Shown piece after piece: positions 1 through 64,000 of a DNA stretch of 64,000 nucleotides. Under the pieces are notes generated by a model. The model saw nothing but the letters and a program-made list of their open reading frames with translations, searched no databases and was not told where the DNA came from. The DNA lies in contig DATCYW010000017.1 of the NCBI GenBank assembly GCA_036526255.1, forward strand, positions 8,675 through 72,674, given 5' to 3'. How positions within the stretch are numbered: position 1 is the first letter of the stretch; each line of letters starts with the position of its first letter. The stretch is from Malonomonas sp. (lineage in GTDB: Bacteria > Desulfobacterota > Desulfuromonadia > Desulfuromonadales > Geopsychrobacteraceae). The position numbers were made by a program, and so were the translations under genes.

Positions 1-740
<740 letters not shown>

Positions 741-773
741 GCAGGAAATCGCCGTAGGCGGCGGCAAAATCGC

Positions 774-803
774 TTGACATCAAAAGCCTCGTGTCCTTAC
801 TAT
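774..803 (+). promoter_or_regulatory. Sigma70-type promoter for tRNA-Ile2
   Basis: TTGACA (774-779), 18 nt spacer, TACTAT (798-803), 14 nt upstream of the tRNA. Confidence 0.75.
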
Positions 804-817
804 GTTCGCTTGCGTGA

Positions 818-894
818 GGGCCTATAGCTCAGTTGGTTAGAGCCGCCGGCTCATAACCGGCTGGTCCCAGGTTCGAGTCCTGGTGGGCCCACCA
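818..894 (+). tRNA. ileX: tRNA-Ile2 (anticodon CAT, lysidine-modified type)
   Basis: 77-nt cloverleaf GGGCCTA...TGGGCCC-A-CCA; T-loop TTCGAGT; anticodon arm GCCGG-CTCATAA-CCGGC. C4:G69 and C5:G68 pairs (TilS determinants) and position after rpoD favour Ile2 over Met. Confidence 0.9.
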
Positions 895-937
895 AGATAA
901 ACCCACGGCGACCTAACAGTTGCTGTAACTCAGGCAG

Positions 938-1086
938 ATGTGTTGACGGCAGATAATCGAAAGACAGCGATACCGCATCCACTGGAAGGTCATTTGGAAT
1001 GCGGACACATAGCGGCAGCGACCGCTACAGGTGAAAACCAGATAAGACGAGAGTGTACCGGGGAACCGGTGCACTCTTTCTTTTTG
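938..1086 (+). ncRNA. Candidate structured RNA of unknown family in the tRNA 3' trailer / nif3 leader
   Basis: Nested stems ATGTGT/ACACAT, CCGCAT/ATGCGG, AGCGG/CCGCT and GGT-GAAA-ACC, followed by a terminator; no plausible sense ORF. Confidence 0.4.
1050..1086 (+). terminator. Intrinsic terminator 13 nt before the nif3 start
   Basis: AGAGTGTACCGG-GGAA-CCGGTGCACTCT (12 bp, one G-U pair) followed by TTCTTTTTG. Confidence 0.75.
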
Positions 1087-1099
1087 TCGGGGGGCGCGC

Positions 1100-2257
1100 G
1101 TGGCAAGAGCTAAAAGCCTGCAGCTATCGGGCCTGGTAGGCCTTCTCAACAGTCTTTGCCCGCCGGGGTTGGCGGAAGATTGGGACAATGTCGGCCTGCA
1201 ACTTGGTGATCCGACCGCAGAAATTACCCGCGTGCTAGTCTGTCTTGACGCTGAAGAACTCGCCATCAGCGAAGCCGAACGGCTCGGCGCACAGGCGGTC
1301 ATCTCTCACCACCCGCTGCTGCATCGACCCCTCAAACGACTGACCCCCGGTGACGAAACCGGCCGCGTGATCTTTCGGGCCATCCGCAATGAGATCGCAA
1401 TCCTGAGCGCACACACCAACCTAGATCGCGTCGCCGACGGCCTGAACGACTGGCTGGCGCAGCGCATCGGGCTGATCGAGTTTAAGCCGCTGGAAGCACC
1501 ACAGGCGGGCAACTGCTACAAGCTGGTGGTGTTTGTCCCGCAGGGGCATGAGCTCGAGGTACTGGACGCCATTTTTGCCGCAGGTGGCGGCCAGGTTGGT
1601 GCTTACGACCGTTGCTCCTTCCGCAGCGTCGGAACCGGCAGCTTTCGTGGTAATGAGACAACCAGTCCGTTTATCGGCCAGCCGGGCGCCAGCGAGGAAA
1701 CTCAGGAGTTGCGGCTGGAAACCATCGTCCCCGGCGATCTGCTGCAGAAGGTCGTTGCCCGGATGATCAAAGCGCACCCCTACGAAGAGGTTGCCTACGA
1801 TCTGATTCCGCTGGCTAACCGGCGCAGCGATGTCGGTTTGGGGCGCATCGGCAGACTTGAGCAGCCGCTCAGTCTGCAGGATTTTGCCGAACAGGTGCGC
1901 CAACAGCTGCAGGTGCCGGCGTTACGAATGGTCGGCGAGCCGCAGCGACAGATCAGCAAGGTCGCAGTCTGCGGAGGCAGTGGCGCTTCCCTGATTGGCG
2001 ATGCTCTGCGCCAGGGGGCCGATTGTCTGGTCACTGGCGATGTGAAATATCACGATGCCCAGCGCGCCCGCTCCGAGGGGCTGGCGTTGATCGATGCCGG
2101 GCACTTTGCAACAGAACATTTAATGGTGACAGAGCTTTCTGCCCGTTTGCAGAAAGCTGCCGATGCGCGGCAGTTACCGGTCGAGTTTATCGAGATGACA
2201 GCAGAGCAGGACCCGTTTACAACGGTCTGCTTCAGTCACAAACCCAGCCAGAAATGA
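1100..2257 (+). CDS. Nif3-like dinuclear metal centre protein (DUF34/YqfO type, with PII-like insert)
   Basis: 'AEDWDNVGLQLG', 'ISHHPL', 'HTNLD', insert 'YKLVVFVP...HPYEEVAYD', 'TGDVKYH', 'DAGHFATE'; GTG start. Confidence 0.95.
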   Translation: MARAKSLQLSGLVGLLNSLCPPGLAEDWDNVGLQLGDPTAEITRVLVCLDAEELAISEAERLGAQAVISHHPLLHRPLKRLTPGDETGRVIFRAIRNEIAILSAHTNLDRVADGLNDWLAQRIGLIEFKPLEAPQAGNCYKLVVFVPQGHELEVLDAIFAAGGGQVGAYDRCSFRSVGTGSFRGNETTSPFIGQPGASEETQELRLETIVPGDLLQKVVARMIKAHPYEEVAYDLIPLANRRSDVGLGRIGRLEQPLSLQDFAEQVRQQLQVPALRMVGEPQRQISKVAVCGGSGASLIGDALRQGADCLVTGDVKYHDAQRARSEGLALIDAGHFATEHLMVTELSARLQKAADARQLPVEFIEMTAEQDPFTTVCFSHKPSQK

Positions 2258-2269
2258 TGGAGGCATAAC

Positions 2270-2980
2270 GTGCAAGACAAGATGAACCTGCTGAGGGAAC
2301 TTCAGGAGATCGATCAGGAAATCAGTACTATCGAGGAAACCCGTCAGGGCTATCAGGATGAATTGGCCGTTTTTGGCAGCGATGCTGCCCGGGTGCAGGC
2401 GATGCTTGATGAGCTGAACGAGGAGTTGAGTGCTCTCCAGCAGGAGGAATCCCTGCTGCAGCAGCAGATGCTCAAGGAGCGCGACAACGTCGCCAAGGTT
2501 GAAAGCCGCCTGCCGGAGATTCAGACGCAGAAAGAGTATGTCGCAGTCCTTAAAGAGATCGACATGGCGAAAAAAGCCAACAAAGATCTGAATGAGAAAC
2601 TGCAGGCAAAACAGCTGGAGATTGCTGCTCTGCAACAGGACCAGCAGGAAAAAGAGCAGGAGCTGGGTGCTCTTACCGAAAAGGCTGAAGCCCGTGGTTC
2701 CGAGCTGACTGCGCTGATGAGTGAAAGCGAAACAGTTCTGGTGAAACGCAAGGAGACTCGCGCAGCGGTTGCCAAGGATGTGCCGGGCTCGATACTGCGC
2801 CAATACCAGATGCTGTACAAGCGGCGCGGTGGCCTGGCTCTGGTGCTGGCCCGCAATGGCGCTTGTCTGGGCTGCAATATGCAGTTGCCGCCACAACAGT
2901 ACAACAGCCTGTTGCGGGTTGCCGATCTGCAATCCTGCCCGCATTGCAACCGTTTGCTGTACGTCGAGCGCGAAGTTTAA
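2270..2980 (+). CDS. Coiled-coil protein with C-terminal C4 zinc ribbon (DUF164 family)
   Basis: Long heptad-rich region, then 'CLGCNMQLPPQ...CPHCNRLLY'; typical nif3 neighbour. Confidence 0.9.
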   Translation: MQDKMNLLRELQEIDQEISTIEETRQGYQDELAVFGSDAARVQAMLDELNEELSALQQEESLLQQQMLKERDNVAKVESRLPEIQTQKEYVAVLKEIDMAKKANKDLNEKLQAKQLEIAALQQDQQEKEQELGALTEKAEARGSELTALMSESETVLVKRKETRAAVAKDVPGSILRQYQMLYKRRGGLALVLARNGACLGCNMQLPPQQYNSLLRVADLQSCPHCNRLLYVEREV

Positions 2981-2990
2981 AGAGAACGCT

Positions 2991-3391
2991 GGTCAAAGAA
3001 GGACAGGTGATCGCCGGTCCACCGGCTTCGTGCCAAGGTGGACGGGAGGAAAGTCCGGGCTCCGCAGGACAGGATGGTCCCTAACGGGGACCGGGGGTGA
3101 CCCCAGGGAAAGTGCCACAGAGAGAAGACCGCCCGTCGCTGCCTTTGGTAGCAGCGGGTAAGGGTGAAAGGGTGAGGTAAGAGCTCACCAGTTCCGGCGG
3201 TGACGTTGGAAGCTCGGTAAACCCCATCCGGAGCAAGACCGAATAGGGGAACGTTTGAGGACGGTCCGTCCGAAGTTCCCGGGTCTGGTTGCTTGAGGCC
3301 GTTGGCAACAGCGGTCCTAGATGAATGATCATCGCCCCGCAGCGGGTAACTTCTGCGGGGAACAAAACCCGGCTTACGGACTTCTTTGGCC
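2991..3391 (+). ncRNA. rnpB: RNase P RNA, bacterial type A
   Basis: 'GAGGAAAGTCCGGGC', 'AGTGCCACAGAGA', 'GGTAAACCCC', 'AACAAAACCCGGCTTA'; terminal P1 pairing GGTCAAAGAAG/CTTCTTTGGCC. Confidence 0.97.
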
Positions 3392-3443
3392 ATTTTTTTC
3401 CGGCAGTACGACTTGTAGTCGTACTGCCGTATTTTTGAGAGCT

Positions 3444-3989
3444 ATGACCCTTTTGCAGCAGAGCAGGATCGAACGCTGGCAGTCGCTTCTTCAGCAGGTT
3501 GAAGTAGCCTACCGTGCGCTTGACAAGGACGAAAAGGCTTGGATCCGCCGGCAGTTGTTACAGATCGAATCTCTGCAACTGCAGCTTGAACAGCTGTTTC
3601 TGCAAGGGGGCGGCGCCAAGGCCTGCAGCGGCTGTCAGGGGGACTGCTGCGCCAAGGGGCATAATCACCTGACCCTGGCCAACCTGCTCAGTTATCTGCA
3701 GGAGCAGCAGCGGCCACCGCTTGCGGATTTTTCCCGTACCTGCCCTTTTCTTGCCGAACAGGGCTGTCAGTTGCCGGTGGCCAGTCGCCCCTACAACTGT
3801 GTCAGCTTCGTTTGTGATATAATCGAGAACGCTTTGTCCGCTGCGGAGCAGGCCGAATTTTATCGTCTCGAAGGCTTGCTGCGCAGCTGTTATCTGGAAT
3901 TCGCCGCGCGCTACCGCGGCGCCGGCATGACCGGGCTGTTGTTGCAGCAGGAGCAGTTGTCCGCCAGCGCGTTTTTAGAGAAGAAGTAG
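3444..3989 (+). CDS. Cysteine-cluster protein, YkgJ/CxxCxxxCC-like (putative Fe-S or Zn binding)
   Basis: 'CSGCQGDCC', 'CPFL...GCQL...RPYNCVSFVC'. Start moved to ATG 3444 because the longer track ORF overlaps rnpB. Confidence 0.7.
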   Translation: MTLLQQSRIERWQSLLQQVEVAYRALDKDEKAWIRRQLLQIESLQLQLEQLFLQGGGAKACSGCQGDCCAKGHNHLTLANLLSYLQEQQRPPLADFSRTCPFLAEQGCQLPVASRPYNCVSFVCDIIENALSAAEQAEFYRLEGLLRSCYLEFAARYRGAGMTGLLLQQEQLSASAFLEKK

Positions 3990-4037
3990 CATTTGTCGAT
4001 TGTTGCCACGGTTTGATGACAGGAGCTTGTACTGACT

Positions 4038-5066
4038 ATGAAATTGAATTTTGATCGGACCAACGGGGAGATCGACGTGCTGATTGATGACCTGATGCAG
4101 CGCGCCCAGGTGCACCACCCGGAGATGATCCGCCAGATGATTCTCGGTGCCTTGAAATCCGGTCAGGAGAATGATTACCTGGCCGATCAGAAGCTGATGC
4201 GCACGACCATGAAAGAGATGCGCTTCACCAACAAGGTGTTTGCCCCCTATCGCGGCCGTAAGAAGGTCAGTATCTTCGGTAGCGCCCGCACCCTGCCAAG
4301 CGAGCCGATTTATCAGAAGTGTGTCCGCTTTGCCAAGCTGCTGGTCGAGCACAACTACATGGTGATCACCGGCGGTGGACCGGGGATCATGCAGGCCGGT
4401 AACGAAGGCGCCGGGGCGGCCAACTCCTTTGCCGTCAATATCCAGCTGCCGTTTGAGCAAAGCACCAATCCGGTGATGAGGGACAGCGACAAGGTCGTCA
4501 ACTATAAATACTTCTTCAACCGCAAGGTTGCCTTTCTCAAGGAAGCCGATGCCGTGGTGCTGTTTCCCGGTGGTTTCGGCACCCTGGACGAAGGGATGGA
4601 GGTCATGACGCTGGTGCAGACCGGCAAAAATCCACCGATCCCGCTGATCATGATCGATGACGACAACGGCGGCTACTGGGACATGTTCTTCAACTTCACC
4701 CGTGACGCGCTGCTCAAGCGTGGCCTGATCAGCGGCGAGGATTTTGCCCTGTTCACCATCACCAAAAGCCCTGAAGAAGCGGTGCAGTACATCAATGATT
4801 TCTACCGCAATTACCACTCGCTGCGCTTTGTTGATGGCAAACTGGTGATCCGGCTCAACAAGGCGTTGGATGAAGAGCAACTGCAGACTCTGAACACTGA
4901 ATTCGGTGAGATTCTCGCGCCCGGCGGCAGCATGCGGCTGAGCAAGGCCTTGCCGAAGGAAGCCGACCAGCCCGACCTGCTGCACCTGCCGCGTTTGACG
5001 ATGGAATTCAATCGCCGCAGCTACGGACTGCTCAAAGCGTTCATCCGCCGGATAAACTCTTTTTAA
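4038..5066 (+). CDS. LOG-family nucleotide phosphoribohydrolase, long form
   Basis: 'IFGSART', 'TGGGPGIMQAGN', 'FFNRKVAF', 'FPGGFGTLDE'. Confidence 0.9.
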   Translation: MKLNFDRTNGEIDVLIDDLMQRAQVHHPEMIRQMILGALKSGQENDYLADQKLMRTTMKEMRFTNKVFAPYRGRKKVSIFGSARTLPSEPIYQKCVRFAKLLVEHNYMVITGGGPGIMQAGNEGAGAANSFAVNIQLPFEQSTNPVMRDSDKVVNYKYFFNRKVAFLKEADAVVLFPGGFGTLDEGMEVMTLVQTGKNPPIPLIMIDDDNGGYWDMFFNFTRDALLKRGLISGEDFALFTITKSPEEAVQYINDFYRNYHSLRFVDGKLVIRLNKALDEEQLQTLNTEFGEILAPGGSMRLSKALPKEADQPDLLHLPRLTMEFNRRSYGLLKAFIRRINSF

Positions 5067-5078
5067 GTAAGGCCGAAA

Positions 5079-6194
5079 ATGCCGCCGTTGCAAAAACTTC
5101 CGATCAGTGAACTGCCCGCGCTGCTGCCTGAAAATGATCTGCTGCAGATGTTGCAGCTGATCCGCCAGCTCTATCGCCTGAGTCGGCAGAGCAACTACCG
5201 CCAGCAGGTGTTTCCGCAATTACCCGAAATCGCGCGCTTTGACCCCGGTCATGACGCCCTGATGATGGGCTACGATTTTCACCTGACCGAGGCGGGGCCG
5301 CGGTTGATTGAAGTGAATACCAACGCTGGCGGCGGCTATATTGCCTGGCTGAGCGAGGCGCAGAGCCACGCAGAGTATCCGACCCGGTTGTCGCCGCGGT
5401 TGCAGCAGCGCCTGTTCGGCAGTTTTACCCAGGAATGGCACAGTTTCTCCGCCGGTCAGCGGCCGTTGCGACGGGTTGTTATCATGGATGACGACCCCAG
5501 CGACCAACCGCTCTATCCGGAAATCGTCGCTTGCCGCGACTGGTTGCTGGAGCAGGGGCTGGAGGTCGAGATTGTCACGCCTGAACAGCTGCAGGCCGAT
5601 GCCACTGGCGTGACGGTTGCCGGTCAGCCGGTCGACCTGATCTACAATCGCCATTGCGACTTTTTTCTTGAAGAACCACAACTGGCCGATATCAGAATCG
5701 CCTATCTGGCCGGCAAGGTCTGCCTGTCCCCCAACCCTTTCGCCTATGGCCTGCTGGCCGACAAACGGCGGATGATCCTCTGGTCGGATGACGCTGCTTT
5801 AACGGCGCTGGGGGTAAGCGAAAAAGTGCGCCGCCTGCTGACCACTGTCGTGCCGCGCAGCCGGTTGCTGTCAGAATGTGATCCCGATCAGGTCTGGGAA
5901 GAGCGCAAGGGGTTGGTGTTCAAGCCGGTCACCCGTTTCGGCAGCCGTGGTGTGCTGATGGGCAAGGGGATCAGCCGCAAGCGTTTTGCCGAACAGGAGG
6001 CGGAAACGACGCTGGTGCAGGATCTGGTGCCTCCGTCGGTCGAAACCGCTCAGGACGGGCAGGGGTACAAGGTCGATATCCGCCTGTTTGTCTATCGGAA
6101 TCATCTGCTGGGGATCGGTGCGCGTCTTTATCAGGGGCAGGTGACCAACCTGCGCACCGAAGGTGGCGGCTTCGCGCCGGTGCGTCTGGTCTGA
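5079..6194 (+). CDS. Circularly permuted ATP-grasp (glutathionylspermidine-synthase-like) amide ligase, substrate unknown
   Basis: 'GYDFH...PRLIEVNTNAGG', 'DLIYNR', 'LVFKPVTRFGSRGV', 'LVQDLVPP', 'KVDIRLF'. Confidence 0.7.
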   Translation: MPPLQKLPISELPALLPENDLLQMLQLIRQLYRLSRQSNYRQQVFPQLPEIARFDPGHDALMMGYDFHLTEAGPRLIEVNTNAGGGYIAWLSEAQSHAEYPTRLSPRLQQRLFGSFTQEWHSFSAGQRPLRRVVIMDDDPSDQPLYPEIVACRDWLLEQGLEVEIVTPEQLQADATGVTVAGQPVDLIYNRHCDFFLEEPQLADIRIAYLAGKVCLSPNPFAYGLLADKRRMILWSDDAALTALGVSEKVRRLLTTVVPRSRLLSECDPDQVWEERKGLVFKPVTRFGSRGVLMGKGISRKRFAEQEAETTLVQDLVPPSVETAQDGQGYKVDIRLFVYRNHLLGIGARLYQGQVTNLRTEGGGFAPVRLV

Positions 6195-6203
6195 TTTCTA
6201 AAC

Positions 6204-6235
6204 AAAAAAGCCGCCCTTTCGAGGCGGCTTTTTTT
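6204..6235. terminator. Bidirectional intrinsic terminator
   Basis: AAAAAAGCCGCC-CTTTCGA-GGCGGCTTTTTTT between convergent genes. Confidence 0.9.
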
Positions 6236-6238
6236 CAT

Positions 6239-6673
6239 TCAATATCCCCAGGTCAGATTCTGCCAGACCCAGCCGGTTTTTCCTTGTGAACTGACAATTT
6301 CCAGCCACTCCCCCTGCTTGTTCAGGACGCGGAAGCTGTCCCCCTGCATTGCTTTAAAGACGATGGCATGCTCGGTACCCGGGCCGCTGCGGATATTGCA
6401 AACATCCGCGGTAATGACCAAGCTCGCCCCTGAGCCGACCAGCGAGCGATGGATGTAGCCGACCTGGCCGCGATGGTCCTTGACTTTATAATACTCCGCA
6501 GATTTTTCCAGCACTTCAAGTGGCGCGAAGCGGGGCAGTTCGGCCAGGACTTTGGTGCGGGCCACATACGGCTGGGCACGCAGTTCGGCAGGCTGATGAA
6601 TGACGCTGAGCATCTCCGCCGTGACCGGTGTGGTCATCAGCAAGAACAGGGATAGAAACAAAAACCTTTTCAT
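6239..6673 (-). CDS. Exported protein with two bacterial SH3 domains
   Basis: Signal peptide 'MKRFLFLSLFLLMTTPVTA'; 'NIRSGPG', 'GYIHRSLV', 'GWVWQNL'; GGAGG RBS before ATG 6673. Confidence 0.88.
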   Translation of the reverse strand: MKRFLFLSLFLLMTTPVTAEMLSVIHQPAELRAQPYVARTKVLAELPRFAPLEVLEKSAEYYKVKDHRGQVGYIHRSLVGSGASLVITADVCNIRSGPGTEHAIVFKAMQGDSFRVLNKQGEWLEIVSSQGKTGWVWQNLTWGY

Positions 6674-6716
6674 GTTGCCTCCTTTGATAAGAAAAACCTG
6701 CAATTCAAGCGGACAC

Positions 6717-6745
6717 ATTAGAGCAATTCAGCGGCTGACTGTCAA
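6717..6745 (-). promoter_or_regulatory. Sigma70-type promoter for the SH3 gene
   Basis: Minus strand TTGACA-17 nt-TCTAAT. Confidence 0.6.
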
Positions 6746-6806
6746 GCGCCCCGCAGCCTGTCAGTAATGGCCGTTCTGCGGGTTTGTGCTGCTGCTTCAG
6801 CGGCGG

Positions 6807-7163
6807 TCAGCCGCCGGCCTTTTTAACCTTCCAACCCAGATTCAGCAACTCCTGCAGCAACAGGTCGCGGTGGTCCCCCTGGATTTCAATCACCCCGTCC
6901 TTGATGGTGCCGCCAGTGCCACAGCGTTGTTTGAGGCTTTTGGCCAGCTGCTTCAGTTCGTCGCCCGCCAGCGGGACACCGCTGATCAGAGTCACACCTT
7001 TCCCCTTGCGCCCCTTGGTTTGACGCTGGATGCGTATCGTCCCATCCCCTTTAGGCGGGGACGCTTGTCGTTTGCAGCTGCATTTGTCGGTCGCCTGACG
7101 ACATTCCGGACAGATTCTGCCCTGCTCTGATGAGTAGACCAGGCGGCTGTTGTCTTGTGGCAT
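6807..7163 (-). CDS. yciH: SUI1-family translation initiation factor
   Basis: 'SRLVYSS', 'KGRKGKGVTLISG', 'LKQRCGTGGTIKDGVIEIQGDHR'; AAGGAAGG RBS before ATG 7163. Confidence 0.93.
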   Translation of the reverse strand: MPQDNSRLVYSSEQGRICPECRQATDKCSCKRQASPPKGDGTIRIQRQTKGRKGKGVTLISGVPLAGDELKQLAKSLKQRCGTGGTIKDGVIEIQGDHRDLLLQELLNLGWKVKKAGG

Positions 7164-7184
7164 GTTTCCCTTCCTTTGCATGTT

Positions 7185-9137
7185 TTAAATGTTTTCCTGC
7201 AACAGTTCCTGGGCGGTACTGGCCATGTCAGTCGTGTAAAACTGGTAATTGTTACGCCCCAGCTGCTTGGCCTGATACATGGCACTGTCGGCGCTCTTGA
7301 GCAGCTCTTCGACACTGTGACCATCCTTCGGGTAGATGCTGATGCCGATGCTCGTGGTGATGTAAAGCGAGTTGGGGCACAGGTCGATCGACCGGGACAG
7401 CTGCTGCAGAATCTTTTTTGCCAGCGTGGTGATCTGACCAAGGTCATCGGCCTTCTCGATCATCACCATGAACTCGTCCCCGCCGAACCTGGCGATGGTG
7501 TCGCTTTGCCGGCAACAGTCGTTCAGACGCGTAGCAACCTCCTGCAGCAGTTTGTCACCGCAGCTGTGCCCGAGTGAATCATTGATGTTTTTAAACCGGT
7601 CCAGATCGAGAAAGAACAGCGCAATCTGCGTGCCGTTGCGCATGGCTTTAGCCAACGCATGTTCCAGTCGATCATTGAACAGTAGCCGGTTGGCCAGACC
7701 TGTTAGTGGATCATGATGGGCGAGAAAATTCAGCCGTTGTTGATTGTCACGCAACATCTGTTCGTTTTCTGACAGCGCTGCGTTGGCGCGATGCAGCTCC
7801 ATGGTTCTTTGTCTGACCCGTTCTTCGAGGTGTTGCTTGGCATCTCTGATTTCAGCAAAGGTCAGTTGCAGCGAGCCGGCCATCGCCGCTGCGTTCTGAT
7901 TCAGTTCGTTAATTTCTTTGATGCGGGTTTTCGGCCATTCCAGCGGTGCCGCTTCGTCCTGCAATTTCTCCGGCAGCCCACAGGTCAGCTGCGACAATGC
8001 ACTTAAGGGGGCTGAGATTCTGCGGCTGACCCAACTGGCGAGCAGCAGGGCCGGATAAGTCAGCAGGGTCAGCAGGCAGAATATGCGGATAGCCGACCAG
8101 CGCAGCTCTTTGATAAATGGCTTGACCGGTTTTTCCACTACCAGCTGCCAGCCTAGCAGCTGGTCAATTTCGATCACCTTGAGGTAGGACGACAGCCGCC
8201 AGCGCCCGGCAATCGGCATGAACAAGCGGGTCGCATGGGGAAGACGGTGAATTGCCCCGCCGGGGATTGCTGTGATGTCGGCATTCAACCCCGGATTGAA
8301 TCGGGCTCCCTGTTTATACTGAGGTTTGTTGCTGACCAGTATCCGGCCCTGGTTCAGCAGGGTCAGGTTCCAGATCCCTTGTTCGGTCTCTTTGCCACTC
8401 AAGTGTTTATTCAAGTGGTTCAGGAACTCCGTGAGATTGGTCGCTATGTCGGTAGAGGGTTCTGGCTGGCCGGTGATCGACAGGGCTTTGTCGGTCAGTT
8501 CTTGGCTGATCCTAGCTTCCATCTGGCTGATTGAGCCCTGCAGATGGCCGATTAGCATGACGACTGCCGGAACCATCAGAAAACCGAGCAGCAGGCTGAA
8601 CAGCTGTTGTGAGAGTGAAAAAGATTGCTCTTCTGTTTCGTTCAGCAACCACTGGCGCAGCGGCAGCAGCTGAAACAGCAGACAGGCCAAGGTGGCGTTG
8701 GTGATGCCGTTGACAAAGTTTTTCGCCGAAATCAGCAGGCCGACCTCGGCTTCGGCTCCGAGCAGATAAAAGCTCAACGCGACCAGTGGCGCGCCAATCA
8801 AGATCCAGTAGGTTGCGACCGCCGCGATCAGGTTGTCGCGTTTGCGCCGCTGGCAGAGCCAGAGAACAAAGACCAGCTCAAAAACGTACCAGATGACCGC
8901 ATAGGGGTGGCCAACAGACAGCGGCACCACCAACGCGCTGGCCACGGCAGAAACTGCGGCCCAGGTGGTACCGTAAAGACGTAATATCAGGTAAGTGAAA
9001 ATGCTGGCTGGCAGGTAGATCAGCACCAGCGGGACGGTGATCGGAAACAGGTTGGAAAGGACCGCTGCGGTCAGTAGGCACAGCAGCGACAGTCTGGCAC
9101 GGATTGACAAGTCTCTGAATGCAGTACTTGGGAACAT
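7185..9137 (-). CDS. Membrane-anchored diguanylate cyclase (multi-TM sensor, HAMP-like, GGDEF)
   Basis: Hydrophobic N-terminus; 'HDPLTGLANR', 'DLDRFKNINDSLGH', RxxD I-site 'RQSD' five residues before intact 'GGDEF'; ends at a GGDEF-EAL linker. Confidence 0.9.
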   Translation of the reverse strand: MFPSTAFRDLSIRARLSLLCLLTAAVLSNLFPITVPLVLIYLPASIFTYLILRLYGTTWAAVSAVASALVVPLSVGHPYAVIWYVFELVFVLWLCQRRKRDNLIAAVATYWILIGAPLVALSFYLLGAEAEVGLLISAKNFVNGITNATLACLLFQLLPLRQWLLNETEEQSFSLSQQLFSLLLGFLMVPAVVMLIGHLQGSISQMEARISQELTDKALSITGQPEPSTDIATNLTEFLNHLNKHLSGKETEQGIWNLTLLNQGRILVSNKPQYKQGARFNPGLNADITAIPGGAIHRLPHATRLFMPIAGRWRLSSYLKVIEIDQLLGWQLVVEKPVKPFIKELRWSAIRIFCLLTLLTYPALLLASWVSRRISAPLSALSQLTCGLPEKLQDEAAPLEWPKTRIKEINELNQNAAAMAGSLQLTFAEIRDAKQHLEERVRQRTMELHRANAALSENEQMLRDNQQRLNFLAHHDPLTGLANRLLFNDRLEHALAKAMRNGTQIALFFLDLDRFKNINDSLGHSCGDKLLQEVATRLNDCCRQSDTIARFGGDEFMVMIEKADDLGQITTLAKKILQQLSRSIDLCPNSLYITTSIGISIYPKDGHSVEELLKSADSAMYQAKQLGRNNYQFYTTDMASTAQELLQENI

Positions 9138-9281
9138 ATTCAGTCCGTTAGATAGAGATCAACTGTGCAATCTAGCGGAAAATGAGAAATTATTCCAGAT
9201 AAGATTCTCGGCTGTTTGGGTGGAAATCTAAATAGGGCAGGCCGCTGATAGCGGATGTTGGCTTAAAGCAGCAGTTCGAGG

Positions 9282-9479
9282 TCAAAGGGTTTTACGAAAC
9301 TGGCACTCAACGCAGATCTGTTTCAACTCGTAGAGTCCCGATTGCGGGTTATGCACCGTGGCGACAGTCAGGTGTTTTCTGCAGCTGATCTTGTAGCATT
9401 CCGCGCAGGCCTGCCCTTCGCCAAGCGTCGAGCTGTAACCGCAGATATGACAGAGCCAGGCCGAGTGTTCCTCAGACAT
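9282..9479 (-). CDS. Small Cys/His-rich putative zinc-finger protein (65 aa)
   Basis: CHIC...CAEC...CRKH...CVEC; starts 19 nt after the xpt stop with AAGGGG upstream. Confidence 0.65.
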   Translation of the reverse strand: MSEEHSAWLCHICGYSSTLGEGQACAECYKISCRKHLTVATVHNPQSGLYELKQICVECQFRKTL

Positions 9480-9498
9480 CCGTTTGCCGTCCCCTTTT

Positions 9499-10035
9499 TT
9501 AGCCGGTTGCCCGCTGCAACTCTTCCAGCGTCAGAATCGCGTCGATATCCCGCCGGGCCGATTTGTTGATAATTACCGCCGCGCCCACCAGCATGGCGTG
9601 GGCCTGCGCAACAATCTCTTCAATCGCCTTGAGGGTTGACCCTTTGGCGAAGAAGTCATCGATAAACAGCACCCGCTCCTGCGCACCGAGAACCTCTTTA
9701 GACACATAGAGGGTGGTCGATTCCTGCTTGGTGAACGAATAGCTGGCCGCCGCATAGTGCTCGCCCATGGTCAGCGGCCGCTTCTTTTTCGCATAAACAA
9801 AAGAAACCCCGAGCCGTCCGGCGACCGCCTGCGCGAGCATGATGCCGCTGGTTTCAGCGGTCAATATTTTATCGATTGCCTTGGCGACGAAGCGTTCGGC
9901 GATGTCGTCGGCCAGCAGGTCGATTAACTGCGGATCGACCATGTGGTTGAGAAAGCGATCGACCGTGATGACCTCTCCGGCGATTTTTCCGTCGCGCTTG
10001 ATTCTTTCCAGCAGGGTTCTGGCAGCGATGTTCAT
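9499..10035 (-). CDS. xpt: Xanthine phosphoribosyltransferase
   Basis: 'VDRFLNHMVDP', 'ILTAETSGI', 'SYSFTKQ', PRPP motif 'VLFIDDFFAKG'; ATGA overlap with the permease stop gives start 10035. Confidence 0.88.
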   Translation of the reverse strand: MNIAARTLLERIKRDGKIAGEVITVDRFLNHMVDPQLIDLLADDIAERFVAKAIDKILTAETSGIMLAQAVAGRLGVSFVYAKKKRPLTMGEHYAAASYSFTKQESTTLYVSKEVLGAQERVLFIDDFFAKGSTLKAIEEIVAQAHAMLVGAAVIINKSARRDIDAILTLEELQRATG

Positions 10036-10952
10036 TTGCGATCCTCCCGATCGTAGGGGAGCCCGAGGCTTTCCGGCTGCTGGCTGGCGCCTTTTTGCAG
10101 CCGCATGGTCGAGATCACCAGAACGATAATGGTGAACAGGTAAGGGAGCATTTGCAGGATGTGGACGCTGACCGTAGTACCCATCGCCTGAAAGCGCAAC
10201 TGCATGGCGGTTATGCCGCCAAACAGGTAAGCGCCGAGCAGGGCTTTGGGGCTTGACCAGCTGGCAAAAATGACCAGTGCCACGGCAATCCAGCCGCGCC
10301 CTGCCGACATGTTCTCGATCCACATCGGCGTCGAAGCCAGGCTTAAATAGGCGCCGCCGATGCCGACAAAGCCGGAACCGATGGTCACCGCCAGAAAGCG
10401 ATAGAGACTGACCGATACGCCGCAGGTGTCGGCCGCCGCAGGATTCTCACCGACCGTCCGCAGCGCCAGCCCCCAGCGAGTGCGATAGAAGAACAGCCAG
10501 ATGGCCGCGACCAGCAGAAAGCTGAAGTAGATCAGCAGGTCCTGATTGAAGAAGGCTTTGCCGAGCACCGGCAGTTTCGCCAGCCCAGGGATGGCGACCC
10601 GCGAGAAACCGTCGATGGTCAGGCCGACCATCTGTTTGCCGAACAGCGCGGTGATGCCGATGCCGAACATGGTCAGTGCCAGGCCGCTGACGATCTGATT
10701 ACCGCGCAGCTGTACGGTGATAAAGGCATGAATGCTACCGGCAACAAAGCTGGCGACAAACGCGGCCAGCACGCCGACCAGCAGCGAGCCGCTGATATGG
10801 GTCCCGGCGAATCCGGCCAGGGCGCCGATCAGCATCAGCCCTTCGATCCCCAGGTTGATGATCCCGGCGCGCTCATTGATGATCGCGCCCAGGGTGGCGA
10901 ACAGGATCGGGGTGCCGGCACGGACGGTGGCGTCGAGCAGAATCTCAAGCAT
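10032..10952 (-). CDS. Purine/nucleoside ABC transporter permease (NupC-like)
   Basis: 'ERAGIINLGIEG', 'LRTVGENP', 'GRGWIAVALV'. Confidence 0.92.
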   Translation of the reverse strand: MLEILLDATVRAGTPILFATLGAIINERAGIINLGIEGLMLIGALAGFAGTHISGSLLVGVLAAFVASFVAGSIHAFITVQLRGNQIVSGLALTMFGIGITALFGKQMVGLTIDGFSRVAIPGLAKLPVLGKAFFNQDLLIYFSFLLVAAIWLFFYRTRWGLALRTVGENPAAADTCGVSVSLYRFLAVTIGSGFVGIGGAYLSLASTPMWIENMSAGRGWIAVALVIFASWSSPKALLGAYLFGGITAMQLRFQAMGTTVSVHILQMLPYLFTIIVLVISTMRLQKGASQQPESLGLPYDREDRK

Positions 10953-12015
10953 TGGATGTCCCTCTGACCAGCTTGATCCGGTATTGAATAAAGAAGTCGG
11001 ACGCCAGCAGGAAGAACAGGATCAGCCCCTGAAAGGCGTAAACAAAGGCGACCGGCAATTGCCAGAGCAGCTGCAGGCTGTCGCCGCCGACCAGCAGCAC
11101 GCCCATCAGAAACGACACGATCAGCACGCCGATAGCGCTGCGTTTGGCCAGCCAGGCGACGATGATCGCCGTGTAGCCGTAACCGGGGGAGATGCCATGC
11201 TGCAGGCGGTGCTGCAGACCGGCGACCTCGCAGAACCCGGCGATCCCGGCGATCGCGCCGCTTAAGAACAGCACCAGGAAAATCGCCTGTCCGGTTTTCA
11301 TTCCAGCGTAGCGGGCCGCTTTCGGGTTGCTGCCGATGACTTTGATCTCGTAGCCCCAGATGGTTCGTTCCATGAACAGGTAGAGCACCAGCGCGGCAAA
11401 GACGGCGAGAAAAAATCCGCTGTGCAGCCGGGTGTCGAAATATTGGGCCAGCCGTGCCGTGTCGCTGAACTGGGCGGTGAGCGGAAAGTTGAAACCCTTG
11501 GGGTCTTTCCAGGGGCCGTAAATCAGGTAATCGACCAGCAGGATGGCGATGTAGTTCATCAGCAGGGTGACGATGACTTCATTGACCTGCCAGCGGGCGC
11601 GAAGAAAACCGGCGACACCGGCCCAGAGACCGGCGCAGGTGAAGGCCGCCAGAAACATCGTCAGCAGCATCAGCCAGTGGTTTTCGATGCCGGAGAACAG
11701 CGCCACGCCGCTGGCCGCCATGGCGCCGATGTAGATCTGACCTTCGGCGCCGATGTTCCAGATCTGCATGCGAAAGGCGAGCGAGACGCCCAGCCCGGCA
11801 AAGATCAGCGGCGTGGTTTTGACCAGGGTTTCTGACAGTCCGTAGACTGAGCCGAGCGATTCGATCAGGATCTCGCGGTAGGCATCGAGCGGATTGACGC
11901 CGCTGGCCAGCAGCAGAAATCCGGCGACGAACAGGGCGACGCCGATGGAGATAATCGGCGCGCTGAAGCGGAACAGTGCTGATGAGATTTCGCGGCGTTC
12001 GGTAATCAGCTTCAT
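10945..12015 (-). CDS. Purine/nucleoside ABC transporter permease (NupB-like)
   Basis: 'NIGAEGQ', 'GYEIKVIGSNPKAARYAG', 'GYGYTAIIVA'. Confidence 0.92.
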   Translation of the reverse strand: MKLITERREISSALFRFSAPIISIGVALFVAGFLLLASGVNPLDAYREILIESLGSVYGLSETLVKTTPLIFAGLGVSLAFRMQIWNIGAEGQIYIGAMAASGVALFSGIENHWLMLLTMFLAAFTCAGLWAGVAGFLRARWQVNEVIVTLLMNYIAILLVDYLIYGPWKDPKGFNFPLTAQFSDTARLAQYFDTRLHSGFFLAVFAALVLYLFMERTIWGYEIKVIGSNPKAARYAGMKTGQAIFLVLFLSGAIAGIAGFCEVAGLQHRLQHGISPGYGYTAIIVAWLAKRSAIGVLIVSFLMGVLLVGGDSLQLLWQLPVAFVYAFQGLILFFLLASDFFIQYRIKLVRGTSNA

Positions 12016-13538
12016 GCCGCGCCTCCGTTCGTGTTGCCCGTCTCGCCGCTCATCATCAGGCCGATCTGTTCACGGCTGGTCTGTTGCGGGTCGACAAAGC
12101 CGATCAGGCGGCCACGGAACATCACTGCGATCCGGTCACTGAGCTTGAGCAGTTCGTCCAGATCTTCAGCAATCAGGATGGTACTCATCCCTTCATGCGC
12201 GCCGTCGGCGATCACCTTGTGGACATACTCGGCGCTGCCGATGTCGAGGCCGCGGGTCGGGTAGAGGGCGACCAGCACTGCTGGTTTTTCCGACAGCTCG
12301 CGGGCGATAATCACCTTCTGGATATTGCCGCCGGACAGGTAGCGCACCGGGGTTCCGTCGGGCCCGGATTTGATCGCGAACTGTTCGATTTTTTCCAGCG
12401 CGTTGCGGCGGATCGACTTCTTGTCCTGAAAAAATCCACGGGTAAAGGCCGCGCTCTTGAAGCTTTTCATGATCAGGTTATCGTCGATACTCATGTCCGG
12501 GGCGATGCCGATACTTTTACGGTCTTCGGGGATGTGGGCGATCCCGGCAATATACGAGTGTCGGGCGCTGCTGTTGTTCAGGTCCTGACCGGCCGCCATG
12601 ATCCGGCCGTGGCTTGCTTCGCGCAGTCCGGTCAGCACTTCAGCCAGCGCCTTCTGGCCGTTTCCGGCGACTCCGGCGATGCCGAGAATCTCGCCCTTCT
12701 TCAGCTTCAGGCTGAAATTTTCCAGGTCCGGCAGGCCGCGATCGTTGCGCACCGAAAGCTCTTGAATGTCGAGGGCGATCTGTTGCGACAGCTGCAGGTT
12801 TTTCTGCCATTCGGGGATCTGGTCTGCACCGATCATCAGCGCGGCAAGCTGCTTTTCATCATACTCGCCACGTTTCAGACTGGTGATGCTGCGCCCTTTT
12901 TTCAGGATGGTGACCCGGTCGGAAATATCCATCACCTCGCGCATCTTGTGCGAAATGAAGATGATGCTCTTGCCCTGATCTTTCAGCCGCCGCAGCACCT
13001 TGAACAGGCGATCGGTCTCCTGCGGGGTCAGGACTGCGGTCGGCTCGTCCAGAATCAGCAGCCGGCAATCGCGCATCAACAGCTTGATCAGTTCGATCCA
13101 TTGCTGAGCGCCGATCGAGAGTTTCCAGACCGGGCAGTCGAGATCGAGATCGAGTTGAAACTCGTCGAGCAGCTGTTTGATTGCGGTTTTATATTTTTTT
13201 CGGCTGAACAGGTTGGGAACATTGTCCAGCGCGAGCAGGATGTTTTCGAACACCGAATGGGCCGGGACCAGCATGAAGTGTTGATGAACCATGCCGATGC
13301 CCTGTGTCAGCGAGTCGCGTGGGCTGGTGAACTCGACCTTCTGTCCGGCGATCCGGATCGCGCCGCGATCGGGGTGGTAGAGGCCGGTGAGGACGTTCAT
13401 CAGGGTGCTTTTCCCCGCGCCGTTTTCACCGAGCAGGGTGTGGATTTCGCCGGGTGCCACCGAAAAGGAGACGTCATCCAGCGCGATCACACCGGGAAAG
13501 GTTTTGCGGATATGTTCAATCTGTAGAAAGTCGGGCAT
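12012..13538 (-). CDS. ABC transporter ATP-binding protein, CUT2 double-NBD type (NupA-like)
   Basis: 'GENGAGKST', 'ILDEPTAVL', second domain 'LSGGNIQK', 'YPTRGLD'. Confidence 0.95.
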   Translation of the reverse strand: MPDFLQIEHIRKTFPGVIALDDVSFSVAPGEIHTLLGENGAGKSTLMNVLTGLYHPDRGAIRIAGQKVEFTSPRDSLTQGIGMVHQHFMLVPAHSVFENILLALDNVPNLFSRKKYKTAIKQLLDEFQLDLDLDCPVWKLSIGAQQWIELIKLLMRDCRLLILDEPTAVLTPQETDRLFKVLRRLKDQGKSIIFISHKMREVMDISDRVTILKKGRSITSLKRGEYDEKQLAALMIGADQIPEWQKNLQLSQQIALDIQELSVRNDRGLPDLENFSLKLKKGEILGIAGVAGNGQKALAEVLTGLREASHGRIMAAGQDLNNSSARHSYIAGIAHIPEDRKSIGIAPDMSIDDNLIMKSFKSAAFTRGFFQDKKSIRRNALEKIEQFAIKSGPDGTPVRYLSGGNIQKVIIARELSEKPAVLVALYPTRGLDIGSAEYVHKVIADGAHEGMSTILIAEDLDELLKLSDRIAVMFRGRLIGFVDPQQTSREQIGLMMSGETGNTNGGAA

Positions 13539-13602
13539 ACGTTTCTGGCTTCAAGCTGCAAAAGGCAGCGTCATGAACCTCCGGGCATATGCCCACCGGC
13601 GG

Positions 13603-13644
13603 AAAATTGAAAAAGGCACACTCCACTGACTGAAGTGTGCCTTT
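13603..13644 (-). terminator. Intercistronic hairpin/terminator after the binding-protein gene
   Basis: AAAGGCACACT/AGTGTGCCTTT 11-bp stem; on the minus strand followed by TTTTTCAATTTT. Confidence 0.7.
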
Positions 13645-13661
13645 GAGTCAAACAGGGGTGA

Positions 13662-14735
13662 TTATTTCGGGATGGTTCCCTGTACGCCTTCAACGAAATA
13701 ACTCATGCCGAGCAGATCGCCATCGGCGGGAATCTGACCAGCCGCAACAACCTCTTTGCCGGTCTGATCTTTAATCGGGCCGGCGAAGGGGTGCAGGTTG
13801 CCCGCGATGATCGCGGCCGCCTTTTCGTTGACCAGCGCCTGAACCTCAGTCGGAACTTTGGCGTTGAATGGCGCCAGCTTGACCAGCCCTTCCTTCATCC
13901 CCCACCAGAGCTGCTCGGATTTCCAGGTGCCGGTGCTGACCTCTTTGGCTACCTTGGTGTAGAGCACGCTCCAGTCCCAGACCGGTGCGGTCAAAAAGGC
14001 GTTGGGGGCGAAGACGCGCATGTCTGAATTGTAACCGATGACAACGGCACCGCGCTCTTCGGCGGCCTGCAGAGTGGCCGGAGCATCCTGATGCATGGCC
14101 AGCACGTCGGCGCCGATATCGAGCAGGCTGTCGGCGGCGTCACGCTCGATGCCCGGATCGAACCAGGTCTGGGTCCAGACAACTTTGACTTCGGCCTGTG
14201 GATTAACGCTGCGCACGCCAAGGGTAAAGGCGTTGATGCCGCGGATAACTTCAGGGATCGGGAAGGCGGCAACATAGCCGATGACGTTCTTTTTGGTCAT
14301 CTTGCCGGCAACGATGCCGGAGAGGTAGCGTGGTTCGTACATGCGACCGAAGTAGGTACCGACATTCTCTGCCGTCTTGAAGCCTGAGCAGTGCATGAAG
14401 ACGACGTCCTTGTTGCGCTTGGCGATGTCGATGGTGGCGTCCATGTAGCCGAAGCTGGTGGTGAAAACCAGGTTGGCGCCCTTACGCACCAGGCCATTGA
14501 TGACCCGCGCCGATTCGGCCCCTTCCGGAACCGACTCGATAAAGGTCGACGGCTTGACGAACGGCAGTTTTTCCATCTCCAGGCGGCCCTGGTCGTGCGA
14601 ATAGGTCCAGCCGGCATCGCCGACCGGGCCGACGTAGATGAAGCCGGCCTGAATCTCTTTTTCGTGGTGAGCGGCAAAGCCGGTGCTGCACAGGCTGACC
14701 GTCAGGAGCAGTAACAATAGAGTAACTTTTTTCAT
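13662..14735 (-). CDS. BMP-family ABC substrate-binding protein (purine nucleoside)
   Basis: Signal peptide; 'GFIYVGPVGDAGWTYSHDQGR', 'FTTSFGY', 'AFPIPEVIRGINAFTLG'. Confidence 0.93.
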   Translation of the reverse strand: MKKVTLLLLLLTVSLCSTGFAAHHEKEIQAGFIYVGPVGDAGWTYSHDQGRLEMEKLPFVKPSTFIESVPEGAESARVINGLVRKGANLVFTTSFGYMDATIDIAKRNKDVVFMHCSGFKTAENVGTYFGRMYEPRYLSGIVAGKMTKKNVIGYVAAFPIPEVIRGINAFTLGVRSVNPQAEVKVVWTQTWFDPGIERDAADSLLDIGADVLAMHQDAPATLQAAEERGAVVIGYNSDMRVFAPNAFLTAPVWDWSVLYTKVAKEVSTGTWKSEQLWWGMKEGLVKLAPFNAKVPTEVQALVNEKAAAIIAGNLHPFAGPIKDQTGKEVVAAGQIPADGDLLGMSYFVEGVQGTIPK

Positions 14736-14780
14736 CGATGCACCTCTGGAATAAGTAAAGGGTGTGGGCAGAATCTTAAC

Positions 14781-14825
14781 TGTTTAGATCAACATTAGGC
14801 TGCTGTCAAGTCGGCTAATGTTGAT
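14781..14825 (-). promoter_or_regulatory. Candidate promoter of the purine ABC-xpt operon inside an 11-bp inverted repeat
   Basis: Minus strand TTGACA (14809-14804)-17 nt-TAAACA, flanked by ATCAACATTAG (14788-14798) and CTAATGTTGAT (14815-14825). Confidence 0.55.
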
Positions 14826-14841
14826 TGCTCACCGTCAGGCT

Positions 14842-16146
14842 TCAGTCGACCTGAAGCTTGCTGTCGATATTGTTTTTCAGCCAGCTGCTGTCCCACCACT
14901 CAAGCGGCTGTACCGCCACGCCGGTGACGAAGACGCCGAAGTGCAGATGGTCGCCGCCAGCCATGCCGGTAGCGCCGCTGCGCCCCAGCACCTGGTCTTT
15001 AACCACCATGTCGCCTGGGCGTACGTCCAACTGACTCATATGCGCGTACAGCGTCTGCAGCCCGAGGCCATGGTCGATGACCACGCAGAGGCCGTAGATG
15101 CCAAGATAGTCGGCCCAGATCACTTCGCCGGCGTTGGCGGCCGGAATCTCAGCCTGGGCGACCGAGGCCAGGTCATAGCCGAGATGCACCGCTTTATCGA
15201 CCTGTTTGCCTTCGTAATAGTAGTTGCGATGATCGGCGAACAGCGCCAGCTCTGCCGCTCCCTGCATGCGCGAGAAACTGTTCTGCCAAAGAGGCGTTGC
15301 CGATGTCTTTTGTCCCAGCTCCGCCATTTTCGCCCGGTTCTGACGGCGGATTTCGCCGTTGACGTAGAGGAACGTATCGAGCGGCTCACCGACCTCGGGC
15401 ACCATCGATTCGAACTCCGGGGCTTTCTGCTGGATGAAGTTTTTGCTCAGGTTGATGTCGCGATGGCGAAATTTTTTATCATTTGCCCGGTAATAAATCC
15501 CTGACTGGCGCTCATTGCCGGCTAGGTCGGTGGCGAAGACCCGTGGGACGAAATCGGTCTCTTTCATATCGAAGGGGTAGGCGAACAGGCAGGCATAGAC
15601 TCCGGAATCCTGTAGAAATCCGGGAAAGAACAGCTCGCCGATCTGAACGCCGGTCTTCTCCACCGCTTCATCCAGCCGGTAGGTCACCAGGCCGCTGCCC
15701 CCCTTGCTCAGGTTATGCGCTTTACTAAGGATGGAGATGATCGGTGCGCGGGTGTCGTAGGTGATTTCAAGCAGTTGCCGGGTGACGTTCCCCTTGCCCA
15801 GATGGTAGATCGAGCGGTCGGTTGCGACGACCTCAAGCTGGATCTGTCCGTCCTTGAGCTTGAGCGAACCCAAATTGAGTTCCAGGCTGATTTCTTTGGT
15901 TTGCGCGGGGATTTCCTGATCGACCAGCGGTATGCGGGCACCGCCTTGAAGAACGGTAACCTGGGCCGATTTCAGACCGGTCGCGGCATCGCTGAAGGTC
16001 AGTGAGAGAGGTGTTTTGGCCGAAACCGGTCCGGTGGCCGGGTTCAGGCTGATCAGCGGTCCTTCGGTGTCACGAAAGTAAAAAATGGCGCCGGCGATCA
16101 GGCCGGTAAAGATGAGCAGGACAACGAGTTTCTTGAGCGATTTCAA
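14842..16146 (-). CDS. M23-family metallopeptidase with N-terminal membrane anchor
   Basis: HxxxD 'HLGYD', 'YAHMS', HxH 'HLHF'; TTG start after GAGG. Confidence 0.9.
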   Translation of the reverse strand: MKSLKKLVVLLIFTGLIAGAIFYFRDTEGPLISLNPATGPVSAKTPLSLTFSDAATGLKSAQVTVLQGGARIPLVDQEIPAQTKEISLELNLGSLKLKDGQIQLEVVATDRSIYHLGKGNVTRQLLEITYDTRAPIISILSKAHNLSKGGSGLVTYRLDEAVEKTGVQIGELFFPGFLQDSGVYACLFAYPFDMKETDFVPRVFATDLAGNERQSGIYYRANDKKFRHRDINLSKNFIQQKAPEFESMVPEVGEPLDTFLYVNGEIRRQNRAKMAELGQKTSATPLWQNSFSRMQGAAELALFADHRNYYYEGKQVDKAVHLGYDLASVAQAEIPAANAGEVIWADYLGIYGLCVVIDHGLGLQTLYAHMSQLDVRPGDMVVKDQVLGRSGATGMAGGDHLHFGVFVTGVAVQPLEWWDSSWLKNNIDSKLQVD

Positions 16147-16186
16147 AGAGTAACCTCACAGTTTCAAGACAGCGGTGATATGGACG

Positions 16187-16226
16187 AAAAAAACCATCGT
16201 GACAATGCGATGATCGTCACGATGGT
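16187..16226 (-). terminator. Intrinsic terminator downstream of sucA-sucB-lpdA
   Basis: ACCATCGTGAC-12 nt-GTCACGATGGT, then a T-run on the minus strand. Confidence 0.75.
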
Positions 16227-16241
16227 CGGTTATTGTCTGCC

Positions 16242-16267
16242 GAGCCCCTTGAATTGTCAAGGGGCTC
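16242..16267. repeat. Perfect 11-bp inverted repeat containing a minus-strand TTGACA
   Basis: GAGCCCCTTGA-ATTG-TCAAGGGGCTC. Confidence 0.7.
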
Positions 16268-16277
16268 AGTGGCTGAA

Positions 16278-17690
16278 TCAGCCGTGAATCGCTTCTTTGT
16301 TAACCGCCAGCGCCGCTTCCTTGAGCGCCTCGGCCAGAGTCGGGTGGGCGTGGCAGGTGGCGGCGACATCATGCACGCTGCCGCCAAAGGAAATCAGTGT
16401 CGTCGCTTCGGCGATCAGCTCAGACGCATGCGGGCCGACAATGTGGATCCCGAGAATCCGCCCGCTGTCAGCGGTTGCCAGCACCTTGACGAAGCCGTCG
16501 CTGGTGCCGTTGCAGAGCGCCCGACCGCTGGCGGCGAAGAAGAACTTGCCGGTTTTGAAGTCGATCTGGTCGCGTTTGAGTCCCTCTTCACTACGACCGA
16601 CCGAGGCAACCTCCGGCCAGGTATAGGTGACGGCCGGGATCGCGTCGTAGTTCAGGCTCGATTTATGCCCGCAGAGCCGCTCGGCAAACACCACCCCTTC
16701 TTCGCTGGCTTTGTGGGCCAGCATTGGTCCCGGCGCCAGGTCGCCGATAGCATAAATACCGGCAACGCTGGTCTGGTAATTTTCATCGACCTCCAGTTGT
16801 CCTGCTTTGTTGGCAACCAGCCCGACCTTTTCCAGCCCCAGCCCAGCGGTGTTGGCCCGCCGGCCGGTGGCGACCAGGATTTTGTCGCATTCGACCTGCT
16901 GCTCCCCTTTGTCGGTGGTCAGGGTCGCGATCAGGCCGGCAGCGCTACGGACAAACTTATCCAGTCGGGTTTTCGTCAGAATCTCCAGCCCCTGTTTTTT
17001 CAGGCTGCGCTGAAGCATCTGCGCCAGCTGCGGATCGCTCTGCGGCAGAATCTGCGGCAGCATTTCAACCACCGTGACCTGAGCGCCCAGGCGACTCCAG
17101 ACCGAACCAAGCTCGAGGCCGATGACCCCACCGCCGACCACCAGCAGTCGCTGTGGCACCTCTTTCAGGCTCAGAGCGTTGCGGGCGTTGATGATGGTTT
17201 CGCCGTCGAAGGGCAGATGCGGCAGTTCAATTGCCTCGCTGCCGGTTGCCAGCAGCAGGCTTTTTGCCGTCAGTTCCTGCTGATCCGCAGCCATGGTCAC
17301 TTTGACGCTGTGTCGCCCTGCGGTTGTACCGGTCAGTTCGGCGAGGCCAGTGAACGCGTCAATGCCGTTTTTCTTGAACAGACCGCTGATGCCGCCGGTC
17401 AGCTTGTCGATGATCGCCTGTTTGCGGGTCATCATCTGCGCCAGGTTGAGGCTGGCACCGTTGATGTCGATGCCGTGCTCGGCCAGTTCGTGATTGACCC
17501 GCGAGTAGTGCTCGCTCGATTCCAGCAGCGCCTTGCTCGGGATGCAGCCTTCGTTCAGGCAGACGCCGCCCAGGGTCGCACGCTTCTCGATCACCGCCAC
17601 CTTCAGCCCGAGCTGGGAGGCGCGGATTGCCGCAACGTAACCACCGGGGCCGGCCCCGATGACAATCAGATCGTAACTCTGTTCAGCCAT
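16278..17690 (-). CDS. lpdA: Dihydrolipoyl dehydrogenase (E3)
   Basis: 'GAGPGG', redox 'CLNEGCIPSK', 'GGGVIGLE', 'HPTLAE'. Confidence 0.97.
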   Translation of the reverse strand: MAEQSYDLIVIGAGPGGYVAAIRASQLGLKVAVIEKRATLGGVCLNEGCIPSKALLESSEHYSRVNHELAEHGIDINGASLNLAQMMTRKQAIIDKLTGGISGLFKKNGIDAFTGLAELTGTTAGRHSVKVTMAADQQELTAKSLLLATGSEAIELPHLPFDGETIINARNALSLKEVPQRLLVVGGGVIGLELGSVWSRLGAQVTVVEMLPQILPQSDPQLAQMLQRSLKKQGLEILTKTRLDKFVRSAAGLIATLTTDKGEQQVECDKILVATGRRANTAGLGLEKVGLVANKAGQLEVDENYQTSVAGIYAIGDLAPGPMLAHKASEEGVVFAERLCGHKSSLNYDAIPAVTYTWPEVASVGRSEEGLKRDQIDFKTGKFFFAASGRALCNGTSDGFVKVLATADSGRILGIHIVGPHASELIAEATTLISFGGSVHDVAATCHAHPTLAEALKEAALAVNKEAIHG

Positions 17691-17715
17691 CTGTTCTCTC
17701 CTTGCGCCCTTGAGG

Positions 17716-18966
17716 CTACATTTCCAGCAGCATCTCTTCCGGATCTTCGATGAGGGACTTTATCCGTTTGAGAAAAGTGACCGCTTCTTTGCCGTCGATG
17801 ATCCTGTGATCGTAGCTCAGCGCGACGTTCATGATCGGCCGGATGACGATTGCGCCGTCCCTGACCACAGCGCGCTCCTGAATGGCGTGCATGCCGAGGA
17901 TGGCGCTTTGTGGCGGGTTCAGCAGCGGCGTGGACAGAACTGAGCCGTAGATTCCGCCGTTGCTGATGGTGAAGGTGCCGCCGCTGAGCTCGTCGAGGGT
18001 CAGCTTGCCGTTTTCGGCGCGCACCGCGAAGTCGCGGATGGTGGCTTCGATCTGGTCAAAATGCAGCTTGTCGGCGTCGCGGATGATCGGCACGACCAGG
18101 CCCCGCTTGCTGCCGACGGCAACGCCGATGTCGTAAAAATGCTGATAGACGATGTCGGTTCCGTCGATGCGGGCGTTGACATCGGCCGATTCTTTCAGAG
18201 CTTCGGCGCAGGCCTTGATGAAGAAGGACATGAAGCCGAGCGGAACCCCGTGCTTTTTCTCGAAGGCGGCCTTGTGGCTGGTGCGCAGCGCAATCACCCG
18301 GCTCATGTCGATCTCGTTGAAGGTCGTCAGCATGGCGGTCTGCTGGCGCGCCATCAGCAATCGCTCGGCGATCTTTTTACGGATCTGGGTCATGGCGACC
18401 CGCTCGCTGCGCGGATCATCGCCGGCTTTTGCCGTTGGTGCTTTTGCTGCCGGGGCCGCAGTCGCTGTTGCCGGCGCGATCGGTACCGCGGGAGGCGTTG
18501 GTGTCCGTGCTTCGGTCGCCGCTGCGGGGAGATCATCGACCAGAATCCGCCCGTCACGGCCGCTGCCGGTGACGGTTTTCAGGTCGATGTTCCGCTCGGC
18601 GGCCAGCTTGGGTACCGCCGGATTGACCGGCGGATCGATCGTCCGAACGGCAGTCGGAGCAGCTGCAGCTGCCGGTGCGACAGCTGGTTGAATCTGCTCG
18701 GTGACCAGTTTTTCCGCTTCAGGTTTTGTGCCTGCGGCGGCGGTATCGATCCGGCCGATGACCGCGCCGATTTTAACCACCTCTCCAGCCTGAGCGAGGA
18801 TCGTCAGTTTGCCGGTGGCGTCGGCGTTGAGTTCGACATTGATCTTTTCGGTCTCCAGTTCCAGCAGCAGGTCATCCTGCGTGACCTGCTCGCCATCCTT
18901 TTTAAACCACTCACCGATTTCCGCTTCGACGATCGATTCGCCGACCTGGGGGACGATAATATCCAT
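17716..18966 (-). CDS. sucB: 2-oxoglutarate dehydrogenase E2 (dihydrolipoyllysine succinyltransferase)
   Basis: Lipoyl domain 'ELETEKIN', E3-binding 'GSGRDGRI', catalytic 'SYDHRIIDG'. Confidence 0.96.
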
Positions 18967-21663
18967 TTATGACCTCTCTTGGTTGTCTGCAAAGGCTAGA
19001 TCGAGGATGCGCTGTTGCTGCAGTTTGTGAATCCGATGCGAGCCGACAGCGGTACTGGCGGAGCGGTTACGGCCAATATAAACCGGCTCGCGGCCGAGCA
19101 GTTCGGTCAGCTGCGGGCGCAGATGATCCCAGGCGCCGGCGTTGCCGATCTCTTCCTGAACCCAGTAGTATTCGACATCAGCACGGAAGGGGGCGATGAT
19201 CTCCTGCAGCAGTTCTGTGTGCAGGGGGTACATCTGCTCGACGCGGATGATGGCAACATCCTGCCGGCCAGTGTCCAGACGTTGCTGCAGCAGGTCGTAA
19301 TAGATTTTTCCGGAACAGAGCAGCACCCTTTCACAGTTGCTGGCGGTTACTGTGTCGGGGATGATTTCCTGAAAATGACCAGCGGTGAAGTCGTCCAGTT
19401 GCGAGACGCAGGCTGGATGGCGCAGCAGTGCCTTGGGGGTAAAAACAATCAGCGGGCGGCGATAGGCGGTATGCACCTGTCGACGCAGCAGGTGAAACAG
19501 TTGCGCCGGGGTGCTCGGGTTGACCGCCAGCAGGTTGTTGTCGGCGCAGAGTTGCAGGTAGCGCTCGATGCGGGCGCTGGAATGTTCTGGCCCCTGGCCT
19601 TCGTAGCCGTGTGGCAGGAACATGGCGAGGCCACTGGAGCGATCCCACTTGGCCATGCTGCTGGCGATAAACTGGTCGATGATCACCTGGGCGCCGTTGG
19701 CGAAGTCGCCGAACTGGGCTTCCCAGATGGTCAGATCGTTCGGCGTTTCCACCGAGTAGCCATACTCGAAACCAAGCACCGCGGCTTCGGAGAGCATGCT
19801 GTTGTAGGCGGTAAAGCTGCACCCGGAAGCTTTGGCCAAGTCGGCCAGCGGGGTGTGCTTTCTACCGGTGAGATTGTCGGTCAGGGTGGCATGGCGATGG
19901 TTGAAGGTGCCGCGCTGTGAGTCCTGCCCGGAGACGCGGATCGAGGTGCCTTCGCTGACCAGGCTGGCAAATGCCAGCGCTTCGCCGGTCCCCCAGTCGA
20001 CCTTTTCTCCGCTGTCGATGGCGTCGCGGCGTTTCTGTAGCAGGGTGGCAATTTTGCGGTGCGGGGTGAAGTCGGCGGGCAACCGGGTTGCCTCCGCAAT
20101 CAATTTGTTCAGCGTCTCTTGCTGCAGGCCGGTCTCGATCGGTTCAAAGCTGAATTTGCGCGAAATCTCGGACCATTTCTTCAGAAACCCTTCTTCGAGC
20201 TTCTGTGGAGGGAGTTGCAGGGCCGTTTCAAGCGCTTCATCGACTTGGCTGGCAATGGCGTCAAGTTCCGCCTCGTCGAACCCTTCGCTCAGCAGCTGGT
20301 TACGATAGATGTCGACGGTTGGTGTCTGGTTGCGGATCTTTTCGTACATCAGTGGCTGGGTGAAAAAGGGTTCGTCCCCTTCGTTGTGGCCGTGGCGGCG
20401 GTAGCAGATCACTTCAAGTACCACGTCTTTGCGGAATTGCTGGCGGAATTGCAGCGCGAGGTCGGCGGCCTGCAGCAGGGCTTCTGGGTCGTCGCCGTGG
20501 ACGTGGAAGATTGGTGCCATCAGCATTTTGGCGATATCGGTCGGATAGCAGGTCGAGCGGGCATCGACCGGCGCGGTGGTAAAGCCGATCTGATTGTTAA
20601 TAACCAAATGCAGGGTGCCGCCGGTTTTATACCCTTCAAGCTGCGACAGGTTCAGGGTTTCAGCGACGATCCCCTGTCCGGCGAAGGCGGCGTCGCCGTG
20701 GATAAGCAGCGGCATGACCAGCTGTTCGCCGTCGCCTTTTTGACGGTCCTGGCGGGCCCGGCATTTTCCTTCGACGACCGGATTGACGGCTTCCAGGTGG
20801 CTGGGGTTTGAGGCCAGCGAAATGTGCACGCAGCCGGTTTCAAAATAACGGTCGGTGGAGAAGCCCTTGTGATACTTCACATCCCCTTCTCCAACGATAT
20901 TAAAAGCTTCGTTGTCGGCAAATTCAGCAAAAATGTTTTCCAGCGGTTTTTTGAAGATGTTCGCCATAATGTTCAGGCGCCCGCGGTGGGCCATGCCGAT
21001 AATCACGTGCTCAAGGGCGAGTCCGGCAGATTGTTCCATGATATGATCGAGCAGCGGAATGACCGCTTCAGCTCCTTCGAGAGAGAAGCGTTTTTGGCCG
21101 ACAAATTTGCGGTGCAGAAAGGTTTCGAATTTGCTCGCCTGCTGCAGCATTTTCAGGGTCGAGAGTTTTTTGTTGCGAGAAAGGCCGGGCCGGTTGCGCG
21201 TTGCTTCCATCCGGTCCTGCAGCCATTTGCGTTCTTCAGGGATCGGGATGTGCATGAATTCGCTGCCCAGCGAGCGGCAGTAGGTTTGCTGCAGAATGGC
21301 GATAATCTCGCTGAGTGGCGCATGCGGCAAGATGAAATTGTCGACTGCGAATTCGCGCGGCAGGTCTTTATCGTCCAGGCCGAATTCTGACAGTTGCAGC
21401 CGCGGATGATCGAGTTCACAGGGACTCAGCGGGTCGACGCAGGCGTAGATGTGACCGATCTCACGATAGCGGCGTAGCAGTGATTGTACTGCGGCCGGTT
21501 TATAGTCGGGAGCCGTATTCGTGCGGTTGGCGCGGCTCTCCAGGCCGAGTTCGAAGCCCTGAAAGAAGCTGCGCCATTCGGCTGAAACCTGTTCAGGGTT
21601 CTGACTGTAGAGCTGGTATTGGGACTCAATCCACTGGGGGCTGATGTTTTCAGTTCGGGTCAT
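18967..21663 (-). CDS. sucA: 2-oxoglutarate dehydrogenase E1
   Basis: 'KRFSLEG', 'GMAHRGRLN', 'GDVKYH', 'HGDAAFAGQG', 'EAQFGDF', 'PHGYEGQGPEHSSAR'. Confidence 0.97.
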   Translation of the reverse strand: MTRTENISPQWIESQYQLYSQNPEQVSAEWRSFFQGFELGLESRANRTNTAPDYKPAAVQSLLRRYREIGHIYACVDPLSPCELDHPRLQLSEFGLDDKDLPREFAVDNFILPHAPLSEIIAILQQTYCRSLGSEFMHIPIPEERKWLQDRMEATRNRPGLSRNKKLSTLKMLQQASKFETFLHRKFVGQKRFSLEGAEAVIPLLDHIMEQSAGLALEHVIIGMAHRGRLNIMANIFKKPLENIFAEFADNEAFNIVGEGDVKYHKGFSTDRYFETGCVHISLASNPSHLEAVNPVVEGKCRARQDRQKGDGEQLVMPLLIHGDAAFAGQGIVAETLNLSQLEGYKTGGTLHLVINNQIGFTTAPVDARSTCYPTDIAKMLMAPIFHVHGDDPEALLQAADLALQFRQQFRKDVVLEVICYRRHGHNEGDEPFFTQPLMYEKIRNQTPTVDIYRNQLLSEGFDEAELDAIASQVDEALETALQLPPQKLEEGFLKKWSEISRKFSFEPIETGLQQETLNKLIAEATRLPADFTPHRKIATLLQKRRDAIDSGEKVDWGTGEALAFASLVSEGTSIRVSGQDSQRGTFNHRHATLTDNLTGRKHTPLADLAKASGCSFTAYNSMLSEAAVLGFEYGYSVETPNDLTIWEAQFGDFANGAQVIIDQFIASSMAKWDRSSGLAMFLPHGYEGQGPEHSSARIERYLQLCADNNLLAVNPSTPAQLFHLLRRQVHTAYRRPLIVFTPKALLRHPACVSQLDDFTAGHFQEIIPDTVTASNCERVLLCSGKIYYDLLQQRLDTGRQDVAIIRVEQMYPLHTELLQEIIAPFRADVEYYWVQEEIGNAGAWDHLRPQLTELLGREPVYIGRNRSASTAVGSHRIHKLQQQRILDLAFADNQERS

Positions 21664-21726
21664 GAGTTAGTTACCCTTCCGTGAGGCAAAAACAGAGCAT
21701 TCGTATTGCTTGCTGTAAACTTACAA

Positions 21727-21755
21727 AGTATAGAATAGCTGGCTATTTACCGCAA
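21727..21755 (-). promoter_or_regulatory. Sigma70-type promoter for the suc operon
   Basis: Minus strand TTGCGG-17 nt-TATACT. Confidence 0.6.
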
Positions 21756-21922
21756 TGACAGGGCTGAAAAAGTGGCATGGCAGCGATTTAATATGGTTAG
21801 TGAGTTCAAATAATTGGCTTGACTTCGACGCTTTCAGAGTGTTATCAAGGAGGCAGGCAAATGGATAAATCTACTTTTTCTCGCTGTCTGTTTGCTCAAT
21901 TTCGCTAGGAAAGGAGTTGTTT

Positions 21923-22111
21923 ATGTCAATGGAAATTACCAGCTCTACTATGGTCGGCCAGGAAATCGCATTAAATAAAGCGCAAGCCGGGTACGACGTT
22001 CTCACGAAAACGATGGCAAAGACTGAGCAGCAGCAACCTGAGAACACCCAGCTGCGTGCAGAAATTGCTCAGCAGACCGGCAAAGGGCAGAATATCGACG
22101 TCAAAGCATAG
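21923..22111 (+). CDS. Small YjfB-like ('putative motility') protein, 62 aa
   Basis: AAGGAG RBS; 'VLTKTM' and C-terminal 'GKGQNIDVKA' resemble the YjfB family. Confidence 0.7.
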   Translation: MSMEITSSTMVGQEIALNKAQAGYDVLTKTMAKTEQQQPENTQLRAEIAQQTGKGQNIDVKA

Positions 22112-22205
22112 TCCGGTTATATAAAAGCCTATCTTCTTAAAAGCCCGTTTTAACTGCGTTGGTTCGTAGTTATCACGGGCTTTTTGTTTCCTTTTTTGCG
22201 TACGT

Positions 22206-23087
22206 TTAGTCTTTCGACTTCTCCTGGCTGGCGGCGAACTGCTCTTCGGCATGATAGGACGAGCGGACCAGCGGGCCGGATTCGACATGCTGAAAACCCA
22301 ACTCCCGGCCGATTTCTGCATAGGCGGAAAAGCGTTCCGGCGTGATGTAGTCTTGCACCGGATAGTGTTGAGTGCTGGGGGCTAGGTATTGCCCCAGCGT
22401 CAGGATACGACAATCCTGTGTGCGCAGATCCTTCATGGCCGCCACGAGTTCGGCTTCGGTTTCACCCATCCCCAACATCAACCCGGATTTGGTTATCAGT
22501 TCAGGCGTTTGCTGGCGTGCTTCGCGCAGCAACGCCAGCGACCGATGGTAATCGGCTCCCGGGCGAACTTCAGCATAGAGCCTTGGAACTGTCTCGATGT
22601 TGTGGCCAAGGATATCCGGTTGCGCGGCGGTAATTTTTTTGAGTGCCGACCAGTCGCCTTGCAGGTCTGGAATCAACAGTTCGACACGGCAATTTGGTGC
22701 CTGCTTCCTGAGCTCTGCGACCAGCGCGACAAACTGGCTGGCGCCACCATCGGCCAGATCGTCCCTGGTGACAGAGGTGATGACCGCATGCTGCAGGCCC
22801 AGTTCTGCAATGGCTTGAGCGACTTTGAACGGTTCCTGCGGATCGGGAGTCGCGAGGGCGCCGCTGGTGACATTGCAGAACTGGCAAAGCCGGCTGCAGT
22901 TGGTGCCGAGAATCATGAAGGTCGCGGTGCCTTTGCTCCAGCATTCACCCTGATTAGGGCAGGCTGCGCTGCGGCAGACCGAATTCAGGCCGTGTTGCCG
23001 ATGATAGCGGTCGATGCGCGAATAGTTTGCCCCGCCGGGGAAACGGACTTTAAGCCAGTCAGGTTTGCGTTTTGGTTGATCGCTCAT
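22206..23087 (-). CDS. lipA: Lipoyl synthase
   Basis: 'CRSAACPNQGEC' auxiliary cluster motif, 'CSRLCQFC' radical SAM motif, 'RSSY'. Confidence 0.97.
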   Translation of the reverse strand: MSDQPKRKPDWLKVRFPGGANYSRIDRYHRQHGLNSVCRSAACPNQGECWSKGTATFMILGTNCSRLCQFCNVTSGALATPDPQEPFKVAQAIAELGLQHAVITSVTRDDLADGGASQFVALVAELRKQAPNCRVELLIPDLQGDWSALKKITAAQPDILGHNIETVPRLYAEVRPGADYHRSLALLREARQQTPELITKSGLMLGMGETEAELVAAMKDLRTQDCRILTLGQYLAPSTQHYPVQDYITPERFSAYAEIGRELGFQHVESGPLVRSSYHAEEQFAASQEKSKD

Positions 23088-23127
23088 GGCTTTCGTCCTT
23101 TAATCGTTGGTCTCTGTCGTCAGAATA

Positions 23128-23174
23128 AAACATTCAGAGGCCGGAGCGCAACGCGCTCCGGCCTCTGAATGTTT
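23128..23174. repeat. Perfect 22-bp hairpin between rubredoxin and lipA
   Basis: AAACATTCAGAGGCCGGAGCGC-AAC-GCGCTCCGGCCTCTGAATGTTT. Confidence 0.85.
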
Positions 23175-23191
23175 GTTGCATTGGGCTCGAC

Positions 23192-23350
23192 TCAGGTCGG
23201 TTCAAAATTCGACTTGTCAACGCCGCAGAGCGGGCAGACCCAGTCGTCCGGGATATCTTCGAAGCTGGTACCTGGTGCGATGCCGCTATCGGGGTCGCCG
23301 ATTGCCGGGTCGTAAACATAATCACAAATGATGCAGCGGTACTTGTCCAT
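23192..23350 (-). CDS. Rubredoxin (52 aa; absent from the ORF track)
   Basis: Hand translation [52 protein letters not shown]; AAGGAGG RBS. Confidence 0.96.
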
Positions 23351-23376
23351 TGGAGCCTCCTTGGAAAATTTGACCG

Positions 23377-23405
23377 AGTCTAGCAGGAACGGCTAAAGAT
23401 GACAA
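23377..23405 (-). promoter_or_regulatory. Sigma70-type promoter for rubredoxin
   Basis: Minus strand TTGTCA-17 nt-TAGACT. Confidence 0.65.
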
Positions 23406-23447
23406 GACTGGTTGGGAATCAGGTTTTCTCGTCAGCAACCAGAACTG

Positions 23448-24107
23448 TTAAATCATTTCCAGCAGCGCTTTGATGGTTTTTTCAATCCCGTCTGCGGCTT
23501 CGCTGATACTACCGGCGAGCATGTAGGCCGGGGTCGAAATGATTTTGTTCTGTTTGTCGATGACAAACTCTCTGACCGGGCAGTTGATGTGTTTGCTGCC
23601 CATCGCGGTCAATGCCTGGGCAGTTCCCTCGTCGGTGCCGATGGTCAATTGATGGGCCAGTTTGGTGTCACCGAGAACCTTTGAAACCAGCGCCGGGGCG
23701 ATGCAGATGGCCGCCAGGGGTTTCTTTGCGGCGACGACATCACGCACCAGGCGGGCAACTTCTGGATGAACGTCGCAGTCGGTGCCTTTAAAGGCAAAGT
23801 CGCAAAGATTTTTTGCTGCGCCGAAGCCGCCGGGGAGCACCAACGCGTCTATATCGGCTGCCTGAATTTTGGCGATGTCAGTAATTTTGCCGCGGGCGAT
23901 GCGTGCAGACTCTTCAAGGACATTGCGGATGGCGCCTTCGACGGGCTCGCCGGTCAGGTGATTAACGATTGCCTGTTCCATGTCGGGCGCCATGCAGACG
24001 CTTTCTGCGCCGGCCCGGTCGATAGCGAGCAGGGTAATCACCGCCTCATGGATTTCGCTTCCATCATAGACACCACAACCTGAAAGAATGACACCGATCT
24101 TTGCCAT
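23448..24107 (-). CDS. elbB: DJ-1/PfpI-family glyoxalase ElbB
   Basis: 'SGCGVYDGSEIHE', 'PGGFGAAKNL', 'ICIAP', 'STPAYM'. Confidence 0.95.
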   Translation of the reverse strand: MAKIGVILSGCGVYDGSEIHEAVITLLAIDRAGAESVCMAPDMEQAIVNHLTGEPVEGAIRNVLEESARIARGKITDIAKIQAADIDALVLPGGFGAAKNLCDFAFKGTDCDVHPEVARLVRDVVAAKKPLAAICIAPALVSKVLGDTKLAHQLTIGTDEGTAQALTAMGSKHINCPVREFVIDKQNKIISTPAYMLAGSISEAADGIEKTIKALLEMI

Positions 24108-24203
24108 GATAAGCCTCCTGATACGTGTATATGGTTAATCATCAGCCAAGTTTCAAGCATAGCAGACCGATAACCTCTGGCTATCGGAATAGTCTTTCCA
24201 AGG

Positions 24204-24797
24204 TCAGTTTCTGGTGTAGAGAACGGCAAGCCCGCGCGCGATTTTCGTCCCCAGAGCCTTGAGGCTGTGCTGCTCGTTGGAATCCCAGTAGACAGAGTCT
24301 CCAGGCTCCAGCTGGTACTTGTCGCTGCCGTGGCTCAGCTCAATCTGTCCTTCAAGTACGTAGAGAAATTCTTCGCCTGCATGCTGCACAAGGTGGGGCT
24401 CGCTGGTCAGGTTCGGATCGAACTCAATCAGAAAGGGTTCCATCTGTTTATGTTTTTTACCGTAGGCCAGCGAGTGGTACAGGTAGGGTTGTGGTGTTCC
24501 CCCCTGTTTCGGGCGGCGATTGAGTCGGTTCGCGCTGCCGGAGCGAACCACCAGGCACTTCTGGCTGCTGTCTTCCCCCTCAAAGAAGGTTTGCAGCTGA
24601 ACATTTAACGCTTTGGCAATCCGCAGCAAGGTCGCCAGGGGTGGGATCACCTGTTCGTTTTCTATCTGTGAGAGCAGCGGTTTGGAAAGCTCAGTCGCCT
24701 CAGAGAGATCCTGCAGGGTCATGCGCTGGTCCTGGCGGAGTTGGCGGATCTGGAGGCCAATCTGCAGTTCTTTTACTTCGGCTCTGAAATCATCCAT
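24204..24797 (-). CDS. XRE-family transcriptional regulator with C-terminal cupin
   Basis: HTH 'TLQDLSEATELSKPLLSQIEN...PPLATL'; cupin 'HAGEEFLYVLEG...GDSVYW'; start taken at ATG 24797. Confidence 0.92.
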   Translation of the reverse strand: MDDFRAEVKELQIGLQIRQLRQDQRMTLQDLSEATELSKPLLSQIENEQVIPPLATLLRIAKALNVQLQTFFEGEDSSQKCLVVRSGSANRLNRRPKQGGTPQPYLYHSLAYGKKHKQMEPFLIEFDPNLTSEPHLVQHAGEEFLYVLEGQIELSHGSDKYQLEPGDSVYWDSNEQHSLKALGTKIARGLAVLYTRN

Positions 24798-25015
24798 GGG
24801 GGGCCTTTCACAGTTGCCTTGACCCAGCGGGTCATTGGATAGCAAGTGTTGATCTGATCGAACAATTTTTAACGCTCATTAGCCGCTCAGTCAAGCCTTT
24901 AGGCCTTATCGGCGGTTGGTGGCGCTGCTTTATTATGCTAAAAAGAACAAACGGATACAGAGTGCTCCGTCTTTTTCCGGGAAAGAGTTTGTGTCTCGCC
25001 TGAAGGGTTAAAATT

Positions 25016-25744
25016 ATGACAGAGATCAGGGCGGTATTGTTCGATCTGGATGGAACTTTGTTACGGGTTCAGATGGCCGAATTTATCCCGCGTTATATTC
25101 ATGGTCTGGCAAAATACTGTGCTGATTATACGACGCCGAAAAAATTTGAGCAGGCGATGCTGTCCGCAATCCGCAGCCTGATTCGCTCTGTCGGCGATGG
25201 CGAAATAACCAATGAGCAGCGCCTTTTCAGCATTCTTCAGCAGCAGTTGGCTCTCCCGGAGACCACCTTGCGTCAGGCCCTGGAGTCGTACCGAAACGAC
25301 GGTCTTGAAGAGTTGCAGCCGCTGGTCAAGTCGATCCCTCTGGCAACCGCCATTGTTAATGACTGTCTGAGGCAGAATATTCCTCTGGTGCTGGCGACCA
25401 ATCCGGTGTTCCCCGAGTTCATGATCAGCGCCCGCCTGAAGTGGGCCGGCCTGGACGGTCTGCCGTTCGATCACCTGACCAGTTATGAAAACAGCTGCTA
25501 CTGCAAGCCGCAGCCGGGTTATTTCAAGGATATTGCCAGGCTGTTGGGGGTCGCGCCAGAACACTGCCTGATGGTCGGCAATGATACCCAGCACGATCTG
25601 GCGGCTGTCGCCGTCGGTATGCAGACCTATCTGGTCGATACTTGGGTTATTGAGCGGGAAGGAGCCAGTTGGCCCTGTGAACATCGCGGTGACCATCTGC
25701 AGTTACAGCAGTTTCTGCAGCAACGGCTTGCCGCCGTGGGTTAA
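25016..25744 (+). CDS. HAD-family hydrolase
   Basis: 'FDLDGTLL', 'ATNP', 'KP', 'MVGND'. Confidence 0.9.
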   Translation: MTEIRAVLFDLDGTLLRVQMAEFIPRYIHGLAKYCADYTTPKKFEQAMLSAIRSLIRSVGDGEITNEQRLFSILQQQLALPETTLRQALESYRNDGLEELQPLVKSIPLATAIVNDCLRQNIPLVLATNPVFPEFMISARLKWAGLDGLPFDHLTSYENSCYCKPQPGYFKDIARLLGVAPEHCLMVGNDTQHDLAAVAVGMQTYLVDTWVIEREGASWPCEHRGDHLQLQQFLQQRLAAVG

Positions 25745-25771
25745 GTCGCAATGCAAGGTGCGGAATAGATC

Positions 25772-25800
25772 TTGCTATTTTGAGGAAATGTTAATAAAAT
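25772..25800 (+). promoter_or_regulatory. Sigma70-type promoter for the hypothetical-rluD-pgeF operon
   Basis: TTGCTA-17 nt-TAAAAT. Confidence 0.65.
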
Positions 25801-25857
25801 CATAGGCCGCGTCGGTCGCTGGAACTGATGCGAATTTCTTGCAGGGATGGAGGCATT

Positions 25858-26127
25858 ATGGCAAGGCTGGTGGAGAATCCTGATCTCGCATTCCGGTTGG
25901 CGCGGGCGATTGTTTCAGATATTGCACTCTACAATCAGGATAAAGTCGCTGAAGGGATCAAGAATGATTCTATCTTTGATCTGATGGCTGAAGAACTGAA
26001 AGAGGGGCGCGAGCACTTCTACACCCGTGTAACCGCTGATCTGCCGCACCGCGACCACTTGTACGAGCGCGCCATCGTCGACGTGATGATCAAGCAGGCC
26101 GGTAAAATAGAAAGCACCATCTGGTAA
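25858..26127 (+). CDS. Hypothetical helical protein (89 aa) coupled to rluD
   Basis: GGAGG RBS before ATG 25858; 'RLARAIVSDIALYN'; its TAA abuts the rluD ATG. Confidence 0.8.
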   Translation: MARLVENPDLAFRLARAIVSDIALYNQDKVAEGIKNDSIFDLMAEELKEGREHFYTRVTADLPHRDHLYERAIVDVMIKQAGKIESTIW

Positions 26128-27123
26128 ATGGAGCCGTTTCAACAATTGCTCTTCCCCATGGACCACAGTCCGGTTCGGCTGGACAGTTTTCTGGCCGAGA
26201 GTCTGCCGGAGGTCAGCCGCTCGCAGTTGAAAAAGCTGATCGAAGCAAATCAGGTGCTGGTTGATGGGCGTCCGGCCAAGGCCGGGGTCAAGCTCAAGGG
26301 GGGGGAGCAGATTGGAGTCTCCCTGCCTGAACCTGAGCCGATCGATGCCATCCCTGAAGCCCTTCCGCTGTCTATCCTCTATGAAGACAAATACCTGATC
26401 GTCATTGACAAAGCGGCCGGAATGGTGGTACATCCCGCCGCCGGTCATGCGCGCGGTACCCTGGTCAATGCCTTGTTGCATCACTGTACCGATCTGGCCG
26501 GAATTGGCGGCGAACTGCGCCCGGGCATCGTCCATCGGATCGACAAGGATACCTCCGGGGTGATGGTCGCGACCAAGGATGACCAGAGCCATCAGTTTCT
26601 CGCTGCGCAGTTCAAGAAGCACAGCGTTAACCGGCGCTATCTCGCGCTGGTGCATGGGTTGATGAAAGAGCAGATCGGAACCATCGATCAGCCGATCGGC
26701 CGCCACCCCGTACAGCGGAAAAAAATCAGCAGCAATACCAAGCACGGAAAGCGGGCAGTCACCCACTGGAAGGTCCTCAGGCGCTATGACGCAGATCATC
26801 TGACGCTGGTCGAATTATCGCTGGAAACCGGCCGGACCCATCAGATCAGGGTTCATCTGTCCGAAATGGCGCATCCGCTGGTGGCTGACCCGCTCTACAC
26901 CAGCAGCACGCGAAAGAAAAATCTGGCTGACGCCAGGTTGCGAAAGTTGATCGACATGTTACCGGGGCAGGCACTGCATGCCCGGGATCTCGGCTTTGTC
27001 CATCCGGCAAGTCATGAGTCGATGGATTTTCGCAGCGAACTGCCGAGCGCGTTTCAGGCGATTATCGATTATCTCGAGCAAAAATATTCTGCGGCAGCTT
27101 CAGAGGCGCGGAAACAGTCTTAA
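26128..27123 (+). CDS. rluD: RluA-family pseudouridine synthase with S4 domain (RluD)
   Basis: 'RLDSFL...SRSQLKKLI', 'HRIDKDTSG', 'LETGRTHQIRVH', 'QALHA'. Confidence 0.93.
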   Translation: MEPFQQLLFPMDHSPVRLDSFLAESLPEVSRSQLKKLIEANQVLVDGRPAKAGVKLKGGEQIGVSLPEPEPIDAIPEALPLSILYEDKYLIVIDKAAGMVVHPAAGHARGTLVNALLHHCTDLAGIGGELRPGIVHRIDKDTSGVMVATKDDQSHQFLAAQFKKHSVNRRYLALVHGLMKEQIGTIDQPIGRHPVQRKKISSNTKHGKRAVTHWKVLRRYDADHLTLVELSLETGRTHQIRVHLSEMAHPLVADPLYTSSTRKKNLADARLRKLIDMLPGQALHARDLGFVHPASHESMDFRSELPSAFQAIIDYLEQKYSAAASEARKQS

Positions 27124-27134
27124 CAGGAGTCACA

Positions 27135-27926
27135 ATGAAACTCGTTCGTAAGGGGAAACTGACCTGTCTGCAGCCAGGCAATCTCGCTGCCGGGGTGGAC
27201 GCCGGATTCAGTACCCGCAATGGCGGCGTCAGCCGGGCGCCTTACAATTCGCTGAACCTTGGACTGAATACCGATGACCAGCTGGCGCAGGTTGAGGGGA
27301 ACCGTTCGACCTTTGCACGAACCTTCGATCTGGCTCCGCACCAGCTGTTGACGGTCAGGCAGGTCCACGGCAACGACCTGTTGCTGATCGATGAGCCGAA
27401 CCCGGATATCAGCCATTTTCTGTCCCTTGAGGTGGATGCCATTGTCACCAACCAGCCGGGAATCATGCTCGGCGTGCTGGTTGCCGACTGTTATCCGGTT
27501 TTGATCTGGCATGCGCAGCGGCAGGTGATCGCGGCCGTGCACGTCGGTTGGCGGGGCGCCGCCAACGGCATTCTGGCTAAGGTGATCAAGACCTTGACCA
27601 GTCATTTCGATTGCCCGGTCGAGGAGCTGCAGGCGGCAGTCGGCCCTGGCATCGGCGCCCACAAGTATGAAGTTGACCGGCCGGTTCGGGATGCTTTTCG
27701 TACCGGCAGCGGGTTCTGGCCGGAGATTTCCACCGAAGTCAAGTTGGGTCACTGGCAGCTCGACCTTTCCCTCAGCTGTCGTTTGCAGTTGGAAAAAGCC
27801 GGAATGGCGCCGTTGAATCTGGCGGTTGCCGCGCAGTGTACCTGCTGCCACCCCGAGCTGTTTTTCTCTTATCGGCGGGATCAGGGTGTGACCGGCAGGC
27901 AGATGGGTTACATCATGCTCCGTTAA
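27135..27926 (+). CDS. pgeF: Peptidoglycan editing factor / purine nucleoside phosphorylase PgeF (YfiH)
   Basis: 'FSTRNGGVS', 'SLNLG', 'QVHG', 'ADCYPV', 'HVGWRG', 'FFSYRR'; canonical position after rluD. Confidence 0.93.
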   Translation: MKLVRKGKLTCLQPGNLAAGVDAGFSTRNGGVSRAPYNSLNLGLNTDDQLAQVEGNRSTFARTFDLAPHQLLTVRQVHGNDLLLIDEPNPDISHFLSLEVDAIVTNQPGIMLGVLVADCYPVLIWHAQRQVIAAVHVGWRGAANGILAKVIKTLTSHFDCPVEELQAAVGPGIGAHKYEVDRPVRDAFRTGSGFWPEISTEVKLGHWQLDLSLSCRLQLEKAGMAPLNLAVAAQCTCCHPELFFSYRRDQGVTGRQMGYIMLR

Positions 27927-27937
27927 AAAATGGATGG

Positions 27938-27971
27938 AAAAGAGTCGGCACGCAGCCGGCTCTTTTTTTTT
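27938..27971 (+). terminator. Intrinsic terminator of the rluD-pgeF operon
   Basis: AAAAGAGTCGGC-ACGCA-GCCGGCTCTTTT plus a long T-run. Confidence 0.88.
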
Positions 27972-28134
27972 GCCAATTTAAGAAGATTTTTAAGCTGTTT
28001 GCGCAGAAAAAAGTAAACGACCTGAGATTTTTGTCACCATTTGTGTGCAAGGTTCAGATATTTGTCAGGTACTGCGGATAGAATTCACTCCAGTTACTGA
28101 AAAACCGGAGCGGGGTGCTAGTTTCGGAGGGGGG

Positions 28135-28178
28135 AAGCCCCCATCTTCCAACCGGAGGATGGGGGCTTTCAGTTTTTC
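28135..28178 (+). terminator. Second plus-oriented terminator with no annotated gene upstream
   Basis: AAGCCCCCATCTTCC-AACC-GGAGGATGGGGGCTT then TCAGTTTTTC; the U-rich tail is only on the plus strand. Confidence 0.6.
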
Positions 28179-28199
28179 AGGACCCAGTGCTTACGGGAT

Positions 28200-29645
28200 T
28201 TACTTTCGCCAGAAGGATGGGAAGAACAGTACCAGCACGGTGAACAGCTCCAGTCGGCCCATCAGCATGCAGACAATCAGTACCGATTTGCCGAACGCCG
28301 GAATATGGGCAAAGTTATCGACCGGACCGACGGTCCCGAGCCCCGGGCCAATATTGGCCAGGCAGGCAACAACCGCCGCACCGCCGGAAACCAGATCCAT
28401 CCCGCAGGCCGCCATCAGCAGCGAAGCGGCAACAAAAATTCCAATGAACAGGGCAAAGAAACCAAGGATTGCCTGCATAACATCTTTGTCAACCGGCCGG
28501 TTGCCGAGCTTGACCAGTCGCACCGCACGGGGGTGGATCAGCCGGAAAACCTGCACCTGTACATGCTTGAAAAGCAGCAGAATTCTGACCACTTTCATGC
28601 CGCCGCCGGTTGAGCCGGCACAGCCGCCGATGAACATCAGCATGATCAATATGTACTGTGCCATGACCGGCCAGCCTTCATAATCCGCAGTACCGAAGCC
28701 GGTGGTGGTGATAATCGAACTGACCTGGAAAATCGAATAGCGCAAGTTGTCGCCGAGGTTGGTGTAGACTCCACCGATCCCATTGAAAAGCATGATCACC
28801 AGCGTCGCGACCAGGATGATGGCCAGATAGCAGCGGAGCTCTTCGTTGCGGTAAAAATCGCCCAGACGACCGCGCAATATCTGAAAGTGCAGGGTGAAAT
28901 TAACCCCGGCCAGGATCATGAAAAAGGTGATGACCGCGTCGATATAACTGCTGTCGTAGGCTGCTACCGAAGTGTTACGGGTGGAAAAACCGCCAGTTGC
29001 CAGGGTCGCGAACGAGTGGCAGATGGCGTCAAAAAAGTTCATCCCGCCGAACATCAGCAGCAGTGTTTCTGTCGCTGTCAGCAGCACATAGGCGCCCCAT
29101 AACAGCTTTGCGGTATCCTGAATCCGCGGTTTCAGGCGGTCTGCGGTCGGCCCAGGCACTTCGGCTTTGAACAGCTGCATCCCCCCGACTCCGAGCATCG
29201 GCAGGATCGCCAGTGACAGCACGATGATCCCCATCCCGCCCAGCCAGTGCGTCAGGGCGCGCCAGAAGTGCAGACTTTTCGGCAGGGCCTCGATGTCGGT
29301 CAGGATGGTCGAACCGGTGGTGGTAAAGCCGCTCATGGTTTCGAAGCAGGCATCCAGCGGTGAGGGGATGGCGCCGGAAAGCAGATAGGGCAGCGCGCCG
29401 AAAATGGCGAAAAAGGTCCAGGCGAAGGTCACTACGGCGAAGCCGTCGCGGACGGAGAGCTCGGCACGGCACTTGACCAGGCGGAACATCAGACCGCCGA
29501 CCGTCAGGCAGATGAGCGCTGAAAGCAAAAAAGCCGGCCAGGCACCGTCATCGTAATAAAAGGAGAACGGCAGCGGCAGCAGCAGGGTTGCGGCCAAAAA
29601 CAGCAGCAGCGCGCCGAGAATTCGGGTGGTCAGCAGCAGGTTCAT
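28200..29645 (-). CDS. trkH: Trk potassium uptake membrane protein
   Basis: 'FETMSGFTTTG', 'WLGGMGII', 'TGGFS', 'GCAGSTGGG', 'ANIGPG', 'MGRLE'. Confidence 0.96.
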   Translation of the reverse strand: MNLLLTTRILGALLLFLAATLLLPLPFSFYYDDGAWPAFLLSALICLTVGGLMFRLVKCRAELSVRDGFAVVTFAWTFFAIFGALPYLLSGAIPSPLDACFETMSGFTTTGSTILTDIEALPKSLHFWRALTHWLGGMGIIVLSLAILPMLGVGGMQLFKAEVPGPTADRLKPRIQDTAKLLWGAYVLLTATETLLLMFGGMNFFDAICHSFATLATGGFSTRNTSVAAYDSSYIDAVITFFMILAGVNFTLHFQILRGRLGDFYRNEELRCYLAIILVATLVIMLFNGIGGVYTNLGDNLRYSIFQVSSIITTTGFGTADYEGWPVMAQYILIMLMFIGGCAGSTGGGMKVVRILLLFKHVQVQVFRLIHPRAVRLVKLGNRPVDKDVMQAILGFFALFIGIFVAASLLMAACGMDLVSGGAAVVACLANIGPGLGTVGPVDNFAHIPAFGKSVLIVCMLMGRLELFTVLVLFFPSFWRK

Positions 29646-29647
29646 TG

Positions 29648-31000
29648 TTAAGAGAAGAACCTTTCGACTTTCTGCAAGGCTTCCGGAAGGGCGAAGATCA
29701 GCACCCGGTCGCCACTTCGCAGCTGACTTTCACCGGTCGGAATTTCATAACTGCTGTTATGGACAATGGCCCCGATGATTGCGCCGCGTGGAAAGTGCAG
29801 CGCTCGCAGCGGGATGTTTAACAGGCCGCTGCTCTCTTTGATTTCAATCTCCAGGACCTCCGAATTGCTCCCATCTACGGCGGTCAGCGAGATGATGTCG
29901 CCACGACGGACGAATTTCAGGATCGCTCCGGCAGCGGCAAGGCGCGGTGAAACGCAGGCGTCGATCCCCAGATCAGAAGCCAACCCGAGCAGCTCCGGTT
30001 GGCTGACCAGCGCCAGAGTCCGGCGCACCCGATGTTGCCTTGCGAGCAGGCAGGTCAGGATGTTGGTCTCGTCATTCTGGGTGACCGCGATAAATACATC
30101 CGCGTCCGCCAGCCCTTCATCCAGCAGGGTAGAAACATCAAGTCCGTCGGTGTTTAGCACGACGGTCTTGTTCAGCTTTTCAGCCAGCTTGTGACAGCGA
30201 TCTTCATTCTTTTCAATCAGCTTGGTGTTGAAACGAAGATCCTCCAGGCTCTGCGCCACCTGCACGCCGATCCGGCTGCCGCCGAGCACGAAGGCCCGGT
30301 GGGTCGATTTGGCCTCAACTTTTTCCGACTGCAACAGGTAGTTGATGGCCGGCAGTTCGCGGTGATGGGCAAAAATATAGATACGGTCGCCGCTCTGGAT
30401 AATGTCATCACCGCGCGGAATAATGGTGTCACTGCCGCGGTTGATGGCGACGACGACGAATTTATACATGCCGCGCAGCTCGCCCAGCTCGGCCAGCGTC
30501 AGATCGCACAAGGGGCTGGAGGGGGTGATCCGGTAGCCCTGAAAGTGAATCTGACCTTCGGCAAATTCTGCAACATCGAAAGCCCTGGCGCTGCAGGCCA
30601 GTTTGGAGAGTTCCTCGGCCACCGCATCTTCGGGGTTGATCAGCAGATCGATGCCGAGCTTTTCCTTGGAGAGGATTGCCTTACTGTTTGAAAATTCGAT
30701 GCTCTTGGTGCGGGCGACGCGGGTTTTGACCTGATATTCGCGCGCCAGCAGGCAGGCAAGGATATTGACTTCATCCTTGTTGGTAACGGCGATAAAGATA
30801 TCGGTGGTTTTGATCCCCGCCTGTTCCAGCATTTCGGCACTGGCGCCGTTACCGGTGACGCCGAGAACGTTCAGTCGGTCCTGGGCCCGCTCGACCTTCT
30901 CCTCGTCCTGGTCAATCAGGGTCACTTCATGCCCTTCGCGGGACAGTCGGTCGCAAAGGAAGTAGCCAACCTGCCCGGCGCCGACGATAAGGATTTTCAT
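29648..31000 (-). CDS. trkA: Trk potassium uptake NAD-binding subunit
   Basis: Two RCK_N/RCK_C repeats: 'IVGAGQVG', 'VLGGSRIG', 'IIPRGDD'. Confidence 0.96.
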   Translation of the reverse strand: MKILIVGAGQVGYFLCDRLSREGHEVTLIDQDEEKVERAQDRLNVLGVTGNGASAEMLEQAGIKTTDIFIAVTNKDEVNILACLLAREYQVKTRVARTKSIEFSNSKAILSKEKLGIDLLINPEDAVAEELSKLACSARAFDVAEFAEGQIHFQGYRITPSSPLCDLTLAELGELRGMYKFVVVAINRGSDTIIPRGDDIIQSGDRIYIFAHHRELPAINYLLQSEKVEAKSTHRAFVLGGSRIGVQVAQSLEDLRFNTKLIEKNEDRCHKLAEKLNKTVVLNTDGLDVSTLLDEGLADADVFIAVTQNDETNILTCLLARQHRVRRTLALVSQPELLGLASDLGIDACVSPRLAAAGAILKFVRRGDIISLTAVDGSNSEVLEIEIKESSGLLNIPLRALHFPRGAIIGAIVHNSSYEIPTGESQLRSGDRVLIFALPEALQKVERFFS

Positions 31001-31117
31001 GGATGATCCCTTTTACAGAAGCTGTATTCACACGCGAAAAGACGCCCGCCAAGATCGCATAAAATGCACATTTGTGCAATAATGCCGACCTCAGTTAAGG
31101 GAGGTCGAGAGCGTATT

Positions 31118-31420
31118 ATGGATGATTTTTCTATCGATGTGGATGATGCAACCATCCGTCGGGAGCGCGAAAAAGCCCGCGAGTTGCGCAAGCAAGGCTG
31201 GTGGCAGAGCCGAGTTTCCAGAGGAGTTTGTCATTATTGCGAACAGCAGGTGCCGGCGAAAGAGCTGACTCTGGATCACATCTTGCCGCTGGCGCGTGGC
31301 GGCCGCAGCACCAAGGGGAATTGTGTCCCGGCCTGCAAAGAGTGCAACAACCAGAAAAAAAATCTGCTGCCGCTGGAGTGGGAGGAGCACTTGCAGAGGC
31401 TGAAAGACCGGTCGCAGTAA
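31118..31420 (+). CDS. Stand-alone HNH endonuclease (100 aa)
   Basis: 'CHYC...TLDHILPLARGG...NCVPACKECNNQK'; GGAGG upstream of ATG 31118. Confidence 0.9.
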   Translation: MDDFSIDVDDATIRREREKARELRKQGWWQSRVSRGVCHYCEQQVPAKELTLDHILPLARGGRSTKGNCVPACKECNNQKKNLLPLEWEEHLQRLKDRSQ

Positions 31421-31428
31421 CAATCAAT

Positions 31429-31471
31429 AAACAACAAAGCGGCTGCCTGACTGGCAGCCGCTTTGTTGTTT
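31429..31471. terminator. Bidirectional terminator, perfect 19-bp stem
   Basis: AAACAACAAAGCGGCTGCC-TGACT-GGCAGCCGCTTTGTTGTTT between convergent genes. Confidence 0.88.
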
Positions 31472-31476
31472 CAGTC

Positions 31477-34400
31477 TCAGGCCGCCGGCATCTGCCGGTA
31501 ATTGCGGGCCTTGGTATAGAGCTCCTGATACTGCTCTGCTGATTTTGTCCAGCTGAAATCCTGGGTCATCCCGCGTTTGACCAGCGTCAGCCAGCGGCTG
31601 CGTTGCGGGTAGATAGCCAGGGCGCGGTCGATGGCTTCCAGCAACTGCGCCGGCTCGGATTTCTCAAAGATAAAGCCATACCCCTGGCGCGGGTGCGCAT
31701 CGACATCCAGCACCGTGTCAGCCAGTCCGCCGGTGTTGCGGACCACCGGCAGGGCGCCGTAGGTCAGGGAGATCATCTGCGTCAGTCCGCAGGGCTCATA
31801 CAGGCTGGGCACCAGCAGCAGATCGCTGGCGGCATAGACCCGGTGTGAGAGGTTTTCGTCAAAGCCGAGGTTGATCGATACCTTGCCGGGATATTTACCT
31901 GCCTGGGCGCCCCAGAACGCCATCGCGTCCTGATTGCCGGAGCCGAGCAGGACGAACTGGACGTCGCGGGTCAGCAGGTCGCCCCAGATCTTTTCCACCA
32001 GGTCGATCCCCTTTTGCCGGTCGAGCCGGCTGACCAGGGCGATAATCGGCACATCATGGCGCTGCTCCAGCCCCAACTCCTTCTGCAGTAACCGCTTGCA
32101 GGCGCGCTTGCCGTTCAGGTTTTCCGCGTTAAAGGCGGTCGGCAGCGCCGTATCCAGCGCCGGGTCCCAGCTGCGGCGGTCCAGCCCGTTGATGATGCCG
32201 TGCAGATCCTCTTTGCGCTGCTGCAGTATCCCCTCAAAGCCGTGCCCCTGTTCGGCGCTCTGAATTTCCCGGCAGTAGGTCGGCGACACCGTGTTGATCA
32301 CGTCGGCATAGTTGATCCCGCCTTTGAGCGCGGAAATGTTGCCGAAATACTCCATTCCTTGTGCGGAGGCCAGTGAACTGTCCATCCCCAGCAGACGCAG
32401 CGTGTCCAGCGGGAAGGTGCCCTGATAGCCGAGATTGTGGATGGTCAGCAGGGTGGCGATTGACGAATAAAAGGGGTTGTGGCGCAGCTCTGTTCTCAGC
32501 AGCGCGGGGATAAAGCTGGTCTGCCAGTCGTGAATATGGATGACGTCCGGCCGGAAATCGAGCCGCTTGATCATCTCCAGAACCGCGCGACAGAAAAAGC
32601 CGAACCGCAGACTGTTGTCGGCGTAATCCCCTTCAGCAGTGCCGTAGAGTGGATCGCGGTCGAAAAATTCCGGACAATCGATAAACCAGTAGGGGACGCC
32701 ATCGTGCGAGGCCTGCTTGAGGCTGCCCCGATAGGCGGTGCCGTCAAGGGTCACTTCAACACTTTTGCGCCCTTTGCGCAGACTGACGCCGCTGCGTTCG
32801 GCGGAGCGGTGGCCAGGGAGGATGACCCTTACATCGTGGCCTAACTGGCGCAACGCGCGCGGCAACGATCCGGCAACATCGGCAAGTCCGCCGGTCTTGG
32901 CAAAGGGGGTCGCTTCGGGGGTGACAAAGAGAATCTTCATTGAGGTAGTGCCTCCTGAGACTGAAGGCAGGGCCGGTTTATCCGGTTCCGCACCTTCGAG
33001 GCACTGCAAAAAAATATCCACCTGATAGTCGGATTTTGCTGCATAGGCAACGACAGTCCGACGGTTAATTAATAATTCATCTATAATTTGTGATAACTCA
33101 TCAAGATCAGCGGAATTGTCTTTATAAGAATGAAAGATTAAAAATTGAAAAAAGATGCCAAGAGAGCTGTTCAGGGCCTGCTGGTCGAACCAGTCTACTT
33201 CATTATAATAATTACATTTGAGGAGTTTTCGCCAGTCTCTCCGGTTAAATAACCGGTCCAATGGCGGGTACAGTTTCTCAGGGGTCAGATTTTCGCTGTT
33301 GATTAATCGGTCATCCAACCCTTGCAGCGCGGCAAAGTCGCCCTCCAGTGCATCCGAAAAATGGCTTCTGAAGGAGATCTGCAGCAGCTGTTCAGGGTCG
33401 TAACCTTTCTGCTGTAATTGCTCCAACTCTGTCATCGCCCGCTTGACGCAATCACGGAAAGATTTCTGCGCTGCCGTCGGTTCTTCAAGTTCAAGCAGCT
33501 GTTGGCAGACGGCGGCGAAAGGCTCAAGTGGTAGCGCGGCATGGTCGGTCCAGAGGTTGCGACGTCCGCTGCTGCCATGGCGTTGCCAGAGCTGTTGCCA
33601 GCGGCCATCCTGATCCCGGACTGCGGTGAAGTCGGTGAAGACGTGGTGACAGTAAGGGGGCAGGCTAAAGGTGCCGCCTGCGCGCATGGCGGCGGTCGGT
33701 TGCAGGTGCTGAAGCCCTGAAGCCAGATCGGTCAAGAGGATAAAGTCGCTCCGCTGGTCAATATTGCAGGCTGCGGCAACGCCCTGTTGCTTTGCATCGG
33801 CGCGGGGAGCCGGTTCAGCGACCCGGCCGTTGATCTGCAGTGGTGAATTATTACAGAGGATCAGAACCTGTTGTTGCGCCAGGCGATTGCTGTAGGCAAA
33901 GACGTTCTCTTCGACGCCGTAGTCGGAAACAAAATCATAGAGCTGGAAATCCGTAGCACCGCTGAACAGGGCCCGCTTACGCAGCAGCGGGAAGGTCTCA
34001 CGCTGGTGTCTGTTCAACAAGTGCTGATCGGCCTGTTCCTGCCAGCGCGGCGTCAGGTACTCCATGCCGTACTTCTCGCTAAAGCCTTCGATCTGGCCGT
34101 GACCGAACATCGGCAGCCCCGGCATGGTCGCCAGCATGGTCGCTACGCAAAAATATTTGTCATCTTTACCGAATTGCTCGATCGCCGGTTTTTCATCCGG
34201 ATTGCTCATGAAATTGACAAAGCGCTGTAGGATCGCCGGATCGAAAGAAAGAATATTCTTGATGGTCTGCCGGTACTTGGCGTTCTCCTCGCGCTTCAGC
34301 ATGTTCATAAAGGCGCTGTTGTAGACGCGGTGCATGCCGAGGGTGCGGACGAAGTAGCCCTCCATCAGCCAAAAGGCCTCAGCGACCAGCAGGGTGTCGG

Positions 34401-36120
34401 GGGCTTCCTGACGGACCCGGTCGACCAGTTCACGCCAGAATTCAAGTGGGAAGAACCGATTGAATTCTTCCTGCGGCAAGGCATGGTCGGCGCGCGATGG
34501 TACCCCGGCGCCACCGCCTGGCAGTGGGAACCAGAGCCGCTGGAAGTGCTTTTTCGCCAGCGTCATGGCCGCGTCGAAGCGGATGACCCGGAAGCGTTTT
34601 GCCACCGACAGGATCAGCTGGATCATGGTTTCGCGCACCTGCGGCAGCAGGTAGTTCAGCTGGGCGGTGTCGTTCCACGGCAGGTGGGTGCCGTCGTTGC
34701 CGTGATAGAGGTAGCGCACTTCGCCGCTGTGATGATTCAGGTAACGACAGGTGACCGCCGCTTCGCTGTGGTCGTAGTAGCCGTCCTCGATCTGTACCGT
34801 AAAATCGCCGTCCTCACTCAGGTCCGGGCCGGTGTAACGGTAGCCGGGGTAGGGGGGATGACTCAGCTGGATGAACCAGTCGGGGTGTTCTTTGACCCAG
34901 GCTGAATCGATGCCGGTGTGATTGGTGACCACGTCGCAGGCCAGATCGATGCCGCGTTGCCGGCAGCGCCCACGCAGGTTTTCCAGCGCCGCGTCGCCGC
35001 CCAGATCCTCGGCAATCTTATAGTCGTGGATGGCATAGGCCGAGGCCGCCACCTGCAGCTGTCCGCAGAGCTGTTTGATTTTCTGCGAGGCTCTGGAGCG
35101 TTGCCAGATGCCGATCAGCCAGAGACTGTTGAAGCCGTTACCGGCAATTTCATTCAGCTCCGCGTCGGGGATCTGGTCGAGGCGATAGATGTGCTGACCG
35201 TACTTGTCCGACAGCTGATGCAGCCAGACGTAAATGGTTTTGGCCAGCAGGACGGTGCGTGGCATCCAGTCGAGATCGGCGGTGAAGTTCGCAAACTCGG
35301 CATTCAGATAGTTGGCCGGATCGAGCGTGGTGGTCGCAACTTCGCCTGGATGGCCCGGGCGATGTCCTTCCTGTTCATAATGGCTGATTGAGTCGGAGAT
35401 CTGCGCCAGCAGCTCGGCAGGCAGTATGCCGCTCCAGGTCTTTTGCAGCAACAGCAGCTGCTCGCGCAGCGATTTGCTGCTTTGCAACGGCTTCAGCAAG
35501 CGCTCCAGCAAGGAATCAGGCAGATGGCCATAGCCATCATCAACTTCTGGCAGCGCCAGATCGATCTGCTGCAGCGCCAGATGATACTGGGTGGTCTGTT
35601 GCAGTTGCAGCTCTTCACGCTGAAAGAGCGGCGCGGCTGACTGCAGCGCCGGGTTCTGGCTCTGAACGCGCAGCAGAAACAGTTCGAGCAGCAGTTCATC
35701 CAGTTTGCCCAGCTGTTCAAGTTGCCGCAGCAGTTGACCGATGTCGCTCTGCCCCAGGCTGATCGGAACCGTGGGGAACAGTTTGAGGAATGCCGAAAAA
35801 AGAGTTTCCAGTTGTGGCAGTTCCAGCGAACTGTCGGTCAGCATCACGCGGTTGCGGAACGTTTTACAGTTGCGGCTGGCCAGATAGTGTCGGCCAATCT
35901 GCAGCAGCACCCGGTTCAGGGTTGCCCAGAGATCCAGTTCGCCGGCGGTCGGCGCCGCTGCCGATTGTTCGCGCAGGTGATCAGCGATCAGATGCAAGAA
36001 ATAGGTGCGCCCGGGCGGCGGCGATTGACGGAACTGCTCGGTCAGTTGCAATTGCTGCCAGAGGTTCTGGCCGCATTGGACGCCGAGCGGGTAGTGTGCT
36101 TGTCTTAAAAAATCATTCAT
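31477..36120 (-). CDS. glgA: Fusion of a GH13 alpha-amylase-family domain (aa 1-1060) and glycogen synthase GlgA (aa 1061-1547)
   Basis: GH13 'DVVTNHTG', 'RFDAAM', 'VAEAFW', 'NPDE'; GT5 'KTGGL', 'HDWQT', 'TIHNLGYQG', 'PSLYEPCGL'; no stop between them; internal AGGAGG and ATG at 32940. Confidence 0.88.
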   Translation of the reverse strand: MNDFLRQAHYPLGVQCGQNLWQQLQLTEQFRQSPPPGRTYFLHLIADHLREQSAAAPTAGELDLWATLNRVLLQIGRHYLASRNCKTFRNRVMLTDSSLELPQLETLFSAFLKLFPTVPISLGQSDIGQLLRQLEQLGKLDELLLELFLLRVQSQNPALQSAAPLFQREELQLQQTTQYHLALQQIDLALPEVDDGYGHLPDSLLERLLKPLQSSKSLREQLLLLQKTWSGILPAELLAQISDSISHYEQEGHRPGHPGEVATTTLDPANYLNAEFANFTADLDWMPRTVLLAKTIYVWLHQLSDKYGQHIYRLDQIPDAELNEIAGNGFNSLWLIGIWQRSRASQKIKQLCGQLQVAASAYAIHDYKIAEDLGGDAALENLRGRCRQRGIDLACDVVTNHTGIDSAWVKEHPDWFIQLSHPPYPGYRYTGPDLSEDGDFTVQIEDGYYDHSEAAVTCRYLNHHSGEVRYLYHGNDGTHLPWNDTAQLNYLLPQVRETMIQLILSVAKRFRVIRFDAAMTLAKKHFQRLWFPLPGGGAGVPSRADHALPQEEFNRFFPLEFWRELVDRVRQEAPDTLLVAEAFWLMEGYFVRTLGMHRVYNSAFMNMLKREENAKYRQTIKNILSFDPAILQRFVNFMSNPDEKPAIEQFGKDDKYFCVATMLATMPGLPMFGHGQIEGFSEKYGMEYLTPRWQEQADQHLLNRHQRETFPLLRKRALFSGATDFQLYDFVSDYGVEENVFAYSNRLAQQQVLILCNNSPLQINGRVAEPAPRADAKQQGVAAACNIDQRSDFILLTDLASGLQHLQPTAAMRAGGTFSLPPYCHHVFTDFTAVRDQDGRWQQLWQRHGSSGRRNLWTDHAALPLEPFAAVCQQLLELEEPTAAQKSFRDCVKRAMTELEQLQQKGYDPEQLLQISFRSHFSDALEGDFAALQGLDDRLINSENLTPEKLYPPLDRLFNRRDWRKLLKCNYYNEVDWFDQQALNSSLGIFFQFLIFHSYKDNSADLDELSQIIDELLINRRTVVAYAAKSDYQVDIFLQCLEGAEPDKPALPSVSGGTTSMKILFVTPEATPFAKTGGLADVAGSLPRALRQLGHDVRVILPGHRSAERSGVSLRKGRKSVEVTLDGTAYRGSLKQASHDGVPYWFIDCPEFFDRDPLYGTAEGDYADNSLRFGFFCRAVLEMIKRLDFRPDVIHIHDWQTSFIPALLRTELRHNPFYSSIATLLTIHNLGYQGTFPLDTLRLLGMDSSLASAQGMEYFGNISALKGGINYADVINTVSPTYCREIQSAEQGHGFEGILQQRKEDLHGIINGLDRRSWDPALDTALPTAFNAENLNGKRACKRLLQKELGLEQRHDVPIIALVSRLDRQKGIDLVEKIWGDLLTRDVQFVLLGSGNQDAMAFWGAQAGKYPGKVSINLGFDENLSHRVYAASDLLLVPSLYEPCGLTQMISLTYGALPVVRNTGGLADTVLDVDAHPRQGYGFIFEKSEPAQLLEAIDRALAIYPQRSRWLTLVKRGMTQDFSWTKSAEQYQELYTKARNYRQMPAA

Positions 36121-36124
36121 AGGT

Positions 36125-37165
36125 TCAGTAAGTCACCGTTGGGTCTGAATTACGCAGAAATTCTGCCGCTTCTTCAGGGGGAGTCGGATTGATCTGGAAG
36201 CCGGAGCCCCATTCGAAACCGGCCACGCGGGTCAGTTTCGGAGCGATTTCAATGTGCCAATGGTAATCGGCCGGCAAGGATGCCCAGTAGTCGGGGCGTC
36301 CCCAGCGCAGGTGCATCGGCGGCGCGCTGTGGAGGATAAAGGAGTAGGGCGGATCGCGCAGCACCGTACGCAGTCGCCGCAGGGTGTCACGCAGGGTATC
36401 GGCCAGCAGCAACAGTTGCTGATCGGTCTGCAGGGTGTAATCGTGGCTGTGGTCAAGTGGCGCAATCATCAGTTCAAATGGCACGCTTGACGCGAAAGGA
36501 GCGTAAACGAGAAAATTTCCGTCGTCACGCACGACCCGGTCTTTGCTGTTGCGCTCCTGACTGAGCAGGTCACAGATCAGACAGCGCTGCTTGCGCTCGA
36601 AGTGTTCGCGGCAGGCCGCCAGTTCGTTGGCAACCAGCGGCGGAATCAGTGGCACTGCGATCAGTTGCGAGTGTGAATGGGGGACGTTGGCCGCGGCCTC
36701 GACGCCGTAATTTTTAAACACAAACAGGTAACGGAAACGACTGTCATTACGCAGATCGAGCATCCGGGTGCGGAAGGCTTTCAGCACCTCGGCGATTTCC
36801 TCGGCTGTCAGATCGGCCATGCTGCGTTCGTGGTCGGGATGCTCAATAATCACCTCGTGGGCACCGATCCCGTTCATCCGGTCGTAAAGCCCCTCGGCCT
36901 GATTGTTCAGTTCCCCTTCAATCCGCAGTGCCGGGAACTTGTTCGGGATCACCCTGACCTGCCAGCCGGGTTGATTCGCTTTGCTGGTGTTCGGACGGTA
37001 GGCGTAGATCTCCGGTGGGGTTTTTGCTTCATTGCCGTTGCAGAACGGGCAGGAGGCCATTTCGACCTGGCTGCGCTGTTGGATAAAATCCTGCGGCCGC
37101 CGGCTGCGCCCCTGGGTGATGATGGTCCAGTTGTTCTTCAATGGATCCCAGCGTAATTCTGACAC
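36125..37165 (-). CDS. galT: GalT-family hexose-1-phosphate nucleotidylyltransferase
   Basis: 'ELRWDP', 'CPFC', 'PNKFPAL', 'GAHEVIIE', HxHxQ 'HSHSQ', 'GFEWGSG'; GTG start. Confidence 0.92.
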   Translation of the reverse strand: MSELRWDPLKNNWTIITQGRSRRPQDFIQQRSQVEMASCPFCNGNEAKTPPEIYAYRPNTSKANQPGWQVRVIPNKFPALRIEGELNNQAEGLYDRMNGIGAHEVIIEHPDHERSMADLTAEEIAEVLKAFRTRMLDLRNDSRFRYLFVFKNYGVEAAANVPHSHSQLIAVPLIPPLVANELAACREHFERKQRCLICDLLSQERNSKDRVVRDDGNFLVYAPFASSVPFELMIAPLDHSHDYTLQTDQQLLLLADTLRDTLRRLRTVLRDPPYSFILHSAPPMHLRWGRPDYWASLPADYHWHIEIAPKLTRVAGFEWGSGFQINPTPPEEAAEFLRNSDPTVTY

Positions 37166-37187
37166 GTCACTATCCTTTCTCTGTCGA

Positions 37188-39329
37188 TCAGACTGACCAG
37201 TTGTCTTCGTCTAGGGCGCAGCCACGGTAGGTAAAGGTGGCGCTCCCCTCGGTCGGCCAGCGACCGTTCTCTTTGTCGTTCTGCAGGGCGTGACAGCTAA
37301 GCCCGAGTTTTTCACCCGGGGCGATCAGCAGCGCCGCCAGCGGCACCGCCAGTTCCAGAATCTGATCACAGGCAGCGCGGCCGGTGCCGATCTTTACCCC
37401 CGCCTGATGCAGGTTGAGGGTCTGGGTCGCAAAGCAAAAGCGCAGTTGAAATAGCTGCTGCCCCGAAAGCCGTAGTTCAAAGCTGCCCTGTTCGCCACAC
37501 AGGTGTTTCAGCAGCTCAGCTTGATCCAGTCGGAAGTACAGCTGCTCTCGGTCGTAACCGTAGAACATCTGCTCCAGGCTTTCGCGGTTGGCGTGCATCG
37601 CACCACCGGCGGCCAGATTGATCCGGCCGGCAGCCAGCCATTCGAAATAATCACCGACCCGACCGTCGATCTGCGGCGTAAAGCAGGCGCTTGGCTCTAA
37701 ACTTTCGACGCTGGCTGCCGCGGGTTTGATCGATTGATGCAGCCGGGCCGGCGCGGGCAGCCCTTTCAGGTGGTAGAGGGCTTCAAGGTGCAGCCGGAAC
37801 AGGCGGTCGAAAATATCTGCCTGGGCGGTGACGTGTTCGTCGCCGAACCACCAGAACCAGTCACTCCCTTCGGCGCGCAACAGTTCGCGCACCAGTTCGC
37901 TTAAGGGCTCTGCCGGATTGTTTAGCGCCAGATCGATTTCGTTGCCGATAATTTCATCCCGGGTCTGTTGCAGCAGCTCCCAGGCGCGGTTCTCTTCCGG
38001 GTGGCCGATCCAGGTGGTGAAATCGGAACGGATCCAGGACCCCGCGGCCAGTCGCGTCAGCGGCAGCGGCGTGCTTGCAGCGATGGCATCCTGCACGGTG
38101 GCGAGTTCAAGTTGCGGATCTTTTTGCAGGTTCTGGTAGAGGTCGCGCAAAAACGGGTAGCCGTTTTCGGGATAGCGCTCCCAGCAGTTCTCGCCATCAA
38201 GGATGATCGCGACCGTGCCGCCGGGGGCCTGCGCGGCGATTGTCTGCAGTCGGGTGAGAACGTCGTCGGCCGCTTCGGCCGAATTCCAGCCGGCGTAGAG
38301 AAAGCCGATCCGGTCGGAGAGTTCGCGATCCCGGAACAGCAGCGGCAGCCCGTCATATTGATAGATATTGTAGAGCTTTCTGCGATCTTTAAGCCCTGTG
38401 TCCAGGCTGCGGGCCAGAATGTCCTCGTCGGTGGCCGCCCAGAGCGCGCCCTCTTCGCGCAACAGCCCGGCCGCCGCTTCGCTGACCGCACCTTCTGCCG
38501 GCCACATGCCGCGCGGACGCTGGCCGAGTATCCGGTTGGCGGTCTGCAATCCTTCACGAACCTGCAGGCGCCCGTCATGCGGATGTCTGAAATCGGCCGC
38601 CGGTAATGGCAAGCCCGGGCTTGGCAGCTGCGCCGCGCGCAGGTCGCAGAGCAGCGGCAGAATCGGATGGGCGTACGGGGTCACCGAAATTTCAATCTGT
38701 CCGGCCTGCTCGAGCTGTTTGTGTCGCGCGATGACGCGGGAGACTTCGGCATGGCAGATTTCAAGCAACTGCTGTTTCTGTGCTTCAGTGAAGTTCTCGC
38801 CCTGTTTCAGCAGCGCCGCCAGCACCGGCGTATTCTTGCGCAGATGATAGCCGGTCCAGGCGAGCAGAAACAGCACCTGCAGGTCGCGCAGGTCCTGTGG
38901 TTTGAATTTGTCCAGCTGTGGTGACGAGTCGCCGCCGCGCATCCGGAAGAGCTGATGGTAGCGGCGGTTCGGCAGGATCTGCGTCTCTTCGTTGACGGAG
39001 AAAAACTGCTCGATGATAAACTGCTGCTCGGCGGTTGCCAGCTGTTCAGGCGGCTGGGTCGCCAGGTCCAGCCAGCGGTCACGGTCGCTGCCGTCAGCGT
39101 AACGCTCCAGCTGTTCGAGCAGGGTCGGCACCAGGTTGACCGTTACCCGCGCGCCGGTTTCGGCGATGGTCTCCAGCATCTCGCCGTAGTCCTTCAACCC
39201 GTGCAGCCAGGTCCAGGGGAGCAGCGTCTGACCGCTGACCGGATCCCGATAGTCGGGCTGATGCATGTGCCAGAGGATGCAGACCTTCAGTGGTGCGTTC
39301 AGGCCGGATTTTGTAGCAGTTGCAACCAT
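37188..39329 (-). CDS. GH57 glycoside hydrolase (amylopullulanase/glucanotransferase/branching-type)
   Basis: 'WHMHQP', 'PYAHPILP', nucleophile 'WPAEG', acid/base 'LDGENCWE', 'AEGSDWFWW'. Confidence 0.92.
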   Translation of the reverse strand: MVATATKSGLNAPLKVCILWHMHQPDYRDPVSGQTLLPWTWLHGLKDYGEMLETIAETGARVTVNLVPTLLEQLERYADGSDRDRWLDLATQPPEQLATAEQQFIIEQFFSVNEETQILPNRRYHQLFRMRGGDSSPQLDKFKPQDLRDLQVLFLLAWTGYHLRKNTPVLAALLKQGENFTEAQKQQLLEICHAEVSRVIARHKQLEQAGQIEISVTPYAHPILPLLCDLRAAQLPSPGLPLPAADFRHPHDGRLQVREGLQTANRILGQRPRGMWPAEGAVSEAAAGLLREEGALWAATDEDILARSLDTGLKDRRKLYNIYQYDGLPLLFRDRELSDRIGFLYAGWNSAEAADDVLTRLQTIAAQAPGGTVAIILDGENCWERYPENGYPFLRDLYQNLQKDPQLELATVQDAIAASTPLPLTRLAAGSWIRSDFTTWIGHPEENRAWELLQQTRDEIIGNEIDLALNNPAEPLSELVRELLRAEGSDWFWWFGDEHVTAQADIFDRLFRLHLEALYHLKGLPAPARLHQSIKPAAASVESLEPSACFTPQIDGRVGDYFEWLAAGRINLAAGGAMHANRESLEQMFYGYDREQLYFRLDQAELLKHLCGEQGSFELRLSGQQLFQLRFCFATQTLNLHQAGVKIGTGRAACDQILELAVPLAALLIAPGEKLGLSCHALQNDKENGRWPTEGSATFTYRGCALDEDNWSV

Positions 39330-41818
39330 TGCTCTACCTTTTCGCGATATTCATTCAGCAGCGAATCGGCGCGCTCCGCTTCGACGGCTTCAGCCAGAAT
39401 GTGCACCAGCGGCCGATACGGATCGGGAACCACCAGCACCCAGTCATCACCCAGGTGCACCTTGACGCCGTCGATGAAGGTGGTCTGCAGGTCTGCGCTC
39501 GCCTCGTTCATCAGGCGCATGATGCCGCCTTTGCACTCCCAGCTGCAGGAGAGCTGGATCTTTCGATAGGGGCGCTGCGGGATCTGCGACCGCAGGTCGG
39601 TCATGGTCTCGTCCGCGCGGGCCAGCAGTTCCAGGGTTTTCGCCACCGCGAACAGGGCGTCGAAGTGCGGTTGAAATGCGGTGTAGGCAATCCGGCCCTC
39701 CAGGTCGCCGACCAGATGATTCTCTTTGTCTGTCGCGGCAACGCCCAGCGAGCGACCATCCCCTTTGGTGCGGACGACATTGATGCGCTTGCTGCGGACA
39801 ATCTCTTCCAGGGTGTGGGGCGCCGCGATCGGTACGGCAATCGAACCGCCCTGCGTGGTTTTGGCGATCAGCGTCGCAGAGAGAGTCAAGACTTCGATAT
39901 CGCTAAAAATTTTACCGCTGCCGTCGACGAAAATAGAGCGTTCACCAGAAGGTCCAAGCCAGAAGCCCGCAGTCGCATTCAGGGCGGTGACGATCTTGCC
40001 CATCCGTTTCAGGGCGTCCGTCTGTTCTTCGGCCAGCGGCGGGATGTGGTTTTCATCAATCTGTGCGTTCAGTTCGATAACCTCGCAACCGAGACGGTTG
40101 AGCAGACGCGGCAGCAGGTCGGCGGCGGGGGAGTGGTTGAGGTCGATCACCACCCGCGGCTTGGCTTTGCTCAGCACCTCGCGATCGAGGGCGCGGAGGA
40201 AGCCATCCTGATAGTATTCGTAGAGATTCGGTAGTTCGGAGATCGAGCCCGGCTCACTGTAGTGAACGCGGCGGAAGTTTTCTTTGTAGTAGATCCGCTC
40301 GATCGCTTTGGCCGCGGCTGATGAGAGTTCCAGCCCCTGCTCATCAAAAAAGACGATTTCTGTCACCGATGAATCACGTGCCGACTGCCGAAAATGCACC
40401 CCGCCGATTTCTCCGAAAGTGGTCAGTTTGTAACGCAGCACCGGCAAAGGGACGCGCTTGACATCGCGGGCGTTGATTCCTGCCGATAGCAGGCCGCCGA
40501 CGAAGGCGCGTTTCAGCATGCGCGAGGAGCGCAGCGCATCGCGACCGATGAGGATAAAGCTGTCCTTCGGCAGTGTCGAGCCGTAGGCCGCGCCGAGTTT
40601 TGCGGCAAATTCAGGAGTCAGTTCGATGTTGGTCAGTCCCTTGACCACTGCCCCTTCGAACAGGCTGCGGCGCCAGGTTTCTCCCCAGATCATGTTGCTG
40701 GTGACGATGGCGCTGTTTTCGATGATTTTGCTCGGCCATATTTTGACGTCGGCGTTGATCGTCGCATCAGCACCGACATTTGAACCATCGCCGACCACCA
40801 CACCCGCCTTGATGGTGGCGCCGGTGCCGATTCGCACGTTCTGACCGAGGACCGCATCAGTGATCTTGGCGTTGGCCTTGACGTATACGTTGTCCCAGAG
40901 GACGGTATTTTCGAGTTGGGCACCCTCTTCGATAACGCAGTTGCGGCCGATGATGCAGTTTTTCAGCTTTGGTGCGCCGATCAGGCGGGTGTTGTCACCC
41001 AGGATGACCGTGCCTTCGAGCATCGCCAGGCTGTCCGGGTTGGCGGTCGCTTCAGCGCCCAGGTACAGCCCTTTCTGCCCGCTCAGCGGCCGCTCTTCGA
41101 TATTGACGCTGGCCTTGCCGCTGAGGATGTCCTTGCTGGTTTCGAGGTAGGCGTCGGTGTTGCCGATATCCTGCCAGTAGCCTTTCAAGGTACAGCCGTA
41201 GAGCGGGGCCTTGCGCTCCAGCATCAGGGGAAAAACATCCTTTGACCAGTCGCGGTTTTCCCCCTCGGGGATCAGGTCCAGCACTTCCGGTTCGAGAATG
41301 TAGATGCCGGTGTTGATGGTGTCGGAGAAAACTTCACCCCAATCCGGTTTTTCCAGAAACTTGGTGATCTCACCTTCGGGATTGGTGATGACTACCCCGA
41401 ACTGCAGCGGGTCGGGCACCGGCGTTAGAGTCAGGGTCGCCTGGGCCTGCTTCTCTTTATGGAAGGCGATCGCCGCGCCCAGGTCGAAATCGGTCAGCAG
41501 ATCGCCGCTGATGATCATGAAGCGCTCATCCAGATGACGCGCCGCCGCCTTGACCGCGCCCGCGGTACCCAGGTCTTCGAGGGGGGTGACGTAGGTGATC
41601 TCAACGCCGTATTCGCTGCCGTCGCCGAAGAATTTCTTGATTGTTTCCGGCTGAAAATAGAGCAGGATCACCAGCTCGGTGATGCCGTGCTTTTTCAGCA
41701 GATCGACAATGTGCAGCATGATCGGGCGATTGCAGAGGGAAACCATCGGCTTGGGTACGTTGATCGAGAGCGGATGCAGGCGGGTGCCGAAGCCTCCGGC
41801 CATGATGACTGCTTTCAT
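39299..41818 (-). CDS. Sugar-1-phosphate nucleotidyltransferase + LbH + degenerate phosphomutase fusion (MPG/PMM type)
   Basis: 'MAGGFGTRL', 'KPMV', 'GTAG', 'FLEKP', 'WQDIG'; hexapeptide repeats; PMM fold lacking SHN and DxDxD motifs. Confidence 0.88.
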   Translation of the reverse strand: MKAVIMAGGFGTRLHPLSINVPKPMVSLCNRPIMLHIVDLLKKHGITELVILLYFQPETIKKFFGDGSEYGVEITYVTPLEDLGTAGAVKAAARHLDERFMIISGDLLTDFDLGAAIAFHKEKQAQATLTLTPVPDPLQFGVVITNPEGEITKFLEKPDWGEVFSDTINTGIYILEPEVLDLIPEGENRDWSKDVFPLMLERKAPLYGCTLKGYWQDIGNTDAYLETSKDILSGKASVNIEERPLSGQKGLYLGAEATANPDSLAMLEGTVILGDNTRLIGAPKLKNCIIGRNCVIEEGAQLENTVLWDNVYVKANAKITDAVLGQNVRIGTGATIKAGVVVGDGSNVGADATINADVKIWPSKIIENSAIVTSNMIWGETWRRSLFEGAVVKGLTNIELTPEFAAKLGAAYGSTLPKDSFILIGRDALRSSRMLKRAFVGGLLSAGINARDVKRVPLPVLRYKLTTFGEIGGVHFRQSARDSSVTEIVFFDEQGLELSSAAAKAIERIYYKENFRRVHYSEPGSISELPNLYEYYQDGFLRALDREVLSKAKPRVVIDLNHSPAADLLPRLLNRLGCEVIELNAQIDENHIPPLAEEQTDALKRMGKIVTALNATAGFWLGPSGERSIFVDGSGKIFSDIEVLTLSATLIAKTTQGGSIAVPIAAPHTLEEIVRSKRINVVRTKGDGRSLGVAATDKENHLVGDLEGRIAYTAFQPHFDALFAVAKTLELLARADETMTDLRSQIPQRPYRKIQLSCSWECKGGIMRLMNEASADLQTTFIDGVKVHLGDDWVLVVPDPYRPLVHILAEAVEAERADSLLNEYREKVEQWLQLLQNPA

Positions 41819-41916
41819 TAAGACTCCTTTTTTGATAACAGGTCAGGATTTATCAAGAGATTAAACACCAGAACGCTGGTTAGTTGTCAGAAAATGTCGT
41901 GAAAAAGCGGGTTTGG

Positions 41917-42273
41917 CTACTTGCGTTTGAGCAGGCGTCTGACTTCCGATTTCAGTTCTCCCAGGTCGGAACTTTTGACGATGTAGGCGTCGGCCAGCCA
42001 TGAAGAGAAATCATCCTTGTAGCAATTGTAGGCACTACAGAGAATCACCGGCAGACCGGAGCGCTCTTTGACGATGGTTTGCAGCATATCGAGACCGCTC
42101 TCCTGCTTGATCTGGATGTCAAGAACGACCAGGTCGATCTGCTGACTGGCGAGGATCTCGGCGGCGGCGGCGCAGTTTCCGGCGCTAACCACTTGATAAC
42201 CTTCATCTTCCAGTTCGGCAGTGTAGAGCAATCTCAAGCCGGGTTCATCATCGACCACCAGGATTGTCGCCAT
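41917..42273 (-). CDS. Single-domain response regulator heading the alpha-glucan operon
   Basis: 'ILVVDDE', 'LVVLDIQI', 'CSA', 'YIVKS'; AAGGAG RBS before ATG 42273. Confidence 0.92.
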   Translation of the reverse strand: MATILVVDDEPGLRLLYTAELEDEGYQVVSAGNCAAAAEILASQQIDLVVLDIQIKQESGLDMLQTIVKERSGLPVILCSAYNCYKDDFSSWLADAYIVKSSDLGELKSEVRRLLKRK

Positions 42274-42323
42274 GCTGGATCTCCTTGCTGTGTGAGAAAA
42301 AGATGTTCGCTGATCGGTCTGCA

Positions 42324-42351
42324 ATTGTAACAGTTTGGGCACAGATGGCAA
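42324..42351 (-). promoter_or_regulatory. Extended -10 sigma70-type promoter for the response regulator/alpha-glucan operon
   Basis: Minus strand TTGCCA-16 nt-TACAAT with a TG extension. Confidence 0.6.
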
Positions 42352-42408
42352 TGACGGAAACCGAGAAGTTTCTTGCCCTGCATGCGCTGGGCTGGCATAG
42401 TCGCCGGC

Positions 42409-43329
42409 ATGCGAAAAAAAGCCTTTAATCTCTACTCGACCCATCTCAAACAGCGCTTCGGTGGTCGGGTTCACAAGATATCTATCGATGCCGGTTTCAG
42501 CTGCCCAAATCGGCAAGGCGGCCGTGCGGAGCATGGCTGTCTGTTCTGCGCACCCGGTGGCTCAGGGTCGGTCGGCATCGAACGCGATCAGTCGATTGCC
42601 GTCCAGTTGGAACGAGCCAAGGGGTTGATGAGCCGGAAGTACCGCGCCAAGTGGTTTATCGCCTACTTCCAGCCCTATTCAAACACCTATGCTCCGGTGG
42701 CACATTTGCGTGATTGCTACGATCAGGCGCTGGCGGTCAAGGATGTCGTCGGTCTGGCGATCGGCACCCGTCCCGACTGTCTGCCACCGGAAACCCTGGA
42801 TCTGCTCGCTGAATATCATCAGCAGACCTACCTCTGGCTGGAGATCGGCCTGCAGACCATCCACAACCGCAGCCTCGATTTCCTGCAACGCGGCCACGAT
42901 TACCAGTGTTTTCTCGCCGCTTACCAGCAGGCGAAAGCGCGGGGCCTAAGGGTCTGTGTGCATCTGATTCTTGGCCTGCCGGGGGAGTCGCGTGAGGACA
43001 TTCTGGCCACGGCGCGCGAGATGGCCCGTCTCAAGGTTGATGGCGTGAAATTGCACTTACTGCATGTTCTGCGGGGAACTCCGCTGGGTGATCTCTACCT
43101 GCAGGGGCAGGTGCCGATGCTCGAGATGCAGGAATATGTCGAGCTGGCGGTTGACTTTATCGAACTGCTGCATCCAGACACGCTGATTCAGCGTCTGACC
43201 GGTGACGGTCCCCGTGACATCCTGCTGGCGCCATTGTGGTCGATGGACAAATGGGAGGTGCTCAATGCGATCGACGCTGAACTGGAAAAGCGGGGTTCAA
43301 TGCAGGGGGATAGCTACCGAGTGGACTGA
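42409..43329 (+). CDS. TIGR01212/YhcC-family radical SAM protein
   Basis: 'IDAGFSCPNR...GCLFC', 'YFQPYSNTY', 'IGTRPDC', 'EIGLQT', 'HLILGLP', 'VKLHLLH'. Confidence 0.92.
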   Translation: MRKKAFNLYSTHLKQRFGGRVHKISIDAGFSCPNRQGGRAEHGCLFCAPGGSGSVGIERDQSIAVQLERAKGLMSRKYRAKWFIAYFQPYSNTYAPVAHLRDCYDQALAVKDVVGLAIGTRPDCLPPETLDLLAEYHQQTYLWLEIGLQTIHNRSLDFLQRGHDYQCFLAAYQQAKARGLRVCVHLILGLPGESREDILATAREMARLKVDGVKLHLLHVLRGTPLGDLYLQGQVPMLEMQEYVELAVDFIELLHPDTLIQRLTGDGPRDILLAPLWSMDKWEVLNAIDAELEKRGSMQGDSYRVD

Positions 43330-43388
43330 ATATGGAAACGCCTACGCCTTGCAAAGCAAGGATGGCAGATTCCTTGATGAGCGACCGG

Positions 43389-43514
43389 TTAGTACCCGGA
43401 GCTGACCTGGACCTGAGGTTGCTGAGCGGCTTGAGGCTCGGAGGCGGATCCCCATGAGAGGAGCAGCACCGAAGCCCACAGCAGGCTTATAATGAGGATA
43501 GTGAGTCGAAACAT
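43389..43514 (-). CDS. Candidate leaderless small membrane/secreted protein (41 aa)
   Basis: MFRLTILIISLLWASVLLLSWGSASEPQAAQQPQVQVSSGY; no SD, but a promoter -10 ends 7 nt before the ATG. Confidence 0.45.
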   Translation of the reverse strand: MFRLTILIISLLWASVLLLSWGSASEPQAAQQPQVQVSSGY

Positions 43515-43521
43515 GGCGCGC

Positions 43522-43550
43522 AATCTAGCAGAGTGAATCGCCGGATACAA
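43522..43550 (-). promoter_or_regulatory. Sigma70-type promoter positioned for leaderless initiation
   Basis: Minus strand TTGTAT-17 nt-TAGATT-7 nt-ATG. Confidence 0.5.
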
Positions 43551-43693
43551 TAGAAGATTTTCAAGCAGGCATTTTTTTTCTTTCCCCCTTGCCGCGTTTT
43601 GTCGCTGCGTGATATGTTCCCGTTTCCACGGACAAAAGCCAGCCCGAGCGCTCACTTCGCTTACGTTTTTACCTTCTTTCTATAAGTCATTGA

Positions 43694-45736
<2,043 letters not shown>

Positions 45737-45772
45737 TCGATCGCCTGTTGAATCAAAAGAACTGAAAGGGGT

Positions 45773-46168
45773 ATGAAGATGTCGATGCAGATCAGTTTTC
45801 CCGGCGGCGTTGCCGTGGCCGCCCAGCTTGGCGAGTTCAGCCTGTTGACCGACCAACCGGTCGCCTCCGGAGGCGCCAACAGCGCCCCCTCGCCCTATGC
45901 CATGTTTCTGGCCTCGATCGGCACCTGCGCCGGTTTTTTTGCGCTGCGTTTCTGTCAGCAGCGCGAGATCGCCACCGAAGGGCTGGGGTTGAGTCTGGAT
46001 ATTGAGCGGGATGCCGAGAGCCGCGAGCTGCGCAAGGTGAAAATCGCTATTCAGCTGCCGCCGGGGTTTCCCGAGAAGTACCGCAAAGCGATCATCAAGG
46101 CGACCGATCAGTGTGCGGTCAAGCAGGCGATAATCGCTCAGCCGCAATTTGAAGTCACGACGAACTGA
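45773..46168 (+). CDS. OsmC/Ohr-family protein
   Basis: 'TDQP...GG...PSP', 'ASIGTCAG', second Cys in 'DQCAVK'. Confidence 0.88.
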   Translation: MKMSMQISFPGGVAVAAQLGEFSLLTDQPVASGGANSAPSPYAMFLASIGTCAGFFALRFCQQREIATEGLGLSLDIERDAESRELRKVKIAIQLPPGFPEKYRKAIIKATDQCAVKQAIIAQPQFEVTTN

Positions 46169-46172
46169 AGAC

Positions 46173-46211
46173 AGAAAGACGGGCCATCAGCAGCTGGTGG
46201 CCCGTCTTTCT
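46173..46211. terminator. Bidirectional terminator
   Basis: AGAAAGACGGGCCATCAG-CAG-CTGGTGGCCCGTCTTTCT between convergent genes. Confidence 0.82.
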
Positions 46212-47089
46212 TATTTCTGCAGATAATCCGCCGCCTGATCAATCAGGTAGCGGGCGATGCTGCGTTGCGGCGGAATGGTCGGCAGCTGATCGAGTTTGTA
46301 CCAGCCGCCGCCGTCCAGTTCGGCCGCTTCCAGTTCGATTTCGCCGCTGACATAGTCGGCGACGAAGCCGGTCATCAGCTGGCTGGGGAAGGGCCAGCAC
46401 TGGCTGCCGAGGTAGCGGATGTTGTTGATGACCAGCCCGGTCTCTTCGAGCACTTCTCGCGCCATCGCCTCTTCCAGACATTCGCCGAACTCGACAAATC
46501 CCGCCACCAGGCCGAAGCGCCCGTCAGCCCACTCAGGCTTGCGCACCAGCAGAATTTCATCCCCTTTGATGACCAGGCCGATAACGCAGGGATGAACCCG
46601 CGGGTAGTGCTGCTTCTGGCAGGCCTGACACTGTTTTCCCCATTGACCGGAGATGTGCCGCAAGGTGCCGCCGCAGTAGCCGCAGTGCCGGCTTGAGCGT
46701 TCCCAATGCAGGATCATCTGGCCGACACCGGCCAGCGAGAGCAGCGCCAGCGGGATTTGCGGGTTCTTGTCGAGCAGCGAGTGGGCCTGCAGATGAGCCG
46801 GTATCTCAGCGTTGCGTGACACTGTCAACAGTCGACAGGGGAGACCGTCCCAGCTGCCGATATAGAGTGGCGGGGTGTCACTGGTGAGCAGCGGCGAGTC
46901 TCCCGCGGGGAGTTGCGGCCCCTGTTCGTCGGCAGTCGTCAGCAGCGCGCTGCCTTGCAGCACCAGCCAAACGCCACTGCTGGCAGGGTCTTCCTCGGGG
47001 GGCGCTATTTTGAAACGCTGGTCAAGGCTGGCGCTATTAAACGGCAGATCGACCGGGCTGGGGTAACTATCTGGCAAGCCAAGCTTCAT
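46211..47089 (-). CDS. nudC: NAD(H) pyrophosphatase / NAD-cap decapping enzyme
   Basis: Zn ribbon 'CGYCG...CQAC', Nudix box 'GFVEFGECLEEAMAREVLEETG', 'SQCWPFP'. Confidence 0.92.
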   Translation of the reverse strand: MKLGLPDSYPSPVDLPFNSASLDQRFKIAPPEEDPASSGVWLVLQGSALLTTADEQGPQLPAGDSPLLTSDTPPLYIGSWDGLPCRLLTVSRNAEIPAHLQAHSLLDKNPQIPLALLSLAGVGQMILHWERSSRHCGYCGGTLRHISGQWGKQCQACQKQHYPRVHPCVIGLVIKGDEILLVRKPEWADGRFGLVAGFVEFGECLEEAMAREVLEETGLVINNIRYLGSQCWPFPSQLMTGFVADYVSGEIELEAAELDGGGWYKLDQLPTIPPQRSIARYLIDQAADYLQK

Positions 47090-47616
47090 TTTAAGATTCC
47101 TTGTCGCCGGGCGTAACGCAATAGCGTTATCTGGGTTTTTGCATCGACGATCTGGCCACTTTCTATCATCCCCAGCGCTTGCTCAAGCGAGCAGATCTGC
47201 GGCTCAATGAACTCATCCGGCTCGAGGGCCGTGGCGGTTTTCTCAAGCTTGCTGGCGATGTAGAGATGGATTTTTTCATTGCAGAAGCCGATGCTGCTGT
47301 AGATGAATCCCAGCGATGCTACGGCGCTGGTCCGGTAGCCGATCTCCTCGACCAGTTCCCGTTCGATACAGTCTGCACCATCTTCGCCCGGTTCCAGTCG
47401 ACCGGCGGGTATTTCCCAGACAAAGTCTTCGGCCGCCGGTCGGAACTGACGGATCAGGATGACCCGGCTGTCGTCGAGGACCGGCAGGGCGGCGGCACCG
47501 CCCGGATGTTGAATGATCTCAAATTTCGCCAATCGCTGATCGGGCATGCGATGGGTTTCGCGGGCAAGGTCGAGAATCCTGCCGCGATGAATGATTTCTT
47601 CCGTTTGTTTGCTCAC
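47086..47616 (-). CDS. Nudix hydrolase, ADP-ribose pyrophosphatase-like
   Basis: 'HPGGAAALP', 'QFRPA', 'EIPAGRLEPGE...RELVEEIG'; overlaps the nudC start. Confidence 0.9.
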   Translation of the reverse strand: MSKQTEEIIHRGRILDLARETHRMPDQRLAKFEIIQHPGGAAALPVLDDSRVILIRQFRPAAEDFVWEIPAGRLEPGEDGADCIERELVEEIGYRTSAVASLGFIYSSIGFCNEKIHLYIASKLEKTATALEPDEFIEPQICSLEQALGMIESGQIVDAKTQITLLRYARRQGILK

Positions 47617-47848
47617 GATAAAGGTCCTTTCGGTTGCGCCTGAGTGTAGAGGAAAGCTGCTGTCGTCGCAATCCAGATAGTCGTCTTGCAGAGTTTACGG
47701 CTTAGAGAATAGAGTGGTTTGTGGGCAGAAGAATAAGAAACATTAAAATAGGATAGAATTTACTATCCCCCATGAGAAAAATGATATAGTTTCTCCTGTC
47801 AGATTCTTAGGTAACTGTTTTATCCCCCTGAACAAGCGGATTCAAACG

Positions 47849-48229
47849 ATGGCCGAAAACCAAGTACGGATACTTTATGTCGATGACGAAGAGTCTCTCG
47901 CCCTGCTCGGCGAAGAGTTGCTTGGCGACCTGGGTTACCAGGTTCGTAGCGCTTTGTCTGGCAGTATGGCTTTTGAGTTGTTTCAGCAGGATCCGCAGGC
48001 GTTTGATCTGTTGATCACCGACGAGTCGATGCCGGGGATCACCGGTATCGAGCTGGCGCAGCAGGTCTATCGTATCAACCCGCAGTTGCCGGTGGTGCTC
48101 TGTTCCGGTCATTTACTGACGATGCATGAAGCGGGGATGGAAAATACCAATGTCCGGGCGGTGTTGTTGAAAACCGAGGTTTGTAACAAGCTTCCGGAAA
48201 TCATCGAAAAACTGCTGGCCAAATCCTGA
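47849..48229 (+). CDS. Orphan single-domain response regulator
   Basis: 'ILYVDDE', 'DLLITDESMPG', 'CSG', 'LLK'. Confidence 0.88.
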   Translation: MAENQVRILYVDDEESLALLGEELLGDLGYQVRSALSGSMAFELFQQDPQAFDLLITDESMPGITGIELAQQVYRINPQLPVVLCSGHLLTMHEAGMENTNVRAVLLKTEVCNKLPEIIEKLLAKS

Positions 48230-48252
48230 ATTCTCTCGTTTCACCCACAAAA

Positions 48253-48284
48253 AACAGCCGCTCCAATCCTTTGGAGCGGCTGTT
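48253..48284. terminator. Bidirectional terminator
   Basis: AACAGCCGCTCCAA-TCCT-TTGGAGCGGCTGTT between convergent genes. Confidence 0.85.
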
Positions 48285-48288
48285 CTGT

Positions 48289-48603
48289 TTAGAGCGACAG
48301 GGTAATAATAATCAGCAAAAGCAGCACGCCGCCGATGATCAGTGTCAGCGGTAACTTCTTGCCGGTCTGGGCCGGCGAAGTCTTTTCCAGCTTGCCGACC
48401 ACCGGGAAGCGTTCTATCACCGTGCGCACATGCGGTGCGGTTTTGAGGGACTCGGTCAGATCCTGCCCGGCCTGATGAACCCCTTCGTGGTTACCCTTTT
48501 TCCAGCGCTCGCTGGCACTGACGTCATAAACGGTGCCGCTGACAGCGACATAGGCCGGCTGGCCGTTACGGCCGTCGTTACTGGCCAGTTCCGCAGCATT
48601 CAT
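48289..48603 (-). CDS. Cytochrome b5-like heme/steroid-binding protein with C-terminal anchor
   Basis: 'YVAVSGTVYDVS...W..GNH...HQAGQDLT...APH...RFPVVG', hydrophobic tail. Confidence 0.88.
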   Translation of the reverse strand: MNAAELASNDGRNGQPAYVAVSGTVYDVSASERWKKGNHEGVHQAGQDLTESLKTAPHVRTVIERFPVVGKLEKTSPAQTGKKLPLTLIIGGVLLLLIIITLSL

Positions 48604-48624
48604 CGGTTCCTCCCTCGCTCGAAT

Positions 48625-50538
48625 TCAATTTTCGTAATAGGTGTAGCCCTGTAACTGTTCGGCGAATTCCTGCAGAATCTGCTGCCGCTCAGCGACCGTG
48701 ATCAGTTTGTTGCGTACGGCCTGTTCGGCGGTGACACGGAACTTCTCGCGCAGCTCCTTCGGGTTGTACTGAACCATGCTCAGCACGTCGGCAACCGAGT
48801 CGCCAGCCAGCTCTTTATTGACATCGAAACTGCCGTCGGCGTTGATCCGCACGCTGACCACGTGGGTGTCGCCGAACAGGTTGTGCAGGTCGCCGAGGGT
48901 TTCCTGATAAGCGCCCATCAGAAAGACGCCGAGGATGTAGTCTTCATCGGCCCGCAGTGGATGCAGTGGCAGGGTGCGCTGTTCGCCACCGGCGAGGATG
49001 AAGCAGTCGAGCTTGCCGTCACAGTCGCAGGTCAGGTCGGAAATAATCGCATCGCGCACCGGCGCTTCGTTCAAGCGGTTGATCGGCATGACCGGAAACA
49101 CCTGATCGATCGCCCAGGTGTCAGGGAGCGATTGGAAGACGCTGAAGTTGCCGTAATAGATATCGGCCAGCGAATGTCGCAGCCCTTGCAGCTCGTCTGG
49201 AGTGTGGCGGTTCTCCTCAAGCTTTTTCTCCACCTGCCGGGCAATACTCAGGAACAGGTTTTCCGCCAGCGAGCGCTGCCGCAGGGATATGTCGCCGTTG
49301 CGAAAGTGTTCACGGATCTGATCGCGGTTCTCCAGCGCCTCTGTGTAGGTCGCGACCAGGTCATCGCAATCAACCTGCAGGTGCAGTTCAAACTGGCGCG
49401 TAACCAGCGCTGGTGAATCTGCCGGGCAGTGCTTCGGCAGCGACAGGGGCTGGAACTCGAGAATATCGAGGATGTTGAACAGCAGCATGGTGGTGTGGGC
49501 CACGGTTGCTCGGCCGGATTCAGTAATCAGGGTCGGGTGGGCGATCTGCTGCGGGGCCAGAGTCTGTGCTACGGTTTCAACAATGCAGCGGCCGTAGTCG
49601 GCCAGACTGTAGTTGCACGAATGGCTGTGTTTCGACTGGTTGCCGATGTAATCGACCGCCAGGCCGCCGCCAAGGTCGAGGTATTTCAGCGGCACGCCCT
49701 CGGCGGCCAGATCGGCGTAGAAGCGGCTGGCTTCGCGAACTCCGGCGCGGATCTCTTCCAGATCAGGGATCTGCGAACCCAGATGACAGTGGAGCAGCTG
49801 CAGGCAGTCGAGCTTGCCGACCTCGCGCAGTTCATCGACCACCGCCACCAGCTGCGCGGTGCTCAAACCGAAGCTGCTGCGGTCGCCACTGGTCTCGGTC
49901 CAGAGTCCGCCGACCTTCGCCGAAACCTTGATCCGCACGCCGATCAGTGGAGCGATCCCGAGCTTGGCGCTGCGCTCCAGAATCAGCGCCAGCTCGCTGG
50001 GAGATTCAATGACAAAGAAGCAGCGGTAGCCGAGCTTGTTGGCCCAGAGCCCCAGATCGATAAATTCCCGGTCCTTGTAGCCGTTGCAGATCAGCAGCCC
50101 GCCGTCATGCAGGTTGGCCAGCGCCAGCAGCAGCTCAGGCTTGCTGCCAGCTTCGAGGCCGGTGTTGTAGATGGCGCCGAAACGGACGATCTCTTCGATG
50201 ACCTGGGCTTGCTGGTTCACCTTGACCGGGAACACGCCCTGATAGTTGGCTTGGTAGCCGGTGGCTGAAATCGCCGCGGCGAAACTTTCGTTGAGCTGCG
50301 CCAGTCGGACGTCAAGCAGATTTTCGATCCGCAGCAGCAGTGGAAAGTTGTGGCCGCGCGCGCCGGCGCCGCCGACAATCTCGGTCAGCGGAACTTCGAC
50401 CATGCCACTGGGAAAATCAACCTTGACGGTGACATCGCCTTCAGCTGAGAGGTCGAAATTGCCGCCGCCCCACTGGCGGATGCCGTAGAGCTCTGCGGAA
50501 TCCTCGCTGCTCCAGCCTGCTGCTTTGCGACGGTTCAT
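48625..50538 (-). CDS. speA: Biosynthetic PLP-dependent arginine decarboxylase
   Basis: 'FPVKVNQ', 'GLEAGSKPEL', 'CNGYKD', 'HLGSQI', 'DLGGGL', 'TCDCDG', 'GAYQETLGDLHNLFGD'. Confidence 0.96.
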   Translation of the reverse strand: MNRRKAAGWSSEDSAELYGIRQWGGGNFDLSAEGDVTVKVDFPSGMVEVPLTEIVGGAGARGHNFPLLLRIENLLDVRLAQLNESFAAAISATGYQANYQGVFPVKVNQQAQVIEEIVRFGAIYNTGLEAGSKPELLLALANLHDGGLLICNGYKDREFIDLGLWANKLGYRCFFVIESPSELALILERSAKLGIAPLIGVRIKVSAKVGGLWTETSGDRSSFGLSTAQLVAVVDELREVGKLDCLQLLHCHLGSQIPDLEEIRAGVREASRFYADLAAEGVPLKYLDLGGGLAVDYIGNQSKHSHSCNYSLADYGRCIVETVAQTLAPQQIAHPTLITESGRATVAHTTMLLFNILDILEFQPLSLPKHCPADSPALVTRQFELHLQVDCDDLVATYTEALENRDQIREHFRNGDISLRQRSLAENLFLSIARQVEKKLEENRHTPDELQGLRHSLADIYYGNFSVFQSLPDTWAIDQVFPVMPINRLNEAPVRDAIISDLTCDCDGKLDCFILAGGEQRTLPLHPLRADEDYILGVFLMGAYQETLGDLHNLFGDTHVVSVRINADGSFDVNKELAGDSVADVLSMVQYNPKELREKFRVTAEQAVRNKLITVAERQQILQEFAEQLQGYTYYEN

Positions 50539-51380
50539 TCGGCAATATTTTCTTTGGCGAAGGTCGGCAGCATGAAGGCACCCAGGTGCAGATCTTCGTT
50601 ATAGTACTTGGTGTAGAAACCGCGGTTTGCAACCCGCTGACGATCGAAATCCTTGACCGGGTGATGCTTTTTACTGGCGAAAGCAAAGCTCCAGAAGCCG
50701 CTCGGATAGGTCGGGATGAACGCCTGGTACATCTCGACGATCGGATAGACGGCGCGCAGGTTGCGGTACATGTTTTTCTGAATCTCGGCGTGATAGAAGG
50801 GGGACTCACTCTGCGCGACCATGATACCGTCCTCTTTCAGCGCACCATAGACCAGCCGGTAGAAATCCTCCTCGAACAGACCGACCGCCGGGCCGATCGG
50901 ATCGGTGGAGTCGACCAGGATGACATCGAACTCGTTCTGATGGTCGCGAATGTAAGCCAAGCCGTCATCGACATGCAGTTTGACTTTTGGATTGCTGCCG
51001 TCGATCTCGCAGGCCATGCTCGGCAGCAGTTCCACCGACTTGTCGATCACCAGCCCGTCAATTTCGCAAAGGGTTGCCAGTTCGACGCCGGGGTGCTTCA
51101 TGATTTCACGGATGCTGCCGCCGTCGCCGCCGCCGATCACTAGCACCTGCTTCGGCGCCGGATGGGTAAACAACGCCGGGTGGACGATCATATCGTGATA
51201 GACGAATTCGTCTCGTTCGGTGACCATGACCAGGCCGTCGAGCAGCATCATCTTGCCGTATTCCAGCGTGTTGATGATGTCCAGTTTCTGAAACTCGCTC
51301 TCGCCGGAGAAGAGGGTTTCGGTGACTTTCATGCTGATGCCGACGTTTTCGCTGTGTTTTTCCGTGTACCAGAGATCCAT
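50535..51380 (-). CDS. speE: Polyamine aminopropyltransferase
   Basis: 'LDGLVM...DEFVYH', 'VIGGGDGG', 'CEID', 'VDSTDPIGP', 'YPSGFWSF'. Confidence 0.96.
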   Translation of the reverse strand: MDLWYTEKHSENVGISMKVTETLFSGESEFQKLDIINTLEYGKMMLLDGLVMVTERDEFVYHDMIVHPALFTHPAPKQVLVIGGGDGGSIREIMKHPGVELATLCEIDGLVIDKSVELLPSMACEIDGSNPKVKLHVDDGLAYIRDHQNEFDVILVDSTDPIGPAVGLFEEDFYRLVYGALKEDGIMVAQSESPFYHAEIQKNMYRNLRAVYPIVEMYQAFIPTYPSGFWSFAFASKKHHPVKDFDRQRVANRGFYTKYYNEDLHLGAFMLPTFAKENIAE

Positions 51381-51418
51381 GCTGATGTCCTGTCGCTATA
51401 TAGTTTATATGACTGTTG

Positions 51419-51880
51419 TTAGGCGATGGTAATGACTGCGGCCAGGGCGCTGCCGAGTTGTTTGACCCGATGCTGTGCCGCGGTTGATTGAATACTGCTG
51501 ACGCTCTGCCCGCGTCGCAGCAGCGCGGCTTCGGCCATGCGCCGGGCGATTCCTTCGATATCTTCCTTGTGTCCGCAGGCGGCGTAGGCTCTGGCAACAC
51601 CGGCCGCGGCGCTGTCGGTCGGCCAGGCAACGGCGACTGCGGCGGAGATGATCTCGCCGGGGATTTCACTGCTGATTTGAGCGGTCAACGCCGGAACCAG
51701 CAGCGCTTCGTTCAGCGCTTGCGGGTCGGTTAATGCCGCACCAGGTGGCAGCAGTGAACAGCCGTCAATCAGGTTCAACTGACCGATTCCGGCTTCGATC
51801 CGCGCGCTGTCCAGAGCGTCGGCGCTGGTCGCCCCTTCGCTGGTGGCGCAACTGAGGAAAAATCTGGTGGCTTTATTCAT
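51419..51880 (-). CDS. Pyruvoyl-dependent arginine decarboxylase (PdaD)-like protein, degenerate
   Basis: 'AGIGQLNLIDGCSLLPP', 'PGEIISAAVAVA', 'RMAEAALLRRG', 'GSALAAV' follow the PdaD pattern; start could be 51898. Confidence 0.75.
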   Translation of the reverse strand: MNKATRFFLSCATSEGATSADALDSARIEAGIGQLNLIDGCSLLPPGAALTDPQALNEALLVPALTAQISSEIPGEIISAAVAVAWPTDSAAAGVARAYAACGHKEDIEGIARRMAEAALLRRGQSVSSIQSTAAQHRVKQLGSALAAVITIA

Positions 51881-51927
51881 CCGGAAATCCGACTCCATCA
51901 GGGGGCAAATGAACAGATTCAGGTGTA

Positions 51928-51954
51928 ACTATACTCGGTTGCCGTGGGTGTCAA
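51928..51954 (-). promoter_or_regulatory. Possible sigma70 promoter for the polyamine operon
   Basis: Minus strand TTGACA-15 nt-TATAGT (spacing is short). Confidence 0.4.
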
Positions 51955-52068
51955 GAGTTTATCATGATATGGCGGCTGGTTTCCTGCTTCTGCGGATGAA
52001 TTTTTCCCGGCTCTGTGGTAAACAGAGCGAAATGAACGATCCAACTTGTGTTTGAAAGGATAAATAAG

Positions 52069-52881
52069 ATGACCAACGTGCAGAAAATCGGTTTCATTGG
52101 CGGCGGAAACATGGCCGAAGCGCTGATCAAGGGGTTGCTTTCCGGAGGCTTTGCCGCCGAACGGATTATGGCTTCGGAGCCGAGTGAGCCCCGGCGTGAG
52201 CATCTTCACGATGAGTTTGCCATTGAGTTGACCACTGATAACCTCGAAGTGATGCGGAACTGTGAAATCGTCGTCCTGGCGATCAAGCCGCAGATCGCCG
52301 ACGAGGTGCTGGCAGAGATCGCCGGTGAATATCGGGAAGAAAAGCTGCTGGTGTCAATCCTGGCCGGAGTCTCCTGTGCGGCTATAGAAAAATTCTTCCA
52401 GGGCGCACCGAGGGTGGTGCGGGTGATGCCGAACACCCCGGCGCTGGTCGGTGAGGGGGCCAGCGCCATCTGTCGCGGCCATCACTCCAGTAAGGAGGAC
52501 CTTGCTCTGGTAAAGACGCTACTTGAGGCGGTCGGCAGCGTACAGATTATCGACGAGCGGCAGATGGATGCCGCGACCGGTCTGTCCGGTTCGGGGCCGG
52601 CTTACATCTATACTGTTATCGAAGCGCTGGCGGATGGCGGGGTGCGCGAAGGCTTGCGGCGCGATGTCGCTCATCAGCTGGCGGTGCAGACGGTGGTCGG
52701 CGCGGCACTGATGGTACGTGAAACCGGCGAGCATCCGGCGATCCTGCGCGACCGGGTCTGTTCCCCCGGCGGCACCGCGATCACCGGTGTCAGCACGCTG
52801 GAAAAAAATGGTCTGCGAACCACCCTGATGGAGGCGGTTTCTGCCGCCGCCGCCCGTTCGCGTGAGCTGGGTGGTCACTGA
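52069..52881 (+). CDS. proC: Pyrroline-5-carboxylate reductase
   Basis: 'IGGGNMAEA', 'RVMPNTP', 'SGSGPAY', 'VCSPGGTAI'; AAGGA upstream of ATG 52069. Confidence 0.97.
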   Translation: MTNVQKIGFIGGGNMAEALIKGLLSGGFAAERIMASEPSEPRREHLHDEFAIELTTDNLEVMRNCEIVVLAIKPQIADEVLAEIAGEYREEKLLVSILAGVSCAAIEKFFQGAPRVVRVMPNTPALVGEGASAICRGHHSSKEDLALVKTLLEAVGSVQIIDERQMDAATGLSGSGPAYIYTVIEALADGGVREGLRRDVAHQLAVQTVVGAALMVRETGEHPAILRDRVCSPGGTAITGVSTLEKNGLRTTLMEAVSAAAARSRELGGH

Positions 52882-52894
52882 TTCCATTTTATTG

Positions 52895-52935
52895 ACCGCC
52901 TGTCCGGTCTTCCCGGCAGGCGGTTTTTGCTTTTT
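52895..52935 (+). terminator. Intrinsic terminator after proC
   Basis: ACCGCCTG-T-CCGG / CCGG-CAGGCGGT hairpin followed by TTTTGCTTTTT. Confidence 0.7.
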
Positions 52936-52949
52936 GGCGGTAGGTTTTT

Positions 52950-53585
52950 ATGCTGATTGTCAACTTTTGGCCGTGCCTGCTGGCGCTGACGTTGCTCACC
53001 CTCACTCCGGGGGTTGATACCCTGCTGGTTATCCGTAACAGCGCCCGCGGTGGCTGGCGGGATGGTTTTGCCAGCAGTCTGGGCATCTGCAGCGGGCTGT
53101 TTGTTCACGCAGTGCTTTCAGCCGTTGGCATTTCGGTGATCCTGTTGCAGTCGGCGCTGGCGTTTAACCTGCTGAAGTTTCTCGGCGCCGGCTACCTGGT
53201 CTGGCTGGGCTTCTGCAGCCTGCGTTCGGCCGCGGTGCCGAAAAAGCTGGAGAACTTGTCCGCAACTGCAGGCAGCGTGGCAAAATTCAAGCTGCAACGT
53301 TCGTTACGCGAGGGATTTCTTTCCAACGTCCTGAATCCCAAAACCATTATTTTTTATATGGCCTTTCTGCCGCAGTTTATCGACCCTGCCGGTTCGGCGC
53401 TGCAGCAATCGTTGTTGCTGGCGGCCATCCACTTCTGTCTGGCGATGTTCTATCAGTGCGCCCTCGCTTTGCTGGTGCAACAGGCCGGTCAGTGGCTGAA
53501 AAACTGTCGTCTGCGGCGTTATTTGGACGGTCTGACCGGAACAGTGCTGGTGCTGCTCGGTTTGCGTCTGGCGCTGGATCGGTGA
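52950..53585 (+). CDS. LysE/RhtB-family amino acid exporter
   Basis: 'LTPGVDT', 'GAGYLVWLG', 'GFLSNVLNPK...F..AFLPQF'. Confidence 0.93.
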   Translation: MLIVNFWPCLLALTLLTLTPGVDTLLVIRNSARGGWRDGFASSLGICSGLFVHAVLSAVGISVILLQSALAFNLLKFLGAGYLVWLGFCSLRSAAVPKKLENLSATAGSVAKFKLQRSLREGFLSNVLNPKTIIFYMAFLPQFIDPAGSALQQSLLLAAIHFCLAMFYQCALALLVQQAGQWLKNCRLRRYLDGLTGTVLVLLGLRLALDR

Positions 53586-53594
53586 GGACAACGG

Positions 53595-54821
53595 ATGCTG
53601 AAACCTGAGCGGCTGCCCTTTCATTATGGCTGGTTGATTGTCGTCACCGGTATCCTCACCCTGTTTGCTTGTCTGGGGTTGGCCCGTTTCGCCTTCGGTA
53701 TGCTTTTGCCAGGGATGCGCGACGGGCTGGGGCTGGCCTACGATCAGCTGGGCTATCTCGGCACCGGCAATTTCGTCGGCTACCTGCTGTCGGTCGCGGT
53801 CACGCCGGCAGTGCTGCGCCGACTTAAGCCGCGCCTGACCATCAGTATCGGTCTGCTGCTGATTGCTGCCAGTATGGCGGGGATGAGCAACTGCGAACGT
53901 TATCTGCCGCTGCTGCTGCTCTATTTTCTGACCGGCATCGGCAGCGGGCTGGCAAATATTCCGATGATGGTGCTGATTGCGCACTGGTTTCGCCGCGAGC
54001 GGCGCGGCCGGGCGGCGGGGCTGATGGTCATCGGCAACGGCTCGGCGATCGTCTTTTCCGGGTTGCTGATCCCTTTTCTCAATCAACAATACGGCGCCGC
54101 CGGCTGGCGGGTCAGCTGGCTGCTGCTGGCCGGGATTTCCCTGTTGATCGGATTGCTGGTGGCGCTGCTGGTGCGCAACGACCCGGAGTCGATCGGGCTG
54201 GAACCGATCGGCGCCAAGCAATCGTTTGACGAGGCGACACTGGCGACCACCGAGCCGGCCAACAGCGGCCGGATTATGCTCTATCTCGGCCTGCTCTATC
54301 TAGCCTTCGGCGCAACCTACATGGTCTACGGCACCTTCATCGTCACCAGCATGGTCGAAGAATATGGCTTCAGTGAAGCGACCGCTGGCCAGTTCTGGTC
54401 GTGGGTCGGTTTTTTCAGCCTGTTCTCGGGGATCATCTTTGGCACTCTCTCGGATAAAATCGGCCGGCGCGGCGGGTTGATGGTGGTCTTCAGCGTGCAG
54501 ACGCTGGCCTACCTGCTGGCCGGCTCCGGGCTGGGCGAGTGGGCGCTGATGGCTTCGGTGGCGCTGTACGGCATTGCTGCCTGGGCAATTCCGGCGATTA
54601 TGGCTGCTACGGTTGGCGATTACATGGGCCTGACCAAGGCCGCTGCTGCCTTTTCTCTGATCACCTTCTTCTTCGCCGGTGGCCAAACCATCGGCCCGGC
54701 AATTGCCGGAATTATCGCCGAAAACAGCGGCAGCTTCGCCCCAGCATTTCTGCTCTCAGCGGGTTTGACTGGCGCTGCCGCGCTGGCGGCGCTGAAATTA
54801 CCGAAGCCGCAAGCGAAGTAA
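53595..54821 (+). CDS. MFS transporter (YbfB/YjiJ-like)
   Basis: About 12 hydrophobic segments; 'GLARFAFG', motif A 'GTLSDKIGRR'. Confidence 0.92.
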   Translation: MLKPERLPFHYGWLIVVTGILTLFACLGLARFAFGMLLPGMRDGLGLAYDQLGYLGTGNFVGYLLSVAVTPAVLRRLKPRLTISIGLLLIAASMAGMSNCERYLPLLLLYFLTGIGSGLANIPMMVLIAHWFRRERRGRAAGLMVIGNGSAIVFSGLLIPFLNQQYGAAGWRVSWLLLAGISLLIGLLVALLVRNDPESIGLEPIGAKQSFDEATLATTEPANSGRIMLYLGLLYLAFGATYMVYGTFIVTSMVEEYGFSEATAGQFWSWVGFFSLFSGIIFGTLSDKIGRRGGLMVVFSVQTLAYLLAGSGLGEWALMASVALYGIAAWAIPAIMAATVGDYMGLTKAAAAFSLITFFFAGGQTIGPAIAGIIAENSGSFAPAFLLSAGLTGAAALAALKLPKPQAK

Positions 54822-54832
54822 CTGCGGGACAG

Positions 54833-54881
54833 CAAAACGACAAAAGGGCTGCCGGAATCCGGCAGCCCTTTTGTCGTTTTG
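54833..54881. terminator. Bidirectional terminator, perfect 24-bp inverted repeat
   Basis: CAAAACGACAAAAGGGCTGCCGGA-A-TCCGGCAGCCCTTTTGTCGTTTTG. Confidence 0.88.
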
Positions 54882-54897
54882 TTATCAATCAGCGCGT

Positions 54898-55215
54898 TCA
54901 GCCGCAGGATTGTGCGCCCCCGGAATCCGAAGCGAAATCCTGCAGAAACAGGATCAGGTTTTCATGCTCCTCTTTGCTCATTCCCTCAATGATCTCCGGT
55001 CGGGCGACATGCAGATTGGTCTCGATAAAGTTTTTCCACTCTGCTTTGGTCTTGTTCGATGGCGCAATTCTGCCGCCATGCGCCCCGCTGATGTGGCAGG
55101 AGCGGCAGAGCTGGTCGTAGGTTTTTTTCCCTTTGCGCGTGTTGGCTGCGTAGCTGGTTGCGGCCAATAGCAGCACCAGAAAACCGATCGTCGCGAGGGA
55201 GAGTCCTCTTTTCAT
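54898..55215 (-). CDS. Exported monoheme cytochrome c
   Basis: Signal peptide ending 'SYA'; 'CRSCH'; AAGGAG RBS. Confidence 0.88.
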   Translation of the reverse strand: MKRGLSLATIGFLVLLLAATSYAANTRKGKKTYDQLCRSCHISGAHGGRIAPSNKTKAEWKNFIETNLHVARPEIIEGMSKEEHENLILFLQDFASDSGGAQSCG

Positions 55216-55235
55216 TACCGTTACTCCTTTGCGGA

Positions 55236-56114
55236 TTATTTTCTGAGAATATCCATCGCCTTTTCCAGCGAAACTTTCATCCGGTTAAACGCATCGGCCA
55301 GCAGCTTGATCTCGTCGTTGGTGTCGACCTCGAAAGAGCGTCCCATTTTGCCGCGGCTGATATCGCCGGCCACATCGACAAAGGTTTCGATTGGCTTGAT
55401 GACGCTGCGGCGAATGGTGTAGTCGATGATCAGCAGCGCGAAAAAGAACAGCACGCTGACGGCAGTTGCCAGCGAACCCAGTTTCTGTAACGTCAGCTTT
55501 TTTGCCGCTTCGGTCGGCACGTAAACGATCCGGGTGCCGACCATGTCGCCCTCTTCGTAGCCGTAGCCTGAGCTGCGGCCGTATTTTGCTACCATCTGTT
55601 CAGGGGCGGCTTCCGGGGTGTCGTGACACCAGATACAGTTTTCGCGGGACTCGATCGGTGTTGCCGAGGCATAGAAGCTTTTTCCCTGCCGGGTGGTAAA
55701 GCCCTCCCAGCGCTCAAAGTCGCCGTTGTCGAAGCCTTCGATCAATTTTTTTTCAAAGTCATCGGCCAGGTTTTCCTGATTCAGCGGATTGTGCGAGGCG
55801 ACCCGGTAGATATATTCAGGATGCTCTTTTTGCAGCAGCCTGGCGGTTTTTGCCATCATCACCGCGCCGACCGAGGCTTCAGGGAAATAGGCGTCGCCGG
55901 TCATCTCCTGCAGCTGTGGGCGGACAAATTCAGCCATGTATTCCTGGTTGGCGGTCATCACCGAAACGAACAGTTCGGTTTTCTCCGCCGCCTCCCTTCT
56001 GGTGTCCTGTTCCAGCAGCAGATAGCCGACGCCGATCACACCGGACAGCGATAGGATATAGCCGACGGCCATAATCAGCAGAATTCTTTTGCGGATACTC
56101 AAGTTTTTCATCAT
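55236..56114 (-). CDS. Membrane protein with heme-binding DUF3365 (Tll0287-like) domain and HAMP, no output domain
   Basis: TM1, 'YRVASHNPLNQENLADDFE', 'CIWCH', 'GYGYEEGD', TM2, HAMP 'DEIKLLADAFNRM', then stop. Confidence 0.82.
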   Translation of the reverse strand: MMKNLSIRKRILLIMAVGYILSLSGVIGVGYLLLEQDTRREAAEKTELFVSVMTANQEYMAEFVRPQLQEMTGDAYFPEASVGAVMMAKTARLLQKEHPEYIYRVASHNPLNQENLADDFEKKLIEGFDNGDFERWEGFTTRQGKSFYASATPIESRENCIWCHDTPEAAPEQMVAKYGRSSGYGYEEGDMVGTRIVYVPTEAAKKLTLQKLGSLATAVSVLFFFALLIIDYTIRRSVIKPIETFVDVAGDISRGKMGRSFEVDTNDEIKLLADAFNRMKVSLEKAMDILRK

Positions 56115-56169
56115 ATGTCAGGCTCCCGGTTATGAGCTGTTGAGACGGATATTTTACGCTGCCACAGTC

Positions 56170-56748
56170 TTAAGGGGTCGGCAGGCCGAATTGCTCGATG
56201 AAGTTTTCGCGGGCTGCCTCCGGCACCTCTTTGCCGAGAGCCGTAATAAAGCTGCTGTAGATCGATTGAGCCATCGGCTCGCCTGCTGTGTGGTTGAGGG
56301 ATTTCGTAATGTTTTCGGCAAGGATGGTCCCGAGCGGGCCGATCTGGTCGATAAAGCCATCCACCGCCGCAGCGACCTTGACTGCCGCGATCAGCGGTCC
56401 GCTTGGCGGGGCAGCTAGGACCGGTTTTGCCTGCTGGGGTTGCTGCACGACAGCAGGTGCTGCCGCCGGAGCTTGTCCCCCCTTGGCCGCCTGCAGCAGT
56501 CTCTCCTGCAGCGGCAGGTCAAGTTGCTTGCGTACCGGGTAGCCGGCGATGAAGTTGACCCACTCCAGGGTTTTTCCCGGTAGCGCCTGCAGGATTATTT
56601 CCGGGTCAATCCGGCCATGGGAGATGTGTACCGCGGTGCCGTCGGCGATCAGGATTTTGCACAGATGGACATCGTTGGCGAACTTTATCACCAGCTGCCC
56701 TTGCTGCCCTTTAACCAGGTATTGATTGAACGCGTCCAGCAGCCTCAT
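56170..56748 (-). CDS. Hypothetical protein, PATAN/DUF4388-like N-terminus and helical C-terminus
   Basis: 'GQLVIKF...ILIADGTAVHISHG' resembles PATAN; Ala/Pro/Gln linker; 'IGPLGTILAE'. Fold call is by eye. Confidence 0.6.
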   Translation of the reverse strand: MRLLDAFNQYLVKGQQGQLVIKFANDVHLCKILIADGTAVHISHGRIDPEIILQALPGKTLEWVNFIAGYPVRKQLDLPLQERLLQAAKGGQAPAAAPAVVQQPQQAKPVLAAPPSGPLIAAVKVAAAVDGFIDQIGPLGTILAENITKSLNHTAGEPMAQSIYSSFITALGKEVPEAARENFIEQFGLPTP

Positions 56749-57117
56749 CTACGCCCCTCCCAGCAGCTTTTTCATCTCAAGCAGCAGCTCCATCGGGTCG
56801 TAGGGTTTGGTGATGTAGGCGTTTGCTCCCTGTTTTTTTCCCCAGAATTTATCGCTGGCTTCCGACTTCGAGGTCAGCAGAATGACCGGAATATCTTTCA
56901 GTGCGGGGTCGGTCTTCAGCTGACGACAGACCTGAAAACCGTTTTTACCCGGCATGATCACATCAAGAATAATCAAGTCGAACCTGTTGCTGCGGACCGC
57001 GGCCTCGGCCGCCAGACCGTCGCGGGTCGTGGTGATTTCATGGGGAGTCGAATTGAGGATATCCTGCAGGTAGGCAAGTTCGGTTTCACTGTCTTCGGCG
57101 ATCAGTATTCTGGCCAT
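56749..57117 (-). CDS. PilH-like single-domain response regulator
   Basis: 'ILIAED', 'IILDVIMPGKNGFQVCRQLK', 'LTSK...DKFWGKKQGANAYITKP'; AAGGAG RBS; stop abuts the next ATG. Confidence 0.92.
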   Translation of the reverse strand: MARILIAEDSETELAYLQDILNSTPHEITTTRDGLAAEAAVRSNRFDLIILDVIMPGKNGFQVCRQLKTDPALKDIPVILLTSKSEASDKFWGKKQGANAYITKPYDPMELLLEMKKLLGGA

Positions 57118-57322
57118 CGGCACTCCTTTTAAAGCTGGGGCTTTACGAACGATCTGTTGTAAGCATAATTTATGCCCTTGTTGCGGGAAGGATGCGATCC
57201 GCATAAGGTCTGGATAATTATATTGAAATAATTAGATCTGTGTCAGGGCTGACGGCTATATGGAGAGGTCATCCGTTATAAACGGTGAAATAGCGGAGTA
57301 TCTATCTGCTGTTCGCCATCCG

Positions 57323-58453
57323 TCAGGAGCGTTCGTCGCGGGAGACGAAGACGCGGTTACCTGGAGTGAAGGTTTTGCGGTACTGGCGGATTTCCATAAT
57401 GACGATGTTGATGATGCTGGCAATCGGCACGCCGATAATCATCCCCAGCACGCCGTACAGTTTTCCGCCCATGACGATTGCCAGTATCACCAGCAGCGGA
57501 TGCAGATTGGAAACGCGAGAAATCAGAATCGGGATGAGGATGAAATTGTCCAGGATGATCTGTGCGATCAACAGGTAGACACAGAGAATCCACCAGAACT
57601 GACCGCCCATGCCCAGATCGACCAGGGCGATCACCAGCCCCGGAATCATGCCGACGATCGGACCGATGTAGGGAACCAGATTGGTCACCCCGGCGATGAT
57701 GCCGAGAATCGGTGCGTAGCGGATGTCGGTCAGCGACAAGCCCATCCAGACGACGATACCGATAATCAGCGCTTCGAGAATCCGGCCACGGATAAAGTGC
57801 GACAGCTGCCAGCTGATGTGATCGTAGATGTCGAGCACCATTTCGAAGTAACGGTTCGGTGTCAGCGAAATCAGGCCACGCATCAGCCTGCGGCTGTCAC
57901 GTAGAAAGAAGAACGAAAACAGCGGCACCAGCAGCACCAGGCTGCCGATACGCATCGCCGATTTCGGCGTCTGCGCGAGAACCAGGCCGAAAAACTCCTC
58001 GGTTGTACTGCGCAGTTTTTCGGTCAGATCGTAACTCTTGATGAACGGGAAGTGGGTCTGGACTGTGCTCAGCTGCAGGTTGAAATAGTCGACAGCGCGG
58101 TCGAAATAGCGGGGAAAGTCGGCTTTGAGCGCCTGCATCATCCCTTTCCAGTTGGGCGGGCCGATCAGCATCAGCAGCGACAATGCCAGCAGAAAGACGA
58201 GCGTATAGACGATAAAGATACTGGTGGTGCGGCTGATCTTCTCACGTTCGAAAAACTGCACCAGCGGATCGAGCAGAAAGGCCGCGATCAGTGAAATCAG
58301 AATTGGCAGAAACAGCCCGTCGGTCGCGGTGCGCAGCATGTCGGTAATGGTCGAGGCCGAGGAGAAGATAGCGATCCCCGAGGCGATCGCCGCAGTCAGG
58401 ACCAGGTAGAGCAGGCCGACCTGGGCGCGGCTGAAGCCGCTGTGCTCGGTCAT
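57323..58453 (-). CDS. AI-2E (UPF0118/PerM) family transporter
   Basis: 'LDPLVQFFER', 'FFFLRD', 'NLVPYIGP', 'LHPLLVILAIVMGGKLYGVLGMIIGVP'. Confidence 0.93.
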   Translation of the reverse strand: MTEHSGFSRAQVGLLYLVLTAAIASGIAIFSSASTITDMLRTATDGLFLPILISLIAAFLLDPLVQFFEREKISRTTSIFIVYTLVFLLALSLLMLIGPPNWKGMMQALKADFPRYFDRAVDYFNLQLSTVQTHFPFIKSYDLTEKLRSTTEEFFGLVLAQTPKSAMRIGSLVLLVPLFSFFFLRDSRRLMRGLISLTPNRYFEMVLDIYDHISWQLSHFIRGRILEALIIGIVVWMGLSLTDIRYAPILGIIAGVTNLVPYIGPIVGMIPGLVIALVDLGMGGQFWWILCVYLLIAQIILDNFILIPILISRVSNLHPLLVILAIVMGGKLYGVLGMIIGVPIASIINIVIMEIRQYRKTFTPGNRVFVSRDERS

Positions 58454-58971
58454 GACTGGGGTTCTTTGCTGCCGAGCTGCTGTTGCAGGTCGAGCAGTTG
58501 CAGATTGCTGCGATGCAGTCGATCGCTGATCACCCGGGTCAGCCCCAGCAGGATTTTTGCTGAAATCGCCGGATGTTTGCGCACCGCTTCTAGCATGTCG
58601 GCGCGGAACAGCCCGATCAGGATGGTCGGTTCGGTGGTGCGGGCCGAGGCGATCCGTGGCCGTGAAGCGGTCAGCGCCACTTCACCGAAGAAGTCTCCCG
58701 GTTCAAGCAGTGCCTGATCGATCTCTTTACCCTGCGCGTTGCGGGTGTAAATCCGTACCTGCCCCGAGCGGATCGCGTACATGCCCGAGCCGATATCGCC
58801 ATCTTCAAAGACAATTTCATTGGCCTGATAGCTGCGCTCGTGAACGATGGTCTCGAGAAACTTGAGATCCTTGGCGTTCAGTTTGCTGAAAATCGGGACG
58901 CTGCCGAGAAAATAGGCCAGGGTGTCTTCGTGGCCACGGCCGCGGAAAATGTTGTTCCAGAATGGATTCAC
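58450..58971 (-). CDS. Stand-alone cyclic nucleotide-binding domain protein
   Basis: 'IVFEDGDIGSGMYAIRSGQV', phosphate-binding cassette 'FFGEVAL...RPRIASA'; no HTH; ATGA overlap with the transporter. Confidence 0.9.
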   Translation of the reverse strand: MNPFWNNIFRGRGHEDTLAYFLGSVPIFSKLNAKDLKFLETIVHERSYQANEIVFEDGDIGSGMYAIRSGQVRIYTRNAQGKEIDQALLEPGDFFGEVALTASRPRIASARTTEPTILIGLFRADMLEAVRKHPAISAKILLGLTRVISDRLHRSNLQLLDLQQQLGSKEPQS

Positions 58972-59125
58972 GACTTTCCTTCTTTGGATTTGTTGAAATC
59001 ACGCATTATGGTGCTGCAAAGGCATCATTATACCGATATGTTAGCCAACTGCCAGACAAAAACTGCCGAACGGCCAAGCGTCAGCCTTAACCCTTTCTTC
59101 GCTCAAGCATATCCTTTATCCTGCA

Positions 59126-60958
59126 ATGATGATGACGATCGACCTGAGCAAATATCCGTTGTCGCCGGGGGTCTACCAGATGCTCGGCAGCGACGATGAG
59201 ATTCTTTACGTTGGCAAGGCCAAGCAGCTGCGCAACCGTCTGCGCAGCTATTTCTCCGCCGCCGGCGACGGTCGCGCTCAGATTCCCCTGCTGATGGAAA
59301 AGGTGCAGCGGGTCGAGGTGATCGTCACCGACACCGAGAAAGAGGCGCTGCTGCTGGAAAACACCCTGATCAAGCAGCACCGGCCGCGCTACAACATTGA
59401 GCTGCGTGACGATAAAACCTATGTCTCGGTGCGCATCGACCTGCAGGAAGAGTTCCCCGCGCTGCAGGTGGTGCGGCAGGTGAAGAACGATGGCGCCAGC
59501 TATTTCGGTCCCTATTCCTCGGCCGGCGCAATCCGCCAGACGCTGAAAGAGATCTACCGGATTTTCCCCCTGCGTCATTCCTCAATCGAACGCTGCAGCA
59601 AGCGCGGCCGTCCCTGCCTGTTCTATCAGATCGGTCAATGCAGCGCCCCCTGTCACGGGAAAATTGGTCGGGACGCCTATCGGTTGCTGGTCAACGGCGT
59701 GATCGACCTGCTCGAAGGCCGCGAATCGCAGGTCATCGGCCGGTTGCAGCAGCAGATGCTGGTTGCCTCAAACGAGATGCGCTTTGAGGATGCGGCCCGG
59801 TTGCGCAATCAGATCCGCTCGATAGAAAAGAGTGTCGAAAAGCAGCGGGTCACCGAGTACGGCGGCGGTAATCAGGATGTGATCGGTCTGCATCAGGATG
59901 GCGGCGAGGTTGAGGTGGCGCTGCTGTTTATCCGCCAGGGAACCTTGATCGGTCGTCGCACCTATCCGCTGCACTGGACCCTCGATCTGCCGGAGCTGCT
60001 CTCCGGCTTTCTTCGGGAATACTACAGTCGCGAGGTCATCCTGCCAGATCAGCTGCTGCTCCCTTTCGAGTTGGATGATGCCGATCTGCTCGGCGAATGG
60101 CTGAGTGAAAAACGCGGCAAAAAGCTCAGCCTGCTGGCACCGCAGCGCGGCGAGAAGAAGCGCCTCTGCCAGCTGGCACAGCGTAACGCGCTGGAGGCGT
60201 TCAAGCAGCGCGGCAGCCGTCGCGATGCGCGGGCGTCGTTACTCGAAGAGCTGCAGCAGAAATTTCACCTGCCGCAGCTGCCGCAGCGGATCGAGTGTTT
60301 TGATATTTCCAATGTGCAGGGCACGCACGCGGTCGGTAGCATGGCGGTGCTGGTCGATGCGGAACCGGCGGCCGCCGAATACCGGCGCTTTAAAATCAAA
60401 ACCGTCGAAGGGGCGGACGATTACGCTTCACTGACCGAAGTGCTGCGGCGGCGACTGCAACGTGGGTTGGAAGAAGAGAAGCTGCCGCAGATGATCCTGA
60501 TCGATGGCGGCAAAGGGCAACTCGGCGTACTGAGCGCGGTGCTGGCAGAGTTTCAGCTGCAAGGGCAGATCGGCGCGGTCGGCATCGCCAAAAGTCGGGT
60601 GATCGCCAATGTGCGCGGCAAGGCGGTGGAGCGCAGCGAAGAGCGGTTCTTTCTGCCCGAGCGCAAGAACCCGGTCAGCTTCCGCAGTGGTTCGGCGACC
60701 CTGTTTCTGCTCGAACGCTTACGCGACGAGGCGCACCGTTTCGCCATCACCTACCACCGTAAACTGCGCAGCAAAGCCAGCCTGCGCTCCTCGCTGGAAG
60801 AGATCCCCGGCGTCGGCCCGGAGCGCCGCAAGGCGCTGCTCAAACATTTCGGTAGTCTCAAGCAGATCCGCGCCGCCAGTCTCGAAGAGTTGCAGAAGCT
60901 GCCGGGAATGCCGGTCAGTCTGGCGGAGGTCATCTATCAACGGCTGCAGGGCCGCTGA
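59126..60958 (+). CDS. uvrC: Excinuclease ABC subunit C
   Basis: GIY-YIG 'PGVYQM...YVGKAKQLRNR', 'ECFDISN', 'IDGGKGQL', 'RDEAHRFA', HhH 'IPGVG'; start may be 59129 or 59132. Confidence 0.97.
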   Translation: MMMTIDLSKYPLSPGVYQMLGSDDEILYVGKAKQLRNRLRSYFSAAGDGRAQIPLLMEKVQRVEVIVTDTEKEALLLENTLIKQHRPRYNIELRDDKTYVSVRIDLQEEFPALQVVRQVKNDGASYFGPYSSAGAIRQTLKEIYRIFPLRHSSIERCSKRGRPCLFYQIGQCSAPCHGKIGRDAYRLLVNGVIDLLEGRESQVIGRLQQQMLVASNEMRFEDAARLRNQIRSIEKSVEKQRVTEYGGGNQDVIGLHQDGGEVEVALLFIRQGTLIGRRTYPLHWTLDLPELLSGFLREYYSREVILPDQLLLPFELDDADLLGEWLSEKRGKKLSLLAPQRGEKKRLCQLAQRNALEAFKQRGSRRDARASLLEELQQKFHLPQLPQRIECFDISNVQGTHAVGSMAVLVDAEPAAAEYRRFKIKTVEGADDYASLTEVLRRRLQRGLEEEKLPQMILIDGGKGQLGVLSAVLAEFQLQGQIGAVGIAKSRVIANVRGKAVERSEERFFLPERKNPVSFRSGSATLFLLERLRDEAHRFAITYHRKLRSKASLRSSLEEIPGVGPERRKALLKHFGSLKQIRAASLEELQKLPGMPVSLAEVIYQRLQGR

Positions 60959-60978
60959 TGCCGCCAGGCGGGCAATCC

Positions 60979-61623
60979 TCAATAACCCAGATTCTCACCG
61001 ACCAGTTTGACATGGATACGCCCTTTGACCGCGTGTCCTTCGATGATCCCCCACATGTTGCAGATCCGCTGCGGTGAATTGCAGTCTGAACAGAGGCCGG
61101 TGGCTACGCAGGGCGTCTTCAGTCCCAGTCGAGTGGTGTTGATCGGCGCCGCCTGGTGCCTGACGCGGGCCATGGCGGAGTCCAGATCTGCGCTTACCTT
61201 GTTCATTCCCACCACCAGAATCACTTTTTCGGGACCGTACAGCATGGCGGCGACCCGGTTGCCACGGCCATCCAGATTGACCAGCTTGCCATCCAGAGTG
61301 ATGGCGTTGCTGCTGGCGATCATCACATCCGCCAGCAACCCCTCGCGGCGGGCGGCCAGATTTTCTTCCGGAGAGACCCCGCTGCGATAGGGATCGATCA
61401 GTTTCACTCCCTGGATTTGTTCGATGTCCGGCCAGAGATCCAGTTCGACGGTCGTCATCGAGCCGCCGCGGTAGACTTTGGCGCCAGTCGGGACCATGGC
61501 CAGCACCTCCTGCTTCGCCTGCTCTGCTGTTGCGGCGTAGCTCCCCTGCATATTCCGTTTCTGCAGGTTGGCAATAATCTGCTGCGCCACTTTTTCGTTC
61601 CAGTTCAGCTGATGTTGATCCAT
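60979..61623 (-). CDS. LUD-domain (LutC/YkgG-like) lactate utilization protein
   Basis: 'RGGSMT', 'SSNAITLDGKLVNLDGRGNRVAA', 'VVGMNK', 'PCVATGLCSDC...RIC'. Confidence 0.88.
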   Translation of the reverse strand: MDQHQLNWNEKVAQQIIANLQKRNMQGSYAATAEQAKQEVLAMVPTGAKVYRGGSMTTVELDLWPDIEQIQGVKLIDPYRSGVSPEENLAARREGLLADVMIASSNAITLDGKLVNLDGRGNRVAAMLYGPEKVILVVGMNKVSADLDSAMARVRHQAAPINTTRLGLKTPCVATGLCSDCNSPQRICNMWGIIEGHAVKGRIHVKLVGENLGY

Positions 61624-61732
61624 CGCAGTCTCCTTTTATGCCATGTTGAGCAATGATGGGCTGTGCCGATTTTCTGCTGGCACCGGCCGATAGTAGCAAA
61701 CTGTGCAGCAGAAGTCTTTAGGCGCAGAACGC

Positions 61733-61768
61733 ACGACGCCCCGGCCTGATGACAGGTCGGGGCGTCGT
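61733..61768. terminator. GC-rich hairpin after the MCP gene
   Basis: ACGACGCCCCGGCCTG-ATGA-CAGGTCGGGGCGTCGT; weak U-tail in the gene's direction. Confidence 0.6.
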
Positions 61769-61791
61769 TTGCTAAGCATTTTTCTGCGCAC

Positions 61792-63621
61792 TCAGAACTT
61801 TCCGAACTCGCTGTCATCCAGGGCGATGACCTGCTTTGCAGCGCTTCTCTGCGGTTGTGCCGTCTGTCCCCAGCCCTGGCTCAGCTTTGGCTGTGGTCTG
61901 GGACGCTGGGGCTGTCTGGATGGCCGCTCGGCTTGTTGGAATGCCGCCTGCGACCGTCCGCCTTTAAGTTGGAAACGCCGCAGCATCTGCTGCAGTTGGC
62001 TGGCCTGATCGGCCAGTTGCTCGGCTGACGCGGCGCTCTCTTCGGCGCAGGCGGTGTTCTGCTGCGTCACCTGATCGATCTGACCGACTCCTTGGGAGAC
62101 CTGCGAAATCCCCTGCGACTGCTCTTCCGACGCGGCGGCAATCTCTCCGGCCAGATCGGAAACCTTGGTGACGCCGAGCAGAATCTCTTTCAGCGAGTCA
62201 GCGGTCTGTTTCGCGATGGTGGCGCCGTTGGAGGTCTTTTGTACTGACCCTTCGATCAGCTCGGCGGTTTCCTGGGCTGCCTTGGCGCTGCGCGCCGCGA
62301 GGTTGCGCACCTCTTCAGCGACGACGGCAAAGCCTTTACCGTGCTGACCGGCGCGGGCGGCTTCGACCGCGGCATTGAGCGCCAGCAGGTTTGTCTGAAA
62401 GGCGATCTCGTCGATCACTTTGATGATCTTGCTGATGTTCTGTCCGGCGAGGTTGATTTCATCCATGGCGCCGACCATCCGCTGCATCTGGTTGTTCCCC
62501 TGATCGGCGGCCTGCTTGGCATCGCTGGAAAGTTGGTTGACCATGCTGGCGTTTTCAGAGTTCTGACGGGTCTGCGATGCCAGTTCAGCCAGCGAGCTGC
62601 TGATCTCTTCAAGTGACGCCGCCGACTCGGTCGCGCCAGATGAAAGGGTCTGCGCCGAATCGTTGACCTGATTGCTGCCGCCGGCGATGTTTTCACCGGC
62701 CAGCTGAATCTCCTGCATGGTCGCATTGAGATCGATCTCCAGTTTTTTCAGCGCCCCGCGGATTTCATCCTCCGCATCGTAGGGGGTGATTTCGAAATTG
62801 AGATCGCCGCTGGCGAGCTTTTTCAGCGCGACGATGATCTCTTTCTGCAGGCTGTCGGCAAAACTATCCATGGCGCGGGCCATGCGGCCGACTTCGTCGT
62901 TCTGGTTCATGTCCATGCGCAGCTGCAGGTGCCCTTTTGCCATCTCTTCGACCATCAGCACCGCCTTGTGCATCGGTCGTGAAACCCCGCGGGCGAGAAA
63001 GAACACCAGTCCGATGGAGATCAGGATGGCCAGCAGCAGCACGCCGATGACTTGGTAGAAAACTGTGTTTATTTCTGCTTGCAGATCATCGACATACATG
63101 CCGCTGCCGATGATCCAGTTCCAGTCAGAGTGTTTCTTGACGTAAGAGAGCTTCTGCTGCGGTTTCTCTTTACCCGGCTTCGGCCACTTGTACTCAACGA
63201 AACCGGCCCCCTTGGCGTTGGCAACATTGACCATTTCAACGAATAGCCGCAAGCCGTCCGGGTCCTTGGATTCAGAGAGATTCTGGCCGTCGAGGGCCGG
63301 CTTGACCGGGTGCATGATCATCTTCGGCTGGGTGTCATTGATCCAGAAGTAGATGTCCCCTTCAAAGCGCAGGTTTTTGACGGCAGCTTTGGCCAGTTGC
63401 TGTGCCTCGTCGATCGGCATCCCCGCTTCGGCGGCCTTGCTGAAATGATCGATGATCCCCCAGGCGGTATCGACTGCGGTGATCAGCTGGTTCTGGCGAC
63501 CGGCGAAAAGCTGGTCACGGTAGCTGCTGTACAGCCAGCTGAGGCTGAGAGTGAAGATCAGGATCAGGGCCATGGCAACCAGATAGATCTTTTTGCCGAT
63601 GTTGAGGTTTTTGATGCTCAT
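61792..63621 (-). CDS. Methyl-accepting chemotaxis protein with single Cache (sCache_2) sensor
   Basis: TM-'[15 protein letters not shown]...DPDG...FVEYKWPKP'-TM-HAMP; hairpin tip '[20 protein letters not shown]'; C-terminal pentapeptide EFGKF. Confidence 0.96.
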
Positions 63622-63630
63622 GTTGAACTC

Positions 63631-64000
63631 CTAGGAAACCAGGCCGGGTACGCCCGGCGAGGGTGCGAAAATGCTTCGCAGATAACTGTGCGTCACAGCG
63701 CTGTGGCACTGCTGGATCATTGTTTTAAGGTGCGGGTGGCAGTTGATCTTTGCCAGTGGGATTCTGCCGTTACGCTGCAGCAGGACAATCGGCAGCATGG
63801 CGTTGCGCTGCTCCAGTTCGTTGAGCAGCTGCAGGATCGGCTGGTTGCTGTCGGCCTCGGCAATCAGCAGCAGCTGCATCGGTTGCGAACTGTTCTGCCT
63901 CTGTACCAGATAGTTGAAGGCTTCAATATCGTCGTCGATCTGCACCGTCTCAAAGTTCGACAGCCGCAGCAGAAAGCTGAGGTTGACGACCCTCTCCGGA
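63631..64000 (-). CDS. Partial protein (5' end outside window), degenerate receiver-like fold
   Basis: Frame stays open beyond the track start to the edge: ...PERVVNLSFLLRLSNFETVQIDDDIEAFNYL...LLLIAE...PIVLL; stop 9 nt before the MCP start. Confidence 0.6.
   Translation of the reverse strand, partial: PERVVNLSFLLRLSNFETVQIDDDIEAFNYLVQRQNSSQPMQLLLIAEADSNQPILQLLNELEQRNAMLPIVLLQRNGRIPLAKINCHPHLKTMIQQCHSAVTHSYLRSIFAPSPGVPGLVS

Follow-up and report, generated by a model that had tools for sequence, protein, structure and literature searches.

Genes and features of the tRNA-nif3 spacer

The segment at positions 895 to 1,099 of a 64-kb stretch of Malonomonas sp. DNA (64,000 nucleotides, hereafter the window) lies between a tRNA gene and nif3 (Table 1). 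The tRNA has a CAU anticodon, and its best full-length Escherichia coli match is annotated tRNA-Ile. A preliminary description made by reading the letters had named this gene tRNA-Ile2 and had placed nif3, a zinc-ribbon gene and rnpB around it; all four assignments were borne out by ARAGORN, Pfam and Rfam. The dnaG-rpoD-tRNA-nif3-DUF164 synteny has already been published (PMC3372290), and rnpB lies downstream in 17 of the 18 related loci that we scanned. The promoter-like site upstream of the tRNA corresponds in position to TTGACA-17-TAATGT in the Pelovirga locus L012.

Translation of nif3 starts with GTG at 1100 behind a GGGGGG Shine-Dalgarno sequence (1089-1094), and orthologues align from residue 1. 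In the window, the gap between this start codon and the end of the T run of the preceding terminator is 13 nt; across all relatives it is 10-45 nt. There is no room for a promoter belonging to nif3 itself, suggesting that the gene is expressed through read-through alone. At locus L006 an inserted gene pair splits off the tRNA, and the leader and terminator remain before nif3, behind a promoter-like site. The segment is best explained as both the 3′ trailer of tRNA-Ile2(CAU) and the 5′ leader of nif3 and the zinc-ribbon gene, and it probably serves rnpB as a 5′ leader as well.

Table 1. Features of the tRNA-nif3-rnpB region, in window coordinates
Feature	Position	Strand	Basis
Putative sigma-70-type promoter-like site upstream of the tRNA, TTGACA-18-TACTAT	774-803	+	Consensus scan, 10/12 matches
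tRNA gene, CAT anticodon, tRNA-Ile2 type, CCA encoded	818-894	+	ARAGORN; Rfam tRNA, 69 bits
A/U-rich single-stranded linker past the CCA end, consensus UUAACC	895-904	+	Alignment consensus
P1 hairpin, ACGGCGAC / GUUGCUGU, 8 bp including two G-U, loop CUAACA	905-926	+	-9.1 kcal/mol; in centroid fold
CS1 block: AGG (932-934), GTG 940 / TTG 943, GATAATCG (952-959)	929-960	+	Alignment conservation
Putative leader ORF, 57 codons from GTG 940 or 56 from TTG 943	940-1113	+	ORF list
P3 hairpin, CCGCATCCA/TGGAATGCGG, one bulged A on the 3′ strand	973-1004	+	-10.9 kcal/mol
P4 hairpin, AGCGG / CCGCU, hexaloop	1011-1026	+	-6.4 kcal/mol
CS2, purine-rich unpaired linker, consensus GGGGAGAACCAGAUAA	1027-1048	+	Sequence conserved
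Intrinsic terminator: 13-bp hairpin with GGAA loop (1049-1078), then UUUCUUUUUG	1049-1086	+	Terminator scan
nif3 (DUF34/NIF3 protein, 385 aa)	1100-2257	+	Pfam PF01784, 289 bits
Coiled-coil / C4 zinc-ribbon protein (DUF164, FlgZ/CT398 type)	2270-2980	+	Pfam PF02591
rnpB, bacterial RNase P RNA class A	2995-3391	+	Rfam RF00010, 308.7 bits
rnpB terminator	3401-3437	+	Terminator scan

A conserved intrinsic terminator precedes nif3

The spacer ends in an intrinsic terminator whose stem contains seven G-C pairs below a 4-nt loop (-23.3 kcal/mol) and is followed by TCTTTTTG, the T run extending to 1086. The hairpin, its GGAA loop and the end of the T run agree with the preliminary description; the stem is one pair longer than the 12 bp from 1050 given there. 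Across 27 orthologous spacers the terminator was paired in 94% of cells, and the base of its stem, GAGUGYA/UGCACUC, is kept order-wide. The window form of this stem base (GAGUGCA/UGCACUC) is present in a single copy in the 64 kb, against a chance expectation of 0, and the stem base occurs once per locus in 36 loci of Desulfuromonadales and Geobacterales, always upstream of nif3, in the interval that begins at tRNA(CAU). Comparison of 39 distinct versions revealed an identical stem base and a variable top, with AAGA, AAAA, GAGA, AGAA and UGAA loops in relatives, so that the three GNRA tetraloops pointed out in the preliminary description proved not to be conserved. A GAACC(A/G)G motif is present twice, in the linker before the terminator and in the hairpin top. 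In the 3′ arm the nucleotides are identical and the reading frame differs between clades, which argues that the hairpin is selected as RNA and that the open reading frame described below merely passes through it, a pattern that an attenuator would be expected to show.

Two DNA-level readings of the hairpin were considered and rejected. As an operator palindrome for a DNA-binding protein it would have half-sites spaced at 10-15 nt, and its U-G pairs are compatible with the + strand only; as a sigma-54 site, its TTGCA fails on spacing, which shifts with loop length. The rnpB terminator likewise has a stem base that is sequence-conserved within the clade.

Hairpins and sequence blocks of the spacer body

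The whole spacer is more stable than shuffled sequences (z = -4.7; minus strand, -1.75). For the body alone (895-1048) the value is z = -1.2, and nearly all of the whole-spacer signal comes from the terminator. To judge individual helices, we compared pairing in the 27 orthologous spacers with a background obtained with slid partners, which was 25-44% of cells. Six helices had been drawn in the preliminary description, and every base quoted there was found in place: ATGTGT (938-943) and ACACAT (1005-1010), TCGAAAGA (957-964), the two P3 strands with their bulged A, AGCGG/CCGCT (1011-1026) and GGTGAAAACC (1030-1039). Three of the six, P3, P4 and the terminator, are conserved. The long-range closing helix ATGTGT/ACACAT (41% of cells), the TC-GAAA-GA hairpin (44%) and the 3-bp GGT-GAAA-ACC hairpin within CS2 (38%) fall within the background. 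Conservation across the orthologous spacers separated P3 and P4, which show compensatory changes, from ATGTGT/ACACAT, TC/GA and GGT/ACC, which do not rise above chance pairing.

P3 was paired in 64-88% of cells and was found without an imposed structure in the alignment subgroups G1, G2 and G4 and in G1+G2. P4 was paired in 64-67%, with compensatory changes in every pair, and was recovered in G1, G2 and G1+G2. A further hairpin, P1, has compensatory changes in 7 of 7 modelled pairs, is paired in 67% of cells, and was recovered by RNAalifold in subgroups and in a 13-sequence MAFFT alignment. RNAalifold over all 22 or 27 sequences returned the terminator and no consensus for the body; the body hairpins accordingly rest on subgroup folds, with structure-conservation indices (SCI) of 0.3-0.47, and on pair counts. 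The preliminary description does not mention P1 (905-926), either of the conserved sequence blocks or the open reading frame.

In CS1, AGGC and TTGA are close to invariant. We read this block as a candidate weak Shine-Dalgarno sequence, start codon and first codons of a leader ORF; a UUAGGC/GCUUAA pairing is possible there in relatives (about 70% of cells) and not in the window. The single-stranded linker at 895-904 may be an endonuclease site.

Several other identities for the body were rejected. A promoter inside CS1 (AGGC-N17-GATAAT), considered since metatranscriptome contig X24 begins at 971, would have a poor -35 element (TCAGGC/TTAGGC); GATAAT is lost in the Pelovirga group, and the L012 contigs traverse CS1 without starting there. 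Sigma-54 (GG-N10-GC) and sigma-28 (GCCGATAA) readings of CS1 fail on spacing, which varies by 1 nt. The motifs required for ANTAR-type double hexaloop hairpins and for CsrA GGA sites are not conserved, and the spacer has no match to the Rfam tRNA model that would mark it as a degenerate tRNA or tRNA-like remnant.

The spacer could also act as a riboswitch or as a leader to which a protein (Nif3 or the zinc-ribbon protein) binds, the terminator being switched in response to a ligand. Its position before nif3 and its conserved hairpins would suit such a role, and a protein might bind the terminator stem, whose sequence is conserved. The preliminary description had recognized no known riboswitch family, and Rfam agreed: segment 895-1099 gave no match at E up to 10, rtT RNA (RF00391) included, and the spacers of 18 related loci gave none at gathering thresholds. 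Duplexes between upstream sequence and either terminator arm had energies not above those of shuffles in 27 members, and neither antiterminator nor anti-antiterminator pairing was found. Outside the terminator only three columns are invariant among 22 sequences, with no invariant junction nucleotides, unlike an aptamer core, and the body is absent from short-spacer sister lineages that retain the terminator and nif3. We therefore regard a ligand- or protein-switched leader as very improbable. Of the attenuator suggested in the preliminary description, the general idea of a terminator gating read-through into nif3 holds up, and its ligand-sensing form does not.

An open reading frame runs through the terminator

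The putative leader ORF spans P3, P4 and the entire terminator and ends at a TAA (1111-1113) 11 nt past the first base of the nif3 start codon. Its putative start is weak, an invariant TTG behind a 3-nt Shine-Dalgarno sequence; AGG lies 8-9 nt upstream of the TTG in most members, and most G1/G2 members have no in-frame start codon upstream of the TTG. In eight of ten lineage representatives this frame contains no stop over 37 codons (P about 0.12 each), and stop totals over the three frames are 13/68/43, lowest in the ORF frame. A column-permutation test gave six stops in the ORF frame versus 58 and 37 in the other two, which behaved as permuted (P = 0.001); like all P values for this ORF, this one is too optimistic, as the lineages counted are related. 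Seventeen members have 108 nt between the TTG and the hairpin and four have 111 or 102 nt, all indels being multiples of 3, a length constraint that the hairpins alone might impose. Variability peaks at the third codon position (entropy 0.84/0.94/1.15, P = 0.007). Among sense frames, BLOSUM similarity exceeds a random-placement null in the ORF frame only (z = 2.1, 2.7 and 3.4); the antisense frame with shared third positions gives an equal BLOSUM signal (z = 3.5), yet it contains more stops (13 versus 6). The excess of synonymous changes is not significant (27 observed versus 21.2 +/- 4.1, P = 0.11).

In most lineages the ORF ends on the nif3 start, as ATGA, TGATG or TAATG, or 5-11 nt past its first base. 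The hairpin-crossing layout is shared by G1, G2a, G3, L007 and the Geobacter types, and in the short spacers of the Geobacter type an ATG-initiated ORF of 29-41 codons crosses the hairpin in 11 of 11 cases, versus about 49% of shuffles. In the Desulfuromusa subclade (G2b) the frame is closed by a TAG 12 nt short of the hairpin, in the Pelovirga group the hairpin is out of frame with CS1 (112/115 nt), and two short-spacer groups have no hairpin-crossing ORF. Overall, the alignments argue with moderate strength that the leader ORF is maintained by selection.

All of this frame evidence would fit equally a small protein of 32-57 aa with a function of its own, the hairpin being an internal structure or weak terminator, and short stretches of the peptide, such as LPDIEP in the Desulfuromusa group, are conserved through synonymous changes. 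We consider such a protein very unlikely: subgroups have hardly any of the peptide in common, its C-terminal third is read in different frames from clade to clade and is truncated in one, and the non-synonymous/synonymous ratio is near neutral. Codon use in the window ORF is atypical, AUA accounting for 3 of 3 isoleucine codons versus 1 of 46 in neighbouring genes. No homologues of the leader peptide were found in Pfam or NCBIfam, and no gene-caller product resembling it in a collection of 5.8 billion proteins. P3 pairing is preserved despite non-conservative amino-acid changes (Q/R/W), which argues that RNA structure outweighs the peptide. An AUA-sensing leader peptide was rejected as a general function; AUA is absent in-frame from many relatives and equally frequent in frame 1.

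Transcripts cross the terminator

Assembled metatranscriptome contigs, which carry neither strand information nor true depth, provided RNA evidence. One contig matches window positions 971-1148 with 0 mismatches and crosses the terminator into nif3; it is the sole organism-specific contig in 12 kb, the other matches being short pieces of the conserved rpoD and rnpB. In the Pelovirga locus L012, contigs from six runs cross the hairpin into nif3, and L009 contributed one further terminator-crossing contig. L101 had no RNA runs on record, and the organism of L106/L010 was not found in the salt-lake RNA runs. Co-transcription with the tRNA, which the preliminary description had proposed, is seen in one relative, where L012 contig 2680-2897 joins tRNA and trailer. 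The same locus yielded a 5′-processed tRNA with a trailer of at least 140 nt at a depth of 68, versus 21 and 8.4 for its neighbours. Across the terminator, depth falls from 68 to 8.4 in X35 and is flat at 6.07 in X38, contig data being blind to 3′ ends. Several L012 contigs are interrupted in the counterpart of the CS2 linker, between P4 and the hairpin (ends at 2897/2902, starts at 2923/2925), a pattern that is compatible with cleavage, if only suggestive of it.

Most of this RNA evidence comes from the Pelovirga clade, in which the ORF frame is broken, yet there the terminator is crossed and the processed tRNA-trailer species is abundant. This speaks for a different account, in which the spacer is untranslated and structured, the terminator is constitutively leaky, and purine-rich composition and fixed helix geometry happen to leave the frame open. 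Linkers would be cut by endonuclease, as the L012 breaks between P4 and the hairpin might reflect, P1, P3 and P4 would block exonucleases, and the terminator would simply cut down the transcription that reaches nif3 from a strong tRNA promoter. The compensatory changes in these three hairpins, the retention of P3 pairing at the expense of amino-acid changes and the non-significant synonymous excess all point the same way, and the conserved stem of the rnpB terminator indicates that conserved terminators of stable RNAs need no special mechanism. What such a spacer leaves unexplained is the depletion of stops in one frame, the multiple-of-three indels, the three-base periodicity and the end of the ORF on the nif3 start; moreover, for a structured RNA the body is no more stable than shuffles, has no RNAalifold consensus in 27 sequences and reaches low SCI values even in subgroups. 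We judge this account unlikely, although it is the alternative that we take most seriously.

The abundant trailer and the linker breaks would also be compatible with a trans-acting small RNA, either the trailer or CS2 plus hairpin and U tail, cut from the tRNA precursor and acting on other RNAs or an RNA chaperone. Functional RNAs are known from tRNA 3′ trailers, namely 3′ETS-leuZ of the E. coli glyW-cysT-leuZ operon and rtT RNA of the tyrT operon. Like them, the spacer is co-transcribed with a tRNA, is structured and lies between the last tRNA and the intrinsic terminator of the unit, here with a long U tail, and a trailer species accumulates in L012; the conserved, unpaired, purine-rich linker and the repetition of GAACC(A/G)G in linker and hairpin top also count in favour. 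The spacer differs from 3′ETS-leuZ, which is about 50 nt long, in its length of about 190 nt, and from both RNAs in that its terminator is directly followed by a gene dependent on read-through. No discrete small species appeared in the libraries used, which are of a kind that misses small RNAs, no target or complementary partner was identified and no second copy was found in the window or the loci, the element in L006 stays with nif3 and not with the tRNA, and the reading-frame pattern would be left unexplained. A function in trans is therefore improbable in our estimation.

A translation-coupled attenuator is the preferred explanation

The absence of an antiterminator, together with a frame open through the terminator, points away from a riboswitch or an independent small RNA and towards ribosome-dependent attenuation. 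Our preferred, still tentative explanation is an attenuator of the pyrBI kind, with the terminator suppressed by a ribosome that translates the leader ORF. Transcription would start at the tRNA promoter (774-803) or read in from rpoD, and an RNase P-type cut would free the 5′ end of the tRNA. The RNA downstream would form P1 and then expose a weak ribosome-binding site and start (AGG 932-934, GTG 940/TTG 943), from which the 56-57-codon ORF would cross P3, P4, the purine-rich linker and the whole terminator. Behind a polymerase with no ribosome close by, the hairpin would form and transcription would end at about 1086, giving a tRNA precursor. With a ribosome following closely, the 5′ arm of the hairpin would be covered, termination would fail and nif3 would be transcribed; the ribosome on the ORF would then terminate on the nif3 start and could re-initiate there. 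Leader translation and its effect on termination are inferred; as the physiological signal, our best guess would be how tightly transcription and translation are coupled in general. P3 and P4 could, speculatively, act as pause hairpins.

The terminator of the E. coli pyrBI attenuator is contained in a leader-peptide gene of 135 bp, and a ribosome following closely suppresses it (PMC4824070). The nif3 leader resembles pyrBI in that the terminator is a few nucleotides upstream of the regulated gene, the ORF runs through the terminator (174 bp here), no competing RNA antiterminator is present and read-through would be expected to need a closely following ribosome. The two are unrelated in sequence, and the start codon here is TTG/GTG. 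In place of the U-rich, UTP-sensitive pause tract of pyrBI, a purine-rich stretch of 22 nt (GGUGAAAACCAGAUAAGACGA) precedes the hairpin. The leader is also a tRNA trailer, and the genes downstream are nif3, the DUF164 zinc-ribbon gene and rnpB, not pyrimidine genes.

Transcription units that join tRNAs with protein genes (thrU-tyrU-glyT-thrT-tufB) or contain an internal terminator (rpsU-dnaG-rpoD) are familiar from other work. They share with the present locus a tRNA and a protein gene on one transcript, or an internal partial terminator that sets the product ratio, and they differ from it in having no conserved, structured, ORF-bearing leader of 150 nt between tRNA and gene. A variant of the pyrBI attenuator is found at pyrE/rph, where the ORF stops just before the hairpin; the Desulfuromusa subclade, with its stop 12 nt before the hairpin, presumably resembles this pyrE arrangement.

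If the leader ORF is translated, the rare pyrBI design, a terminator within a leader ORF governed by ribosome proximity alone, would be represented by a second, unrelated locus, found in Desulfuromonadia, built into the trailer of a tRNA gene and controlling genes for Nif3/DUF34, the DUF164 zinc-ribbon protein and the RNase P ribozyme. The published rpoD-tRNA-nif3-DUF164-rnpB synteny would then be accounted for by a single transcription unit that contains a valve. Without translation of the ORF, the spacer would be a tRNA trailer of an ordinary kind, structured, specific to the clade and ending in a leaky terminator. A region that resembles a structured non-coding RNA by eye and by covariation counts can also bear a reading-frame signature, and such leaders escape both motif-discovery pipelines that discard ORFs and gene callers that drop 55-codon ORFs with TTG starts.

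A more specific version of the attenuator, which we put forward as a long shot, would make the leader ORF a sensor, through which the tRNA-Ile2 unit gauges whether translation keeps pace with transcription and sets the synthesis of Nif3, the DUF164 zinc-ribbon protein and RNase P RNA accordingly. Were this true, it would amount to feedback between tRNA supply or processing and translation and would give the Nif3/DUF164 pair a testable physiological context. In a related reading, the long trailer may keep the 5′-matured tRNA-Ile2 unchargeable until TilS has made lysidine; TilS reportedly acts on precursors, in work from 2009 by Nakanishi et al. In the window lineage, the leader ORF might even be a gauge of AUA decoding, and one of its AUA codons lies in a rare-looking run, AUA-AGA-CGA, just before the hairpin.

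Genetic context of the tRNA–nif3 spacer

The gene order dnaG–rpoD–tRNA(CAU)–nif3–DUF164, at times extended by the RNase P RNA gene, is an already published neighbourhood (PMC3372290), and in a Nif3 genome scan tRNA(CAT) was found upstream of nif3 in 39 of 41 Desulfuromonadales/Geobacterales loci. The name tRNA-Ile2 used in the preliminary description of the window is consistent with the top full-length E. coli match of this tRNA, which is annotated tRNA-Ile.

Features of the rpoD–rnpB region, in window positions
Feature	Position	Remark
rpoD, 3′ part	start of window to 740	
Promoter-like site	774–803	between rpoD and tRNA gene
tRNA gene	818–894	CAT anticodon
Spacer (leader)	895–1099	205 nt, + strand
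Body	895–1048	spacer minus terminator
Hairpin P1	905–926	
Conserved block CS1	929–960	
Leader ORF	GTG 940 or TTG 943 to TAA 1111–1113	ends 11 nt past first base of nif3 GTG
Hairpin P3	973–1004	
Hairpin P4	1011–1026	
Conserved linker CS2	1027–1048	purine-rich
Terminator	1049–1086	hairpin to 1078, then T run
nif3	GTG 1100 to 2257	
Coiled-coil zinc-ribbon gene	2270–2980	
rnpB	2995–3391	
rnpB terminator	3401–3437	also delimited as 3401–3429

Only 13 nt separate the U tract of the spacer terminator from the nif3 start in the window, and 10–45 nt in other loci, which leaves space for a Shine–Dalgarno sequence but none for a promoter. At locus L006, a gene pair encoding an exosortase (PF09721) and a DUF3485 protein is inserted after tRNA(CAU) and before the leader (L006 1000–3000); the tRNA has gained a new terminator, and the leader and its hairpin are retained before nif3, preceded by a promoter-like TTGACA site. 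At this locus the only route to nif3 leads through the hairpin. A stretch resembling the 3′ half of the tRNA lies ahead of the retained leader, which suggests that the tRNA region was duplicated. Taken together, the short gap and the L006 arrangement argue for read-through into nif3.

The layout varies elsewhere. One Thermodesulfobacteriota MAG (L020 1512–1700) has the tRNA–nif3 order with a 187-nt spacer that contains no GAGUGCA hairpin and no similarity to the leader family. A complete Geobacter-like metagenome-assembled genome (L112 1686–3619) has efp (elongation factor P), not rpoD, ahead of nif3, with a gap of 250 nt. Desulfuromusa-type loci (L003 810–848, L084, L111, L099 and L109) carry 40–80 extra nt with their own hairpins between the tRNA and P1, and these insertions are unlike between sublineages.

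A terminator with a conserved stem base

The terminator hairpin has 13 bp and a predicted energy of −23.3 kcal/mol and is followed by UCUUUUUG. Its stem base, GAGTGYA...TRCACTC, occurs once in the 64-kb window (0 expected by chance) and once per locus in 36 loci, every time between the tRNA and nif3. Across 39 distinct versions of the hairpin, the seven basal pairs are unchanged, as is the U tract, and the stem top and loop vary in sequence and length. The U–G pairs of the terminator and of P3 are compatible with the + strand only. Such conservation is not unique to the spacer, because the rnpB terminator (in the window, L002, L004, L008, L009, L012, L081, L093 and others) also has a sequence-conserved stem base with variable tops, CGGCAG(Y)A...CUGCCG in the clade with long spacers and GCGGCAC...GUGCCGC in the next group; its reach is shorter, and Geobacter-type loci lack such a terminator after rnpB. 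The motif GAACC(A/G)G is present twice in long-type loci (window 1036–1042 and 1063–1069; L010, L093, L011, L022 and others), one copy lying in the linker ahead of the hairpin and the other within the hairpin, in its apical or 3′ part; short-type Desulfuromonadaceae-like loci have the hairpin copy only, and Geobacter types have none.

Leader structure and the case against an RNA switch

The spacer, measured from the tRNA to the hairpin end, comes in two sizes, about 95–112 nt in Geobacter-like and several other lineages and 190–270 nt in a clade of family rank to which the window belongs; the long-type set was extended by a metagenome pattern scan. A covariance model trained on 22 long spacers found 27 full-length members, one per locus, with a sole match in the window (896–1086, 143 bits); in short-spacer loci it recognized only the terminator part.

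Folded against shuffles, the window spacer gave z = −4.7 on the + strand and −1.75 on the − strand, and the body without the terminator gave z = −1.2, so that thermodynamic support is confined to the terminator. RNAalifold likewise recovered the terminator alone from all long spacers. When applied to MAFFT alignments of the long-spacer subgroups with no imposed structure, it returned P1, P3 and P4 independently and in the same order, and a 13-sequence G1+G2 alignment gave exactly these three hairpins. Body-only z-scores against column shuffles were −5.6 (G1), −17.5 (G2) and −2.8 (G4), with better energies on the + strand; structure-conservation indices (SCI) of the subgroups were low, at 0.3–0.47. 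In the model-guided alignment, 76.7% of cells were paired, versus 34–44% with partners slid, and the covariation score was 0.227 versus 0.05–0.095. P1, P3 and P4 are real under every reading considered, and P3 and P4 may act as pause or processing elements. CS1 (AGGCAG-N-TTGA-N-GATAATCG) and CS2 (GGGGAGAACCAGATAA) are conserved in sequence, with unconvincing pairing in the window.

Every string quoted in the preliminary description is present where it was placed. Among its helices, P3 (64–88% paired cells), P4 (67%) and the terminator (94%) held up, but ATGTGT/ACACAT (41%), TC/GA (44%) and GGT/ACC (38%) were at background. The proposal of a structured RNA outside known families agrees with our Rfam search, which gave no match in the window spacer at E up to 10 and none at gathering thresholds in 18 orthologous loci. 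Pairing of upstream RNA with either terminator arm never exceeded that of shuffled upstream RNA in the 27 members and was often weaker; the body has few invariant nucleotides and is missing from sister lineages that retain the terminator and nif3. These three observations speak against both a riboswitch and an attenuator of the classical alternative-hairpin kind. A riboswitch or protein-operated switch, for which the conserved hairpins might speak, is the least probable of the explanations weighed. The original observation is confirmed in part and its interpretation supported in part: the GNRA-rich, riboswitch-like fold is not sustained, and what survives is a conserved leader and attenuator, absent from Rfam and co-transcribed with the tRNA.

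Transcripts across the spacer

RNA evidence came from assembled metatranscriptome contigs, which carry neither strand nor true depth and attest that such molecules exist, not how efficient termination is. One marine-sediment run contained a 178-nt contig identical to window 971–1148, spanning P3, the terminator and the beginning of nif3; no other contig in 12 kb is specific to the organism of the window, the remaining matches being short conserved rpoD and rnpB pieces. At L012, a Pelovirga relative (tRNA 2681–2757, hairpin 2937–2968, nif3 ATG 3001), information came from eight salt-lake runs. A single contig (2471–2763) contains both the 3′ end of rpoD and the tRNA; transcripts of rpoD therefore extend into the tRNA gene despite its own promoter-like site. 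A fragment spanning 2588–2679 has adapters at both ends, and the next contig opens with an adapter at 2680, a pattern expected from an RNase P-type cut; the junction lies 1 nt upstream of the tRNA 5′ end that ARAGORN predicts (2681), which means either that cleavage occurs at −1 or that the tRNA gene model is off by one.

The contig from 2680 comprises the tRNA and a 140-nt trailer ending just past P4, with an assembly depth (not true depth) of 68 versus 21 for rpoD and 8.4 for nif3. Such a trailer could be a small RNA of the 3′ETS type, an improbable account that ranks third. Contigs of six runs cross the L012 hairpin into nif3, and a further contig at L009 extends from the hairpin base into nif3. 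Several hairpin-crossing contigs start at 2923–2947 and two from the trailer stop at 2897/2902; the purine-rich linker may therefore be cleaved. The uneven coverage of the locus favours RNA over contaminating DNA. Loose ends at L012 2734–2763 in runs X38 and X49 belong to a related salt-lake organism, in which the same tRNA(CAU) is followed directly by a second tRNA gene with no trailer.

A reading frame through the terminator

The most distinctive feature of the leader, missed in the preliminary description, is a reading frame. A small-ORF check revealed that in most long spacers the frame of the hairpin codons GAG-UGC stays open for a long way upstream, with 13, 68 and 43 stop codons in the three sense frames (141 nt, 22 sequences). 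Eight of ten lineage representatives have zero stops in 37 codons, versus about 12% of shuffles for each. Six stops were observed in this frame in 17 ungapped sequences, versus 11.4 ± 1.8 under column permutation, which keeps site conservation (P = 0.001), and column entropy at codon positions 1, 2 and 3 was 0.84, 0.94 and 1.15 (P = 0.007), nominal values that are too small because the lineages are related. All six stops are one TAG common to a Desulfuromusa subclade; stop counts of the other two frames were in line with their own permutations. The spacing between the hairpin and the nearly invariant TTG of CS1 is 108 nt in 17 members; two more have 111 nt and another two 102 nt, all differences being multiples of three; the Pelovirga group alone is out of frame (112/115). 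AGG lies 8–9 nt ahead of this TTG, the first in-frame start in most members. The ORFs of relatives end on the nif3 start (ATGA, TGATG or TAATG) or 5 nt past its first base. In Geobacter-type short spacers, an ATG-start ORF of 29–41 codons crosses the hairpin in 11 of 11, versus about 49% of shuffles; two short-spacer groups have no hairpin-crossing ORF.

Pairwise amino-acid similarity exceeded a random-placement null (z = 2.1 close, 2.7 distant, 3.4 pooled) in this sense frame only. A functional small protein is nevertheless a very improbable explanation, ranked fourth: the peptide is barely conserved between subgroups, and no similar peptide was found in the databases searched. Other results fit an untranslated structured spacer with a leaky terminator, which we rank second and consider unlikely. 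The synonymous excess is not significant (27 versus 21.2 ± 4.1), and P3 pairing is retained through Q/R/W replacements. Clades differ in the frame that covers the 3′ arm of the hairpin. The antisense frame that shares third positions has an equal BLOSUM signal, but twice as many stops, spread across many sequences.

We tentatively place first a leader ORF of a translation-coupled attenuator, because the ORF product is nearly free to vary while its openness, length and end are kept, the terminator is crossed and there is no RNA antiterminator. A ribosome on the leader ORF close behind the polymerase would suppress the terminator, in the manner of the textbook case pyrBI, whose terminator is contained in a leader-peptide gene of 135 bp and is suppressed when a ribosome follows the polymerase closely (PMC4824070); in both systems the terminator lies within the leader ORF. 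In a bias not kept in relatives, the leader ORF (940–1113) has AUA at each of its three Ile positions, versus 1 of 46 Ile codons in rpoD, nif3 and the zinc-ribbon gene together, and the tRNA encoded immediately upstream decodes this codon.

Follow-up and report, generated by a model that had tools for sequence, protein, structure and literature searches.

A long-established fusion of an orphan-family GH13 enzyme with glycogen synthase in Desulfuromonadales, probably with free GlgA from an internal start

Results

The fused gene and its operon

The window, the whole 64-kb stretch of DNA analysed here, comes from a sediment bacterium and carries on its minus strand an alpha-glucan operon of Desulfuromonadales with the order NDP-sugar pyrophosphorylase/PGM, GH57, GalT-like gene, GH13 and glgA, the last two being joined in a single open reading frame:

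39299-41818, minus strand: NTP-transferase/phosphoglucomutase fusion gene, upstream operon
37188-39329, minus strand: GH57 gene, upstream operon
36125-37165, minus strand: GalT-like gene, upstream operon
31477..36120, minus strand: whole fused ORF, GH13-family enzyme plus GlgA, 1547 aa, 175.5 kDa predicted
35371..36120, minus strand: N-terminal all-helical domain, aa 1-250, AF2 model with pLDDT ~90
33961..35253, minus strand: GH13 (beta/alpha)8 catalytic domain, aa ~290-720, from Pfam, motifs, AF2 and fold search
33616..33948, minus strand: beta-sandwich domain C of the GH13 module, aa 725-835, from AF2 secondary structure
32986..33603, minus strand: C-terminal helical domain of the GH13 protein, aa 840-1045, from AF2 and homologues
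32941..32985, minus strand: junction linker, aa 1046-1060, PDKPALPSVSGGTTS, low-confidence or disordered in AF2
31480..32940, minus strand: GlgA (GT5, ADP-glucose-type), aa 1061-1547, 54.4 kDa if made alone
31429..31471, minus strand: terminator-like hairpin with a 19-bp stem, directly past the stop codon of the fused gene

According to the ORF list and the translation, the frame at 31477..36120 begins with ATG, has zero internal stops and comprises three parts: a divergent GH13 enzyme occupying aa 1-1045, a linker of 15 residues, and GlgA in its complete form at aa 1061-1547. The earlier note had described one 1547-aa frame with GH13 motifs and a complete GlgA, and translation, Pfam, TIGR02095 and the motif positions agree with this description. 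The ATG at 36120 is located 4 nt past the galT stop (TGA 36127-36125) and its SD is weak or absent, so that translation of the full-length protein is probably coupled to galT; initiation at this codon must yield the 175-kDa GH13-GlgA protein. The upstream gene order (36125..41818) is conserved in fused and unfused relatives alike. The terminator-like hairpin is common to the fused gene and a convergent small HNH gene.

The GH13 module belongs to an orphan family

Pfam assigned an Alpha-amylase domain (PF00128) to aa 326-683 with 47 bits against a cutoff of 22, and the GH13 motifs are found at 396-403 (DVVTNHTG, region I), 514-518 (RFDAA), 580-583 (AEAF) and 640-643 (NPDE). The triad is formed by the nucleophile D516 in RFDAA, the acid/base E581 in AEAF and D642 in NPDE, and these three residues are invariant across 42 fused and unfused homologues together with D396, N400, H401 and R514. 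The region-IV His of GH13 (N-H-D) is replaced by Pro and N-P-D-E is invariant across the family, which is atypical for GH13, yet this residue is not catalytic. Pfam has no match in the domain of aa 1-250, and the GH13 part has no NCBIfam equivalog match. Its best PDB sequence matches reached E 3e-6 and were local only; a Foldseek search with the module matched many GH13 structures at E 5e-12, TMt reaching 0.70, and an alignment to 3dhu and 4gkl covers regions I, III and IV. At 12-15% identity the nearest solved structures are amylases, neopullulanases, GlgE and TreS, a mixture of hydrolases and transferases. A GlgB branching enzyme (GH13_8/9) was considered and rejected, as there was no GlgB or CBM48 match in Pfam or NCBIfam and GlgB structures were absent from the top 50 fold matches of the module.

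The family itself has a length of ~1150 aa and about 874 clusters at 50% identity, with members in Desulfuromonadales, Bacteroidota, Ignavibacteriota, Chlorobiota, Chloroflexota and even one Promethearchaeota MAG. A metagenome scan gave mostly stand-alone members among the matches listed, and the helical domain of aa 840-1045 is found in stand-alone GH13 relatives too. Two further fusions were detected, P0121 (GH13-GlgA with a different junction) and P0159 (GH77-GH13, with MalQ as the GH77 part), which are independent and tie the GH13 family to glucan enzymes.

The GlgA module

TIGR02095 (glgA) matches aa 1061-1537 over model positions 1-476 of 477 with 565.5 bits against a cutoff of 328.45, and Pfam places Glyco_transf_5 at 1062-1300 and Glycos_transf_1 at 1354-1510, with KTGGL at 1075-1079 and EPCGL at 1442-1446. 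Superposition of the GlgA model on the GT-B fold of E. coli GS (2qzs) gives TM 0.92, an rmsd of 2.3 A and 39% identity. With the GH13 triad being invariant and GlgA superposing in this way, both halves look functional and kept by selection. Neither a second glgA nor a GH13 paralogue is present within the 64-kb window. The model of aa 840-1547 (pLDDT 89.5, pTM 0.86) suggests, by its pTM only, that the GH13 helical domain of aa 840-1045 packs against GlgA.

Age and origin of the fusion

The earlier note had advised a look at the reads near 32940-33000 and a search for the same architecture in other genomes. Across 32700-33500, the Logan contigs of four DNA metagenome runs, independent of one another and taken from three studies, show 0 indels and only two scattered substitutions, leaving the junction unchanged, and 86 fused homologues of 1498-1645 aa were found, their identity going from 82% down to 44-47%. 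More than 80 of them are Desulfuromonadales with the same architecture, complete genomes are included and some lie on 4-5 Mb contigs. Within the window's clade the linker is conserved in length and sequence. The fusion is genuine and old, neither an error nor a recent stop loss; the recently lost stop codon that the earlier note had offered as an alternative is contradicted by more than 80 homologues carrying the fusion down to 47% identity. We found no description of the GH13-GlgA architecture or its operon in the literature, and the architecture is already present in databases under the label GlgA.

In the nearest unfused relatives GH13 and glgA are adjacent in the same operon and 9-68 nt apart, which makes the linker the translated former GH13-glgA spacer. 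Such gene pairs are seen at loci L008-L010, L082, L084, L086 and L091 in Geobacteraceae/Desulfuromonadales MAGs, with spacers of 27-68 nt. The unfused loci with galT (L009, L010, L086 and L091) have the order galT-GH13-glgA, which means that the fusion joined two neighbours, and the premise that galT is directly followed by glgA in such clusters finds no support. A frameshift in the GH13 part was seen in MAG L006.

The putative internal start

Two elements of a possible second initiation site are located at the junction:

32951..32956, minus strand: internal Shine-Dalgarno AGGAGG, codons S1055-G1056-G1057, exactly 10 nt before the ATG
32938..32940, minus strand: internal in-frame ATG (Met1061), ancestral GlgA initiator codon from model alignment and orthologues

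As had been noted earlier, an AGGAGG stands 10 nt ahead of the GlgA ATG at 32940, namely at 32956..32951. Its anti-SD duplex of -10.3 kcal/mol is joint strongest in the gene and the only canonical one. A spacing of 10 nt between SD and ATG is close to the upper limit of distances that function. In the 4.6-kb gene there are only 3 copies of GGAGG, so that a single such motif is unremarkable by itself, and it is the position in front of the residue aligned to GlgA model position 1 together with the silent-site invariance that takes this AGGAGG far beyond chance. Both its duplex energy and its distance are within the published range for iTIS (dG <= -8.5, start <15 nt away; Meydan et al. 2019, 10.1101/520783).

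In the window's clade and in that of Geopsychrobacter, the sequenced orthologues all keep the ATG (16/16), and at the protein level the two clades with SD and ATG have Met in 18/19 and 8/8 members (26/27). At the same position Met is present in 14/51 members of the Desulfuromusa-type clade, 0/3 of the P0081 group and 0/7 of clade B, and where the SD is absent it is freely replaced by L, K, R or E. The Desulfuromusa-type and Trichloromonas-type fused clades have no SD and Met is replaced in most of their members; in P0022 Met and GG are lost together. Codon G1056 is GGA, the rarest Gly codon (13%), in 13/13 orthologues, while a single codon is used in only 2/65 invariant Gly columns and 7/185 four-fold columns as control, the 13 orthologues being related by descent and the control columns sharing the same tree. 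The following codon is GGC in all 12 orthologues having Gly there, and the one amino-acid change at this place (G to E in L003) still leaves GGAG. In 15/15 orthologues the SD duplex is stronger at the internal site (-7.1 to -11.6 kcal/mol) than at the full-length start (0 to -6 kcal/mol), and in 13/15 the internal start region has structure below the gene median. Elongating ribosomes arriving from upstream would compete with internal initiation.

The retained internal start proposed in the earlier note has therefore gained strong comparative support in two clades, and it is not general to the fusion, as SD-less clades exist. Since these large fused clades have neither SD nor Met, free GlgA from the internal site is dispensable at least there.

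Signals upstream of the putative internal start

The codons ahead of the junction hold further DNA-level features:

33061..33240, minus strand: AT-rich trough, 120-300 nt upstream of the internal ATG, GC ~0.3
33136..33258, minus strand: synonymous-constraint element, codons 955-995, strongest silent-site conservation in the gene
33257-33242, minus strand: palindrome CCGGTTATTTAACCGG, inside the synonymous-constraint element
33234-33215, minus strand: TGGCGAAAACTCCTCAAATG, inside the synonymous-constraint element
33207-33202, minus strand: TATAAT, the gene's only copy, inside the synonymous-constraint element

The trough has a GC3 of 0.35 versus 0.75 in the rest of the window's gene. It is present in all 16 orthologues keeping SD and ATG (GC 0.18-0.40 at -120..-300 nt) and absent from the fused clades without them as well as from the GH13 genes of unfused relatives; GC3 at this place is 0.39 versus 0.65 in the rest of the gene for SD-keeping clades and 0.69 versus 0.70 for SD-less clades. 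Synonymous entropy has its gene-wide minimum at codons 955-995, and the 20-column minimum was reached by 0/5000 permutations. The position of TATAAT is kept in 11/13 orthologues.

A sigma-70 consensus scan showed no minus-strand promoter inside the gene, trough included, and the best hits of a hexamer promoter scan had 8-9/12 matches with a poor -35 upstream of TATAAT. As a sigma-54 site TGGCGAAAACTCCTC was rejected by eye, misfitting the -24/-12 consensus. An Rfam scan of 31000-37400 (E <= 1) returned only two chance-level matches. Beyond a 4-bp hairpin inside the palindrome and a CCUC/GAGG pairing of 4 bp, RNAalifold detected essentially no conserved structure in the 16-sequence leader alignment, and the consensus fold over -330..+3 amounts to only -3.8 kcal/mol. 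A conserved alternative-frame or antisense ORF behind the silent-site constraint was looked for and none was found, and the palindrome and the 20-nt conserved block have no meaningful recurrence elsewhere in the window. An unbiased whole-gene search placed 7/8 of the metatranscriptome contigs within the gene on its glgA third, these contigs being sparse, assembled, of low depth and without strand or 5'-end information. Searches that had been centred on the glgA and junction region are biased towards it and were left out of the evidence.

Discussion

From the comparative evidence we consider it probable, at roughly 0.62, that the gene is a long-established fusion which in addition probably gives a free 54-kDa GlgA from the internal start. 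In a conserved alpha-glucan operon, an orphan GH13-family gene of ~1150 aa would have lost its stop codon, after which the spacer to glgA would be read in frame as a linker of ~15 residues and the RBS GGAGG as Gly-Gly. Selection at the DNA level appears to have preserved the former initiation region of glgA in the lineage of the window: the ATG with its strong SD, an AT-rich leader of weak structure and the element constrained at silent sites, which carries TATAAT. Ribosomes therefore probably also start inside the ORF and produce ordinary free GlgA, perhaps from an internal transcript. The GH13 module, presumably held beside GlgA via its C-terminal helical domain, may trim, disproportionate or branch the alpha-1,4-glucan elongated by GlgA, and how closely elongation is coupled to remodelling would then depend on the ratio between free and tethered synthase. 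An extended form of this model is unlikely to hold in all its parts jointly: here a nested two-output gene would use a regulated internal promoter and the inherited RBS to set free versus tethered GlgA, the helical domain would dock, and the orphan GH13 would be a missing partner of glycogen synthesis, mostly a separate protein complexed with GlgA, with e.g. a non-GlgB branching, chain-trimming or primer-generating activity.

It could also be that only the 175-kDa fusion is made. GGAGG, the ATG and the AT-rich codons would then pause ribosomes, with an SD-like or rare-codon pause letting GH13 fold before GlgA emerges, or Gly-Gly would serve as a flexible hinge. Many clades without SD and Met are nevertheless fused, and AT-rich codons are rare in these genes of ~55-60% GC, both of which would suit such a model. 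A hinge, however, would not fix the rare GGA in view of the Gly control columns, and a pause leaves unexplained why the ATG is kept in nearly all proteins with the SD and freely replaced without it, why the motif stands at initiation distance from the ancestral GlgA start and why the SD of the full-length start is weaker. We therefore regard a fusion-only gene as improbable.

Distinctly more doubtful is that the upstream constraint (codons 955-995 and the AT trough) is unrelated to internal translation and reflects an operator at the palindrome, an RNase site whose cleavage yields a stable 3' fragment with glgA, or an antisense promoter. The palindrome, the long invariant blocks and the preference of the metatranscriptome contigs for the 3' third of the gene would fit such elements. 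AU-rich single-stranded RNA is a typical endonuclease target and suits the RNase site in particular. Against them stands the phylogenetic co-occurrence of the trough with SD and ATG, and no Rfam match, conserved fold or conserved alternative-frame or antisense ORF was found; a processing site would moreover still need the internal SD and ATG for its product and so overlaps with the preferred model of fusion plus free GlgA. An assembly or sequencing error or a very fresh stop loss, for which one could cite the two separate genes in the unfused loci and the frameshift in L006, has a practically negligible chance given the identical junction in four independent runs, the distant fused homologues with complete genomes among them and the conserved linker.

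The repeated independent fusions to GlgA and MalQ link a large GH13 family without a close solved structure to glycogen synthase and give it a clear biochemical hypothesis. The gene is also a natural example of the fate of a downstream cistron's RBS after two genes fuse, with two lineages keeping it under selection as Gly-Gly and sister lineages, as natural 'mutants', letting it decay. Should both products be made, glycogen chain length or branching could be tuned through the ratio between free and tethered GlgA, which might be of use in enzymatic glucan design; a gene making the fusion alone would encode an ordinary, though undescribed, multidomain enzyme.

Comparison with known systems

The unfused pairs have the same two genes in the same order, their GH13 core being 49-54% identical, and their neighbours are an NTP-transferase/PGM gene and trkA in most cases and galT in the four loci named above. 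Unlike the window's gene they have a stop codon and a spacer of 27-68 nt between the genes and a GH13 gene without the AT trough. Stand-alone bacterial GlgA and the window's GlgA have KTGGL, EPCGL and the full-length TIGR02095 match in common, whereas compared to stand-alone E. coli GlgA (2qzs) 1060 extra N-terminal residues follow from the first ATG.

In the GlgA-GlgB fusion of Chlamydiae (Criblamydiaceae/Waddliaceae) the branching domain is described as inactive and the pathway as decaying (PMC11046441). As in the window's gene, neighbouring GT5 synthase and GH13 genes are fused into one polypeptide, but there GlgA is N-terminal and its partner a canonical branching enzyme, whereas here GH13 is N-terminal and comes from the ~1150-aa orphan family, with no GlgB signature and the triad kept, and the junction retains a putative initiation site. 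With the domain order reversed and the GH13 part not being GlgB, we rejected a fusion of the chlamydial type. TreS-Mak and GlgB-MalQ are other fusions of alpha-glucan enzymes (PMC11046441); like P0159, P0121 and the window's gene they unite consecutive or cooperating glucan enzymes in one chain, with partners or junctions differing from those of the window.

Internal in-frame starts are known in E. coli from ArcB/ArcB-C and the IF2 isoforms, the short ArcB-C product having been shown by western blot (Meydan et al. 2019, 10.1101/520783). As in the window, an in-frame start with an SD-like sequence is found there at the boundary of a C-terminal domain, of which a free copy would result, and in either case the argument draws on local synonymous conservation. 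The window's gene differs from ArcB in that its putative site was inherited as the RBS of a once separate cistron and that the predicted product is a complete canonical enzyme.

Results and Discussion

The fusion gene is an open reading frame at 31477..36120 on the minus strand with an ATG start, encoding 1547 aa in which a GH13-family enzyme is joined by a linker to a complete GlgA. Pfam assigns aa 326-683 to GH13 Alpha-amylase and aa 1062-1300 plus 1354-1510 to the two halves of GlgA, and the motifs named in the earlier note are all in place (RFDAA 514-518, AEAF 580-583, NPDE 640-643, KTGGL 1075-1079, EPCGL 1442-1446). TIGR02095 (glgA) matches aa 1061-1537 with model positions 1-476 of 477 (565 bits, cutoff 328), and as the alignment begins at model position 1, Met1061 is the exact site of the normal GlgA initiator. 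The SD sequence described for this Met was also confirmed, AGGAGG lying at 32956-32951, 10 nt 5' of the ATG at 32940. Predicted masses are 175.5 kDa for the full fusion and 54.4 kDa for GlgA alone. An assembly error at the junction, for which a read check had been proposed, was ruled out, since in four independent DNA metagenome runs the region 32700-33500 is spanned by contigs with zero indels.

Parts of the AlphaFold model of aa 1-1059 (pLDDT 78)
aa 1-250, helical N-domain
aa 252-283, disordered stretch
aa ~290-720, GH13 barrel
aa 725-835, beta-sandwich domain C
aa 840-1045, helical C-terminal domain, confident
after the helical C-terminal domain, linker, low confidence

A second model of aa 840-1547 (pLDDT 89.5, pTM 0.86), whose GlgA part fits E. 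coli GS 2qzs with a TM of 0.92, suggests packing of the helical domain against GlgA. Fold and sequence searches with the GH13 part reached nothing closer than generic GH13 enzymes (12-15% identity), spanning amylases, neopullulanases, GlgE, TreS and NPDE, and so allow no assignment of its specificity. Across 42 homologues, fused and unfused, the catalytic residues D516, E581 and D642 as well as region I are invariant, and region IV carries Pro in place of the usual His.

Using aa 1-1059 as query, the search for the same architecture in other genomes yielded dozens of proteins of 1498-1645 aa with identical Pfam architecture. Identity is 82% for the closest and falls to about 47%; among the organisms represented are Malonomonas rubra, Desulfuromusa, Geopsychrobacter electrodiphilus and Trichloromonas. 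Some of the proteins are encoded on contigs of 4-5 Mb, and the databases label them 'glycogen synthase GlgA'. The next-ranked matches, about 1100-1250 aa long, are stand-alone and named 'alpha-amylase family', and an exhaustive search at E <= 1e-30 gave 874 clusters (50% identity) for the GH13 family, almost all stand-alone. We consider the fusion genuine and ancient, with a probability of about 0.97. In a neighbour-joining tree without support values the P0081, Geopsychrobacter, window and Desulfuromusa groups form one large fused clade, and the Trichloromonas-type clade, also fused, is placed separately among unfused sequences. The homologue P0121 is clearly an independent fusion, because its GlgA is joined at aa 888 and the helical domain is absent; in P0159 (1680 aa) the same GH13 family is fused behind a GH77 MalQ (4-alpha-glucanotransferase). 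Another homologue, P0187 (1769 aa), gave zero Pfam matches. The contig that carries a 71%-identical copy (L004) was binned as Chloroflexota, probably a mis-binning, and a stand-alone member with 46% identity (L025) lies on a Promethearchaeota (Asgard) MAG contig.

The gene order NTP-transferase/PGM, GH57, GalT-like, GH13(-)GlgA, trkA is conserved.

Neighbours of the fusion gene in the window
39299-41818 (-), NTP-transferase/PGM fusion, 839 aa, first operon gene
37188-39329 (-), GH57 protein, 713 aa
36125-37165 (-), GalT-like gene ('galT')
31429-31471, very strong hairpin with a 19-bp stem between glgA and the convergent HNH gene
31064-31420 (+), small convergent HNH-nuclease-domain gene, about 100-118 aa

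In the nearest unfused relatives (Geobacteraceae and Desulfuromonadales MAGs) a GH13 gene lies immediately 5' of glgA, and its stop codon is followed by a spacer of 9-68 nt. The premise that galT directly precedes glgA therefore does not hold there, and the 15-residue linker PDKPALPSVSGGTTS is the former spacer, now translated. The first operon gene encodes a sugar-1-phosphate nucleotidyltransferase (NTP_transferase plus hexapeptide repeats) followed by a phosphoglucomutase/phosphomannomutase, and the last 31 nt of the gene overlap with the beginning of the GH57 gene. The best match of the GalT-like protein is Arabidopsis At5g18200 (PDB 1z84, E 4e-64), an ADP-glucose phosphorylase, with classical GalT far weaker (E 1e-17); the gene may thus interconvert ADP-glucose and glucose-1-phosphate rather than serve galactose metabolism. 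The GH57 protein is closest to GH57 amylopullulanases (8zyi/9jlq, E 2e-85), structures of which were solved recently (PMC12106739), shows weak similarity to the Thermus-type GH57 branching enzyme and ends in about 200 residues without match. As the operon lacks a canonical glgB and glgC and the 64-kb window has a single glgA, a branching or primer-related role of the GH13 module is conceivable, purely by inference. Downstream, the hairpin is probably a bidirectional terminator and could stabilise the glgA 3' end as well. The HNH region resembles that of Cas9d/IscB, and an HNH gene of 97-101 aa occupies the equivalent place in 10 relatives (L161-L170).

For the internal start we compared 13 full-length window-clade orthologues (median 68% amino-acid identity) and one partial sequence, two Geopsychrobacter-clade sequences and four that belong to other fused clades. 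The internal ATG is present in 16/16 sequences of the window and Geopsychrobacter clades, and GGAGG precedes it in 13 of the 14 window-clade sequences, L003 having GGAGAA; the preceding sequence is GGTGGAGGG in locus L169 and GGGCGAGGA in L170. Codon 1056 is GGA, the rarest Gly codon (13%), in 13/13 orthologues, and one codon is kept in just 2/65 invariant-Gly and 7/185 four-fold control columns. Because these columns have the same phylogeny, the constancy of GGA is evidence, from sequence comparison, of selection on nucleotides. At the protein level Met occurs at the site in 18/19 members of the window group and 8/8 of the Geopsychrobacter group, compared with 14/51 in the Desulfuromusa and 0/3 in the P0081 group, where L, K, R or E replace it; the sole window-group protein without Met (P0022) has lost the Gly-Gly too. 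In a 71%-identical MAG orthologue (L006) the GH13 part carries a frame shift near 9062 with glgA and SD/ATG intact; this may be a mistake of assembly, or else a gene that in nature could form just the internal product.

The internal SD (-10.3 kcal/mol) forms the joint strongest anti-SD duplex in the gene and is the sole canonical one. In 15/15 orthologues it is stronger (-7.1 to -11.6 kcal/mol) than that of the full-length start (0 to -6), which lies 2-10 nt past the galT stop. In 13/15 the region around the internal start has less structure than the gene median, and for the 330-nt leader the consensus fold reaches only -3.8 kcal/mol. As an internal control, no SD was found 5' of the domain-boundary Met376 of the neighbouring NTP-transferase/PGM fusion. 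An invariant CCUC (~33008-33011), some 56 nt further 5', is complementary to the GAGG (32952-32955) within the internal SD; the 4-bp pairing, retained in 12-16 of the 16 sequences, may weakly sequester the SD. Judged by these sequence features, the internal start is probably used.

All 16 sequences keeping SD and ATG share a GC trough (0.18-0.40) 120-300 nt 5' of the internal ATG, which is present neither in fused clades lacking them nor in unfused relatives. It reaches silent positions, with a GC3 of 0.39 vs 0.65 elsewhere in the gene (0.69 vs 0.70 in clades without SD). Synonymous entropy has its gene-wide minimum at codons 955-968 (0.29, mean 0.66; P = 0.009 by permutation) and at codons 956-995, where 0/5000 permutations reached so low a value. 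Within this element lie the palindrome CCGGTTATTTAACCGG, an invariant block of 20 nt and the gene's only TATAAT, kept in position in 11/13 orthologues.

33242-33257, perfect 7+2+7 palindrome CCGGTTA-TT-TAACCGG, within the coding sequence (codons R956-L957-F958-N959)

The palindrome is written in rare codons (TTA), nearly invariant across 13 orthologues, and might serve as an operator or fold into a small hairpin. The element could be an unstructured standby or rare-codon region keeping the internal RBS free, a processing site, or an internal promoter with operator; searches for a consensus -35, an Rfam family, a conserved fold and an overlapping ORF gave no explanation of it. In an unbiased RNA search 7/8 metatranscriptome contigs inside the gene fell on its glgA third, a weak fit to extra 3' RNA, and we hold an internal promoter to be somewhat doubtful.

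Conclusion

The comparative signal of the internal start is unusually clean and directly testable, and the consequences of the finding are confined to glycogen metabolism. The GH13-GlgA fusion is absent from a review on the alpha-glucan enzymes of prokaryotes published in 2024 (PMC11046441) and was not found in wider literature searches; it is a real variant, visible in databases and undescribed in the literature. That review lists GlgA-GlgB (Chlamydiae), GlgB-MalQ and TreS-Mak fusions, of which the chlamydial one has the opposite domain order and an inactive GlgB domain (PMC11046441). Two known themes meet in this gene, the joining of glucan enzymes in one chain and, probably, in-frame initiation inside a gene at the edge of a domain, and what Meydan et al. 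2019 (10.1101/520783) asked of ArcB-C is found at its internal site as well.

Follow-up and report, generated by a model that had tools for sequence, protein, structure and literature searches.

A glycogen synthase operon lacking glgC in a Geobacter relative and the likely source of its sugar donor

In the textbook pathway of bacterial glycogen synthesis, GlgC catalyses the committed step, at which the pathway is also regulated. The operon described here, from a window of 64,000 nucleotides (the whole stretch of DNA analysed) of Malonomonas sp., is built around a glycogen synthase (GlgA) and has no glgC among its genes, which raises the question of what makes the sugar donor for the synthase. 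Our reading, held with moderate confidence, is that this is a glycogen-making operon of a Geobacter relative, ancestral and vertically inherited in the Desulfuromonadales, in which the GlgC step has been taken over by a CugP/GMPP-type nucleotidyltransferase carrying a catalytically dead phosphohexomutase domain.

The operon and the gene inventory of the genome

The five genes form a single minus-strand operon from about 42350 to 31429, in the order receiver-only response regulator, nucleotidyltransferase-PGM/PMM-like fusion, GH57, GalT-like, and GH13-GlgA fusion, with 98 nt between the first two, an overlap of 31 nt between the second and third, and then gaps of 22 and 4 nt. The features are:

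42324..42351, minus strand: sigma-70-like promoter 5' of the response regulator gene (TTGCCA-16-TACAAT, 10/12 matches, extended TG; a consensus match only)
41917..42273, minus strand: receiver-only response regulator (118 aa, starting at ATG 42273; Pfam Response_reg, 73 bits)
39299-41818, minus strand: fusion of nucleotidyltransferase, left-handed beta-helix and PGM/PMM-like domains, 839 aa (domain search)
40694..41818, minus strand: sugar-1-phosphate nucleotidyltransferase domain with left-handed beta-helix, aa 1-375 of the fusion (PF00483, 185 bits)
39302..40681, minus strand: predicted pseudo-phosphohexomutase domain, aa 380-839 of the fusion (fold kept, catalytic loops lost)
37188..39329, minus strand: GH57 of the Aquifex AaApu (amylopullulanase) type (E 2e-85 to 9jlq/8zyi)
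36125..37165, minus strand: GalT-like HIT nucleotidyltransferase (closest to Arabidopsis At5g18200, 1z84, E 4.2e-64)
31477-36120, minus strand: GH13-GlgA fusion, 1547 aa (domain search)
32971..36120, minus strand: GH13L, a large divergent GH13 module, aa 1-1050 of that fusion (PF00128, 47 bits)
31480..32940, minus strand: GlgA module, a GT5 glycogen synthase, aa 1061-1547 of that fusion (TIGR02095, 565 bits; NF001899, 490 bits)
31429..31471, minus strand: intrinsic-terminator-like hairpin at the operon end (19-bp stem with 10 GC pairs, beginning 6 nt past the stop codon)

Domain search and spacing confirmed these five genes, with the domains predicted for them, as one packed unit. The extent originally given to it, 36125-42273, was right for the genes that it held but left out the GH13-GlgA gene, which is part of the unit. 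A search of the operon for riboswitches or leader RNAs gave nothing in Rfam at E values up to 0.1. No acidic mini-ORF follows glgA; beyond the terminator lies a plus-strand HNH gene.

The genome is 97% complete in 109 contigs, and the sister genome G094 and genome G074 are each 99% complete. A genome-wide search for glgC and glgB found neither above cut-off. For GlgC (TIGR02091) the best match was the nucleotidyltransferase fusion itself, at 127 bits against a cut-off of 424.9, for GH13 GlgB (TIGR01515) the best match reached 18.5 bits, and GlgC was not found in G094 or G074 either. The one true GH57 of the genome gave 31 bits on the Thermus model for the GH57 branching enzyme (cut-off 920), and the genome held no GalU above cut-off and no GlgX. 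Its one GlgA scored above the cut-offs of 328 (TIGR02095) and 459 (NF001899), glycogen phosphorylase and MalQ are encoded elsewhere, and GDP-mannose, dTDP-glucose, and UDP-GlcNAc each have a dedicated enzyme of their own.

The operon is thus like glgBXCAP of E. coli in having a GT5 GlgA of the ADP-glucose type at its centre and an upstream enzyme with the NDP-sugar pyrophosphorylase fold and a left-handed beta-helix. It differs in lacking GlgC, GlgB, and GlgX, in having a CugP/GMPP-type pyrophosphorylase to which a dead mutase domain is attached, in the fusion of GlgA to a divergent GH13 of 1050 aa, and in the addition of the GH57 and the GalT-like HIT enzyme.

The nucleotidyltransferase fusion and the GlgC step

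The nucleotidyltransferase domain contains the G-rich loop GGxGTRLxPL, the Lys of PKP, and the motifs GD, EKP, and D-x-G, all invariant in 21 homologues. The closest solved structure to this half with its beta-helix is 8x7s from Thermosynechococcus (tlr0611; E 2.6e-59, 204 bits), deposited as a UTP-glucose-1-P uridylyltransferase and, judging from the depositor's name and the organism, a CugP orthologue. GDP-mannose pyrophosphorylases rank next, and with 204 bits to the UDP-glucose enzyme and 177 bits to the GDP-mannose type the sequence cannot tell nucleotide or sugar specificity. The fusion shares the domain order of its first half with this cyanobacterial non-GalU UDP-glucose pyrophosphorylase (CugP type), but adds a pseudo-mutase domain of 460 aa and sits in a glgA operon.

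The PMM-like half is, by its motifs, a pseudoenzyme in which four catalytic loops are lost and the fold is kept. An AF2 model (pLDDT 82) has the four-domain fold, with a Foldseek TM of 0.89 to the P. horikoshii PMM/PGM 1wqa, and the archaeal enzymes (1wqa and T. kodakarensis 9du5) are 27-28% identical to it, but their phosphoserine, Mg, sugar, and phosphate loops are missing here. The phosphoserine loop T/S-A-S-H-N-P is replaced by F-R-Q-S-A-R-D (relatives carry F or C in place of the Ser), the Mg loop D-G-D-x-D-R by G-P-S-G-E-R, the sugar loop G-E-x-S-G-H by G-D-L-E-G-R, and the phosphate loop R-x-S-G-T-E-P by V-P-D-P-Y-R-P. All four loops are degenerate in 11 of 11 fusions (our own and 10 homologues from three phyla) and intact in the three true mutases of the same genome, GlmM, ManB, and a PGM-like protein. 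Mean pairwise identity among the pseudo-mutase domains is 52%, which argues that the domain is under selection. The pair of domains originally read as a nucleotidyltransferase/PMM fusion is therefore present, but its second half has lost the catalytic motifs, and because that half is catalytically dead a true two-step mutase/transferase is ruled out.

The distribution of the fusion was followed in 121 genomes of the order, 99 of them with GlgA, bearing in mind that related genomes are not independent samples. The fusion, GlgC, or both were found in 96 of the 99 (fusion only 46, GlgC only 18, both 32); of the three genomes with neither, two fall below 80% completeness and the third, at 91%, is split into 520 contigs. 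Among the 22 genomes without GlgA, just two had the fusion. GlgC is missing from about 45 of the 99 GlgA-bearing genomes and GlgB from about 100 of the 121. The 32 genomes with both GlgC and the fusion have one GlgA, and so the two enzymes may overlap only in part. What stays invariant in the cluster is the fusion plus GlgA, while GH57 and GalT are variable.

In two sister genera (g3 and g5) the same syntenic locus reads GH57-GalT-GH13L-GlgA; the regulator and the fusion have been lost jointly, and a true GlgC is encoded at another site. Clusters of other phyla have a homologous regulator before GlgC, and orders such as regulator-GlgC-GlgA-GalT-GH57 indicate that GlgC and the fusion hold equivalent slots. 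Because the fusion tracks GlgA, is reciprocal with GlgC across the order, and was swapped for GlgC in the sister genera, it is likely a GlgC substitute and the strongest candidate for supplying the GlgA donor, in agreement with the suggestion that the nucleotidyltransferase may supply the NDP-glucose.

A second possibility, which we rate as unlikely but take seriously, is that the fusion is a general UDP-glucose pyrophosphorylase, CugP-like and in place of GalU, with GlgA using UDP-glucose as it does in Pseudomonas aeruginosa. The deposited function of 8x7s fits this reading, and GalU, found in 3 of the 121 genomes, is so nearly absent from the order that the fusion could be the general source of UDP-glucose, its link to GlgA being indirect. 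Use of UDP-glucose by a GT5 GlgA in a glgC-less bacterium is documented (PMC8084333). P. aeruginosa, however, takes its UDP-glucose from GalU (PMC8084333), whereas here GalU is absent, as it is from 118 of the 121 relatives, which removes it as another donor source, and a dedicated fusion lies in the operon. Moreover, both the fusion and GalU are absent from 41 genomes, which excludes a universal housekeeping role for the fusion. An ADP-glucose-phosphorylase-like gene is present in the same operon, and ADP-glucose is further indicated because the GH13L-GlgA of the sister genera (GlgA module about 60-65% identical) is served by a true GlgC.

We consider it highly improbable that the fusion is a GDP-mannose enzyme with no part in glycogen metabolism, the donor coming from a glgC in the unassembled part of the genome. 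The assembly is in 109 pieces, and the best NCBIfam match of the nucleotidyltransferase half is indeed a mannose-1-phosphate guanylyltransferase model, though its 271 bits do not reach the cut-off of 440. However, a dedicated ManC (739 bits, above cut-off) adjoins ManB on contig 16, glgC is absent from this genome and from the nearly complete G094 and G074, and the fusion adjoins glgA and is almost confined to GlgA-bearing genomes. The scenario that had been set against the original prediction, a GDP-mannose role with glgC elsewhere, accordingly fails.

The GalT-like partner of glycogen synthase

The GalT-like protein matches Arabidopsis 1z84 over its full length at 220 bits, compared with 114 bits to 6k5z and 67 bits to E. 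coli GalT. Its HxHxQ motif, H163-S-H165-S-Q167, aligns to the HSHSQ of 1z84, with H163 and H165 invariant in 10 GalT-like homologues and HPHSQ in place of HSHSQ in most family members; the zinc ligands C39-P-F-C42 and H103 line up with those of the plant protein and are at least 90% conserved. It thus resembles the ADP-glucose phosphorylase At5g18200 (1z84, 2h39) in the HSHSQ motif with its nucleophilic second His and in the zinc ligands, but differs in its setting, since the bacterial gene lies within glycogen operons and is in some cases joined to GlgA or GH57, and its activity is a prediction. Most likely the protein is an ADP-glucose:phosphate adenylyltransferase linking the ADP-glucose and glucose-1-phosphate pools beside GlgA; its role and direction are guesses.

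Its partnership with GlgA extends over many phyla: in 24 of 80 loci no more than 300 bp separate the gene from GlgA, and GlgA-GalT and GH57-GalT fusion proteins exist. This proximity, and the reversibility of the closest characterised relative, would suit an enzyme run in reverse (ADP + glucose-1-phosphate to ADP-glucose + phosphate) as an ATP-saving source of the GlgA donor, a reading that we nonetheless judge quite unlikely. In several other phyla the gene shares an operon with a true GlgC, and 14 GlgC-less genomes with GlgA, 11 of which are at least 92% complete, yielded no copy of it. No near-complete, well-assembled genome of the sample has it as the only candidate, the single case being G116 (91% complete, 520 contigs). 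Furthermore, coupled to GlgA the reverse reaction would amount to glucose-1-phosphate yielding glucan and phosphate, a reversed glycogen phosphorylase, and in cells glycogen phosphorylase runs toward breakdown, phosphate being in great excess over glucose-1-phosphate. That GalT-like and GlgC are reciprocal alternatives is ruled out, as about 31 genomes of the order carry both. Because it is co-operonic with true GlgC and missing from those 14 genomes, the GalT-like protein appears to be a widespread accessory partner of glycogen synthase and not a GlgC replacement, and the earlier suggestion that it supplies or interconverts the donor is not supported.

Our literature search found no paper on the GalT-like enzyme or on the nucleotidyltransferase-mutase fusion in glycogen operons, and the accessible part of a 2024 Chem Rev review does not mention a uridylyltransferase in the GalT-like sense, Geobacter, or CugP.

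A putative pathway and its implications

The remaining proteins complete the picture. The GH57 has the five conserved regions as defined in PMC12106739 (HMHQP, WPAEGA, DGENCW, and AEGSDW align to AaApu), with the catalytic Glu in region 3 and the catalytic Asp in region 4. It shares this dyad with Aquifex aeolicus AaApu (8zyi; PMC12106739) but extends about 200 residues further at its C terminus and belongs to an intracellular operon context; its activity is a prediction. In many relatives GH13L stands alone as a protein of 1100-1180 aa, and in several lineages it is fused to GlgA. Compared with GH13 regions I-IV, their Asp/Glu/Asp triad, and their two His, it has invariant DVVxNH, RFDAA, and AEAFW motifs, but region IV carries N-P-D in place of N-H-D, region II has an insertion, and the model is of low quality around the active site. 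Placement in a known subfamily failed, the PDB sequence search giving short weak matches and Foldseek on a moderate AF2 model generic GH13 only. The regulator has the acidic DD pocket, acceptor Asp, Ser, and Lys (motifs VVDDE, VVLDI, ILCSA, and IVKSS) and ends after the receiver, with no output domain. Its relatives align only from residues 75-91 of a 205-aa ORF, which overlaps a divergent radical-SAM gene.

In the pathway that we propose, a stand-alone phosphoglucomutase encoded elsewhere in the genome would provide glucose-1-phosphate, which the nucleotidyltransferase domain would convert to NDP-glucose, most likely ADP-glucose and possibly UDP-glucose, and the GlgA module would elongate alpha-1,4 chains. 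Since GlgB is absent, the fused GH13L probably acts on the growing chain by branching or transfer, and since GlgX is absent the AaApu-like GH57 may trim or debranch; we regard this division of labour as plausible. The nucleotidyltransferase step is probably controlled by the pseudo-mutase domain and the receiver-only regulator, and the GalT-like enzyme would be a drain or buffer that depends on phosphate, and not the primary donor source. More speculatively, and with little confidence, a new class of NDP-glucose pyrophosphorylase might replace GlgC across Geobacter and its relatives, set by a pseudo-mutase sensor and a phosphorylatable receiver, while a GlgA-bound ADP-glucose phosphorylase recycles ADP on site, so that chains could grow from glucose-1-phosphate or be turned back into it, at no cost in ATP, according to the phosphate level.

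In the genomes sampled, this order of environmentally important metal and sulfur reducers mostly lacks GlgC, GlgB, and GalU and yet keeps a conserved GlgA operon. If the nucleotidyltransferase-pseudo-mutase fusion is the donor source, metabolic reconstructions in which these organisms have no glycogen synthesis, or an incomplete pathway for it, would be wrong, and database labels of the fusion as 'bifunctional' would be misleading. The GalT-like partner of GlgA, present in many phyla, offers a concrete and cheap target for enzymology.

Glycogen operon and gene inventory of the genome

The original prediction described a five-gene minus-strand unit, and we confirmed its domains, strand and tight spacing, but the span given for it left out the GH13-GlgA gene. 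In gene order, the operon consists of:

41917-42273, minus strand: receiver-only response regulator
39299-41818, minus strand: protein of 839 aa with NTP_transferase, left-handed beta-helix and PGM_PMM I/II domains (the NT fusion)
37188-39329, minus strand: GH57 enzyme, 713 aa
36125-37165, minus strand: GalT-family protein, 346 aa (GalT-like)
31477-36120, minus strand: divergent GH13 module (GH13L) joined to a full GlgA, 1547 aa (TIGR02095, 565 bits)

The intergenic distances in this order were 98, -31, 22, and 4 nt, with a promoter-like site 5' of the regulator gene, a hairpin with a 19-bp stem 3' of glgA, even GC content over the region, and no family match in an Rfam search of it. Between trkA and the operon, on the opposite strand, lies a solitary ORF for a 118-aa HNH endonuclease (31064-31420, plus strand; Pfam HNH_5, 54 bits), its 3' end just short of the terminator hairpin.

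Judged by the names of its homologues, the genome belongs to the order Desulfuromonadales, close to Geopsychrobacter, Desulfuromusa, and Malonomonas. Elsewhere in the genome (3.34 Mb, 109 contigs, 97% complete), where the prediction had proposed looking for glgC and glgB, neither GlgC nor GH13 GlgB was found above cut-off, the top match to the GlgC profile being the NT fusion itself (127 bits vs 424.9); GalU was likewise not found above cut-off. GlgA and true GH57 each occur once (a second GH57 match being a polysaccharide deacetylase). GH13 is represented by GH13L and a TreS-like enzyme alone, so GlgX is absent. The TreS-like enzyme has 650 aa (C43:121124-123076), its N-terminal half resembling TreS at 240 bits, below cut-off, and it may connect glycogen with trehalose or maltose. 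The genome also encodes GlgP, a second alpha-glucan phosphorylase, MalQ, a PGM-like mutase with intact motifs, RfbA, ManC adjoining ManB, GlmM, and GlmU. Full-length GlmU genes were found twice (C5:6828-8210 and C36:92-1483, scoring 729 and 693 bits with a single NCBIfam model), one of them on a 2.4-kb contig, which may represent a real duplication or strain heterogeneity within the assembly.

The NT fusion and the distribution of GlgC

Among 121 genomes of the order, a fixed sample used for all distribution counts, GlgA was present in 99, of which 46 had the NT fusion alone, 18 true GlgC alone, 32 both, and 3 neither, these last being 73%, 78%, and 91% complete (the third in 520 contigs). The fusion occurred in only 2 of the 22 genomes lacking GlgA, both copies at contig ends. 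The same genes flank the cluster throughout (trkA/trkH to one side, radical-SAM and UvrD genes to the other), and its core is the NT fusion and GlgA, usually with GH13L, to which GH57 and GalT form an optional module; 14 genomes, 11 of them at least 92% complete, combined GlgA and the NT fusion without GlgC or the GalT-like gene. The clearest case comes from the family to which the window belongs: at this locus, genera g3 and g5 have GH57-GalT-GH13L-GlgA but neither the regulator nor the NT fusion, both of which are cleanly absent, and a true GlgC is encoded elsewhere; the fusion occurs without GlgC in genus g1 (the window's genome and G094) and in G074, and together with GlgC in G061. This reciprocity is the pattern that non-orthologous displacement predicts. 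The fusion also adjoins GlgA outside the order (loci L075 and L083).

The nucleotidyltransferase half is intact, with G-rich loop, PKP, GD, EKP, and D-x-G motifs invariant across 21 homologues. Its nearest solved structure (8x7s, 204 bits) is tlr0611 of Thermosynechococcus, deposited as a UTP-glucose-1-P uridylyltransferase, followed by GDP-mannose pyrophosphorylases at 154-177 bits, a ranking that does not fix specificity. In the sister genera GlgC serves a GlgA module of about 60-65% identity, which makes ADP-glucose the likelier product. UDP-glucose is possible, because a GalU-type pyrophosphorylase was above cut-off in only 3 of the 121 genomes (missing from 118) and a GT5 GlgA using UDP-glucose is known in Pseudomonas (PMC8084333). 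A second, weaker candidate source of NDP-glucose is an orphan sugar-1-P nucleotidyltransferase of 331 aa that ends in a beta-helix (C9:46106-47101; L048:1498-2493), which reached no NCBIfam cut-off and lies beside radical-SAM/TRAM and DUF445 genes.

The C-terminal half of the fusion is a pseudoenzyme. It retains the four-domain phosphohexomutase fold (AF2 pLDDT 82; TM 0.89 to 1wqa) and has lost all four catalytic loops, with FRQSARD as the Ser loop (the Ser position being F or C among relatives), GPSGER as the Mg loop, GDLEGR as the sugar loop, and VPDPYRP as the phosphate loop. This loss is common to 10 further fusions from Desulfuromonadales, Aquificota, and WOR lineages; the motifs are kept in the GlmM, ManB, and PGM-like protein of the same genome. 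With a mean pairwise identity of 52%, the domain is still conserved, and its role is probably regulatory or structural.

The GalT-like enzyme as a partner of GlgA

The GalT-like protein matched Arabidopsis ADP-glucose phosphorylase over its full length (E 4e-64), whereas classical GalTs were far weaker, and it retains HSHSQ and the zinc ligands. Its family comprises 2139 clusters at E up to 1e-30 and includes natural fusions to GH57 (P0243 and P0266; 875 and 858 aa) and to GlgA (P0313; 814 aa). Across 80 loci surveyed in many phyla (identity about 50%), an alpha-glucan gene lay nearby in 50 and GlgA within 300 bp in 24, and in several a true GlgC (above NCBIfam cut-offs) shared the operon, in orders such as regulator-GlgC-GlgA-GalT-GH57 and regulator-GlgC-GalT-GlgA-GH57-GlgB. 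The GalT-like enzyme is therefore a partner of GlgA that is conserved with either type of pyrophosphorylase, and is not the GlgC substitute. Thus, of the original prediction the observation stands and the interpretation only in part: as source of the GlgA sugar donor, the NT fusion is supported by its reciprocity with GlgC, but the GalT-like enzyme is not.

Run in reverse and coupled to GlgA, the GalT-like enzyme would convert glucose-1-P to glucan and phosphate, the net reaction of glycogen phosphorylase reversed. That direction is unfavourable at cellular phosphate levels, which favours, at low confidence, a role in draining or buffering ADP-glucose in a phosphate-dependent manner.

About 30 of the 80 loci, mostly from Acidobacteriota, had no alpha-glucan neighbour (L082, L091, L098-L104, L108, L110, L116, L120, L121, L128, L130, L135, and others). 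Class-III aminotransferase, CysS, and UPF0102 genes recur there, pointing to a possible second role of the family.

Glucan-modifying enzymes and the response regulator

The GH57 enzyme resembles AaApu, an amylopullulanase of Aquifex (E 2e-85), and has the complete set of five conserved regions as well as the catalytic dyad; given the absence of GlgX, it is the candidate for debranching or trimming. In many relatives GH13L is a separate protein of 1100-1180 aa, and several lineages have it fused to GlgA. Its Asp/Glu/Asp motifs are retained, with NPD as region IV, and its AF2 model, of moderate quality (pLDDT 73, with the active site poorly modelled), matched generic GH13 structures only. Because GlgB was above cut-off in only 21 of the 121 genomes, mostly with classical glgC-glgB-glgA clusters, GH13L is a putative brancher.

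All of these functional assignments are drawn from the sequences, from predicted structures, and from how the genes are distributed. Our literature search found no paper tying the GalT-like enzyme or the NT-mutase fusion to bacterial glycogen operons, and a comprehensive 2024 review, searched by term, yielded nothing on either; the operon is a variant of the glycogen pathway for which we found no published description. Its regulator has receiver-only homologues (40-47% identity) directly upstream of true glgC in other phyla (L077, L084, L085, and L101), and control of sugar activation in glycogen synthesis by a CheY-like protein may be widespread.
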